Part shown: positions 1 through 64,000 of the stretch, piece by piece
Numbering within the stretch: position 1 is the first letter of the stretch
Layout of the letters: every line of letters starts with the position of its first letter
Source of the DNA: Escherichia coli
Lineage (GTDB): Bacteria; Pseudomonadota; Gammaproteobacteria; Enterobacterales; Enterobacteriaceae
Direction: 5' to 3' (one strand)
DNA: 64,000 nt
Assembly (NCBI RefSeq): GCF_044647545.1
Contig: NZ_CP172818.1
The notes under the pieces: generated by a model
Databases searched by the model: none
Seen by the model: the letters and a program-made list of their open reading frames with translations, nothing else
Told to the model about the DNA's origin: nothing
Translations under genes and position numbers: made by a program

Positions 1-735
1 GTGGAAACCAGCGACGGTGACGGCTATATCTACTGCGTGATTGAACATCAAAGTTCTGCAGAAAAGAATATGGCTTTTCGACTAATGCGCTATGCCACCG
101 CCGCCATGCAGCGCCATCTGGACAAAGGCTATGACAGAGTCCCGCTGGTGGTGCCGTTGCTGTTTTATCATGGCGAAACCTCGCCCTACCCATACTCACT
201 TAACTGGCTGGATGAGTTTGATGATCCGCAACTTGCCCGGCAGTTGTACACCGAAGCTTTTCCGTTGGTGGATATCACCATCGTACCTGACGATGAGATC
301 ATGCAACATCGGCGTATAGCTCTGCTGGAACTGATTCAAAAGCATATTCGCGACCGCGATTTAATCGGTATGGTCGACAGGATCACCACGCTTTTGGTTA
401 GAGGCTTCACTAATGACAGCCAGCTACAAACACTGTTTAATTATCTGCTGCAATGCGGCGATACCTCCCGTTTCACCCGTTTTATTCAGGAGATTGCCGA
501 ACGTTCACCACTACAAAAGGAGAGATTAATGACTATTGCTGAACGGCTACGGCAGGAAGGGCATCAAATTGGTTGGCAGGAGGGGAAGTTGGAGGGTTTG
601 CAGAAAGGCAAAGTAGAAGGTATGCATGAACAAGCCATTAAAATTGCCTTGCGCATGCTGGAACAGGGCTTTGAACGTGAGATTGTGCTGGCGACAACCC
701 AACTCACTGATGCTGATATTCCGAACTGTTATTAA
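1..735 (+). CDS. rpnE: Rpn (YhgA-like, transposase_31/PD-(D/E)XK) recombination-promoting nuclease, 5' end probably cut by the window edge (frame opens at nt 1 with GTG)
   Basis: ORF 1..735 translation; Rpn-family core ([11 protein letters not shown]...[18 protein letters not shown]...) paralogous to the rpnB product at 63053..63943; position upstream of rhmA matches K-12 yfaD (from memory). Confidence 0.8.
529..735 (+). CDS. putative internally initiated small protein comprising the Rpn C-terminal tail (RpnS-like), in frame inside rpnE
   Basis: In-frame ATG at 529 preceded by AAAAGGAGAGATTA (SD AGGAG); the same 46-nt SD+ATG block heads ypaA at 734..779. Inference; not demonstrated here. Confidence 0.35.
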
Positions 736-747
736 AAGGAGAGATTA

Positions 748-933
748 ATGACTATTGCTGAACGGCTACGGCAGGAAGGACACCAAATTGGCTGGCAGGA
801 GGGTAAATTAGAAGGCATGCATGAACAAGCCATTAAAATTGCCTTGCGCATGCTGGAACAGGGCATTGATCGTGACCAGGTGCTCGCGGCCACTCAGCTA
901 AGCGAAGCCGATCTGGCAGCGAATAACCACTAA
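748..933 (+). CDS. ypaA: Rpn tail-domain small protein, stand-alone copy of the rpnE C-terminal module
   Basis: ORF 748..933 (61 aa, [23 protein letters not shown]...) nearly repeats rpnE residues 177 onward; own SD AGGAG at 738..742. Confidence 0.7.
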   Translation: MTIAERLRQEGHQIGWQEGKLEGMHEQAIKIALRMLEQGIDRDQVLAATQLSEADLAANNH

Positions 934-973
934 TTAACACAGGCCCACAGCCGATCCCCATGGGCCTTTGATA

Positions 974-1777
974 TCAATAACTACCTTTTACGCGTGGCCC
1001 ATTTTTGCCTGATTTAAACATCGCCAGTCGTTGATCCAGGGCATCGCTGTAGAGCATCGTGTCAACGCCAACAGCGACAAAGTTCGCTCCCCACGCCAGG
1101 CATTGCTGCGCCATATCAGGAGCCACAGCCAGAAAACCAGCAGCTTTACCCGCAGCACGGATCCGCCGAATGCTGGTTTCAATAATTCGCTGCACTTCCG
1201 GGTGCCCGGCGTTATCCGGGTAGCCCAACGAGGCAGAAAGATCCGCAGGTCCAATAAACACGCCATCAATTCCTTCGACGCCGAGGATTTCGTCCAGGTT
1301 ATCCAGTGCCGTCTTACTTTCCACCTGCACCAACAGACAAAGCGAATCGTTGACGTGCGCCATGTAATTCTCAATGCGTCCCCAGCGAGCAGCCCGTGCC
1401 ACACTGGCCCCAACACCACGCTCACCGTAGGGAGGATAGCGCGTGGCAGACACCACCTGACGTGCCTGATCGGCAGTATCGACCATCGGGATCAGTAGAG
1501 TTTGCGCGCCAATATCCAGGACTTGTTTAATCAGCGACTTACTGGCTTCCACCGGACGGATCACGGGTTGGCTGGCATAGGGCGCTACCGCCTGTAGCTG
1601 GTGATAAAGATCCTGAATGGTGTTTGGCGCGTGCTCCCCGTCAATCAGCAACCAGTCATAACCGGAGGTGGCGGCAATTTCTGCCATATAAGAAGTAGTC
1701 GAGCTTAACCACAGACCAATTTGCACTTCGCCCTTGCGTAAACGTTCTTTAAAGGGATTGCTTAATAATGCGTTCAT
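974..1777 (-). CDS. rhmA: 2-keto-3-deoxy-L-rhamnonate aldolase (HpcH/HpaI aldolase family)
   Basis: ORF 974..2080 minus; recognised protein begins at internal ATG ([13 protein letters not shown]..., 267 aa), giving start 1777; the longer ORF overlaps rhmT. Confidence 0.85.
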
Positions 1778-1794
1778 CGTGTTCCTTAACCTAT

Positions 1795-3084
1795 TTAATG
1801 ATGTGCCACGTCGGTCTGCGCAACAGTGCGATTTACACGCAGAGTGAAAATAATCAGCGAACCGATGACCGCCACCGCTGCCAGCGTCAGTAATCCCGCC
1901 GCATCGCTGGAAAATAACGTTTCTGCTTTCACGCGCAGGATCGGGGCAATAAACCCGCCCACTGCACCAAACAGGTTTACAAAACCAATCCCCGCAGCCA
2001 GCGCCGTACCGGAAAGCAGTTGTGTCGGCATCGTCCAGAACACCGGCTGCACGGCAATAAACCCGATGGCTGCAACACACAGCGCTACGATCGCCAGTAC
2101 TGGAGAAAGCAGCCCGGACAGACCAATACCAATGCCCGCCGCCAGTAATGTCAGCGCTGCGACATTACGCCGTTCGCCGGTTTTATCGGAATAGCGCGGA
2201 ATAAGCCAGGTTCCAAACAAGGCCGCAACCCACGGAATGGCGGTGACCACCGACGCCGTAAAGCCCACTTTTGTCCCCAGCAATGCAGCAACCTGGGTCG
2301 GCAGGAAGAAAATTAATCCGTAAACCGCTACCTGAATGGTCAGGTAGATAATCGCCAGTTGCCAGACTCGCCCATTACGCAGCGCATCGCTCAGTCGGGA
2401 AGTCACTTTCTGTTGTTCTTCACTTGCCAGTTGGTTGATAAGCAACGTTTTTTCTTCTTTACTCAGAAAACGTGCCTGCTCCGGTGTGTCATCAAGCCAA
2501 AAGAATGTGAATACCCCAGCGCCGACTGCCAACAATCCTTCAATAACAAACATCCAGAACCAGCCGGGATGCCCCATAAATCCATGCATCTCCAGCAGCG
2601 CGCCAGAAAGCGGTGATCCCAGTGTTAACGCCAGCGGTGCGCCCATATAGAACAGCCCCATAATGCTGGCGCGATTACGCTGCGGAAACCATTGCGAGGT
2701 GAGATAAATCATACCAGGGAAAAACCCAGCCTCCGCAGCACCAAGCAGAGTGCGAACAATCAGAAATTTCGCTTCAGTATCGGCCCATGCCATGGCAGCC
2801 GAAAGAAATCCCCACAGCAGTGTTGTCGTACCAATCCAGGTTCTTGCCCCCAGTTTGCGCATCAAAAGATTCGCCGGAACCCCCAGAAACGCGTATACCA
2901 CAAAGAAAATGCCTGCTCCCAGCGCATAAGCTTCATTACTCAGCCCGGTATCAATCTGGTAGGTCTGTTTGGCAAAACCAATATTCGAACGGTCGAGAAA
3001 CGCCAGCACATACAGCGCCAACATAAACGGAATTAAACGCGCGCGGTTTTTCTTCACCACGGCGTCAAGCAAAGCGGTGCTCAT
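1795..3084 (-). CDS. rhmT: MFS transporter, putative L-rhamnonate transporter
   Basis: ORF 1795..3123 minus; multi-pass membrane protein; start taken at ATG 3084 ([10 protein letters not shown]...) which has an AAGGAG SD immediately upstream on the minus strand; 3123 is an alternative. Confidence 0.8.
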
Positions 3085-3140
3085 AAAAAGCTCCTTAGAA
3101 TATGTGGGCGTTACCGTTGTCACAGCAACGCCCGGAGTGA

Positions 3141-4346
3141 TTAGTGGCTGTAGGGGCGTTTCAAATTGCAGTCACGATTGAGTTCGACGCCGAAACCGGG
3201 TTTATCAAGCACTGATTTATGAATACGACCATTCACCGGAACCGGCTCATTAAGCAGAATCGGATCAAATTGCGGACGCATCGTTGAACAATCCGGGCTG
3301 GTCATCAGGAATTCACTGAATGGCGTATTGGTGAAGGTGATCACCGCATGGTGGGAGTAAACAGACGAACCGTGCGGCACCACCAGTTGCCCCCTGGATT
3401 TGGCGATTGCGGCAATTTCCACCAGCGTGGTTAAGCCACCGCACCAGCCAACATCCGGCTGCATGATGTCGATACCGGTTTCTGAAAGCGTACGAAAAGA
3501 TTGCAGTGTGCCGTGGTGCTCACCGCTGGTGACCATCATCCCCGCTGGTGCGTTGCGTTTCAGTTCGCGATAACCTTCATACTGCTGTGGCGGCAGGCAC
3601 TCTTCGATCCATTTCAGGTTATAGGGCGCGCAAGCGTGGGCCAGTTTGGTGGCATAGTTCACGTCCTGACTCATCCAGCAGTCGAGCATTAACCAGAAAT
3701 CCTCACCGCATTTTTCACGCATATCCGCGACCATAGCGGCATCTTTGCGGATCCCCGCATCGCCATCATGTGGCCCCCAGTGCGTCGGCATTTTGCCACC
3801 GATGAAGCCCATCTCTTTTGCCAGATCCGGACGCGCACCTGTGGCGTAGAACTGAATCTCATCACGAACTGCGCCGCCTAAAAGTTTATAAACCGGAAGC
3901 CCGACCACTTTGCCGAACAGATCCCACAGAGCCAGATCGACACAGGAAATCGTATTCATCACCAGGCCACCAGAGCCGGAGTAATACAGGGTGGCATTGA
4001 GCATTTGATCGTGGATCAGTTTGATATCACTGACACATTTACCCTCAATGAAACGGTTAAGGTGTTTTTCGACAATAAAACAGCCCATTTCACCGGCTGT
4101 CGAAACGGCGAATCCGGTCTGGCCGTTTTCTGCTTCGACTTCAACAATCAACGTGCCAAGAACGTTAATGCCAAATGACTGGCGTGACTGCTCGTAATCG
4201 CGGTATTTACTCATCGGGGTGGCAATATGATCGTCAATCCAGTGATTCGCCCCCTGGTCGTGATAATCACCACCGCCAGCGCCTTTTTCTGCTGTCGCAC
4301 CGCCAGTAAACCAGGCGCGAACCTGTTTGATTTTTGGTAGGGTCAT
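3141..4346 (-). CDS. rhmD: L-rhamnonate dehydratase (enolase superfamily)
   Basis: ORF 3141..4358 minus; start taken at ATG 4346 ([13 protein letters not shown]..., 401 aa) with GGAGA SD upstream; enolase-superfamily sequence recognised. Confidence 0.85.
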
Positions 4347-4360
4347 GCTGTTCTCCATTG

Positions 4361-5143
4361 TTATGAGGCCTGTAAGTCAAAGGGACTTTTCCATCCCAAC
4401 AGACGTGAAATATCCCTGGCGCAGGCAATAGCCTTGCCCGCCAGATAATCACGGTATTCTTCATTGATTTGTAAGCGGGTACCGACCACCGAGATCGCAG
4501 CGGTAAGCTCGTTATTGGCGTTAAACACCGGCGCAGCGACACAACGGACATCGGCGTAATCTTCGCCGTTGTCATAGCTCCAGCCCTGACGGCGAATACG
4601 CGCCAGTTCTTCGTGAAGTTGCTGTGGATGAGTAATCGTTGTGGGTGTCGCCTGCTCCCAGATCAGCCCTTCGATAATACTTTGCTGTACAGCGGCTGGT
4701 TGCCAGGCAAGAAGGCATTTCCCGATGCCGGAGCGATAAAGCGAAAGGCTTTTCCCTTCATGGGAACGCACGCTGATGGTGGCTGAAGACTCCACTTTCA
4801 GAATGTAATAAGCACTACCGTTATCGATGATCCCAAGGTGGCATAACAGCCCGGTGGTATCCATCAGTTGCGTCAAACGCGGTCGAGCCAGTTCCCGGAG
4901 ATCCATCTTGCTTAACGCATGACCGGAAAGCTCCACCAGCTTGGTCCACAAACAAAAATTTTCCTGGTGATCAAGGCTAAGAAAACGCTGACGCCTGAGT
5001 TCATTAAGCAGCAAATAGGCCGTGCTTTTAGGGATCCCCAATGTGTCAATGATCGTCGCAGCACTACAGGGGCCAATGCGGGCAATCAAATTGAGAATAT
5101 CAATAGCCCGTGTCAGGGCGGGAACTTTGCTTGATTCCAACAT
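4361..5143 (-). CDS. rhmR: IclR-family transcriptional regulator of the rhm operon
   Basis: ORF 4361..5143 minus, 260 aa; N-terminal HTH ([11 protein letters not shown]...[13 protein letters not shown]) typical of IclR family; adjacent to rhmDTA. Confidence 0.85.
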
Positions 5144-5362
5144 ACTGGACTCCAGTCTTAGATACTGGAATCAGTCTCGTTGCTCAGGGGGAGTAAAATT
5201 GTGAAGCGCATCAAATCCCGCTCCTCGTCCAGCGGACTGGAGAAATTACGCACAAATTTGTGAATCAGCGCACGGATTTTTTCTTATTGAGTACAACAGG
5301 TTGGACAAATTTTGCCGGAGGGGGAATGTGCCGGTGCAGTAAACCGGCACAGAGTGGCGGAA

Positions 5363-6565
5363 TCAGACAGATAAGGTCATGGACTCAACAACCTCAATCC
5401 AGCCATGCTCACTGGCGATGTCCTGGCCGTTTAACCAACGGCGCAGCATATTCAGTGCCATCATTGCGCACACTTCCTGACGGATAGCCAGGCTGTAGCG
5501 CGTAGTGCTGAAACGCACACGCAGAGCGAAAGTGCCGTCTGGCGTGGCTAGCGCAAAGTTGAGATGCTCGTTCTCGAAACCCGAAACAGCCAGTGCCAGC
5601 CCGGCAAAATGGTTGGCCCGCCGTTCTGTCATCCAGTGCGCAGTTTGCGCCAGGGTTTCTTCCTGTGAAGGAACCACTTCACACGCCAGCAATGGAGCAC
5701 CTGCGCGAGAAAGTTGCAAAGCCAATAAACCGCCGGTGAATTGCTCGCTCAACGTCAGGCTGAACTGGCGGTTTTGCAATTCGCGACTGATCTGCGCGGG
5801 CAGTCCTTCGGTGCCTTCGAAAATCACGCTCTGTCCGGCAACTCGTTTAACGTCCAGCCACAGTTTTTCCATCGCCTGTTGCTCGCTTGCCGGTCCGGTG
5901 AGCTTCAGTTCGATGATCGGCATTGAGGAGCGATAGCCCATTGTTACGCCCGGCGGCAGTTGTAGAGTGTCCAGGCTTTGTGCCAGATCGCTTTCCGAAC
6001 GACCAAAGGTAGTCAAACGCAGACAAACCGGCGGCTGCGGTAAAGAAAAACGCTCGCGCAAGCGCGGCAGGATTTCGTGCTCGACCATCACCTTAAATTC
6101 TGACGGTACGCCAGGGGTAAAGAACATCAGGCAACGATTAAGCTGCACGGCAAAACCACAGGCGGTGCCTACCGGGTTATTGATAAATTCAGCACTGGCA
6201 GGCAGCTCTGCTTGTTTACGGTTGCTCGGTGCCATTACTCGTCCACGTTCGTGGAAATAGCGTTCCATCTCTTTGAGCCAGGCTTCATGCAACACCAGGC
6301 CTTCACCTTTTGCTGTCGCAGCGGCGAGTGCGCTTAAATCATCACTGGTCGGCCCCAGCCCGCCGTTAACGATCAGCACATCGGCGTGCTGACTCCGTTC
6401 GCGAAGAATGGTGACTAAGTCATCAAGGTTATCCCCCACCGTATTGCGGCGAGATAATGGCAACCCCTGATGAAAGAAAAAATCGGCCAGCCAGGCAGCG
6501 TTAGTGTCAACGATTTGCCCGTGTAACACTTCATCCCCGGTGGATAACATTTCCACTTTTAACAT
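5363..6565 (-). CDS. yfaY: CinA-like protein (MoCF-binding domain plus CinA C-terminal domain)
   Basis: ORF 5363..6565 minus, 400 aa; recognised as E. coli YfaY from memory. Confidence 0.8.
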   Translation of the reverse strand: MLKVEMLSTGDEVLHGQIVDTNAAWLADFFFHQGLPLSRRNTVGDNLDDLVTILRERSQHADVLIVNGGLGPTSDDLSALAAATAKGEGLVLHEAWLKEMERYFHERGRVMAPSNRKQAELPASAEFINNPVGTACGFAVQLNRCLMFFTPGVPSEFKVMVEHEILPRLRERFSLPQPPVCLRLTTFGRSESDLAQSLDTLQLPPGVTMGYRSSMPIIELKLTGPASEQQAMEKLWLDVKRVAGQSVIFEGTEGLPAQISRELQNRQFSLTLSEQFTGGLLALQLSRAGAPLLACEVVPSQEETLAQTAHWMTERRANHFAGLALAVSGFENEHLNFALATPDGTFALRVRFSTTRYSLAIRQEVCAMMALNMLRRWLNGQDIASEHGWIEVVESMTLSV

Positions 6566-6635
6566 GGTTATCTCCTGCTTTTGTTATCGAATCACTATAA
6601 CGCAAAGGGAGATAAGGCGTAGTAAGAAACTGAAT

Positions 6636-6656
6636 GGCGCGGCAGAATGCCGCGCC
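6636..6656 (-). terminator. GC-rich hairpin (GGCGCGGC-agaat-GCCGCGCC) downstream of yfaZ; candidate terminator, weak U-tract
   Basis: Perfect 8-bp inverted repeat read directly in sequence just 3' of the yfaZ stop. Confidence 0.3.
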
Positions 6657-6664
6657 GGAAGGGA

Positions 6665-7207
6665 TCAGAAACTGGCGTTAACCCCCACATACGGGCCGTC
6701 AGCCACGGCGTTGTCGCGGTTACCGTCTTTACCCGACAGATTCAGGTAGCGATAACCCGCCTCAATACTGACTGGACGCATAATGGTGTAACGCGCGCCC
6801 GCATTCGCTTCCTCATAACTTTGAATACCGCTGGAGAGCGAATCCGGGGAGTAATAATACTCGCCAAACAGACGGAAACTGTTGCCAATTTTCCACTGCA
6901 AACCACCTCCTACCGCTGCGGCATAACCTTCATCGCCGTAATTCGGGTTGGTGTAAACGCCTTTTCCGCCAACGGTCGCCATTAACGGCCCGAGAGGCAG
7001 ATTCAACCCCAGCCCCACGCCCGCGACGTCACCGTCGTCGTCGTTATGTGTCCAGTTACCGCTTAACGCCAGGCCCGTCGATTCAGTCCCAAAACCGACA
7101 CCAATATTGGTGTATTCTTTACCCGCCTGACCGCTGATGCTCATTGCATTGACCGATGCAGAAACCAACAGCATTCCGGCCAGACCTGCTAGCGCAATTT
7201 TTTTCAT
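6665..7207 (-). CDS. yfaZ: outer-membrane beta-barrel family protein with signal peptide
   Basis: ORF 6665..7207 minus, 180 aa; N-terminal signal sequence MKKIALAGLAGMLLVSASVNA, C-terminal F; recognised as YfaZ. Confidence 0.8.
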   Translation of the reverse strand: MKKIALAGLAGMLLVSASVNAMSISGQAGKEYTNIGVGFGTESTGLALSGNWTHNDDDGDVAGVGLGLNLPLGPLMATVGGKGVYTNPNYGDEGYAAAVGGGLQWKIGNSFRLFGEYYYSPDSLSSGIQSYEEANAGARYTIMRPVSIEAGYRYLNLSGKDGNRDNAVADGPYVGVNASF

Positions 7208-7484
7208 ATCCCCTTTCCCACAAGCAATTAATCAAAATTCCCAAAGCTGCGGGATTGTACTGCCTGGCGCAGAGGATTCAATGAGCGAAAAAAGGGATCT
7301 AGTCACTTATTGTAACTAAATACTTCTTAAATAATTAAACGCCGCAAAAATAAACACACTTTATCGATACACACAAAAATAATAATAAGTACAGTTATCA
7401 TCGCAAAAGAGATTACTGTCACTTTCACATATTTCTGAGTTACCGTATTCTCATGGTTTCTTTTTATTTATAAGGAATACCCCT

Positions 7485-7910
7485 GTGCGACAACGGACTA
7501 TTGTATGCCCTTTGATTCAAAATGATGGTGCTTATTTGCTGTGTAAAATGGCCGACGATCGCGGCGTTTTCCCCGGTCAATGGGCGCTTTCGGGTGGCGG
7601 CGTAGAGCCTGGCGAACGAATTGAAGAGGCACTACGCCGCGAAATTCGCGAAGAACTGGGAGAACAGCTGCTTTTGACAGAAATCACGCCGTGGACCTTC
7701 AGCGATGATATTCGCACCAAGACGTATGCAGATGGTCGCAAGGAAGAGATTTATATGATTTACCTGATTTTTGACTGCGTTTCTGCCAACCGAGAAGTGA
7801 AAATAAACGAAGAGTTTCAGGACTACGCGTGGGTAAAACCTGAAGATCTAGTGCACTATGATTTGAATGTCGCCACCCGAAAAACGTTACGTTTGAAAGG
7901 TCTTCTGTAA
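7485..7910 (+). CDS. nudI: Nudix hydrolase (nucleoside triphosphatase NudI)
   Basis: ORF 7485..7910, GTG start with AAGGA SD 8 nt upstream; Nudix box [23 protein letters not shown] present. Confidence 0.85.
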
Positions 7911-7948
7911 CAATGATGACAGCCATTACTGGCTGTCAGATTGAAAAT

Positions 7949-8551
7949 TTAGTGGTTAACGAATTCCCCATCCAGATAAACTTTGCCTTTTTCCACATGC
8001 ATGACTAAACCATCCAGATAATCAGGTTTAAATGTCGCATCACGCTTATCTTTAGCAATATATGTCAGGCAATGATTATGGGTAAAAATAACGATATTTT
8101 TATCAGGTGCTTTGCTTTGTAAGTCCTTAATTGCACTATAAATCTCATTACCGCATTGAAGAAATCGTTTATCTACCGTCAATTTTTTACCCGCTGAAAA
8201 CCAGGTCGCCGACTGAATGGTCCGGACGGTATTACTGGAATAAAGATCGAAATCAGGGATATCAGCACTAAAAGCGTTGCCCAGTTCACGGGCATCCTGG
8301 GTACCTTTGACCGTAATACCTGTTTTATCTGACAAGCATTGATTGGTTGAACGATCGCAACGTTCAGCATGGCGAAACAAAACGACAACCGGGTGCTGCT
8401 GTGCCAGTCTGGCCAGCGTTTTATTGTCGATACGTGGCAAACCATTGCTACTCCAGGCGGCATGAGTACCCAGTCCGGCAATTGCAGCGAGCGCCAGTAA
8501 AATGATGAAATATTTTTTTGACTTCAACGAAGAGCGGCAAAAAGCTAACAC
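7949..8551 (-). CDS. ais: lipopolysaccharide core heptose(II)-phosphate phosphatase (histidine phosphatase family)
   Basis: ORF 7949..8608 minus; recognised Ais sequence begins at in-frame GTG 8551 (200 aa); ATG at 8608 is an alternative start; RHAER histidine-phosphatase motif present. Confidence 0.75.
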
Positions 8552-8743
8552 GTAAACTCCACCTATAGACAAGCGCAACCAGACAATTACCGTGAAATTG
8601 AGCGACATTTCTGGCGATAATTAGCAGTTGGTGTAATATTAAAAATCCTGCGATGCCGGCAAAATGCCTCAAAATTTTGCCAAATGCAAAGCCTAAATAA
8701 GAAAAAATATAAAAATTTCAATATTTACGTCTAATATTAGTTT

Positions 8744-8760
8744 CTTAAGGTTAAGTTAAT
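8744..8760 (+). promoter_or_regulatory. PmrA (BasR) box-like direct repeat CTTAAG-GTTAA-GTTAAT upstream of arnB
   Basis: Hexamer direct repeat with 5-bp spacer read in sequence about 80 bp upstream of the arnB ATG; matches the known YTTAAK-N5-YTTAAK PmrA box architecture (established knowledge). Confidence 0.6.
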
Positions 8761-8840
8761 ATTCTATCCTTAAAATTTTGCTCCAAATGGCAAAATATAC
8801 ACAACACTCTTTATAGCAAATATAAGTGGACAGGTATTCA

Positions 8841-9998
8841 ATGGCGGAAGGAAAAGCAATGTCAGAATTTTTGCCTTTTTCGCGACCAGCAATGGGCGTG
8901 GAGGAACTCGCTGCAGTTAAAGAGGTTCTCGAATCCGGTTGGATCACAACCGGTCCGAAGAATCAGGCGCTTGAACAAGCCTTTTGCCAGTTGACGGGAA
9001 ATCAGCATGCCATCGCGGTCAGTTCAGCCACCGCCGGAATGCATATCACGCTAATGGCGTTGGAAATTGGCAAGGGCGATGAAGTGATTACGCCTTCCCT
9101 GACCTGGGTTTCAACCCTCAATATGATCTCCTTGTTGGGTGCAACGCCGGTAATGGTGGATGTCGACCGCGATACGCTGATGGTCACGCCTGAAGCGATC
9201 GAGTCAGCCATTACGCCACGCACTAAAGCCATCATTCCGGTGCATTATGCCGGTGCGCCAGCAGATATTGACGCCATTCGCGCCATTGGCGAACGTTACG
9301 GCATCGCAGTTATCGAAGATGCTGCCCATGCCGTCGGTACGTATTACAAAGGGCGACATATTGGCGCAAAAGGTACCGCTATTTTTTCATTTCATGCCAT
9401 TAAAAATATTACCTGTGCTGAAGGTGGCCTGATTGTAACTGATAATGAAAACCTTGCCCGCCAGCTACGGATGCTGAAATTTCACGGTCTGGGTGTCGAT
9501 GCCTATGACAGACAAACCTGGGGCCGTGCACCGCAAGCTGAAGTCTTAACACCGGGCTATAAGTACAATCTGACCGATATTAACGCCGCGATTGCCCTGA
9601 CACAGTTAGCAAAATTAGAGCACCTCAACACCCGTCGGCGCGAAATTGTCCAGCAATATCAGCAAGCACTGGCAGCTCTCCCCTTTCAGCCATTAAGCCT
9701 TCCCGCCTGGCCGCACGTTCACGCCTGGCATCTGTTTATTATTCGTGTCGATGAACAACGTTGTGGTATCAGTCGCGATGCGTTGATGGAAGCGTTAAAA
9801 GAAAGAGGTATTGGTACCGGGTTACATTTCCGCGCCGCTCACACACAAAAATATTATCGCGAGCGTTTTCCCACGCTGTCGTTACCGAATACCGAATGGA
9901 ATAGCGAACGCATCTGTTCGTTGCCGCTGTTCCCGGATATGACCACCGCCGATGCCGACCGCGTCATCACAGCCCTTCAGCAACTCGCAGGACAATAA
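8841..9998 (+). CDS. arnB: UDP-4-amino-4-deoxy-L-arabinose--oxoglutarate aminotransferase (DegT/ArnB family, PLP)
   Basis: ORF 8826..9998 (GTG at 8826); ATG at 8841 taken as start; ATG 8859 has a better SD (AAGGA) and is an alternative. Confidence 0.9.
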
Positions 9999-10969
<971 letters not shown>

Positions 10970-10970
<1 letters not shown>

Positions 10971-12952
10971 TGAAAACCGTCGTTTTTGCCTACCACGATA
11001 TGGGATGCCTCGGTATTGAAGCCCTGCTGGCTGCCGGTTACGAAATTAGCGCCATTTTTACCCATACTGATAATCCCGGTGAAAAAGCCTTTTATGGTTC
11101 GGTGGCTCGTCTGGCAGCGGAAAGAGGCATTCCGGTTTATGCGCCGGATGACGTTAACCATCCGCTGTGGGTGGAACGCATTGCCCAACTATCACCAGAT
11201 GTGATTTTCTCTTTTTATTATCGCCATCTTATTCACGACAAGATTTTGCAGCTCGCTCCTGCAGGCGCATTTAATCTGCATGGTTCACTGTTACCAAAAT
11301 ATCGTGGTCGCGCGCCGCTGAACTGGGTGCTGGTGAACGGTGAAACGGAAACTGGCGTGACATTGCACCGAATGGTGAAACGTGCCGATGCTGGGGCCAT
11401 TGTAGCCCAACTGCGCATTGCCATTGCGCCAGACGATATCGCCATTACGCTGCATCATAAGTTATGCCATGCCGCGCGACAGCTACTGGAGCAGACATTA
11501 CCCGCCATTAAAGACGGTAATATTCTGGAAATCGCCCAGTGCGAAAACGAAGCCACCTGTTTTGGTCGCAGAACGCCAGAAGACAGCTTCCTCGAGTGGC
11601 ACAAATCGGCAGCAGTATTGCATAACATGGTGCGTGCAGTCGCCGATCCGTGGCCGGGTGCCTTCAGCTATGTTGGTAATCAAAAATTTACCGTCTGGTC
11701 GTCACGCGTACATCCTCATACATCCGCAGCGCAGCCGGGAAGCGTGATTTCTGTTGCGCCGTTGCTGATTGCCTGTGGCGATGGCGCGCTGGAAATCGTC
11801 ACCGGACAGGCGGGCGACGGCATTACTATGCAGGGCTCACAATTAGCCCAGACGCTGGGGCTGGTGCAAGGTTCACGCTTGAATAGCCAGCCGGTCTGCG
11901 CCGCCCGACGCCGTACCCGGGTACTCATCCTCGGTGTGAATGGCTTTATTGGCAACCATCTGACAGAACGCCTGCTGCGCGAAGATCATTATGAAGTTTA
12001 CGGTCTGGATATTGGCAGCGATGCGATAAGCCGTTTTCTGAATCATCCGCATTTTCACTTTGTCGAAGGCGATATCAGTATTCATTCCGAATGGATTGAG
12101 TATCACGTCAAAAAATGTGATGTCGTCTTGCCTTTGGTGGCGATAGCCACGCCGATTGAATATACCCGCAACCCGCTGCGCGTATTTGAACTCGATTTCG
12201 AAGAGAATCTGCGCATTATCCGCTACTGCGTGAAGTACCGTAAGCGAATCATCTTCCCGTCGACTTCAGAAGTTTATGGGATGTGTAGCGATAAATACTT
12301 CGATGAGGACCATTCTAATTTAATCGTCGGCCCGGTGAATAAACCACGCTGGATTTATTCGGTGTCTAAACAATTACTTGATCGAGTGATCTGGGCCTAT
12401 GGCGAAAAAGAGGGGTTACAGTTCACCCTCTTCCGCCCGTTTAACTGGATGGGACCGCGACTGGATAACCTTAATGCAGCGCGAATCGGCAGCTCCCGCG
12501 CGATTACGCAACTCATTCTCAATCTGGTAGAAGGTTCACCAATTAAGCTGATTGATGGCGGAAAACAAAAACGCTGCTTTACTGATATTCGCGATGGTAT
12601 CGAGGCGTTATACCGCATTATCGAAAATGCGGGAAATCGCTGCGACGGCGAAATTATCAACATTGGCAATCCTGATAACGAAGCGAGCATTGAGGAACTG
12701 GGCCAGATGCTGCTGGCGAGCTTCGAAAAACATCCGCTGCGCCATCACTTCCCACCGTTTGCGGGCTTTCGTGTTGTCGAAAGTAGCAGCTACTACGGCA
12801 AAGGATATCAGGACGTAGAGCATCGTAAACCAAGCATCCGCAATGCCCGCCGCTGCCTGGACTGGGAGCCGAAAATTGATATGCAGGAAACCATCGACGA
12901 AACGCTGGATTTCTTCCTGCGCACCGTCGAGCTTACGGATAAACCATCATGA
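10970..12952 (+). CDS. arnA: bifunctional UDP-glucuronic acid decarboxylase / UDP-L-Ara4N formyltransferase
   Basis: ORF 10970..12952, 660 aa; N-terminal formyltransferase and C-terminal SDR domain with [10 protein letters not shown] Rossmann motif. Confidence 0.95.
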
Positions 12953-13839
12953 CAAAAGTAGGCTTACGCATTGATGTCGATACCTTTCGTGGCACCCGTG
13001 AAGGCGTGCCGCGTCTGCTGGAAATCTTGAGTAAGCATAATATTCAGGCCAGCATTTTTTTCAGCGTCGGCCCGGACAATATGGGCCGCCATCTCTGGCG
13101 ACTGGTGAAGCCACAGTTTTTGTGGAAGATGCTGCGCTCAAACGCGGCATCGCTTTATGGCTGGGATATTTTACTGGCAGGTACGGCCTGGCCAGGTAAA
13201 GAGATTGGTCATGCCAATGCCGATATCATTTGTGAAGCAGCTAAACATCACGAAGTCGGCCTGCACGCCTGGGATCACCATGCCTGGCAAGCCCATAGCG
13301 GTAACTGGGATCGGCAAACATTGGTCGACGATATTGCACGCGGCCTTCGCACTCTGGAAGAGATTATCGGTCAACCGGTAACCTGTTCTGCCGCTGCGGG
13401 CTGGCGTGCCGACCAGCAGGTGATCGAAGCAAAAGAAGCGTTCCATTTGCGCTACAACAGCGATTGTCGTGGGGCCATGCCGTTTCGGCCACTGCTCGAA
13501 TCAGGAAACCCTGGCACTGCGCAAATTCCGGTGACCTTACCCACCTGGGATGAAGTGATTGGTCGGGATGTGAAAGCAGAAGATTTTAACGGTTGGTTAC
13601 TCAACCGCATCCTGCGAGATAAAGGCACGCCGGTTTATACCATTCATGCCGAAGTTGAAGGCTGCGCTTATCAGCATAATTTTGTGGATCTCCTCAAACG
13701 CGCAGCTCAGGAAGGCGTGACATTTTGCCCTTTAAGCGAACTGTTATCAGGGATGTTGCCGCTCGGACAAGTTGTTCGCGGAAATATTGCCGGACGTGAA
13801 GGCTGGCTGGGTTGCCAACAAATTGCGGGTAGTCGCTGA
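12949..13839 (+). CDS. arnD: 4-deoxy-4-formamido-L-arabinose-phosphoundecaprenol deformylase (polysaccharide deacetylase family)
   Basis: ORF 12949..13839, 296 aa; 4-bp overlap with arnA. Confidence 0.9.
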
Positions 13840-15491
13840 TGAAATCGGTACGTTACCTTATCGGCCTCTTCGCGTTTATTGCCTGCTATTACCTGTTACC
13901 GATCAGCACGCGTCTGCTATGGCAACCCGATGAAACGCGTTATGCGGAAATCAGTCGAGAAATGCTGGCATCCGGCGACTGGATTGTGCCCCATTTGTTA
14001 GGGCTACGTTATTTCGAAAAACCCATTGCCGGATACTGGATTAACAGCATTGGGCAATGGCTATTTGGCGCGAATAACTTTGGTGTGCGGGCAGGCGTTA
14101 TCTTTGCGACCCTGTTAACTGCCGCGCTGGTGACCTGGTTTACTCTGCGCTTATGGCGCGATAAACGTCTGGCTCTACTCGCCGCAGTGATTTATCTCTC
14201 ATTGTTTATTGTCTATGCCATTGGCACTTATGCCGTGCTCGATCCGTTTATTGCCTTCTGGCTGGTGGCGGGAATGTGCAGCTTCTGGCTGGCAATGCAG
14301 GCACAGACGTGGAAAGGCAAAAGCGCGGGATTTTTACTGCTGGGAATCACCTGCGGCATGGGGGTGATGACCAAAGGTTTTCTCGCCCTTGCCGTGCCGG
14401 TATTAAGCGTGCTTCCATGGGTTGCAACGCAAAAACGCTGGAAAGATCTCTTTATTTACGGCTGGCTGGCGGTTATCAGTTGCGTACTGACGGTTCTCCC
14501 CTGGGGACTGGCGATAGCGCAGCGGGAGCCTGACTTCTGGCACTATTTTTTCTGGGTTGAGCATATTCAACGCTTTGCAATGGATGATGCTCAGCATAGA
14601 GCTCCGTTCTGGTACTACTTGCCGGTCATCATTGCCGGTAGCCTGCCGTGGCTGGGATTACTCCCCGGAGCACTGTACGCAGGCTGGAAAAACCGCAAGC
14701 ATTCCGCAACCGTCTATTTGTTGAGCTGGACGATAATGCCGCTGCTGTTTTTCTCCGTCGCTAAAGGCAAATTGCCCACCTATATTCTTTCCTGCTTTGC
14801 ACCTCTGGCAATGCTGATGGCGCATTACGCTTTGCTGGCAGCAAAAAATAATCCTCTGGCGCTGCGGATTAATGGCTGGATTAACATCGCTTTTGGTGTC
14901 ACTGGCATTATTGCCACATTTGTGGTCTCCCCATGGGGACCAATGAACACGCCAGTGTGGCAAACCTTCGAGAGCTATAAAGTCTTTTGTGCCTGGTCGA
15001 TTTTTTCGCTATGGGCATTTTTCGGCTGGTACACCTTAACAAACGTCGAAAAGACCTGGTCTTTTGCCGCGCTTTGCCCGCTGGGGCTGGCGTTGCTGGT
15101 AGGATTTTCAATTCCTGACAGAGTCATGGAAGGAAAACATCCGCAATTTTTTGTCGAGATGACACAAGAATCACTTCAGCCAAGCCGCTATATTCTTACT
15201 GATAGCGTCGGTGTTGCCGCAGGTCTGGCATGGAGCCTGCAACGCGATGACATCATCATGTATCGCCAGACAGGTGAGTTGAAATACGGCCTTAATTATC
15301 CGGATGCGAAAGGGAGATTTGTCAGCGGTGATGAGTTCGCAAACTGGCTTAATCAACATCGTCAGGAGGGGATTATTACACTCGTACTTTCGGTTGACCG
15401 CGATGAAGATATCAACAGTCTCGCCATTCCGCCCGCAGATGCCATCGATCGTCAGGAGCGTCTGGTGCTGATTCAGTATCGTCCCAAATGA
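13839..15491 (+). CDS. arnT: undecaprenyl phosphate-alpha-L-Ara4N transferase (GT83, integral membrane)
   Basis: ORF 13839..15491, 550 aa; polytopic membrane protein; start overlaps arnD stop. Confidence 0.9.
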
Positions 15492-15823
15492 TCTGGCTAA
15501 CATTAGTCTTTGCCAGCTTGCTTAGCGTTGCCGGGCAGTTGTGTCAGAAACAGGCAACCTGCTTTGTGGCGATAAACAAACGGCGCAAACATATCGTGCT
15601 GTGGCTGGGACTGGCGCTGGCTTGTCTTGGTCTTGCCATGGTGCTCTGGCTGCTGGTCTTGCAGAACGTACCGGTAGGCATTGCCTACCCGATGTTAAGT
15701 CTGAATTTTGTCTGGGTGACGCTGGCTGCAGTAAAACTGTGGCACGAACCGGTATCGCCGCGTCACTGGTGTGGAGTAGCGTTCATTATTGGCGGCATTG
15801 TGATCCTCGGGAGTACGGTGTAA
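15488..15823 (+). CDS. arnE: undecaprenyl phosphate-Ara4N flippase subunit ArnE (SMR-like)
   Basis: ORF 15488..15823, 111 aa, four predicted TM helices; overlaps arnT by 4 bp. Confidence 0.85.
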
Positions 15824-16209
15824 TGGGTCTGGTGTGGGGATTATTCAGCGTCATTATTGCCTCAGTTGCGCAATTAAGCCTCGGTTTTGCGGCGAGTCAT
15901 CTGCCGCCGATGACGCACTTATGGGATTTTATCGCGGCGCTGTTAGCTTTTGGCCTGGAGGCACGGATACTGTTGCTTGGGCTGCTGGGTTATCTGCTTT
16001 CCGTTTTTTGTTGGTATAAAACACTACATAAACTTGCACTAAGCAAAGCCTATGCCTTGCTCAGTATGAGTTATGTGCTGGTATGGATTGCTTCAATGGT
16101 ACTTCCCGGCTGGGAAGGAACTTTTTCGCTGAAAGCACTACTGGGAGTAGCCTGTATTATGAGCGGGTTGATGCTGATTTTCCTGCCCACCACAAAACAA
16201 CGTTACTGA
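15823..16209 (+). CDS. arnF: undecaprenyl phosphate-Ara4N flippase subunit ArnF
   Basis: Internal ATG of ORF 15541..16209 ([14 protein letters not shown]..., 128 aa); start overlaps arnE stop (TAATG). Confidence 0.85.
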
Positions 16210-16469
16210 GTTTTCCCAGCCGATTGACACTGCCGTTCCCACTCATCGGGGCTGTAGCTGCTTGCCGAGAGGACTTTCACCGTATGCAGCTTTTCACGAT
16301 TAATACAATAAAGCGCATTCTGCAAAGGCGAGAGTAAATCCCCCACTTTCACGGCGAAGTCACTCTTCACTTCGGCAATCATTTTTATCGTGCCACCAGC
16401 ATCACAAAGCTTAAGTACATGTCTGTTATCTTGTTTATCACAGCATGACTTTTTAACCAGCCATTCCAT
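16203..16469 (-). CDS. pmrD: signal transduction connector protein PmrD
   Basis: ORF 16203..16499 minus; recognised PmrD begins at in-frame ATG 16469 ([10 protein letters not shown]..., 88 aa); 3' end overlaps the arnF 3' end by 7 bp. Confidence 0.8.
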
Positions 16470-16578
16470 TGCACCACCCTGTTTGATAAGAATTTTCACA
16501 TTAATTTACAGATTAACAGATAAACCTATTATCAACGGCAATGGAATGGCAAAATTGCGAAGTGAAACTAATGATTTC

Positions 16579-17934
16579 TTAATCCTGGCGTTGCACCCAC
16601 TCTTTTAGCGCCCGACGTGAAATTTTAATACCGCCGTTTTTCAGTTCTGATGGTAACGTTAACCAACGCACCGGTTGCTGAAAACGAGCCAACTTGTCTT
16701 TCACCCATTCGTCAAGATCAACGGTTTGCTGGTCATACTCCACCACCGCTACTGGCCGATGACCAAACTCCTTGTCGGCAACGGGGACGATAAACACCTG
16801 CAAAACCGCAGGATGTGCAGCAATAACGCGCTCGACTTCTTCCGGCTGAATACCCTCACCGCCACTGAAGAATAGATTGTCTAAACGTCCGACAATGGTC
16901 AGCTTGCCATTATGCATCTCACCGCGATCGCGCGTGGCGTACCAGCCTTCGTCATTAACCAGTGGAACCCGTTGCCCGTTACGCCAGTAACCTTCTGCCA
17001 TACTGGCAGCCCGCAGCCACACTTCATCATTAACGATTTTCACTTCCCGACCCGGCAGCGGCGAACCAACGTCCGCCAGGCCGTCGGCTTCTTTCGCACA
17101 CACCGTGGAGGCAAACTCGGTCAGACCATAGCCGCAAAAGCAACGAATCCCCTGCTCGCGCGCCTGTTCCGTCAACTCGACCGGGATAGCCGCGCCGCCA
17201 AGTAAAACCGCTTTCAGGGAAACGGAACTACGGTTAACCAGCAAACGCCAGAGTTGTGTTGGCACCAGTGAAGCGTGAGTACAGCCTGCCAGCATTTGCT
17301 CCAGGGGCTGTTTATCACGTACCGTCATCCGCGCACCAGCGTATAACCAGCGCCACATAATCCCCTGACCGGAGACGTGAAACAGCGGTAAAGAGAGCAA
17401 CCAGTCATCGTGCTCGCCAAACGGTATCAGCGATAACACACCTTGCGCACTGGCAAGATGGGCCTGATAAGTATGAACAGCGGCTTTCGGCAAACCGGTA
17501 GAGCCGGAGGTCAACGTCATTGAGCACAGACGCGTCGGCTGCCACGCAGCGGCATGTGCGCCTTCAACCAGCTGAATGTGCAGCGACGTTAACGCCGGAA
17601 ACGTGTTTTCCCCATCCGGCACCAGCGCAAATTGCAGCGTCAGATTGGGCAGCAATTCCTCAAGCAACGGTTGCGGCAGTTGAGGGTTCACGGGCAGCAC
17701 CCGCGCCCCGCATTGCAGTAACGCCAGCCAGGCGAGCAGCGTTTGCGGCGTATTCCACGCCCGCAACATCACGCCGCTGCCCTCAACAACGCCCTGTGCC
17801 ACAAAGCCGGAGGCTAATTCATCGACGCGAGCACAAAGCTCGCGCCAGTTAAGTTGCTCGTCATTAAGACGTAAGGCGATGGCTTCTCCCCGCACTTGCC
17901 GCCAGTGACGCCACGGCCAGTCAGAGAAGATCAT
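16579..17934 (-). CDS. menE: o-succinylbenzoate--CoA ligase
   Basis: ORF 16579..17934 minus, 451 aa; adenylate-forming enzyme motifs ([10 protein letters not shown]). Confidence 0.9.
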
Positions 17935-18893
17935 AACAGCCGCTCCAGTGCATCAACTTCCACTAACGGTAGCGGGCTACCCGGCCAGCGACGAACCTGC
18001 TGCGCCTGCATCAGATCCAGCGTGTCCAGTCCCGGAATGGTGTCTGGCGTTAACCAGGCAGCAATCCGCGCCAGTTGCGTTAGACCTAAGCTCGACTCAA
18101 TGGAAGAACTGATCACCGCCGTCAGCCCCAGCGCGTGCGCCGCCTGCACCTGCTCACGTACTTTCTCCAGGCTACCCGTGAGCGTGGGTTTGATAACTAC
18201 CGCGCGCACGCCCTGTTCAGCGACAAAGGCAAAATCCGGCTCGCGCAGGCTTTCATCCCAAGCAATGGCAATGCCGGTTTCACGGGTAAACGCTCGCGAA
18301 TCATCGCGGGTTTTACACGGCTCTTCGAGAAAAGCAATGCGGTGGCGATAATCCGGGTTAACGTATTTGGCAAACTGCTGGCCTTTCAGCGGCGTCCAGG
18401 CGCGATTCGCGTCAAGACGCAAATGCAGATCAGGAACCGCCTCCAGCAACAGATTGACCACCATGCCGTCGCGCACGGCTTCGTACAATCCCACTTTGAC
18501 CTTCGCCACTTTCTCGCCCGGCATATCGGCAAGTTTGAGGATCAGATCGTCAGGATCGCCATTACACAGTGGTGCCGCACGGTAATTGGCCGCCTGCGGG
18601 AGCGTATCTGCCAGCTCCGCCAATGCACAGCTTACGCCAAAGGCCACGGAAGGCATCTGCGGTAATTCGCAATCGCCTGCCAGCCAGTTATTTACCCAGG
18701 CAAGCAGCACGCTTTGCGCCTCTTCCCAGGTTTCCTGGCTGAAGCCCGGCAGTGGGGAGATCTCCCCCCACCCTTCGCGCTCGCCCTCACGCAGGCAAAC
18801 GTACAGCCCGTCGCGGGTTTTTAACCGCCTGTCGCGCAGAACCACCCCCGCGTCCATGGGGATCTGCCAGCGGTATACCTGCGCGCTACGCAT
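17931..18893 (-). CDS. menC: o-succinylbenzoate synthase (enolase superfamily)
   Basis: ORF 17931..18893 minus, 320 aa; 4-bp overlap with menE. Confidence 0.9.
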
Positions 18894-19750
18894 TACGGAT
18901 TCCGTTTAAATTTGCTGAAGTCAGGCTGACGTTTCTGGTTGAAGGCGTTGCGACCTTCCTGACCTTCTTCCGTCATGTAGAACAGCATGGTGGCGTTGCC
19001 CGCCAGCTCCTGCAGACCTGCCTGACCGTCACAGTCGGCGTTCAGTGCAGCTTTCAGGCAGCGCAGCGCCATCGGGCTGTTTTGCAGCATTTCACGGCAC
19101 CAGCGCACGGTTTCTTTTTCCAGATCCGCCAGCGGTACCACGGTGTTTACAAGGCCCATATCCAGCGCCTGTTTTGCGTCGTACTGACGGCACAGGAACC
19201 AGATTTCACGCGCTTTTTTCTGTCCAACAATGCGCGCCATGTAGGAAGCGCCCCAGCCGCCGTCGAAGGAACCGACTTTCGGGCCAGTCTGACCGAAGAT
19301 GGCATTATCTGCCGCGATAGTCAGGTCGCACATCATGTGCAGAACGTGACCGCCGCCGATGGAGTAGCCAGCCACCATCGCGACAACTGGTTTCGGACAG
19401 GTACGAATCTGACGCTGGAAGTCCAGCACGTTCAGGTGATGTACGCCGGAATCATCTTTATAGCCGCCGTAATCACCACGCACTTTCTGGTCACCACCGG
19501 AGCAGAACGCTTTATCGCCTGCGCCAGTCAGAATGATCACGCCGATGTTGTCGTCATAACGCGCATCTGCCAGTGCCTGGATCATCTCTTTTACCGTCAG
19601 AGGACGGAAGGCATTGCGCACCTGCGGACGATTAATGGTGATTTTTGCGATACCGTCGGCAGATTTTTCATAACGAATGTCCTCGAAACCTTCGGAGCAG
19701 TCGTGCCATTCAACCGGTGCGTAAAGCATTGCTTCATCAGGATAAATCAT
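18893..19750 (-). CDS. menB: 1,4-dihydroxy-2-naphthoyl-CoA synthase (crotonase family)
   Basis: ORF 18893..19750 minus, 285 aa; recognised MenB sequence. Confidence 0.95.
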
Positions 19751-19764
19751 ATTGTGTCCTTTAG

Positions 19765-20523
19765 TCAGAAACGCAAGATCTGCGCCAGACTTGCGATTAC
19801 GCCAGCGGGATTTTCCCGGTGCGCGTTATGTCCGGCGCGAGGAATGACATGGCATTCGGCAGCCAGTTCCGCCGCCAGAGCGCGGAATTTGCTGTCACGT
19901 TCACCACATAAATAATAAAACGCAAATGTGCGGGCGCTAAGGTTAGCACGTAAATCGGGCTGGACGGCGAGAGAAGTCGCCTCCAGCATGGCGGCAAGCG
20001 TTGCGCCATTATTGTTGCTGCGCAGCGCAACCAGCTCCCGGCGTTGTTCGTCATTGAGTGAGGCAAAAACAGGCTGTTGATACCAATCAGCAAATACCGC
20101 CGTTAACGGTTCTGTGCGAAAACGCTGCGCCCATTGGCGATCGGAACGCTGACGTTGCGTGCGTTGTTCAGCATTTTGCAACCCAGGATGCCCGCCTTCG
20201 ACAACAACCCCACAAAGCCCCGCCAGCCCCTGGCAAGCCGCCATCATCGCCACCCGTCCGCCAAGCGAGTACCCCACCAGCCAGAAGTCAAGGATGTTGT
20301 AACTAACCAAGGTTTTACACAGTAAGCCGGTGACATCATCAAATCCATCGACGCTAATCGCCGCCGAACCACCGTGACCAGGGAGATCAACATACAACCG
20401 TGAGTAGTCGGCAAACACCTCGCCCACTTCTTGCCATTCATGGCAATCGCCGGAAAAACCGTGCAAAAACACCAGCCAGGGTAAACCTGGTTTACCGTGT
20501 TTTGCCTGCGCGTGCAGGATCAT
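19765..20523 (-). CDS. menH: SHCHC synthase (alpha/beta hydrolase)
   Basis: ORF 19765..20523 minus, 252 aa; GYSLGG nucleophile elbow. Confidence 0.9.
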
Positions 20524-22190
20524 AAATGGCTTACCTGCGCCAGCAGTTGCTGGAGGGTTTGCGCACCATCGGTGTCGTTAACCACCATTTCAATTACCGT
20601 GGTGGTCGGCGTGCGCCAGGCGTCGGCAAGTGCCGTTTCAAGTTCCTGCCAGTTTTGCGGACGATGATATTTCAGCTCGAACATCGCGGCGGCGTGCTCA
20701 AAATGGACGTTTTGCGGCATCAGATAGAAACGCTCGCGCTCGTTTTTCGGCGTTGGCAACAGCGAGAAAATTTGCCCGCCGTTGTTGTTCACCACAATTA
20801 ATACCAGCGGCGCGGAAACCTGACGTAATAACGCCAGCGCGTTGAGATCGTAAAGAGCTGAGAGATCGCCCACAATCGCCAGCGTCGGTTTGCCGCTTGC
20901 CCGCTGAACGCCTGCGGCGGTCGAGAGCAGCCCGTCGATACCGCTGGCACCACGGTTGCTGTACACCGGGTAACCTGCCGGAAGTTGCGAAAGCGCATCA
21001 ATCAGACGTACCACCAGGCTGTTACCGACAAACAATTGCCCCTGTTCAGGCAGATAGTCGCTGATGCGATGCGCCAGTTGGGCTTCGCCAAACGCATCGC
21101 GACGGGCAATAACCGCCTGCATTGCCTGTTCCGCCAGGCGCGGGATTTCAACGCACCAGGGCTGGCGTTTTTCTGCCGGATGTTGCTCCAGCCAGTCGGC
21201 AATATTGGCAATTAAGCGACGTCCGCGATGGTGTGCCGGATCAAGTCGCCCTTCAATGTCATCAACAATCCAGTACTCTTCGGGTTCACAGCTTGCCTGC
21301 CATTGCAGGAGCCGTTTGCCCGTCAGGCTGCTTCCCAGTTGCACCACAATTTGCGCCTGTTGCAGTTCGCTGGTCGCTTTGGCATTGCCTAACCAGAGAT
21401 CGGCACACGGCAGCGGCTGTCCGGTTTGCGACAGCACATCGCCAATCAGCGGCCAGCCAAGAGTTTGCGCCCACAGTGCGACTTTTTTGCCCTCTTCCGC
21501 ACTCATGCGCCCGGCAACCACCACGCCGCGCTTTTGTCGCCAGAAGAACCAGTCGCGCTGTTTTTCACTTTCCAGACGAGGCGCTTCACGCAGCCACGGC
21601 TTATCGTCCTGCCACCAGTCGCCCAGACGCTGTTGCCAGCTAAGCCCGGTGTCGTCCATTTCGCCATACAGCGGTTCGGCAAACGGACAGTTGATATGGA
21701 CTCCACCAGCATGAAGCGTACCGAGAGCGTGGTCGATGGTAGAAACCAGCCAACGTGCGGGGATATCCTGGGTCGGGCGCGGCAATGAAATACTGTGCGT
21801 GGGGTGAGAGGCGAACATTCCCGGCTGACGAATCGCCTGATTCGCGCCGCAGTCAATGAGCTCCGGCGGGCGATCGGCGGTTAACAGGATCAGTTTTTCT
21901 CCGGTTAACCCGGCTTCAATCAGTGCCGGATAGAGATTTGCTACCGCCGTGCCGGAGGTCACAATCACAGCCACCGGCTGCTTGCTGACTTTCGCCAGCC
22001 CCAGCGCCAGATGCCCCAGTCCACGCTCATCGAAATGGGTGTGGTGAATGAATGCGGAATTCTCCGCCGCCGCTAACGTTAACGGTGTAGAACGCGAGCC
22101 AGGGGCGATACAGATGTGTCTGACGCCGTGACGCGTTAATGCTTCCAGAATGACCGCCGCCCAGCGTCGGTTAAATGCGCTTACTGACAT
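20520..22190 (-). CDS. menD: SEPHCHC synthase (ThDP-dependent)
   Basis: ORF 20520..22541 minus; recognised MenD starts at in-frame ATG 22190 ([10 protein letters not shown]..., 556 aa); the upstream extension would overlap menF. Confidence 0.9.
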
Positions 22191-22278
22191 GAGTTTGTCC
22201 GGTATCAATATTGCGGCTAAGTATAAGGAGCTACAAAAATAGATTATTGATATGAATCGGTAATGATGCGACTCATTA

Positions 22279-23574
22279 CTATTCCATTTGTAATAAAGTA
22301 CGCAGCCCTGCCGCTTTGTTGTCGATTTCCTGCCACTCTTGCTCGGGGTCGGAACCACGGACAATGCCCGCGCCAGCATATAGCCGCACGACATTGCCGC
22401 TAATTTTTGCTGAGCGCAGGGAAACGCAGAATTCGCTTTGTTGTAATGAGAGATAGCCCGCAGAACCGGCGTACCATTCTCGGGTGAACGGTTCGTGACG
22501 GGCGATAAACTGTCGCGCCAGATCGCGCGGTAAGCCAGCAACTGCTGCCGTTGGCTGCAACTGATGTAAACAGATCACATCATCCGCTTTGTTGAGTGCA
22601 GTCCAGATACAGCGGCGAAGATGCTGCACTTTACGCAGACGCAGTACCTGCGGCGGTAAAACATCCAACGTCTGGGTATCGGCCTGCAATCGTTGGCAGA
22701 TATCCTCCACCACCAACATGTTCTCGCGCTGGTTTTTATCATCCGCCATCAGCCACTCACCCAACCGCTGCGCCTGCTTATCATCAGGATGATTTGCTAC
22801 CGTTCCCGCCAGCGCTTCAGTACGCAGCGCTTTGTCACGCCGCCGCCATAATCGTTCCGGTGAAGAGCCAAGAAAAGCATTTTCGCCATCAAAGGCCATG
22901 TAAAAATGGTAGCAATTCAGATTCAGTCGACGACTGGCAGCCATCATCGCCGCCGCATTGACCGGACTTGCGAAATGCAGGTCAGTTGCCCGAGCAAGCA
23001 CCACTTTGTCGAGCTCACCTTCGGCGATGGTTTTCGTTGCCAGTTCGATTAATTGCGTCCACCCCGTTTTGTCCGGCCAGTGTTGTTCTCGGGTGGTGGT
23101 TAAATGTAACCCAGGCAAGGGTTTAATACTCACCAGTGTGGCGATAAATTCTTTTGCCTTAATCGCATCATGCTGAAGGGATCTTTCGCTGAATAGCGTC
23201 AGCCGCAGCGTGGCTTTACCGCCACAGCGTCGCCATTCCAGGCGTGGTAAAAGTAAATTGCCCTGCGACGGGTCAAACGCATTCAACCCCCAGATGCGTA
23301 AGTCGGCGTGTTCCGGGTGCTGGCGAAGAAAACGTTGTGCCTGGTCCAACGACGTAAAACGGGTTATCGCACCCAGGACGGCAGCTTCTTCATCACCATT
23401 ACGTTGTTGCCAGTAGAATTGCGGATACACCTGCTGACTGGCCAGCCAGCTCAAGGCATCAAAAGCGTCTTTGAGAGGGAAAGGAATATCGATAACCCGA
23501 ATGCCGGGTGTCGCCGGAATCTCTTGCGACAAATGGCGCAGTAGATTTTCCAGCGCCGTAGTAAGTGATTGCAC
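22279..23574 (-). CDS. menF: isochorismate synthase (menaquinone-specific)
   Basis: ORF 22279..23574 minus, 431 aa; chorismate-binding enzyme family. Confidence 0.9.
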
Positions 23575-23652
23575 GCGGACCTCTCCCTGTTAAAAGCCTC
23601 ACATTATACGGGGTACGACAAAAAAAATGCAGTACCCCGGTGTAGGGAGGTT

Positions 23653-23958
23653 TTAACGGCGTGCCAGCAACAGTCCTAGTACCAGCCCAACGGCCGCACC
23701 CACACCAATTCCTTGCCAGGGTTTTTCGTGGACGTAGTCATCAGCACGATAAACTGCCTGCTTCGCCCGATAGTAATAACTGTCTGAAGCCTGGCTAACC
23801 CGTTTTTTCACATCATCCAGCGCTTTTTCTGCACGCGCTTTCAGCTCAACATATTTCTGATCGGCGGGATCGCCAGAGGAGCGGAGCACCTCTTCCAGTG
23901 TTTCACTAAGCAGCGTCAGGTCGTCATCGATACGTGTATCACCAAACTGATTAGACAT
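23653..23958 (-). CDS. elaB: DUF883 family ribosome-associated tail-anchored membrane protein
   Basis: ORF 23653..23958 minus, 101 aa; C-terminal TM (GIGVGAAVGLVLGLLLARR). Confidence 0.85.
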   Translation of the reverse strand: MSNQFGDTRIDDDLTLLSETLEEVLRSSGDPADQKYVELKARAEKALDDVKKRVSQASDSYYYRAKQAVYRADDYVHEKPWQGIGVGAAVGLVLGLLLARR

Positions 23959-24012
23959 TCTCGTTCTCCATTTGCGTAAAACCTGTCACTAACTATAGAC
24001 AATGGTTATTGA

Positions 24013-33607: not shown

Positions 33608-35449
33608 TCAACGCAGTACCATCAACAGTGCCAGCACCACGACCGCACCGATGCTCATGGATGCCACATACCAGCGCAGATAACCGTTCTCGCTTAACAG
33701 CAGACCTTTACCTGCAAAGCGGGAAAGGACAGCCGGGATGTTCATCATTGAGTTCAGCGGATCGCGTTTCAGCAACCAGGCAATACCCAGGAACGGCTTG
33801 ACGAACACTTTGTCGTACAGCCAGTCAAAGCCCCAGGCGTTGTACCACCAGGTGCCCAGCAGACGGCCCGGCGCACTGTTGGCGATGGAGGTCACCAGAG
33901 TACGTTTACCCAGCCACAGCCAGGCAGCCAGCAGAATGCCGACCACCGCGACCACGCCAGAGGTAATTTCCAGGGTCAACATGCTGCCGTGCGCCAGCTC
34001 TGTCGTTTGCGGAAGCACGCCCTGCAGCGGCGGTACAATCAGTGCGCCAACGAAGGTGGAAAGGATCAGCAGCACAATCAGCGGCAGGCTGTGAGTTACC
34101 CCTTTCACGGCGTGAGCGTGAATTTGTTCTTTTCCGTGGAAGACGATGAAAATCATACGGAAGGTATAAAGCGAGGTCATAAACGCACCGACCAGACCTG
34201 CCACCATCAGATTGATATGACCATTCGCCATCGCACCCGCGAGGATCTCATCCTTACTGAAGAAGCCCGCAGTGACCAGCGGCAGTGCCGACAGTGCTGC
34301 GCCGCCCACCAGGAAGCAGAGATAAACCAGCGGAATAGATTTACGCAGACCGCCCATCTTGAAGATGTTCTGTTCGTGATGGCAGGCCAGAATGACGGAA
34401 CCGGATGCCAGGAACAGCAGCGCTTTAAAGAACGCGTGAGTCATCAAGTGGAAAATCGCCGCATCCCATGCCTGCACGCCAAGCGCGAGGAACATGTAGC
34501 CAATCTGGCTCATGGTAGAGTAAGCGAGAACACGTTTGATATCGGTCTGTACCAGCGCGGCAAAACCGGCCAGCAGCAGCGTAACCGCCCCAACAATGCC
34601 CACCAGATGCAGAACTTCCGGCGTCATCAGGAACAGGCCGTGGGTACGGGCGATCAGGTAGACACCCGCGGTTACCATCGTTGCGGCGTGGATCAGCGCG
34701 GAGACAGGCGTCGGGCCCGCCATCGCGTCGGCAAGCCATGTCTGCAACGGCAACTGCGCAGATTTACCGACCGCACCGCCCAGCAGCATCAGCGTCGCCC
34801 ACATCAGCATGTTATTGCCATCAGCAAAGTGCGCTGGTGCCAGTTCCACCATTTCGCGGAAGTTCAGGGTGCCCAGTTCGTTGTAGAGAATGAACAGCGC
34901 GAAAGCGAGGAACACGTCACCCACACGGGTCACGACGAACGCTTTCATTGCCGCTGCGCCATTCTTCGGATCGGTGTAATAGAAACCGATCAGCAGATAG
35001 GAGCACAGGCCCACGCCTTCCCAGCCGAGGTACATCAGCAGCAGGTTGTCGGCAAGCACCAGAACCACCATGCTGGCGATGAACAGGTTAGTGTAGGCGA
35101 AGAAGCGAGAGTAGCCCTCTTCACCGCGCATGTACCAGGAGGCGTACATGTGGATCAGGAAACCCACACCTGTGACCACCGAGAGCATAGTCAGCGACAG
35201 GCCGTCCAGCACCAGGTTAAAACCGATGTTAAAGTCGCCTACCGACATCCACGTCCACAGCGGCTGGCTGTATGCCTGCTCACCGTTAGCGAAGAAGTCA
35301 ACGCCGATAAAGGCAGTTACCAGCGCCGCCAGGCCCACAGAGCCAACGCCCACGATCGCCGAGACGTTTTCAGACCAACGCCCACGGGAGAACGCCAGCA
35401 GGACAAAGCCAATCAATGGCAAAATAATGGTTAAGGCAAGCATGTTCAT
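33608..35449 (-). CDS. nuoL: NADH-quinone oxidoreductase subunit L
   Basis: ORF 33608..35449 minus, 613 aa. Confidence 0.95.
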
Positions 35450-35748
35450 CCGCGCATCTCACTTACTGAATCGATGTTCAGGTTCTGGCGACGACGGTGA
35501 AGTTGCAGCAGCAGCGCAAGGCCGATACTTGCTTCTGCCGCCGCGAGGCTGATGGCGAGAATGTACATCACCTGACCGTCGGTCTGGCCCCAGTAGCTTC
35601 CGGCGACCACAAAGGCCAGCGCGGAGGCGTTAATCATGATTTCCAGACCAATCAGCATAAACAGCAGATTGCGACGGATAACCAGACCGGTTAAGCCAAG
35701 AACGAATAAGATTGCCGCGAGGATCAGTCCATGTTGTAAGGGGATCAT
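35446..35748 (-). CDS. nuoK: NADH-quinone oxidoreductase subunit K
   Basis: ORF 35446..35748 minus, 100 aa; 4-bp overlap with nuoL. Confidence 0.95.
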
Positions 35749-36299
35749 GCGTGCTCCTCCGTTTTTCTTTTCGCGCTGTCGTCTTTACGATTACTCAGCA
35801 CTTCACCCGCTCGCTCTTCACGACCAACGTGGAAGGCCACAACCAGACCCGCGAGCAGCAGCATAGAAGCCAGTTCCACCGCCAGTACGTAAGGCCCGAA
35901 CAGCGTAATACCCACTGCTTTAGCACTGATTGGCGTACCGTCGATACCCTGATCATTAACACCAAGGATGGCGTAAACAATCACCACCAGCATGATGGCC
36001 GACAAAATCGCCGGACCAATCCACACCTGCGGTTTCAGCCACTGGCGTTCCTGTTCGATTTCTGAACCGCCCAGGTTGAGCATCATCACCACGAACACGA
36101 ACAGCACCATAATGGCACCCGCATAGACGATAATTTCCAGCGCACCGGCGAAGTAAGCGCCCAGTGAGAAGAACACCCCAGAGATCGCCAGCAGCGAAAT
36201 AATCAGGTACAGCAGTGCGTGTACCGGATTGGTATGAGTGATCACTCGCAAGGTCGCAAGTATGGCTATCAGGCCACAGATATAAAAAGCGAACTCCAT
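35745..36299 (-). CDS. nuoJ: NADH-quinone oxidoreductase subunit J
   Basis: ORF 35745..36299 minus, 184 aa. Confidence 0.95.
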
Positions 36300-36310
36300 T
36301 GCCCCTCTCC

Positions 36311-36853
36311 TTACGGTAACAGGCTCTTGACGTCGATAGGCTTGGCTTCGTTCTCTGCTTCGCCCTTATCTTTGCCGTCGATTGCCATACCTGCCATCCG
36401 GTAGAAGTTATATTCCGGGTATTTGCCCGGACCGGAGATCAGCAGATCCTCTTTCTCGTAAACCAGATCCTGGCGCTTGTATTCCCCCATTTCGAAATCC
36501 GGGGTTAACTGAATCGCCGTGGTCGGACAGGCTTCTTCGCACAGACCACAGAAAATGCAGCGTGAGAAGTTGATGCGGAAAAATTCCGGATACCAGCGAC
36601 CGTCTTTGGTTTCTGCTTTTTGCAGCGAGATACAGCCGACCGGGCAGGCTACCGCGCAGAGGTTACAGGCTACGCAACGCTCTTCGCCGTCCGGATCGCG
36701 GGTCAGAACGATACGACCACGATAACGGGGCGGCAGATAGACCGGCTCTTCCGGGTACATTCGCGTTTCGCGTTTGGCGAACGCGTGCAGGCCGATCATC
36801 CAGATACTACGAACCTGGGTGCCGAAACCTACTAACAATTCTTTTAAGGTCAT
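36311..36853 (-). CDS. nuoI: NADH-quinone oxidoreductase subunit I (2x[4Fe-4S] ferredoxin)
   Basis: ORF 36311..36853 minus, 180 aa; two CxxCxxCxxxCP motifs. Confidence 0.95.
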
Positions 36854-36867
36854 GGTCTTATTGCCCC

Positions 36868-37845
36868 TTATTGCGCCTGCCAGAGAATGACAGCCGCCGT
36901 TACCAGCAAGTTGATCAGCGTCAGCGGCAGGCAGATTTTCCAGCCGAAGGACATTACCTGGTCATAACGCGGACGCGGTAACGACGCACGAATCAAAATG
37001 AACATCATCATAAAGAACGCGGTTTTCAGCGCGAACCAGATGAATGGCGGTAACAACGGGCCTTGCCAGCCACCGAAGAACAGCGTCACCATCAGTGCAG
37101 AGATGGTCACAATCCCGATGTATTCGCCCACGAAGAACAGACCGAACTTCATGCCGGAATATTCAATGTGGTAACCATCCGCCAGTTCCTGCTCGGCTTC
37201 CGGCTGGTCAAACGGGTGACGGTGACACACCGCCACGCCCGCGATGGCAAAGGTAATAAAACCAAAGAATTGCGGGATGACGTTCCACACATGCGCCTGG
37301 CTGTTGACGATGTCGGTCATGTTGAATGAACCGGCCTGCGCCACCACGCCCATCAGGGAAAGCCCGAGGAACACTTCGTAGCTCAGAGTCTGCGCAGAAG
37401 CACGCATCGCCCCCAGCAACGAGTATTTGTTGTTACTTGACCAGCCCGCAAACAGCACCGCGTAGACCGCCAGACCGGCCATCATCAGGAAGAACAAAAT
37501 CCCGATGTTCAGGTCGGCAACCACCCAACCCGGACTGACTGGCACAATCGCAAAGGCCAGCAGCAGCGAGGTAAAGGCAATCATCGGCGCCAGGGTAAAG
37601 ATGACGCGATCCGAGAATTTCGGGATCCAGTCTTCTTTAAAGAACATTTTGATCATGTCCGCAACCAGCTGGAGCGAACCGCCCCAGCCAACACGGTTAG
37701 GTCCGTAACGGTTCTGGAACAGCCCCAGCAGGCGACGTTCGCCAAAGCTCATGAAAGCCCCACAGGTGACAACCACCAGCAGGATCACCACCGCTTTGAG
37801 GATGGTCAGCAGGATCTCAATCAGTTCCGGTGTTATCCAACTCAT
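36868..37845 (-). CDS. nuoH: NADH-quinone oxidoreductase subunit H
   Basis: ORF 36868..37845 minus, 325 aa. Confidence 0.95.
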
Positions 37846-40568
37846 TGCTGTGCCTCCTTGAGATCCTCAAGATGCGCGCCAGCCAGCACCGGAGCAATGC
37901 CGGACATACCCATCGGCAAGCCCACCTGCCCTGCCGTCAGTCCTTCGGCGATTTCAACCGGCAGCGTGACCGTGTTGCCATCGTAACTAAAGGAGACGCG
38001 TGTACCTGCGTTCACACCCAACTTCGCGGCATCCGCTGGGTTGAGTTTGATGTACGGCTGCGGCATACGGCTCTGGAAGACCGGAGCACGCTGTGACAAT
38101 TCATCGCTGCCAAACAGGTGGTAATACGGCGCGATACGCCATTTCCCGTCCTGCGGCTGGAAGCGTGCCGGTACGCTGGTGAAGTAATCCAGACCATTTT
38201 CGCTGGTTTCAAACAGACGCACGCCCGGATCGCCAAAGCGCAGTTTGCCGCCCACTTCGTCCTGGAATTTGTTCCACGCCTGCGGGGAGTTCCAGCCCGG
38301 TGCCCAGGCAAACGGCACTTGCGAACGGTGCGCGGTCGGCTGGTTGTTACCTTCCATCGAGAAGGTGAACATGGTGTCAATATCCTGCGGCTGACGCGGC
38401 TCATGAACGCTGATATTGGCGCGCATGGCGGTACGACCGCTGTAACGGTGCGGCTCACGGGCCAGTTTCTGCCCACGAATACGGAATGTCGCATCCGGCG
38501 CAGCATCTTTGATACCCGCCAGTTCCGGGATTTTCGCCACAACAGCGTCAATCACATGGTCGAGCTGCGTCCAGTCCACTTCACGGCTCAGCAGGGTGCT
38601 GTGCAGCGAGTGTAACCAACGCCAGCTTTCCAGCATGACAGTTTTGCTGTCGTAATAAGCCGGATCGTAAACCTGGAAGAAACGTTGGGCACGGCCTTCG
38701 TTGTTAATCACCGTACCGTCGCTTTCAGCAAAGCTGGCAGCAGAAAGTACCAGATGGGCGTTTTCCATAATCGCTGTGCGTTGATGGTCAACCACCATCA
38801 CCAGCGGCGCTTTAGCCAGCGCAGCATTCACGCGGGTAGCAGAAGCGTGACGATGCAGATCGTTTTCCAACACCACCACCGCGTCGGCGCGTCCGGTTTC
38901 CAGTTCGGTTAACGCTTCTTCAAGCGATCCACCGCCCATAATGCCCAGCCCCATGCTGTTGACGGAACGGGCAATCATGGTGATACCGACGTCAGCGCCG
39001 CGACCTTTCAGGGCTTTCGCCACGTTAGCCGCTGCCTGAATCACTTCAGCGCTACCAGCGTTCGTCCCGGAGATAATCAACGGTTTCTTCGCACCAGCCA
39101 GTGCCTGCACGATGACGTCGATTTTGCTTTGCAGCTCAGGTTCGATACCGTCAACCGCTGGCGCGGAGTTATCCAGCGCATGGGCGATGGCAAAACCTAA
39201 ACGCGCCTGATCTTCAACCGGTGCGCGGTAAGTCCACGCCGCGATATCATCCAGACGGGTGTCATCAACGTTGGTAACAAACAGCGGATGCTTCGCACGT
39301 TGACCGATGTTGAGGATTGCCGCAATCTGCCAGTCAGCCACTTTCTGTGCTGCCGCCATTTCGCGTGCTTTACCTTTCACCGCCTGACGAACTGCCAGCG
39401 CGACGCGCGCGCCGGTCTGGGTAACGTCTTCGCCCAGCACCAGTACCGCATCGTAAGATTCAATTTCGCGTAAGGCCGGAGTATAAATGCCGCCTTCGCG
39501 CAGAACTTTTAGCGCCAGTTGCAGACGTTCCTGCTCACCGTGAGCGATACCGGTATAGAAGTTTTCTTCGCCCACCAGCTCACGCAGCGCAAAGTTGCTT
39601 TCCACGCTGGCACGCGGAGAACCAATACCGATCACTTTCTTCGACTGACGCAGAATATCTGCTGCGCCCTGCATTGCCTGTTCGGCGTTGAGGGTAATGA
39701 AATCATTGCCACGACGCTGTACTGGCTGACGCGGACGATCTTTCAGGTTGACGTAACCGTAACCGAAACGACCACGGTCGCAGAGGAAGTAGTGGTTTAC
39801 CGTACCGTTGTAACGGTTTTCGATACGACGCAGTTCGCCATAACGCTCGCCGGGGCTGATGTTACAGCCGATGGAACATTGCTGGCAGATGCTCGGCGCA
39901 AACTGCATATCCCATTTACGGTTGTAACGCTCGGAGTGCGTTTTATCGGTAAATACGCCAGTCGGGCAAATTTCGACCAGGTTACCGGAAAATTCGCTTT
40001 CCAGCGTGCCGTCTTCCGGGCGACCGAAGTAGACGTTGTCGTGCGCACCGTAAACGCCCAGGTCCGTACCGTCAGCGTAATCTTTGTAGTAACGCACGCA
40101 GCGGTAGCAGGCGATGCAGCGGTTCATTTCGTGAGAGATGAACGGCCCCAAATCCTGATTACGGTGGGTACGTTTGGTGAAACGGTAGCGACGGAAACTG
40201 TGTCCGGTCATCACGGTCATATCCTGAAGATGGCAGTTACCGCCTTCTTCACATACCGGACAGTCGTGCGGGTGGTTGGTCATTAACCACTCGACCACAC
40301 TTTCACGGAATTGCTTCGCTTCTTCGTCGTCAATGGAAATAAAGGTGCCATCGGAAGCCGGTGTCATACAGGACATCACCAGGCGACCACGCGTGTCTTC
40401 CGCGTTTTGGTATTGCTTTACCGCACACTGGCGGCAAGCACCGACACTTCCCAGCGCCGGATGCCAGCAAAAGTAAGGAATATCAAGGCCCAGAGACAGA
40501 CAAGCTTCCAGCAGGTTGTCCGCTCCGTTGACCTCGTATTCTTTGCCGTCTACATGAATTGTAGCCAT
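37842..40568 (-). CDS. nuoG: NADH-quinone oxidoreductase subunit G
   Basis: ORF 37842..40574 minus; start taken at ATG 40568 ([13 protein letters not shown]...), which has a GGAAG SD at suitable spacing. Confidence 0.95.
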
Positions 40569-40620
40569 TAGCATGCTTCCAGTTTTCTCGGTCAGGGACC
40601 GAGCGTTAATCGAAATTCGG

Positions 40621-41958
40621 TTACCAGCGCTCTTTCAGCAGGTTCGGCTGAATCCCATTAATCAAATGGGTATTGCTGAACGGCTGTTTGATTCCCGCCT
40701 CAAATTCTTCGCGGAAATATTTGATGGCGCTCTGTAACGGCTCCACTGCACCAGGTGCGTGGGCACAGAAGGTTTTACCCGGGCCTAAGAATCGACACAG
40801 TTGCTCAAGTGTTTCGATATCGCCCGGCTGACCTTCGCCACGCTCCAGCGCACGCAGAATTTTCACGCTCCATGGCAGACCGTCTCGGCACGGCGTACAC
40901 CAGCCGCAGGACTCACGGGCGAAAAACTCTTCCAGGTTACGTACCAGCGACACCATGTTGATTTCATGGTCAACCGCCATCGCCAGCGCCGTACCCAGAC
41001 GGCTTCCCGCTTTACCGATGCTTTCGAATTCCATCGGCAGGTCAAGATGCGCTTCGGTCAGGAAATCGGTGCCCGCACCACCTGGCTGCCAGGCTTTGAA
41101 TTTCAGGCCGTCACGCATACCACCAGCGTAATCTTCAAGGATTTCACGCGCGGTGGTGCCGAACGGCAGTTCCCACAGGCCCGGATTTTTCACCCGACCG
41201 GAGAAGCCCATCAGCTTGGTGCCAGCATCTTTGCTTTTCGAGATGTTCTGATACCACTCCACGCCGTTCGCGAGGATCGCCGGAACGTTGCACAGGGTTT
41301 CAACGTTGTTGACGCAGGTCGGTTTACCCCATGCACCGGAGGTTGCCGGGAATGGCGGCTTCGAGCGCGGGTTAGCGCGACGCCCTTCCAGGGAGTTGAT
41401 TAACGCTGTTTCTTCACCGCAGATATAGCGCCCTGCCCCGGTATGGACAAACAGCTCGAAATCGAAACCTGTTCCCATAATGTTTTTGCCAAGCAGACCC
41501 GCTTCGGTCGCTTCGGCAATAGCACGGCGCAGATTCACTGCCGCTTCAATATATTCGCCACGCAGGAAGATGTAGCCACGATACGCTTTCAGCGCAAACG
41601 CAGAAATGAGCATACCTTCCACCAGCAGGTGCGGTAGTTGCTCCATCAGCAGGCGGTCTTTATAGGTGCCCGGCTCCATTTCATCGGCATTACACAGCAG
41701 GTAACGGATGTTCATGGATTCGTCTTTCGGCATCAGGCTCCACTTCAGGCCAGTAGAAAAGCCCGCGCCGCCGCGCCCTTTCAGGCCAGAGTCTTTAACC
41801 TGATTAACGATTTCGTCAGGAGACAACCCGGTCAGCGCCTTACGCGCGCCTTCGTAACCGTTTTTACTGCGATATTCGTCCAGCCACACTGGCTGTTTGT
41901 CATCGCGCAGACGCCAGGTCAGCGGATGCGTTTCGGGAGTACGGATAATGTTTTTCAT
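40621..41958 (-). CDS. nuoF: NADH-quinone oxidoreductase subunit F (FMN/NADH-binding)
   Basis: ORF 40621..41958 minus, 445 aa. Confidence 0.95.
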
Positions 41959-42455
41959 TTATACCGCTCCAGCAGTTCAGGGATCGCTTCCGGGGTCAGA
42001 TGCGCGTGAGTATCCTCATCGATCATCATGTTTGGCCCTTTATCGCAGTTCCCCAGGCAGCAGGTTGGCAGCAGCGTAAAGCGACCGTCAAACGTGGTTT
42101 GCCCTGGTTTGATATTCAGTTTTTTCTCCAGCGCTGCCTGAATGCCCTGGTAACCGTTGATGTGACAGACCACGCTGTCGCAATAACGGATCACATGGCG
42201 GCCTACTGGCTGGCGGAAGATCTGACTGTAGAATGTAGCCACGCCTTCGACATCGCTTGCGGGAATACCCAGAACATCAGCGATCGCGTGGATCGCGCCG
42301 TCCGGCACCCAGCCACGCTGCTTCTGAACGATTTTCAGCGCTTCAATGGACGCCGCACGCGGGTCTTCGTAGTGGTGCATCTCGTGCTCAATCGCTTCAC
42401 GCTCAGCCGCACTCAGCTCAAAAGCCTCGGTTTGTGGTTGTTGATTCTCGTGCAT
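41955..42455 (-). CDS. nuoE: NADH-quinone oxidoreductase subunit E
   Basis: ORF 41955..42455 minus, 166 aa. Confidence 0.95.
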
Positions 42456-42457
42456 AA

Positions 42458-44260
42458 TTAGCGGTCCACATCTGACATAACAAAATCGATACTGCCCAGA
42501 TAAACAATCAGGTCAGACACCAGGCTGCCGCGGATCGCCGCCGGAATTTGCTGCAAATGCGCATAACTCGGCGTACGGATACGGGTGCGATAACTCATGG
42601 TGCTACCGTCGCTGGTCAGGTAGTAACTGTTGATCCCCTTGGTCGCCTCAATCATCTGGAAGGATTCATTGGCAGGCATCACCGGCCCCCACGACACTTG
42701 CAGGAAGTGGGTGATCAGGGTTTCGATATGTTGCAACGTGCGCTCTTTCGGCGGCGGCGTGGTCAGCGGGTGATCCGCTTTGAACGGGCCTTCCGGCATG
42801 TTGTTGAGGCACTGCTCAAGAATGCGCAGACTCTGGCGCAGCTCTTCCACTTTCAGCATTACGCGGGTGTAGCAGTCAGAAACGCCACCACCCACCGGGA
42901 TTTCAAAGTCGAAGTTTTCATAGCCAGAATAAGGACGCGCCTTACGCACGTCGAAGTCGATCCCGGTGGCACGCAGGCCCGCGCCGGTGGTGCCCCACTC
43001 CAGCGCCTCTTTCGCGCCGTAAGCGGCAACGCCCTGGGAACGACCTTTCAGAATGGTATTTTGCAGCGCCGCTTTCTCGTAAGACGCCAGACGTTTCGGC
43101 ATCCAGTCGAGGAACTCACGCAGCAGGCGATCCCAACCGCGCGGCAGGTCGTGCGCTACGCCGCCAATACGGAACCACGCCGGGTGCATACGAAAACCCG
43201 TGATCGCTTCCACCAGATCGTAAATTTTCTGACGATCGGTAAAGGCGAAGAACACTGGCGTCATCGCGCCGACGTCCTGAATAAAGGTGGAGATATACAG
43301 CAGATGGCTGTTGATGCGGAACAGCTCAGAAAGCATTACGCGAATGACGTTAACGCGATCCGGCACGGTGATCCCGGCCAGTTTCTCTACCGCCAGCACA
43401 TAAGGCATTTCGTTAACGCAGCCGCCGAGGTATTCGATACGGTCGGTATACGGAATGTAGCTATGCCAGGACTGGCGCTCGCCCATTTTCTCCGCACCAC
43501 GGTGGTGGTAGCCGATGTCTGGTACGCAGTCGACAATCTCTTCGCCATCGAGCTGCAAAACGATACGGAAAGCACCGTGCGCCGACGGGTGGTTCGGACC
43601 GAGGTTGAGGAACATGAAGTCCTCGTTTTCGGTGCCGCGCTTCATCCCCCACTCTTCCGGTTTGAAGGTCAGGGCTTCCATTTCCAGATCCTGTTTGGCT
43701 TTGGTCAGCTCAAACGGCGAGAATTCGGTAGCGCGCGCCGGGTAATCTTTACGCAGCGGATGACCTTTCCAGGTTTGCGGCATCATGATGCGGCGCAAAT
43801 TAGGATGACCGTCGAAAGTAATGCCAAACAGATCCCAGGTCTCACGCTCATACCAGTTAGCGTTCGGGAACAGTTTGGTGAAGGTCGGTACGTGCAGGTC
43901 GTTTTCTGCCAGCGCCACCTTCAGCATGATGTCGCGGTTACGATCGATAGAAATCAGATGGTAGAAAACGGAAAAATCCGCGGCAGGTAACCCTTCGCGG
44001 TGTGTGCGCAGACGTTCGTCCATGCCGTGTAAGTCAAACAGCATGACGTAAGGTTTCGGCAGTTTCTTTAAGAAATCGCCAACTTCCAGTAATTGTTCAC
44101 GCTTGATCCACACAACGGGAACCCCGGTGCGAGTCGCCTGAACAGTAAAGGCATCCGGCCCAAAACGGTTGCGCAGTTCGCCAATCACCGGATCATCAAG
44201 ATGATCGCGGGTCTGCCAGGCGGGTTCTTGCGCGGTTAAGTCGGTCATATTGTTCACCAT
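42458..44260 (-). CDS. nuoC: NADH-quinone oxidoreductase subunit C/D (fused)
   Basis: ORF 42458..44260 minus, 600 aa; in-frame ATG at 44248 is an alternative start. Confidence 0.95.
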
Positions 44261-44353
44261 TGCAAATGGTCCGTGGTGACTGTCGGCGCAGTAAGCTTCG
44301 CGAAATAGATTTAGGAATAAGCGAAGAAAAATCCCTTTGCCGACAGGCGCAAA

Positions 44354-45016
44354 TTAAATCTCGTCAGGTGTACGCAGGTTGGTTACGGCAATGCGTTCAC
44401 CGCGCTTGCGTTCGCGCTCTGATTGCATATTGGCGCGATAAACGCCCTGATCGCCAACCACCCAGGAGAGCGGACGACGTTCTTTGCCGATAGATTCCTG
44501 CAACAGCATCAGTGCCTGCATGTACGCTTCAGGACGCGGCGGGCAGCCCGGGATATACACATCAACCGGGATGAATTTATCGACGCCCTGCACAACGGAA
44601 TAAATATCGTACATACCGCCGGAGTTGGCACAGGCACCCATTGAGATAACCCATTTTGGTTCCAGCATCTGGTCATACAGACGCTGAATAACCGGTGCCA
44701 TTTTGGTAAAGCAGGTTCCTGCCACCACCATCAGGTCAGCCTGACGCGGCGAAGCACGCAATACTTCTGCGCCAAAACGCGCCACGTCATGCACCGCGGT
44801 AAACGAAGTCACCATCTCAACGTAACAGCAGGAAAGACCGAAGTTATACGGCCAAATTGAGTTTTTACGACCCCAGTTAACCATGTCATTGAGCTTGCCC
44901 ATAAACACGTTTTTGTTAACTTCTTGCTCCAGAGGGTCGGTTACGATCTCCTGCTTTTGCAGGGGGTAACGGTCGTTCTCACCGTTGGGATCTATGCGGG
45001 TGAGCGTATAATCCAT
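44354..45016 (-). CDS. nuoB: NADH-quinone oxidoreductase subunit B
   Basis: ORF 44354..45016 minus, 220 aa. Confidence 0.95.
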
Positions 45017-45031
45017 CTTAATGCCTCGCGG

Positions 45032-45475
45032 TTAGCGTTGACGATTAGCGATACTGTTCGTTTCCGGGTTCATACGCTCGCGGCGTGAACGCGCGGGCGT
45101 CCAGTCCAGCGCGCCAATACGCACCAGATAAACCAGACCTGCCAGTAACACAAAAATAAAAATTGCAGCTTCCACAAAGCCTACCCAGCCGCTTTCGCGG
45201 ATAGAGGTTGACCATGCGAACAGATACAGCGCTTCAACGTCGAAGATAACGAAGAACATGGCCACCAGATAAAACTTGGCGGACAGGCGTAAGCGGGCGG
45301 AGCCGACCGAGTCGATACCGGATTCAAACGGAACGTTTTTCGACCTTGCGCGTGCGCGACCGCCTAAAAACCAACCGCCTACCAGCATCAGGCAACACAG
45401 GCCAATGGCAACGATAAGAAAGATAGCGAATGCCCAGTGATGAGCGATGACTTCAGTGGATGTTGACATACTCAT
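45032..45475 (-). CDS. nuoA: NADH-quinone oxidoreductase subunit A
   Basis: ORF 45032..45475 minus, 147 aa. Confidence 0.95.
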
Positions 45476-46022
45476 TGCTTACTCATCAAAAGTAGCGCCA
45501 GATTCACTGCTCTTCACGGCAGATGGACGCCACATCGATTCATGGGGAGGAATAAAAAAAACCTTACAATCACTGTAGAAATTCTTTTATACAGCTAATT
45601 GATGTGGTCTTTTACTCCTTTCTATAACCTTTTGTCAACTTTAACAAAAGTTTCTTCACATTAGTTTACATAATATCAACACCATTAGCATTTAATGCCC
45701 TTTCACCCCAGATCCTTGACGACTCCAGGATAATTAGATGTTGTTGAATCGTGTCCGTTGTGAAGCAATGGAAAAAATACGGGTCTATTTTGACAGGAAT
45801 TTGTGTCGATTCCTCCCCCCAAAAGAGAGTATTTTCTTGATCTGTGACACGCTTTTGTCATTCCATAACAAAAACGCAGCAACAAATTTACGTATTTTTT
45901 AACATCATTGTAGCAGGTGATTTTTTTCAGGCGATTATTTGTGCGTTCAGGACGTGAATCTCTGGTGACTGAAAAATGAACAGTTTTGTGCGTTCTGCAC
46001 GATACGAGGAAGGCTTTTTACT
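45476..46022 (-). promoter_or_regulatory. nuo operon promoter/leader region (about 550 bp, AT-rich, non-coding)
   Basis: No credible ORF; lies 5' of nuoA; contains direct repeat TTTGTGCGTTC twice (about 45938 and 45986). Regulator-site assignment not possible by eye. Confidence 0.5.
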
Positions 46023-46068
46023 AAAAAAAAGCCGCTGGGGTTTAAAATCCCTCCAGCGGCTCGTTTTT
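46023..46068 (-). terminator. rho-independent terminator of lrhA (GCCGCTGGAGGG-attttaaa-CCCCAGCGGC followed by T8 on the minus strand)
   Basis: Inverted repeat plus T-run read directly, about 40 bp 3' of the lrhA stop. Confidence 0.7.
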
Positions 46069-46104
46069 ACACTATTGTTCCAGGAATTATCTATCGTCCG
46101 TCGA

Positions 46105-47962
<1,858 letters not shown>

Positions 47963-49180
47963 ATGTCCCCCATTGAAAAATCCAGCAAATTAGAGAATGT
48001 CTGTTACGACATCCGTGGTCCGGTGCTGAAAGAAGCAAAACGCCTGGAAGAAGAAGGTAACAAGGTACTGAAACTGAACATCGGCAACCCTGCCCCGTTC
48101 GGTTTTGACGCGCCAGATGAAATCCTCGTTGACGTGATTCGCAACCTGCCTACCGCTCAAGGGTATTGCGATTCCAAAGGGCTTTACTCCGCGCGTAAAG
48201 CCATCATGCAGCACTACCAGGCTCGTGGCATGCGTGATGTTACCGTGGAAGATATTTACATCGGCAATGGTGTATCGGAGCTTATCGTTCAGGCAATGCA
48301 GGCATTGCTGAACAGCGGGGACGAAATGTTGGTTCCTGCACCTGATTACCCACTATGGACCGCGGCGGTTTCGCTCTCCAGCGGTAAAGCGGTGCATTAT
48401 CTTTGCGATGAATCCTCTGACTGGTTCCCGGACCTTGATGATATTCGCGCTAAAATTACGCCTCGTACGCGTGGGATCGTTATTATCAACCCAAATAACC
48501 CAACCGGCGCGGTATATTCCAAAGAGCTTTTAATGGAGATAGTGGAGATTGCACGTCAGCATAATCTCATTATCTTCGCCGATGAAATTTATGACAAAAT
48601 TCTCTACGACGACGCTGAGCATCACTCAATTGCGCCGTTGGCACCTGACCTGCTGACCATTACCTTTAACGGCCTGTCGAAAACATACCGCGTTGCAGGC
48701 TTCCGTCAGGGGTGGATGGTGTTGAACGGGCCGAAAAAACACGCCAAAGGCTACATCGAAGGTCTGGAAATGCTGGCTTCAATGCGCCTGTGTGCTAACG
48801 TTCCTGCGCAACACGCCATTCAGACCGCGCTGGGCGGTTATCAGAGCATCAGTGAATTTATTACCCCTGGCGGTCGTCTTTATGAGCAGCGTAACCGCGC
48901 ATGGGAATTGATCAATGATATTCCGGGCGTTTCCTGCGTGAAACCGCGCGGTGCGCTGTACATGTTCCCGAAAATCGACGCCAGGCGCTTTAACATTCAC
49001 GACGATCAGAAAATGGTGCTGGATTTCCTGTTGCAGGAAAAAGTTCTGTTGGTGCAAGGGACGGCATTCAACTGGCCGTGGCCGGATCACTTCCGCATTG
49101 TCACGCTACCGCGTGTCGATGATATCGAGCTGTCTTTGAGTAAGTTCGCGCGTTTCCTTTCTGGTTATCATCAGCTGTAA
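47963..49180 (+). CDS. alaA: glutamate-pyruvate aminotransferase (class I PLP aminotransferase)
   Basis: ORF 47963..49180, 405 aa; SKTY PLP-lysine motif; AAGGTCAAG SD-like upstream. Confidence 0.9.
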   Translation: MSPIEKSSKLENVCYDIRGPVLKEAKRLEEEGNKVLKLNIGNPAPFGFDAPDEILVDVIRNLPTAQGYCDSKGLYSARKAIMQHYQARGMRDVTVEDIYIGNGVSELIVQAMQALLNSGDEMLVPAPDYPLWTAAVSLSSGKAVHYLCDESSDWFPDLDDIRAKITPRTRGIVIINPNNPTGAVYSKELLMEIVEIARQHNLIIFADEIYDKILYDDAEHHSIAPLAPDLLTITFNGLSKTYRVAGFRQGWMVLNGPKKHAKGYIEGLEMLASMRLCANVPAQHAIQTALGGYQSISEFITPGGRLYEQRNRAWELINDIPGVSCVKPRGALYMFPKIDARRFNIHDDQKMVLDFLLQEKVLLVQGTAFNWPWPDHFRIVTLPRVDDIELSLSKFARFLSGYHQL

Positions 49181-49189
49181 TCTTAATTT

Positions 49190-49216
49190 CACTGCCGGAG
49201 ATTGCATCCGGCAGTG
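49190..49216 (+). terminator. hairpin CACTGCCGG-agattgcat-CCGGCAGTG downstream of alaA; candidate terminator, weak U-tract
   Basis: 9-bp perfect inverted repeat 10 bp after the alaA stop. Confidence 0.35.
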
Positions 49217-49263
49217 TTATCCCGCCACAATGACCTGATGATGTCATCATACGTAAGGTCACT

Positions 49264-49863
49264 ATGAAACAGAGCCATTTTTTTGCCCATCTCTCCCGCC
49301 TGAAACTCATTAACCGCTGGCCGCTAATGCGCAACGTGCGGACGGAAAATGTGTCCGAACACAGTTTGCAGGTAGCGATGGTCGCCCATGCGCTGGCTGC
49401 TATCAAAAATCGGAAATTTGGCGGTAATGTCAACGCCGAACGTATCGCTTTACTGGCGATGTACCACGATGCCTCAGAAGTGCTCACCGGCGATCTCCCT
49501 ACTCCGGTGAAATACTTCAATGCGCAAATCGCTCAGGAGTACAAGGCGATTGAAAAAATCGCTCAGCAAAAACTGGTCGATATGGTTCCGGAAGAGCTGC
49601 GGGATATCTTTGCGCCGTTAATTGACGAGCATGCATATAGCGATGAAGAAAAATCGCTGGTGAAACAGGCAGATGCACTGTGTGCATATCTGAAATGTCT
49701 GGAAGAACTCGCGGCGGGAAATAATGAATTCTTGCTGGCAAAAACGCGACTGGAAGCGACGCTTGAAGCGCGCCGCAGCCAGGAGATGGACTACTTCATG
49801 GAAGTCTTTGTTCCCAGCTTCCATCTTTCGCTCGATGAGATTAGCCAGGATTCACCGCTGTAA
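49264..49863 (+). CDS. yfbR: 5'-deoxynucleotidase (HD domain)
   Basis: ORF 49264..49863, 199 aa; HD motif region. Confidence 0.9.
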
Positions 49864-49874
49864 GCAGCTGGAGT

Positions 49875-49914
49875 CTGCGTCGCATCAGGCAATAAGCGCC
49901 GGATGCGACATCAG
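49875..49914. repeat. REP-like palindromic hairpin between convergent yfbR and yfbS
   Basis: 8-bp stem GTCGCATC / GATGCGAC with 15-nt loop; contains GCCGGATGCGAC, resembling the REP consensus. Confidence 0.45.
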
Positions 49915-49921
49915 CCTCTTG

Positions 49922-51754
49922 TCAAAACGGAAACAGCATCGGGATCATCACCACACAAACCGCCATCACGATAATGGTGAACGGTACCCCCAACTTCACA
50001 AAGTCACTGAAGCTGTAATTTCCCGGACCTAAAACCAGTGTGTTAACAGGTGAAGAAACCGGCGTCATAAAGGCGGCGGATGCTGCCATCGCCACGACCA
50101 TCGCGAATGGGTAAGGCGACACACCCATCGTTTTGGCAGCAGCCAGCGCAATCGGAGCCATCAACACCGCCGTCGCGGTATTAGAGATAAACAGCCCAAT
50201 AACCGCCGACAGGACAAACAAACAACCCAGCATCATATGTGGCCCGTAACCGCCGCCAATGTCCATCAGCCCTTTCACCGCCAGCGCGACACCTCCCGTT
50301 TTCTGTAATGCCACAGCAAACGGCATCATCCCAACGATCAAAATAATGCTCGGCCAGTGAATGGATTTATAGGCGCTTTCAGCATCGATACAGCGGAATT
50401 TCCCCATCAGCAGGCAGGCGATGATAGCGGCAACAGGATTAGGGATTTCATCGGTAAGCATTAACGCCACCATCAACACCAGGCAAAAAATGGCATGAGG
50501 TGCCTGACTGTGTGCTGGCGATGCTTCACTCACTTCTTCTGGTAAGTTCAGCGCCACAAAGTCACGCCCCTGTTTTGCCAGCATACCGATCAGTTTCCAG
50601 TTACCCACAACCAGGATGATATCGCCCAGCAGCAGAGGCTCATCCGCCAGCGAACCTTCCATCGCCTCGCCATTGCGCTTTAGCCCCACCACATTCAGTC
50701 CGTAGCGGGTACGAAAACCAATTTCGCGCACCGATTTACCAATAAGTTCAGACTCAGGAATTAATGAAATCTCTGCCATGCCCACATCAAGGGCCTGGTC
50801 AGAAAAATACTCGCCGCGCAGTACCATCGGCTCCAGCAATTGCTCACTACAAAATTGCCGGAGATCGACATCAGCCGCAGACATATCAATAAGCAAAACG
50901 TCACGCGCGCGAAATTCAGAAACCCCATTAACGTTCACGATAACGCGACGAAAACGCCGCCAGCGTTCAACACCGATGACGTTAGCGCCATAACGCTCAC
51001 GTAATTTGAGATCGTCCAGCCGTTGACCAATCATTGGCGAACCGGGGCGAATAGCCAGACGACGCGCACGCCCGGTCAGTCGATATTCACGGATAAGATC
51101 GCGAAAGGTTCGACGCGTCCAGCCTTCGCGCTGCGGGGTCTGGGTATCCCCTTTCAGCATGAAACGCATCACTAACATATACAAAATACCCAGCACCAGC
51201 ACGACCAGGCCAATAGGTGTTACGCTAAAGAAACTAAAACCATGATAGCCTTCACGCAGCAATTCACTGTTGACTACCAGGTTCGGCGGCGTCGCCACCA
51301 GCGTCATCATGCCGCTTATCAGCCCGGCAAAACTTAACGGCATCATCAGGCGCGACGGCGACGTTTGCATACGCATGGCAACGCTTAACACCACGGGAAT
51401 AAAGATAGCGACAACGCCGGTTGAACTCATAAACGCGCCAAGCCCCGCGACGGTCAGCATCAACAAAACCAACATTTTGATTTCACTGTTGCCCGCCACT
51501 TTGACCAGCCATGTCCCCATTACAGTGGCAACACCGGTACGGACCAAACCATCGCCAATAATGAACAAGGCGGCAATCAGGACAACGTTAGGATCGGAAA
51601 AGCCGGAAAATACTTCGGGGACCGTCAGCGTTCCGCTTAATGCAAACGCGACAATAACAAACAAAGCGACCGCATCCATACGCACTCTGCCCGTCGCAAA
51701 CAAGACGATGGCAACGGCCAGTAATGAAAGAACCCAAATCAATTCACCGTTCAC
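49922..51754 (-). CDS. yfbS: putative anion transporter with two TrkA-C domains
   Basis: ORF 49922..51754 minus, 610 aa polytopic membrane protein. Confidence 0.85.
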
Positions 51755-51796
51755 AACTTATCCTTGTTAATTGAGGGGGATGACTTGATTCTGCCA

Positions 51797-51821
51797 TAAA
51801 AAAGCCCCGACGAGACGGGGC
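51797..51821 (-). terminator. rho-independent terminator after yfbT (GCCCCG-tctcgt-CGGGGC followed by T6 on the minus strand)
   Basis: Inverted repeat and T-run read directly, 20 bp 3' of the yfbT stop. Confidence 0.55.
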
Positions 51822-51840
51822 TAAATCATGATCAGGTGTT

Positions 51841-52491
51841 TCACTGAATAATAACATCGCCATTTGGCTGTTTGGTCACAGTAATTTGCTCCAGACTGTG
51901 GAGGACCAAATCGACCTCATTCAGGCGCGGGGTATCTGCCGGAGCGTTAACCGCAATGACATGGCAACCCGCCGCCAGGCCAGAAAGCACGCCAGCGGGA
52001 GCATCTTCCACCACTACACACTCCTGCGGCGCAAGCCCCAGCAGCTGCGCGCCTAGCAGATACGCATCAGGTTCTGGTTTTCCGCGCTTCACTCGCTCAG
52101 CGGTCACAAACACCTCTGGCGCGGGAAGCCCAGCTATTTTATGGCGCGCTCGCGCTACCGGCATGGAGCCAGAAGTCACAATGGCCCACGGAATACCTGC
52201 TTTATTCAAATGATTGAGTAAGGCGATTGCCCCCGGAAGCGCGGTAATACCCTCGGTTTCCGTGGCCTCGATTTGCTCCAGACGCGTAAACTCGGCGGCA
52301 ATATCAGCCTCGGATTTGCCCGCCATAAAATGGCGCAGAGAGGTGATCGCCTGTTTACCGTGAATGAAAGCCAGCACCTCTTCCGGCGCTAACCCATGAC
52401 GTCTGGCCCAGTTGCTCCACGCCCGCTCTACCGCAGGCAGGGAATCCACCAGCGTTCCATCAAGATCAAACAGAAAACCTTTGCACCGCAC
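51841..52491 (-). CDS. yfbT: HAD-superfamily sugar-phosphate phosphatase
   Basis: ORF 51841..52491 minus, 216 aa; DxD motif FDLDGTL. Confidence 0.85.
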   Translation of the reverse strand: MRCKGFLFDLDGTLVDSLPAVERAWSNWARRHGLAPEEVLAFIHGKQAITSLRHFMAGKSEADIAAEFTRLEQIEATETEGITALPGAIALLNHLNKAGIPWAIVTSGSMPVARARHKIAGLPAPEVFVTAERVKRGKPEPDAYLLGAQLLGLAPQECVVVEDAPAGVLSGLAAGCHVIAVNAPADTPRLNEVDLVLHSLEQITVTKQPNGDVIIQ

Positions 52492-52501
52492 GCGGGCCTC
52501 C

Positions 52502-53056
<555 letters not shown>

Positions 53057-53079
53057 TTATATGCGTAATCAGGGGTCAA

Positions 53080-53535
53080 TTACAAATCATCAAGGAAAGT
53101 TTTATCCAGTTGTTTGAAGGCGCGCTTAAGCGTGTCAGCTAATGCCTGGTAATCAGGCTTGCCTTCAACGGGTGCCAACACCTGTCCAGACTCCTGTAAT
53201 TTACCGCGAACTTCATAAAACCAGTTGAGGATAGCAGGGGGTAATGGCGTTACAGAACGCTTGCCCAGCCACCACAATCCCTGCATGGGTAAACTTAAAG
53301 CGAACAGCGCAGTGGCAACTGCCGGCCCAAGCTGACCGCCCAGGGCAATCTGCCAGCAGAGAGTAAATACGGCGATCGGCGGCATAAAACGGATCGCATA
53401 ACGCGTCATCTTGATAACGCGATTTTCGACAAAGACCGGGGCAAGGCGTTTTTCCAGCGGCCACGTCTTTGAGTAATGCTGTCCCCGGCGAAACAAGCTA
53501 AAAAAATTAACAGAACGATTATCCGGCGTTGACAT
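53080..53535 (-). CDS. yfbV: UPF0208 inner-membrane protein
   Basis: ORF 53080..53535 minus, 151 aa. Confidence 0.85.
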
Positions 53536-53872
53536 GCTTCACCTCAACTTCACATATAAAGATTCAAAAATTTGTGCAAATTCACAACTCAGCGGGACAA
53601 CGTTCAAAACATTTTGTCTTCCATACCCACTATCAGGTATCCTTTAGCAGCCTGAAGGCCTAAGTAGTACATATTCATTGAGTCGTCAAATTCATATACA
53701 TTATGCCATTGGCTGAAAATTACGCAAAATGGCATAGACTCAAGATATTTCTTCCATCATGCAAAAAAAATTTGCAGTGCATGATGTTAATCATAAATGT
53801 CGGTGTCATCATGCGCTACGCTCTATGGCTCCCTGACGTTTTTTTAGCCACGTATCAATTATAGGTACTTCC

Positions 53873-55075
53873 ATGTCGAGTAAGTTAGTACTGGTTCTGA
53901 ACTGCGGTAGTTCTTCACTGAAATTTGCAATCATCGATGCAGTAAATGGTGAAGAGTACCTTTCTGGTTTAGCCGAATGTTTCCACCTGCCCGAAGCACG
54001 TATCAAATGGAAAATGGACGGCAATAAACAGGAAGCGGCTTTAGGTGCAGGCGCCGCTCACAGCGAAGCGCTCAACTTTATCGTTAATACTATTCTGGCA
54101 CAAAAACCAGAACTGTCTGCGCAGTTGACTGCTATCGGTCACCGTATCGTACACGGCGGCGAAAAGTATACCAGCTCCGTAGTGATCGATGAGTCTGTTA
54201 TTCAGGGTATCAAAGATGCAGCTTCTTTTGCACCGCTGCACAACCCGGCTCACCTGATCGGTATCGAAGAAGCTCTGAAATCTTTCCCACAGCTGAAAGA
54301 CAAAAACGTTGCTGTATTTGACACCGCGTTCCACCAGACTATGCCGGAAGAGTCTTACCTCTACGCCCTGCCGTACAACCTGTACAAAGAGCACGGCATC
54401 CGTCGTTACGGCGCGCACGGCACCAGCCACTTCTATGTAACCCAGGAAGCGGCAAAAATGCTGAACAAACCGGTAGAAGAACTGAACATCATCACCTGCC
54501 ACCTGGGCAACGGTGGTTCCGTTTCTGCTATCCGCAACGGTAAATGCGTTGACACCTCTATGGGCCTGACCCCGCTGGAAGGTCTGGTCATGGGTACCCG
54601 TTCTGGTGATATCGATCCGGCGATCATCTTCCACCTGCACGACACCCTGGGCATGAGCGTTGACGCAATCAACAAACTGCTGACCAAAGAGTCTGGCCTG
54701 CTGGGTCTGACCGAAGTGACCAGCGACTGCCGCTATGTTGAAGACAACTACGCGACGAAAGAAGACGCGAAGCGCGCAATGGACGTTTACTGCCACCGCC
54801 TGGCGAAATACATCGGTGCCTACACTGCGCTGATGGATGGTCGTCTGGACGCTGTTGTATTCACCGGTGGTATCGGTGAAAATGCCGCGATGGTTCGTGA
54901 ACTGTCTCTGGGCAAACTGGGCGTGCTGGGCTTTGAAGTTGATCATGAACGCAACCTGGCTGCACGTTTCGGCAAATCTGGTTTCATCAACAAAGAAGGT
55001 ACCCGTCCTGCGGTGGTTATCCCAACCAACGAAGAACTGGTTATCGCGCAAGACGCGAGCCGCCTGACTGCCTGA
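53873..55075 (+). CDS. ackA: acetate kinase
   Basis: ORF 53873..55075, 400 aa; [21 protein letters not shown]-terminus. Confidence 0.97.
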
Positions 55076-55149
55076 TTTCACACCGCCAGCTCAGCTGGCG
55101 GTGCTGTTTTGTAACCCGCCAAATCGGCGGTAACGAAAGAGGATAAACC

Positions 55150-57294
55150 GTGTCCCGTATTATTATGCTGATCCCTACCGGAACCAGCGTCGGTCTGACC
55201 AGCGTCAGCCTTGGCGTGATCCGTGCAATGGAACGCAAAGGCGTTCGTCTGAGCGTTTTCAAACCTATCGCTCAGCCGCGTACCGGTGGCGATGCGCCCG
55301 ATCAGACTACGACTATCGTGCGTGCGAACTCTTCCACCACGACGGCCGCTGAACCGCTGAAAATGAGCTACGTTGAAGGTCTGCTTTCCAGCAATCAGAA
55401 AGATGTGCTGATGGAAGAGATCGTCGCGAACTACCACGCTAACACCAAAGACGCTGAAGTCGTTCTGGTTGAAGGTCTGGTCCCGACACGTAAACACCAG
55501 TTTGCCCAGTCTCTGAACTACGAAATCGCTAAAACGCTGAATGCGGAAATCGTCTTCGTTATGTCTCAGGGCACTGATACTCCGGAACAGTTGAAAGAGC
55601 GTATCGAACTGACTCGCAACAGCTTCGGCGGTGCAAAAAACACCAATATTACCGGCGTTATCGTTAACAAACTGAACGCTCCGGTTGATGAGCAGGGTCG
55701 TACCCGTCCGGATCTGTCCGAGATTTTTGACGACTCCACCAAAGCAAAAGTGAACAACGTTGATCCGGCGAAGCTGCAAGAATCCAGCCCGCTGCCGGTT
55801 CTCGGCGCTGTGCCGTGGAGCTTTGACCTGATCGCGACTCGTGCGATCGATATGGCTCGCCACCTGAATGCGACCATCATCAACGAAGGCGACATCAATA
55901 CTCGCCGCGTTAAATCCGTCACTTTCTGCGCACGCAGCATTCCGCACATGCTGGAGCACTTCCGTGCCGGTTCTCTGCTGGTGACTTCCGCAGACCGCCC
56001 TGACGTGCTGGTTGCCGCTTGCCTGGCTGCCATGAACGGCGTAGAAATCGGTGCCCTGCTGCTGACTGGCGGCTACGAAATGGACGCGCGCATTTCTAAA
56101 CTGTGCGAACGTGCTTTCGCTACTGGCCTGCCGGTATTTATGGTGAACACCAACACCTGGCAGACCTCTCTGAGCCTGCAGAGCTTCAACCTGGAAGTTC
56201 CGGTTGACGATCATGAGCGTATCGAGAAAGTTCAGGAATACGTGGCTAACTACATCAACGCTGACTGGATCGATTCTCTGACTGCCACTTCTGAGCGCAG
56301 CCGTCGTCTGTCTCCGCCAGCGTTCCGTTATCAGCTGACTGAACTTGCGCGCAAAGCGGGCAAACGTATCGTTCTGCCGGAAGGTGACGAACCGCGTACC
56401 GTTAAAGCAGCCGCTATCTGTGCTGAACGTGGTATCGCAACTTGCGTACTGCTGGGTAATCCGGCAGAGATCAACCGTGTTGCAGCCTCTCAGGGTGTAG
56501 AACTGGGTGCAGGCATTGAAATCGTTGATCCAGAAGTGGTTCGCGAAAACTATGTTGGTCGTCTGGTCGAACTGCGTAAGAACAAAGGCATGACCGAAAC
56601 CGTTGCCCGCGAACAGCTGGAAGACAACGTGGTTCTCGGTACGCTGATGCTGGAACAAGATGAAGTTGATGGTCTGGTTTCCGGTGCTGTTCACACCACC
56701 GCAAACACCATCCGTCCGCCGCTGCAGCTGATCAAAACTGCACCGGGCAGTTCCCTGGTATCTTCCGTGTTCTTCATGCTGTTGCCGGAACAGGTTTACG
56801 TTTACGGTGACTGTGCGATCAACCCGGATCCGACTGCAGAACAGCTGGCAGAAATCGCGATTCAGTCCGCTGATTCCGCTGCGGCCTTCGGTATCGAACC
56901 GCGCGTTGCTATGCTCTCCTACTCCACCGGTACTTCTGGTGCTGGTAGCGACGTAGAAAAAGTTCGCGAAGCAACTCGTCTGGCGCAGGAAAAACGTCCT
57001 GACCTGATGATCGACGGTCCGCTGCAGTACGACGCTGCGGTAATGGCTGACGTTGCGAAATCCAAAGCGCCGAACTCTCCGGTTGCAGGTCGCGCTACCG
57101 TGTTCATCTTCCCGGATCTGAACACCGGTAACACCACCTACAAAGCGGTACAGCGTTCTGCCGATCTGATCTCCATCGGGCCGATGCTGCAGGGTATGCG
57201 CAAGCCGGTTAACGACCTGTCCCGTGGCGCACTGGTTGATGATATCGTCTACACCATCGCGCTGACTGCGATTCAGTCTGCACAGCAGCAGTAA
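55150..57294 (+). CDS. pta: phosphate acetyltransferase
   Basis: ORF 55150..57294, 714 aa (GTG start). Confidence 0.97.
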
Positions 57295-57332
57295 TCTCGT
57301 CATCATCCGCAGCTTTGCGCTGCGGATATCGG

Positions 57333-57366
57333 AACCGGAAATAGTCACTATTTCCGGTTTTTTATT
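57333..57366 (+). terminator. rho-independent terminator of ackA-pta (AACCGGAAATAG-tcac-TATTTCCGGTT followed by T6)
   Basis: Inverted repeat and T-run read directly; preceded by a second short hairpin CCGCAGC-tttgc-GCTGCGG at about 57307..57325. Confidence 0.8.
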
Positions 57367-57483
57367 CTCTTAATTTGCATTAATCCTTTCTGATTATCTT
57401 GCTTAACTGCGCTGCATCAATGAATTGCGCCATCTCACTTTGCATACTTACCACTTTGTTTTGTGCAAGGGAATATTTGCGCT

Positions 57484-59004
57484 ATGTCCGCAATCACTGA
57501 ATCTAAACCAACAAGAAGATGGGCAATGCCCGATACGTTGGTGATTATCTTTTTTGTTGCCATTTTAACCAGCCTTGCCACCTGGGTAGTTCCGGTGGGC
57601 ATGTTTGACAGTCAGGAAGTGCAGTATCAGGTTGATGGTCAAACAAAAACACGCAAAGTCGTAGATCCACACTCATTCCGCATTCTGACTAACGAAGCAG
57701 GCGAACCTGAGTATCACCGCGTACAACTGTTCACGACGGGCGATGAACGCCCGGGTCTGATGAACTTCCCGTTTGAAGGGTTAACCTCAGGATCGAAATA
57801 CGGGACAGCCGTTGGCATCATCATGTTTATGCTGGTGATTGGCGGCGCGTTTGGCATTGTGATGCGTACAGGAACCATTGATAACGGTATCCTGGCGCTT
57901 ATTCGCCATACTCGCGGGAATGAAATTCTCTTTATTCCTGCGCTGTTTATTCTGTTTTCACTTGGCGGTGCGGTATTTGGTATGGGGGAAGAGGCCGTCG
58001 CCTTTGCCATTATCATCGCACCGCTAATGGTCCGGCTGGGCTATGACAGTATTACCACCGTCCTGGTGACTTATATTGCCACGCAAATCGGTTTTGCCAG
58101 TTCGTGGATGAACCCGTTTTGTGTGGTCGTTGCTCAGGGGATTGCCGGCGTTCCGGTGCTTTCTGGCTCCGGGTTGCGCATCGTGGTATGGGTTATCGCC
58201 ACTCTGATTGGCCTGATCTTTACCATGGTGTACGCCTCACGAGTGAAAAAGAATCCTCTTCTGTCATGCGTGCATGAGTCCGACCGCTTCTTTCGTGAAA
58301 AGCAGGCGGATGTTGAACAACGTCCGTTTACCTTTGGTGACTGGCTGGTATTGATTGTCCTGACCGCCGTAATGGTCTGGGTGATTTGGGGCGTGATCGT
58401 TAATGCCTGGTTTATTCCAGAAATTGCCAGCCAGTTCTTCACCATGGGTCTGGTGATTGGCATCATCGGCGTCGTTTTCCGCCTTAACGGCATGACGGTT
58501 AATACCATGGCTTCATCCTTTACCGAAGGGGCGCGAATGATGATCGCCCCTGCCCTGCTGGTGGGTTTCGCCAAAGGGATTTTGCTGCTGGTCGGTAATG
58601 GTGAAGCGGGTGATGCCAGCGTGTTAAATACCATCCTCAACAGCATTGCCAATGCCATTAGCGGTCTGGATAACGCGGTCGCGGCCTGGTTTATGTTGCT
58701 CTTCCAGGCAGTATTTAATTTCTTCGTGACGTCCGGTTCTGGTCAGGCGGCGTTAACCATGCCGTTACTGGCACCGCTTGGCGATCTGGTCGGTGTTAAC
58801 CGTCAGGTTACCGTGCTGGCGTTCCAGTTTGGTGATGGCTTCAGCCACATCATTTACCCGACCTCAGCTTCGTTAATGGCAACGCTCGGTGTTTGCCGGG
58901 TGGACTTCCGTAACTGGCTGAAGGTGGGCGCGACACTGCTTGGACTGCTGTTTATTATGTCCAGCGTCGTGGTGATCGGCGCTCAGTTGATGGGCTACCA
59001 CTAA
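57484..59004 (+). CDS. yfcC: putative inner-membrane transporter (C4-dicarboxylate anaerobic carrier-like)
   Basis: ORF 57463..59004 (GTG); ATG 57484 gives MSAITESKPTRRW..., 506 aa. Confidence 0.85.
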   Translation: MSAITESKPTRRWAMPDTLVIIFFVAILTSLATWVVPVGMFDSQEVQYQVDGQTKTRKVVDPHSFRILTNEAGEPEYHRVQLFTTGDERPGLMNFPFEGLTSGSKYGTAVGIIMFMLVIGGAFGIVMRTGTIDNGILALIRHTRGNEILFIPALFILFSLGGAVFGMGEEAVAFAIIIAPLMVRLGYDSITTVLVTYIATQIGFASSWMNPFCVVVAQGIAGVPVLSGSGLRIVVWVIATLIGLIFTMVYASRVKKNPLLSCVHESDRFFREKQADVEQRPFTFGDWLVLIVLTAVMVWVIWGVIVNAWFIPEIASQFFTMGLVIGIIGVVFRLNGMTVNTMASSFTEGARMMIAPALLVGFAKGILLLVGNGEAGDASVLNTILNSIANAISGLDNAVAAWFMLLFQAVFNFFVTSGSGQAALTMPLLAPLGDLVGVNRQVTVLAFQFGDGFSHIIYPTSASLMATLGVCRVDFRNWLKVGATLLGLLFIMSSVVVIGAQLMGYH

Positions 59005-59012
59005 AAATGTTA

Positions 59013-59039
59013 AGAGCCGCAATTGCGGCTCTTTTTTTC
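59013..59039. terminator. bidirectional terminator shared by convergent yfcC and yfcD (AGAGCCGC-aatt-GCGGCTCT followed by T7)
   Basis: Perfect 8-bp stem, 4-nt loop and T-run read directly. Confidence 0.8.
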
Positions 59040-59580
59040 ATTCTGCCGTTTCAGTCTCTACGGCTTCATTTTTGGCATTGCGCTTCATCCACAACGCCAG
59101 CGCTTTCAGCGAGTCTGGAGTGAACTCATCGCAGCGTGCGGTGATTTCTTCCGGCGTCAGCCAGCAAACTTCACTGACTTCATCTTCCTGTAGGGCGAAG
59201 GGACCGTGAGAGACGCAACTGAACAACGCGCCCCAGACACGGCAATTTTTATCTTCGAAATAGAACTGCCCGTGCTCGGCAAAGGGGACACCGGCAATGC
59301 CCAACTCTTCTTCCGCTTCGCGACGCGCGGATTCCAGCAGTTGCTCATCGGCCTGGACCACACCGCCTGCGGTCGCATCTAACATGCCGGGTAAAAAGTC
59401 TTTTGTCTCGGTACGACGCTGGACCAGAATTTTGCCCATGCCATCATGCACGACGATGTAAGTTGCACGATGACGCAGACACTGTGCCCGCATTTGTTCC
59501 CGGCTGGCTTGTGCAATGACTTCGTTCTCTTCATTGACAATATCCACCCATTCAGTACTTGCCAAACGACGCTGTTCCAT
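59038..59580 (-). CDS. yfcD: Nudix hydrolase
   Basis: ORF 59038..59580 minus, 180 aa; Nudix box (REAEEELGI). Confidence 0.85.
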
Positions 59581-59637
59581 TATCAGGAAACCTTCTTTTT
59601 CTGGCGCTCTTACGGCGCATTTTGAGTTGTGGGTAAA

Positions 59638-60192
59638 TTACGGATTAATCGCGACCTGCGCAATGATACTTTGATCATTGAGTGCGATTACACTAAGTAC
59701 GTCATTATCCAGCATGCCATAACTCGCCGGATTACCGCCTTTAGGAATACTCACCGAGCCGGGGTTGAAGTGGAAAATCTCCCCCCGCTGTTCTGCCACT
59801 GGCAGATGGGTATGACCGTACACCAGCACATCGTTCTGGTTTAAAGCAGGTAGGTTTTCCGGGCCAAAAAGATGACCATGCGTCAAAAACAGACGTTGTT
59901 TTTCCAGTAATACCTGTTGCCACGGCGCGGTTATCGGGAAATGCAGCAGCATTTGATCCACTTCGCTGTCGCAGTTGCCGCGCACAGCGATAACCTTATG
60001 TGCCACTTCATTAAGCCGTTCAGCGACTTTGGCTGGCGCGTAACCCTCCGGTAAAGCATTACGCGGGCCGTGATTCAACACGTCGCCAAGGATCACCAGC
60101 CACTGGGCACCGCTTTGGGCAAACAACTCCAGAACACGTTCCGTCGCCGGTAACGACCCATGAATGTCCGATGCAAACATCAGTTTCATCAC
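59638..60192 (-). CDS. yfcE: calcineurin-like metallophosphoesterase
   Basis: ORF 59638..60192 minus, 184 aa; DIHG / GDVLNHG / GHTH motifs. Confidence 0.9.
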   Translation of the reverse strand: MMKLMFASDIHGSLPATERVLELFAQSGAQWLVILGDVLNHGPRNALPEGYAPAKVAERLNEVAHKVIAVRGNCDSEVDQMLLHFPITAPWQQVLLEKQRLFLTHGHLFGPENLPALNQNDVLVYGHTHLPVAEQRGEIFHFNPGSVSIPKGGNPASYGMLDNDVLSVIALNDQSIIAQVAINP

Positions 60193-60195
60193 TCA

Positions 60196-61672
<1,477 letters not shown>

Positions 61673-61728
61673 CAGAAACAGGTTCTCGTGTATTATTTCA
61701 TCCTAAGTAAAACAACGGAGAACCTGCA

Positions 61729-62091
61729 ATGGCACAACCTGCCGCTATTATTCGTATAAAGAACCTTCGTTTACGTACGTTTATCGGAATTAAGGAAGAA
61801 GAAATTAACAACCGTCAGGATATTGTTATCAATGTGACGATCCACTACCCCGCCGATAAAGCGCGCACTAGCGAAGATATCAACGATGCGCTGAATTATC
61901 GCACCGTAACGAAAAACATTATTCAGCATGTAGAGAATAACCGTTTCTCTTTGCTGGAAAAATTAACTCAGGATGTGCTCGATATCGCACGTGAACATCA
62001 CTGGGTGACGTATGCTGAAGTAGAGATCGATAAACTGCACGCGCTGCGCTACGCCGATTCGGTATCCATGACCTTAAGCTGGCAGCGTTAA
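61729..62091 (+). CDS. folX: dihydroneopterin triphosphate 2'-epimerase
   Basis: ORF 61729..62091, 120 aa. Confidence 0.9.
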
Positions 62092-62111
62092 CCGCCATAT
62101 CGGGAGGCTGC

Positions 62112-64000: not shown

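Follow-up and report, generated by a model that had tools for sequence, protein, structure and literature searches.

The window, a 64,000-nucleotide stretch of the Escherichia coli contig NZ_CP172818.1 (assembly GCF_044647545.1), opens inside rpnE (yfaD), which is truncated by the window edge and is entered at codon 68 of its 311 codons, and continues through the small gene ypaA to the convergent yfaU (Table 1). Strain FDAARGOS_497, in which rpnE, a hypothetical protein, and yfaU are annotated, matches the window at 100%. The rpnE product is recognized by the NCBIfam profile NF007418 (E=1.5e-165) and by TIGR01784 (E=4.5e-32), and the precomputed Pfam assignments place PF04754 and PF27070 on RpnE and PF27070 (HTH_Rpn_C) on YpaA. 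The residues reported as essential in RpnA (D11, D63, E82, Q84, R94, and PDDEI; Kingston 2017) recur in the Transposase_31 / PD-(D/E)XK body of RpnE, with E82, Q84, R94, and PDDEI lying inside the window and D11 and D63 present in the identical full-length gene of FDAARGOS_497.

Table 1. Features of the rpnE-ypaA locus, in window positions
Feature	Position	Strand	Basis or remark
rpnE (yfaD), 3' 244 codons, PD-(D/E)XK Rpn/YhgA-like nuclease (RpnE-L)	1..735	+	ORF; TAA stop 733-735
46-nt exact repeat, copy 1	515..560	+	in frame within rpnE
Internal Shine-Dalgarno AAGGAG	517..522	+	6 nt before ATG 529
RpnE-S reading frame, 68 aa, intragenic small protein, candidate antitoxin	529..735	+	sequence; K-12 translation published
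RpnE-tail array, four 12-nt units (16 residues), hypervariable 4-aa repeat	574..621	+	sequence
48-nt block, copy 1 (16 residues)	622..669	+	identical to 817-864
46-nt exact repeat, copy 2, heading ypaA	734..779	+	begins in the rpnE stop codon
Shine-Dalgarno AAGGAG of ypaA	736..741	+	sequence; ATG at 748
ypaA (= rpnE-Ss), 61 aa, free-standing Rpn C-terminal domain	748..933	+	ORF; PF27070; 12 nt past the rpnE stop
ypaA array, two 12-nt units (WQEG KLEG)	793..816	+	sequence
48-nt block, copy 2	817..864	+	identical to 622-669
GC-rich hairpin between convergent ypaA and yfaU	941..967	.	terminator-like site on the minus strand

The tail of rpnE and ypaA are two copies of one duplicated unit, of about 219 nt in copy 1 and about 195 nt in copy 2, with a mean column identity of 85% between the aligned segments (window 500-737 versus 719-936). 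The earlier note had reported a 46-nt string, AAAAGGAGAGATTAATGACTATTGCTGAACGGCTACGGCAGGAAGG, both in frame inside rpnE and at the head of ypaA, and the exact-match search agrees with this, since the string has two exact copies, no further match at <=3 mismatches, and not a single match in any of 100 dinucleotide-preserving shuffles, the chance expectation being none. It comprises the Shine-Dalgarno sequence AAGGAG, 6 nt, the ATG, and 11 codons, and its second copy does start at the rpnE stop codon, at A734 A735 directly after T733. The 24 nt by which copy 1 is longer, described earlier as an insertion, are two additional 12-nt units of a repeat array. Downstream of the arrays lies a second perfectly identical block, of 48 nt, which is the longest identical run between the copies (P ~0.017 if the differences were randomly placed) and is likely to be a crossover zone, because a fusion allele found in one complete genome (L009), which has one tail only, joins the copy-1 array to the copy-2 C-terminus across it. 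The first 23 residues and a 16-residue core are common to YpaA and RpnE-S, and the C-terminal parts diverge as had been claimed, with a 21-residue RpnE end standing against IDRDQVLAATQLSEADLAANNH of YpaA.

The strong Shine-Dalgarno sequence that the earlier note placed directly before an internal ATG is found there, in frame with rpnE, and the same block is present in K-12. In K-12, Ribo-RET and Onc112 peaks have been published at the internal start of rpnE and at ypaA, and both RpnE-S and YpaA (RpnE-Ss) have been detected by SPA tagging (Meydan 2019; Zhong 2023, PMC10400941). The proposal that the tail can be translated as a free small protein agrees with these data, which also provide for K-12, with a positive outcome at both starts, the initiation-site profiling and tagging that had been suggested as checks; the literature on Rpn tails made from internal starts to which the earlier note refers exists and has the content stated there (Zhong 2023). 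The AAGGAG-6 nt-ATG layout recurs in an rpn paralog located at the opposite end of the window.

Strict and relaxed sigma-70 promoter scans returned no convincing site ahead of position 515 or ahead of position 748, and the duplication begins just 14 nt before the ATG of ypaA, so that ypaA would most likely be expressed from the transcripts of rpnE and of the internal rpnE-S, the support for the latter transcript being published K-12 dRNA-seq. The hairpin that follows ypaA folds on the plus strand at -12.1 kcal/mol (z = -2.2) and is a probable shared terminator at which the rpnE/ypaA transcripts would end.

As a separate ORF with its own Shine-Dalgarno sequence, directly downstream of rpnE and homologous to its tail, ypaA has the makeup of an RpnSs gene. 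Its standing as a diverged copy of the rpnE tail, put forward in the earlier note, is borne out by the sequence, and the derivation had already been published (Meydan 2019; Zhong 2023, PMC10400941). YpaA aligns to positions 244-308 of NF007418; a Pfam-A scan of YpaA with a library copy that apparently lacks PF27070 gave no significant match. Its AlphaFold2 model is helical at moderate confidence (pLDDT 73.5), and the best PDB match of the model is RpnA-S 7TH0 (Foldseek probability 1.0, 42% identity, and E=0.028 for a very short protein), with the sequence alignment breaking exactly where the repeat insertion sits. This fold match and the PF27070 assignment on both proteins place the tail in the three-helix RpnS fold (HTH_Rpn_C).

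The hypervariable 4-aa repeats of Rpn tails, which lie in helix 1, have been described before (Meydan 2019; Zhong 2023, PMC10400941), and the length of the present locus changes among strains in 12-nt steps. Across a stratified strain sample, the RpnE tail carries 1 to 9 units and YpaA carries 1 to 6. The RpnE tail and YpaA have 4 versus 2 units in the window and 1 versus 2 in K-12, and among the 19 rank-sampled complete genomes on which the repeat-count figure is based the counts are equal in one and mismatched in 18; the unit counts of the two copies vary independently, without co-variation. Repeat class 1/6, in which ypaA has the array of strain group A, could suggest a movement of arrays from one position to the other, but it was dropped as evidence, because it is confined to metagenome assemblies (L032, L041, L042, L046, and L049) and because in isolates L047 and L048 this 77-aa "gene" proves to be the end of an rpnE that is disrupted and has a single tail. 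Class 7/6 (L043) and three further loci (L031, L044, and L045) were discounted as scaffolds with N gaps.

The two parts of the duplicated unit differ in their divergence. When the two copies of the window are compared with each other, dS is 0.16 and dN is 0 over the first 31 codons outside the repeats (the 5' two-thirds), and over the last 21 codons (the 3' third) dS is saturated at ~2.6 and dN is 0.38. The arrangement of rpnE and ypaA also occurs in E. fergusonii and in Escherichia sp. E4385 (cryptic clade), where the loci were found by searching for contigs that encode the YpaA variants of these organisms. By these comparisons the duplication is old and mosaic; a recent duplication is ruled out by the dS of the 3' third and the presence in E. 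fergusonii, and the exact 46-nt identity is no sign of one, since the copies are mosaic and the arrangement is common to E. fergusonii and the cryptic clade. Within E. coli, the two-tail junction is found in 3133 of 5426 complete genomes, about 42% being without it, and the single-tail alleles that were read all have the ypaA-type C-terminus; loss by fusion was also noted by Zhong 2023 (PMC10400941). Isolates L051-L057 carry 5-unit arrays in both copies, identical at 59 of 60 nt. An exact 32-mer scan of the genome contig collection yielded no matches, and the same 32-mer in metagenome contigs yielded 13 loci, mostly short or single-tail and hence hardly informative on pairing. This strain survey may partly repeat the alignments of Zhong 2023 (Fig. 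S3C or S6).

In the reading that we favor, with considerable confidence, this stretch is the E. coli rpnE-ypaA locus, which belongs to the toxin-antitoxin systems of the Rpn gene-within-a-gene type and has a second, free-standing copy of the tail, and YpaA is most likely a non-cognate paralog. The C-terminal helical domain of RpnE would also be made alone, with translation starting at the internal AAGGAG-6 nt-ATG (517-531), as RpnE-S, which, by analogy with RpnA, RpnB, and RpnC, would bind the identical domain of RpnE-L via its long first helix and keep the nuclease inactive. In this reading, ypaA would be an old, selectively maintained duplicate of the tail with its own identical Shine-Dalgarno sequence and ATG. 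The two copies would go on exchanging sequence through their identical 46-nt and 48-nt blocks, homogenizing the 5' two-thirds and, in many strains, deleting one unit so that the rpnE body becomes fused to the ypaA-type C-terminus, while the 12-nt arrays would grow and shrink independently in each copy. The published repeat-matching rule would make YpaA a paralogous RpnS-type protein with a different pairing specificity.

A more far-reaching form of this model, which we regard as speculative and rather unlikely, takes the two-tail locus for a specificity-switching device, in which YpaA is deliberately mismatched, recombination through the identical 46-nt and 48-nt blocks exchanges or fuses the arrays and C-termini of ypaA and rpnE and so changes the self-recognition of RpnE-L and RpnE-S in one step, and the free YpaA protein guards against, or pairs with, the recombinants. 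If this were true, the near-universal repeat mismatch between the neighbors would be selected and not accidental.

The alternative that survives best, to which we give slightly less credence still, is close to the suggestion of the earlier note that ypaA is a spare copy of the inhibitor: YpaA would serve as a redundant or backup inhibitor, acting in trans on the resident RpnE-L by binding to it and enlarging the antitoxin pool. Consistent with that are the segments held in common with RpnE-S, the expression of YpaA in K-12, the position of ypaA 12 nt past the rpnE stop, the scans having shown no promoter-like site in the gap, the purifying selection on ypaA, and the finding that overexpressed K-12 RpnE is non-toxic in cells that keep the chromosomal ypaA. 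Against it stands the repeat rule known from RpnC, in which a single-unit mismatch abolishes inhibition by RpnC-S (Zhong 2023, Fig. 4D, PMC10400941; commentary PMC10400984). A cognate antitoxin of the resident RpnE-L would be expected to have the same repeat number, but the counts differ here and in 18 of the 19 genomes, and they do not co-vary as those of an obligate partner should; the third helix and the C-terminal segment are, moreover, highly diverged (dN 0.38). Since inhibition in RpnC is lost with one extra repeat, YpaA is, by this analogy, probably not a cognate inhibitor of the RpnE-L encoded here, and the suggestion of a spare copy fares poorly. The repeat-matching rule was worked out with a single paralog, RpnC, and a single added unit, and its transfer to RpnE and YpaA may fail.

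The toxicity of RpnE, which the earlier note had assumed, is at odds with published results, as assays of toxicity, SOS induction, and recombination showed no activity of K-12 RpnE (Kingston 2017), and RpnE may therefore be no working toxin at all. Against the latter reading, every RpnA-essential residue is kept in RpnE, and the rpnE gene overexpressed in the K-12 assays still had its internal start (Kingston 2017). Toxicity and SOS induction by RpnL, and their block by RpnS, have been shown for RpnA, RpnB, and RpnC (Zhong 2023, PMC10400941), and anti-phage defense within the family for the plasmid-borne RpnP2 only. The published tests of antitoxin activity were made on RpnA, RpnB, RpnC, and RpnP2, and among the papers found there was none that tests YpaA against RpnE-L. 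PADLOC v2, which has no Rpn model, gave a sole match in the window that is weak and unrelated.

Less probable again is a model in which ypaA matters mainly as DNA, as a reservoir resembling a silent cassette, from which an array and a C-terminus are recombined into rpnE to alter the specificity of RpnE-L and RpnE-S, the protein being incidental. The variable array flanked by the identical 46-nt and 48-nt blocks, the fusion alleles that combine the copy-1 array with the copy-2 C-terminus (a loss seen by Zhong 2023 as well), the two-tail junction missing from ~42% of complete genomes, and the near-identical arrays at both positions in L051-L057 would all fit such a role. Against it, the ypaA frame runs intact from a conserved start to a stop in all 72 two-tail sequences parsed, its start lies 12 nt past the rpnE stop in every one of the 19 complete genomes in which the spacing was checked, and the protein is made in K-12; the orthologous pN/pS of 0.24 for ypaA (0.09 for the rpnE tail) likewise points to constraint at the level of the protein.

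That ypaA is a decaying, functionless gene fragment, as the PGAP pseudogene flags in most complete genomes inspected would have it (including FDAARGOS_497, "incomplete; missing N-terminus"), is highly improbable, and a pseudogene is ruled out by the intact frame, the pN/pS of 0.24, the retention of ypaA in E. fergusonii and the cryptic clade, and the published K-12 SPA-tag immunoblot, with newer PGAP runs themselves naming the product "Rpn/YhgA-type helix-turn-helix domain-containing protein". The flags present a practical annotation problem, in which an expressed small gene is called a pseudogene fragment.

The biology of the rpnE-ypaA locus is already published, and the new point is the usual difference in repeat count between the two copies. 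The locus illustrates the published principle that a toxin gene can encode its own antitoxin internally, a variable number of repeats determining which partners pair, and what is added is modest and of interest to Rpn specialists, namely that the free-standing copy almost never matches the repeat count of its neighbor. To this can be added that the copies are part homogenized and part ancient mosaic, that about four in ten E. coli genomes are without the two-tail junction, and that the single-tail alleles read are fusions. The repeat mismatch, the mosaic, and the fusions sharpen the question of the role of YpaA left by Zhong et al.

Among known systems, the closest is the rpnE (yfaD)-ypaA locus of K-12 MG1655, which is this very locus and agrees with it in gene neighbors (glpC, rpnE, ypaA, yfaU), in the internal AAGGAG-ATG and the 12-nt gap, and in the two C-terminal types IPNC(H/Y) and LAANNH, identity to K-12 being 95.9% over window positions 1-1000. 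The 311-aa RpnE with 4 units found here, versus 299 aa with 1 unit in K-12, is an allelic variant; YpaA, with 2 units in either strain, has M24/I40 here versus L24/F40 in K-12. The RpnA-L/RpnA-S, RpnB, and RpnC pairs have in common with RpnE the PD-(D/E)XK Transposase_31 body, an internal start in frame ahead of the helical C-terminal domain, and the 4-aa repeats in helix 1, and it is the RpnA-S structure that the YpaA model matches best. For RpnA, RpnB, and RpnC, toxicity and inhibition are demonstrated, whereas K-12 RpnE is inactive in the same assays, and RpnA, unlike rpnE, has no free-standing copy downstream.

The architecture of a tail copy that lies directly downstream of an rpn gene and arose from the tail of that gene is shared with rpnC-rpnC-Ss, which part of the E. 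coli strains carry (Zhong 2023, Fig. 2I) and which is an independent duplication in another paralog than rpnE. Stand-alone DUF4351 (PF14261) and HTH_Rpn_C (PF27070) small proteins are, like ypaA, encoded by separate genes for Rpn C-terminal domains, this label denoting a generic family with no functional information beyond the domain. A more distant parallel, cited by Zhong 2023, is provided by the TAEL repeats of the EcoR124I/II HsdS subunits, where, as in Rpn, a defense protein owes its specificity to how many 4-aa helical repeats it carries. The two are not homologous, and the HsdS repeats set the spacing of DNA half-sites, whereas the Rpn repeats set protein-protein pairing.

Over its first 1000 nt the window matches E. 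coli FDAARGOS_497, in which the gene order is glpC, rpnE, a "hypothetical protein" and yfaU, at 100% identity, and K-12 MG1655, whose locus is shorter by 36 nt, at 95.9%. Matches to NCBIfam NF007418 (E=1.5e-165) and to the Rpn-family model TIGR01784 (E=4.5e-32) identify the long ORF as rpnE (yfaD), and the full-length protein of this strain (RpnE-L, 311 aa) lacks none of the residues found essential in RpnA (D11, D63, E82, Q84, R94 and PDDEI). YpaA aligns to positions 244-308 of NF007418, and the precomputed Pfam annotation places PF27070 (HTH_Rpn_C) both on YpaA and on the C-terminus of RpnE. The AlphaFold2 model of YpaA is helical (pLDDT 73.5) and has the RpnA-S crystal structure 7TH0 as its best PDB match (probability 1.0, 42% identity, E=0.028); the sequence match to 7TH0 is interrupted precisely by the repeat array, leaving two segments. 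rpnE clearly encodes an Rpn-family nuclease body followed by a helical tail with its own ribosome-binding site, and ypaA is clearly another copy of this tail with an initiation site of its own.

Features of the rpnE-ypaA locus and of the second rpn paralog
Feature	Position	Strand	Remark
rpnE, 3' part	1-735	+	ORF open at window start; stop TAA 733-735
46-mer copies	515-560 and 734-779	+	exact match
48-nt blocks	622-669 and 817-864		perfectly identical; 3' of the repeat arrays
ypaA	748-933	+	61-codon ORF
Hairpin	941-967		common to ypaA side and convergent yfaU
Second rpn paralog	63053-63943	-	296 aa; 63% identical to RpnE
Its internal start	SD 63226-63221, ATG 63214-63212	-	AAGGAG-6 nt-ATG; in frame, before 53-aa tail

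Both copies of the 46-mer consist of AAGGAG, a 6-nt spacer, an ATG and 11 codons; these are its only exact occurrences, the rest of the 64 kb holds no near match, and 100 shuffles gave none. The first ATG, at 529, shares the frame of the long ORF, and the second 46-mer begins inside the stop codon of that ORF. The duplicated unit spans ~219 nt in the rpnE tail (copy 1) versus ~195 nt in ypaA (copy 2), with a mean column identity of 85% over the aligned segments (500-737 versus 719-936), and the 24-nt difference in length is accounted for by copy 1 having two 12-nt units more than copy 2, whose array is WQEG-KLEG. The C-terminal 21-22 residues are unlike between the copies. The feature is thus real, and the earlier note had read its general nature correctly as a duplicated Rpn tail with its own SD and ATG, including the exact repeat resuming at the rpnE stop, the internal in-frame start, the 24-nt insertion and the C-terminal divergence.

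The feature and its interpretive frame have already been published, including the gene names. Meydan et al. (2019, bioRxiv 10.1101/520783) reported in-frame internal starts marked by Ribo-RET peaks in all five rpn genes, and a close likeness of the rpnE internal-start product to the independent gene ypaA. Zhong et al. (2023, PMC10400941) published Onc112 and retapamulin profiles of rpnE-ypaA, detected both the internal-start product RpnE-S and YpaA (renamed RpnE-Ss) via chromosomal SPA tags, and found that every rpn gene has an internal transcription start site, so that the initiation profiling and tagging proposed in the earlier note had already been done for K-12. The same study showed that RpnA-S, RpnB-S and RpnC-S each inhibit the RpnL of their own gene, that RpnS proteins vary from strain to strain in the 4-aa repeats of their dimerising first helix, and that one added repeat abolishes the action of RpnC-S unless RpnC-L has the repeat too; RpnE-Ss was described as originating from RpnE and as liable to loss by deletion or fusion. 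According to a commentary on Zhong et al. 2023, a mismatch in repeat number leaves no RpnL-RpnS complex and no inhibition in trans. K-12 RpnE was inactive with regard to toxicity, SOS induction and recombination (Kingston et al. 2017). The literature search turned up no experiment in which RpnE-S or YpaA was tried as an inhibitor.

The single testable refinement of this published picture concerns repeat number: in most cases, and in the window strain as well, YpaA does not match the count of its neighbour rpnE. Counts of 12-nt units, paired by locus as rpnE tail/ypaA, were 4/2 in the window, 1/2 in K-12, and 6/2, 6/1, 6/3, 7/5, 9/2, 9/5 and 2/5 in other mismatched classes, the matched classes 3/3 and 5/5 being rare. 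The counts were equal in one of 19 complete genomes of a rank-stratified sample. The YpaA variants with the highest numbers of collection blocks belong to a mismatched pair at every locus read, namely 1/2 for the K-type variant (17,920 blocks) and 6/2 or 4/2 for the window type (11,677 blocks), and the variant of the matched 5/5 class is listed in only 99 blocks. Among the loci read there was no sign of co-variation of the two counts. Four scaffolds with N gaps were left out of these classes, as was a 1/6 class (L032, L041, L042, L046, L049) present only in metagenome assemblies, in which a 1-unit rpnE tail precedes a 6-unit ypaA array otherwise typical of rpnE, an arrangement that may be genuine or a product of chimeric assembly.

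By homology, RpnE-S would bind the identical domain of RpnE-L and thereby restrain it. Because the duplication begins just 14 nt before the ypaA ATG, and a scan for a promoter-like site for ypaA found none, ypaA is probably expressed from the transcripts of rpnE and internal rpnE-S, which most likely end at the shared hairpin. The repeat-matching rule, established on RpnC with one added unit, suggests that a YpaA with two units against four, and with a diverged third helix, is unlikely to pair with the resident RpnE-L or RpnE-S. The earlier proposal that ypaA is a second, diverged spare inhibitor therefore stands as regards the diverged tail copy, but a role as spare inhibitor of RpnE appears doubtful. 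A more apt description of YpaA is that of an RpnS-type paralog with another specificity; it could serve as an orphan partner for recombinant alleles, have its own role as a small HTH-like protein, or be chiefly a recombination substrate.

The identity of the 46-mer is not a sign of recent duplication, which is ruled out by the split in divergence between the copies (dS 0.16 and dN 0 over the first 31 non-repeat codons; dS ~2.6 and dN 0.38 over the last 21) and by the occurrence of rpnE followed by ypaA in E. fergusonii and Escherichia sp. E4385. Since, in addition, the longest identical run exceeds that expected from random placement of differences (P ~0.02), the exact 46-mer is to be read as the 5' part of an old duplication that has been homogenised or kept under constraint. 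Direct evidence that one copy has converted the other comes from the isolates L051-L057 (e.g. LT903847.1; arrays ~1015-1074 and ~1246-1305), one of only two matched classes seen, whose 5-unit arrays are identical at 59 of 60 nt. Downstream of ypaA in E. fergusonii (L058, L059) and E4385 (L060), the place of yfaU/yfaV is taken by a MoCF_biosynth gene (yfaY side) and a short HTH fragment of IclR type, so that the rhamnonate genes are missing and rpnE-ypaA is kept.

In orthologous comparisons the rpnE tail had a pN/pS of 0.09 and ypaA one of 0.24. The ypaA frame begins at a conserved start and is intact to its stop codon in all 72 two-tail sequences parsed, and its start lies 12 nt after the rpnE stop in 19/19 complete genomes checked for spacing; ypaA is hence a maintained gene. 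PGAP treats it as a fragmentary pseudogene ([quoted passage not shown]) in the majority of complete genomes inspected (L002-L007, L084-L095), including the window's own strain, and only K-12-like and a few further records carry it as a true CDS; its newer PGAP name is "Rpn/YhgA-type helix-turn-helix domain-containing protein".

A junction query (copy-1 C-terminus, stop, copy-2 start) matched 3133 of 5426 complete E. coli genomes; in the remaining ~42% only its second half matched, indicating one tail. Nearly all single tails read have the ypaA-type end LAANNH. The complete genome L009 (NZ_CP024886.1, 1529-1762) joins a 6-unit array typical of rpnE to this end, the structure expected from a crossover in the identical 48-nt block; L008 and L010 likewise join a copy-1-type array to LAANNH, and these three alleles are evidently crossover products between the copies. 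A third C-terminal type, …ADLAPLSLQ or …ANLAPLSLQ, occurs beside IPNC(H/Y) and LAANNH (locus L012, Ga0209547_100002; protein variants P0084, P0095, P0096). The rpnE body is disrupted or frameshifted and the tail frame intact in L047 and L048 (GCA_013424455.1, GCA_013424425.1; ~250-412) and in L068 and L069 (GCA_016586755.1); in the last of these assemblies the locus is found close to either end of a single 5.19-Mb contig, probably through overlap in a circular assembly. In L019 (OEQM01000798.1; tail from 137, minus strand) a 5-unit tail runs past MLEQG into unrelated coding sequence, the 130 translated codons being free of stops, which is due either to a rearrangement or to a chimeric metagenome contig. 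The YpaA variant P0029 (76 aa, NCBI E. coli, 5.12-Mb contig) has an 11-aa internal duplication in helix 2, a kind of length change other than the 4-aa repeats.

The second rpn paralog of the window, probably rpnB/yfcI, resembles rpnE in its internal AAGGAG-6 nt-ATG layout, but differs from it in having neither 4-aa repeat units nor a free-standing tail copy downstream.

Follow-up and report, generated by a model that had tools for sequence, protein, structure and literature searches.

Gene organization at the arnF-pmrD junction

The window analysed here, a stretch of 64,000 nucleotides of Escherichia coli DNA (assembly GCF_044647545.1, contig NZ_CP172818.1), carries the genes ais, arnBCADTEF, pmrD and menECBHDF in this order according to RefSeq, with arnBCADTEF on the plus strand and both pmrD and the men genes on the minus strand. 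The seven-gene arnBCADTEF operon (8859..16209, +), placed by the open reading frame list and the RefSeq annotation of an identical strain, runs from the arnB start at 8859 to the arnF stop, and its genes are tightly packed, with overlaps of 1 to 4 nt at most internal junctions. The last of them, arnF (15823..16209, +), comprises 128 codons plus TGA and matched the NCBIfam equivalog NF002816 (E=8e-41); its start lies at 15823, not 15824, with an ATG that overlaps the arnE stop in TAATG. Facing arnF from the opposite strand is pmrD (16203..16469, -), 88 codons plus TAA, encoding the connector that links PhoP/PhoQ to PmrA/PmrB. Both Pfam PF11183 (E=1e-44) and the NCBIfam equivalog NF011994 (E=1e-49) matched its product, which aligned end to end with the 88-residue E. 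coli PmrD chain (PDB 2JSO/4HN7), both sequences ending in ...AGKTQ. The profile matches and the structural-chain alignment bear out the identities that an earlier sequence-only reading of this DNA had assigned to the two genes.

Upstream of pmrD, a 109-bp intergenic region that holds the pmrD promoter (16470..16578, -) separates it from menE (16579..17934, -; open reading frame list and RefSeq), the last of the men genes. The direction of pmrD is shared by the whole of menFDHBCE, and a consensus scan of the 109-bp gap detected no terminator-like site. Because menE is co-directional with pmrD, transcripts of the men genes can continue across pmrD and on in the direction of arnF. The gap also contains a PhoP-box-like repeat, CGTTGATAATAGGTTTA, with two mismatches. 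On the other side of the junction, upstream of arnB, a direct repeat resembling the PmrA (BasR) box, CTTAAGGTTAAGTTAAT (8744..8760, +; one mismatch to YTTAAK-N5-YTTAAK), identifies the promoter from which any arn read-through into pmrD would originate.

The 3' ends of arnF (+) and pmrD (-) have seven base pairs in common, TTACTGA at 16203..16209. Read directly, the sequence at 16200..16209 is a-c-g-T-T-A-c-T-G-A, which gives the codons (CGT) TAC TGA on the plus strand and (ACT) CAG TAA on the minus strand. The arnF frame ends in ...LPTTKQRY* with its TGA at 16207..16209, and the pmrD frame ends in ...QSAGKTQ* with a TAA that is written tta at 16203..16205; since each stop is the first in its frame, the overlap is independent of start-codon choice. 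An identical 7-bp overlap is annotated by RefSeq in strain FDAARGOS_497, whose sequence is 100% identical over the 1.6 kb around the junction, and in K-12 MG1655, where arnF occupies 2372892..2373278 and pmrD 2373272..2373538. The claim that the two stops overlap and that the genes share 7 bp is upheld by this direct reading and by RefSeq for both this strain and K-12; the overlap is already part of the reference annotation. Of 5426 complete E. coli genomes, 5407 carry these 1.6 kb without interruption.

Search for an intrinsic terminator between the converging genes

The sequence-only reading had further proposed that neither a hairpin nor a U-tract separates the two genes, and in substance our searches agree. 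A consensus terminator scan of 13500..18500 returned eight weak matches, compared with 5.8+-2.6 in shuffled sequence, and none of them was convincing at the junction. On each strand we also searched the 120 nt that follow either stop for single hairpins backed by a T-rich tail, kept the most stable, and judged these candidates against 300 segments of 160 nt drawn at random from the window; what emerged was indistinguishable from that random background. In the pmrD direction, a weak hairpin lies across the pmrD stop (16198..16226, -; dG -6.7 kcal/mol) and is followed by UUUUGUGGU (tail TTTTGTGGT). We rejected it as a terminator: 56% of random segments were equal or better, its stem differs in sequence in K-12, and no hairpin with a dG of -8 kcal/mol or better was found at the corresponding position there. 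In the arn direction, a GCTGC...GCAGC hairpin (16257..16290, +; dG -10.6 kcal/mol), followed by UUUUCACGA (tail TTTTCACGA), sits 48 to 81 nt past the arnF stop within antisense pmrD. This candidate was likewise rejected, as it was matched by 26% of random segments and the search did not recover it from K-12, E. albertii, Citrobacter or S. diarizonae sequences. An Rfam search of 15000..17500 at E<=1 returned no RNA family, and folding of the whole region revealed no unusual stability for the minus strand (z -0.05) and only marginal stability for the plus strand (z -1.74).

Compared with its surroundings, the arnF/pmrD junction is locally the odd one out. The window contains eight convergent junctions, and coding sequences overlap at this one only; the other seven have spacers of 33 to 70 bp, six of which hold palindromes of -14 to -23 kcal/mol. 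Among these are the textbook bidirectional terminator of yfcC/yfcD (59012..59033) and a 32-nt perfect palindrome at the elaD/yfbK junction. Bidirectional intrinsic terminators such as that of yfcC/yfcD share with arnF/pmrD the tail-to-tail geometry and the task of stopping two converging polymerases, but do so with a spacer that carries a GC-rich palindrome flanked by A/T runs, and arnF/pmrD, having no spacer between its stops, has neither. A similar difference separates the locus from programmed polymerase collisions, for which the available text of bioRxiv 10.1101/2022.10.23.513370 names a stem-loop as the requirement for defined positions; such a stem-loop is absent at arnF/pmrD. The locus cleanly illustrates a common situation, in which two convergent genes overlap at their stops and lack a hairpin terminator, and it could be a convenient test case for termination by Rho and polymerase collision at junctions of this kind.

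Flush arn operon ends across enterobacterial genera

To place the overlap in a comparative frame, we aligned PmrD and retrieved 18 loci from species-representative genomes, adding S. enterica by exact-protein look-up. The spacing between arnF and pmrD was -7 bp in K-12, Escherichia sp. MOD1-EC7003 and E. albertii, the three further Escherichia loci of full length that were compared. It was -6 bp in two Salmonella loci (S. enterica and S. diarizonae), where the shared sequence is TCATGA, and 0 to +9 bp in 11 Citrobacter loci. In every locus examined in which pmrD lies between menE and arnF, the stops were essentially in contact. The ArnF tail consists of ...FLP followed by three to six variable residues and that of PmrD is variable after the DEWERL region. 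What the shared codons specify is, for each protein, a short C-terminal tail that varies. The junction resembles the overlaps attributed to stop-codon drift (PMC4161906): it involves few bases in a tail-to-tail arrangement, takes in only the stops and last sense codons, and has tails on both sides that vary between genera; the sequence evidence for arnF/pmrD offers no point of difference.

Nearly the same spacing was found where another gene faces arnF. In Pseudescherichia, where pmrD is absent, the convergent neighbour is menE, at +7 bp; in K. pneumoniae it is a gene for an AI-2E family transporter, at -4 bp; and in K. aerogenes it is psf-1 (holo-ACP synthase), at -32 bp. A strong hairpin with a T-rich tail was found at none of these three arnF junctions. 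The best 120 matches of the ArnF protein search came only from Escherichia, Citrobacter and Salmonella relatives, and the Klebsiella contexts were taken from chromosomes filed in a plasmid collection. Tight spacing with unrelated neighbours argues that the flush, terminator-less end is a trait of the arn 3' end rather than of a regulator-target pair, and its independence of the neighbour weakens the case for a layout that serves to link arn with pmrD. We infer that the flush end may arise because the ArnF tail tolerates change: after a rearrangement, the open reading frame would run on to the next stop, which would soon be met antisense to the convergent gene. What is new here, and a modest addition, is that the arn operon end is flush, terminator-less and neighbour-independent across enterobacterial genera.

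Overlap of this kind is not rare among convergent genes in general. Huvet & Stumpf (2014, PMC4161906) counted 75 convergent overlapping gene pairs in E. coli K-12, and overlap of coding sequences is a minority state of convergent pairs but not an exceptional one. The base rate is very roughly 12-20%, depending on whether these 75 overlaps are set against about 600 convergent pairs, by our own estimate, or against the 370 convergent operon junctions of Conway et al. Seen against that base rate, near-zero spacing of arnF with four different neighbours is unusual, and could mean that the lack of an arn terminator has been selected, for which a purely neutral view offers no explanation.

Overlapping transcripts and their probable termination

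It had also been claimed that transcripts of the two units must read antisense into each other. Some overlap is indeed unavoidable: each mRNA must hold its own stop codon, which makes the transcripts complementary over at least 7 nt and realistically over more, and termination before the overlap would give non-stop messages and is impossible for functional mRNAs. As a statement about longer read-through, however, the word "must" goes too far, as it ignores factor-dependent termination, for which the C-rich antisense RNA described below is suited.

The idea of overlapping arnF and pmrD transcripts is already in print at catalogue level. In the available text of ExcludonFinder (2025, PMC12288877), arnF-pmrD is among 165 convergent excludons of MG1655, with transcript overlap in at least 50% of 58 MG1655 RNA-seq transcriptomes, and the two genes are pointed out as functionally related; the pair is not named in the main text among the 20 excludons with inverse behaviour. 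As two convergent neighbours with a 7-bp overlap of coding sequence and overlapping transcripts (PMC12288877), arnF and pmrD fall within the convergent-excludon class, and they share with its other members (PMC12288877, PMC4161252) the two convergent units with complementary 3' ends. They are unlike the class in its regulatory meaning, since what is reported for arnF-pmrD is overlap of coverage only, whereas the concept takes its regulatory sense from transcriptional interference, dependence on RNase III and expression of one partner to the exclusion of the other. With coding sequences that overlap, expression of both genes is almost enough to produce an excludon call. According to Conway et al. 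(2014, PMC4161252), 276 of 370 convergent E. coli operons (~75%) have complementary 3' ends, with a mean of 286 nt. Convergent E. coli operons thus normally overlap in their transcripts, and such overlap alone does not imply regulation.

Rho favours C-rich, G-poor RNA and suppresses antisense transcription in E. coli. Untranslated arn read-through RNA contains such a C-rich, G-poor stretch (16274..16534, +), a candidate Rho loading region. It covers positions +65 to +325 counted from the arnF stop and is antisense both to pmrD and to the pmrD promoter. Windows of 78 nt within it have C/G ratios of 1.5-2.7, relative to a background in the window with a 95th percentile of 1.71 and a 99th percentile of 2.28, and antisense pmrD ranks first in C/G among the 60 coding sequences of the window. 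In the opposite direction, minus-strand RNA from +13 to +156 past the pmrD stop has a C/G of 1.5-1.7 over about 150 nt. Judged by composition only, the locus offers what a rut-like site is expected to have, untranslated C-rich, G-poor RNA over about 80 nt or more past the stop. Between species, the C/G of antisense pmrD was 1.18-1.65 where pmrD is adjacent to arn versus 0.97-1.33 where it is not, with no clear separation of the two groups. The composition signal, as read from these sequences, is one of compatibility with Rho and not proof, and across species it is not sharply specific. Even so, C-rich, G-poor antisense RNA would make Rho, perhaps aided by polymerase collisions, the likeliest end of read-through. 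The part of the Term-seq tables of PMC7815308 that was available has no entry for pmrD, arnF or menE and no 3' end at K-12 2,373,0xx-2,373,5xx; as we assume that arn and pmrD were probably poorly expressed in those growth conditions, the tables are uninformative on this point.

Taking these lines of evidence together, we conclude that the arnF-pmrD junction is probably an ordinary compact tail-to-tail junction, typical of the end of the arn operon and resolved mainly by Rho and polymerase collisions. The seven-gene arn operon, which has no 3' intergenic region, would run straight into convergent pmrD, itself the last gene of a co-directional men-pmrD block. Polymerases arriving from each side would continue into the gene opposite for anything from tens of nucleotides to a few hundred, leaving complementary 3' ends, and their untranslated, C-rich antisense extensions would be ended mainly by Rho rather than by a hairpin terminator, with a contribution from head-on polymerase collisions whenever transcription arrives from both directions. 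If arn read-through affected pmrD, or men/pmrD read-through affected arnEF, this would then be a side-effect of the layout, expected to be modest, and not a dedicated feedback device.

Read-through as a proposed feedback on pmrD

Lipid A modification and resistance to polymyxin/colistin are under the control of the PhoP-PmrD-PmrA circuit. Were pmrD throttled by arn read-through, the junction would add an extra cis-acting layer to this circuit, and such a brake could help explain differences between strains and species in the induction of resistance at low Mg2+. Under this alternative, an excludon-type negative feedback, PmrA-activated arn transcription would read over the 267-bp pmrD and its promoter, about 300 bp away, and lower PmrD by collision, by promoter occlusion or through cutting of double-stranded RNA by RNase III, closing a loop onto the activator of PmrA itself. 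The geometry would permit it: no terminator lies between arnF and pmrD, no part of pmrD or its promoter is more than about 330 nt away from the arnF stop, and the abutment is kept in the three genera in which pmrD is the neighbour. PMC12288877 both catalogues the pair as an excludon and flags it as functionally related. The same geometry needs no such function, however, given that the spacing is repeated with the unrelated neighbours menE, AI-2E and psf-1. About three-quarters of convergent operons overlap with no known function (PMC4161252), and antisense pmrD is Rho-friendly in composition. We regard such feedback as unlikely.

Mutation of the PmrA site is said to have abolished the repression of pmrD in Salmonella, in work by Kato and colleagues from 2003; if so, there is little room for a large effect of read-through in that genus. 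The feedback outcome itself is the same in Salmonella as that proposed for arn read-through, in that active PmrA lowers PmrD and a negative loop is closed, but the published mechanism differs, as the available texts of PMC3140997 and PMC2565834 describe an action of PmrA-P on pmrD transcription and credit it to Kato, Latifi & Groisman (2003). That attribution weighs against read-through, as does the description of the PmrA-to-pmrD loop as absent in E. coli, given in the same available texts (PMC3140997, and together with K. pneumoniae in both PMC3140997 and PMC2565834). K. pneumoniae would at first sight favour read-through, since its pmrD is unrepressed by PmrA and has no PmrA box in its promoter (PMC2565834, in the part available), and it also has an AI-2E gene, not pmrD, facing arnF. 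With pmrD away from arnF and the PmrA box missing, though, the promoter and read-through models predict the same result in this species.

Read-through could also be favoured by the promoter of pmrD in E. coli. A scan of the menE-pmrD gap for the PmrA box (YTTAAK-N5-YTTAAK) found none with three mismatches or fewer, the best having four, and this gap in regulation would leave room for read-through as the only arn-linked brake on pmrD in E. coli; the Salmonella pmrD promoter also scores four, so the scan lacks power. We think it very improbable that the terminator-less junction is a cis-acting brake in E. coli and its relatives, in which arn transcription over pmrD and its PhoP-dependent promoter replaces the PmrA site of Salmonella, or, in a broader form, that enterobacterial arn operons are kept terminator-less to make their 3' ends interfere with any gene that converges on them.

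Hairpins embedded in the opposite coding sequences

A further alternative holds that each transcript is stopped by an intrinsic terminator, a hairpin with a U-rich tail, embedded in the opposite coding sequence, which would leave a defined overlap of about 350 nt. In the pmrD direction, the candidate is a 13-bp hairpin in the pmrD/men read-through RNA (16037..16066, -; dG -17.5 to -19.2 kcal/mol in this strain), 137 to 166 nt past the pmrD stop and antisense to the arnF codons for an invariant ArnF peptide. In the arn direction, it is a CGAAGT-N8-ACTTCG hairpin (16355..16374, +) with a T5 run at 16382..16386. Adding an offset of 2,357,069 to the window positions puts the two candidates at about 2,373,106-2,373,135 (-) and 2,373,424-2,373,455 (+) of K-12. 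Both hairpins recur about 160 to 190 nt past their respective stops in several species. The one at 16037..16066 is the stronger, with a dG that places it beyond the 5th percentile reached by random segments and with pairing in 86.4% of cells across 17 sequences; its stem is more stable on the pmrD-direction strand, where G-U pairs take the place of A-C mismatches. Third-codon positions in this stem pair with each other, so that covariation would in principle be visible.

Closer comparison weighs against both candidates. At the variable sites of 16037..16066, shuffles paired in 85.1+-0.8% of cells and 48 of 500 reached the observed value, while the covariation score was reached by 47 of 500; six of the 13 pairs never vary and are fixed by the invariant ArnF peptide, and the U-rich tail adjoins the stem in E. 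coli only. We accordingly rejected 16037..16066 as a selected RNA structure, its compensatory pairing not exceeding that of shuffles. The arn-direction hairpin is weaker in this strain and unconserved outside Escherichia, and the KMI codons of PmrD, which are invariant, account for its T-run. The available Term-seq tables of PMC7815308 contain no 3' ends at either embedded hairpin, again with the assumption that arn and pmrD were probably poorly expressed there. Embedded terminators at these two sites are, in our estimation, very unlikely. The hairpin at 16037..16066 is most likely, from the comparison of sequences, a by-product of a palindromic coding motif in arnF, and it may incidentally pause or stabilise transcripts.

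Possible interference in the reverse direction

In the last alternative, arnF, arnE and arnT would be invaded from the opposite strand by constitutive men read-through and by pmrD transcription induced through PhoP, which would trim expression of the flippase genes at the distal end of the arn operon. It would draw on the co-direction of pmrD with menFDHBCE, on a scan that detected no terminator-like site either in the menE-pmrD gap or past the end of pmrD, and on a pmrD read-through RNA that is only moderately C-rich over its first ~150 nt (C/G 1.5-1.7). Ribosomes coupled to transcription on arnF give no protection from head-on polymerases. The stable hairpin and C-rich stretches in antisense arnF could, however, end such transcripts early, and we hold this alternative to be very unlikely.

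Spacing at the 3' end of the arn operon

Across the loci compared, the gene convergent on arnF lay flush with the arnF end regardless of which gene it was (four different neighbours compared). In Pseudescherichia, where pmrD is absent, arnF is separated by a gap of 7 bp from menE (retrieved locus L026, 2885..2897), in Klebsiella pneumoniae it overlaps an AI-2E transporter gene by 4 bp (L028, 2878..2881), and in Klebsiella aerogenes it overlaps psf-1 by 32 bp (L029, 5353..5384), while arnF/pmrD junctions in the remaining loci range from a 7-bp overlap, as at 16203..16209 of the window, to a 9-bp gap. Near-zero spacing at four different neighbours looks like more than would be expected from a rough base rate of 12 to 20%. 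The pattern suggests a systematic absence of a 3' spacer or terminator from the arn operon. Clean examples of the usual appearance of a convergent junction are found elsewhere in the window: the bidirectional terminator of yfcC/yfcD (59012..59033), where AAGAGCCGCAATTGCGGCTCTT has a T-rich tail after it on each strand, and the perfect 32-nt palindrome between elaD and yfbK (26873..26904).

The arnF/pmrD junction itself is flanked by the arms, roughly 100 bp apart, of a 10-bp inverted repeat (CGGCTGGGAA at 16106..16115 and TTCCCAGCCG at 16213..16222). These arms are paired in the minimum-energy fold of the RNA read in the pmrD direction, but overall that fold is not unusually stable (z-score -0.05).

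Table 1 of PMC12288877, the catalogue that holds arnF-pmrD, also enters pmrR-basS as a convergent excludon, a second pair with overlapping transcripts inside the PmrA/PmrB (BasR/BasS) circuit.

Variation of the segment within E. coli

The arnE-arnF-pmrD-menE segment (window 15400..17000) was only 90 to 95% identical in 3,446 of 5,419 E. coli genomes; by general expectation, this level seems low for core genes of the species. Of the 88 residues of PmrD, 5 differ between the window and K-12, and most of these lie in the C-terminal tail, which fits the hypervariability of E. coli pmrD reportedly described by Winfield & Groisman in 2004. A contiguous copy of the region was missing from 19 of the 5,426 E. 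coli genomes in a genome search. Strain 720632 (NZ_CP025842.1) matches only query bases 1133-1601, on the menE side and beginning within the pmrD promoter, and seems to lack both pmrD and arnF.

Displaced, truncated, and doubtful loci

The location of pmrD is not confined to the arnF side and can be elsewhere. In Intestinirhabdus alba (L018, around 3256..3320), pmrD follows menE, and the sequence downstream of it is a T-rich noncoding flank without arnF; Klebsiella-type PmrD homologues (P0079 and P0081; loci L021 and L023) stand in other contexts, such as upstream of amn. SCPM-O-B-8794, a species representative labelled "E. coli" (L005, 2971..4303), keeps pmrD, but its arnF is reduced to the final ~22 codons, directly followed by ais, and the entire arnBCADTE region appears to have been deleted. 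Its pmrD frame extends five codons past the 3' end of the pmrD match to a TAG stop, and the protein ends in ...KSANNVVLQ.

The AI-2E transporter gene that converges on arnF is whole in K. pneumoniae strain C17KP0052 (L028), but in strain 176 (L027, 6378..7604) an in-frame stop divides it into two ORFs, 292 and 114 codons long. A short contig of a "Citrobacter sp." MAG (DXKH01000101.1, 3.1 kb; L003) is 100% identical to the E. coli menE-pmrD-arnF segment of the window; the same MAG carries its own Citrobacter-type locus (L009), and the E. coli-identical contig is probably bin contamination. In the type-strain assembly of Salmonella enterica subsp. arizonae (L013), arnF is frameshifted close to its 3' end by a 7- to 8-bp tandem duplication (tgtgcat), which lies on the arnF side of the pmrD stop at a distance of ~40 to 60 bp; either arnF is a pseudogene there or the sequence contains an error.
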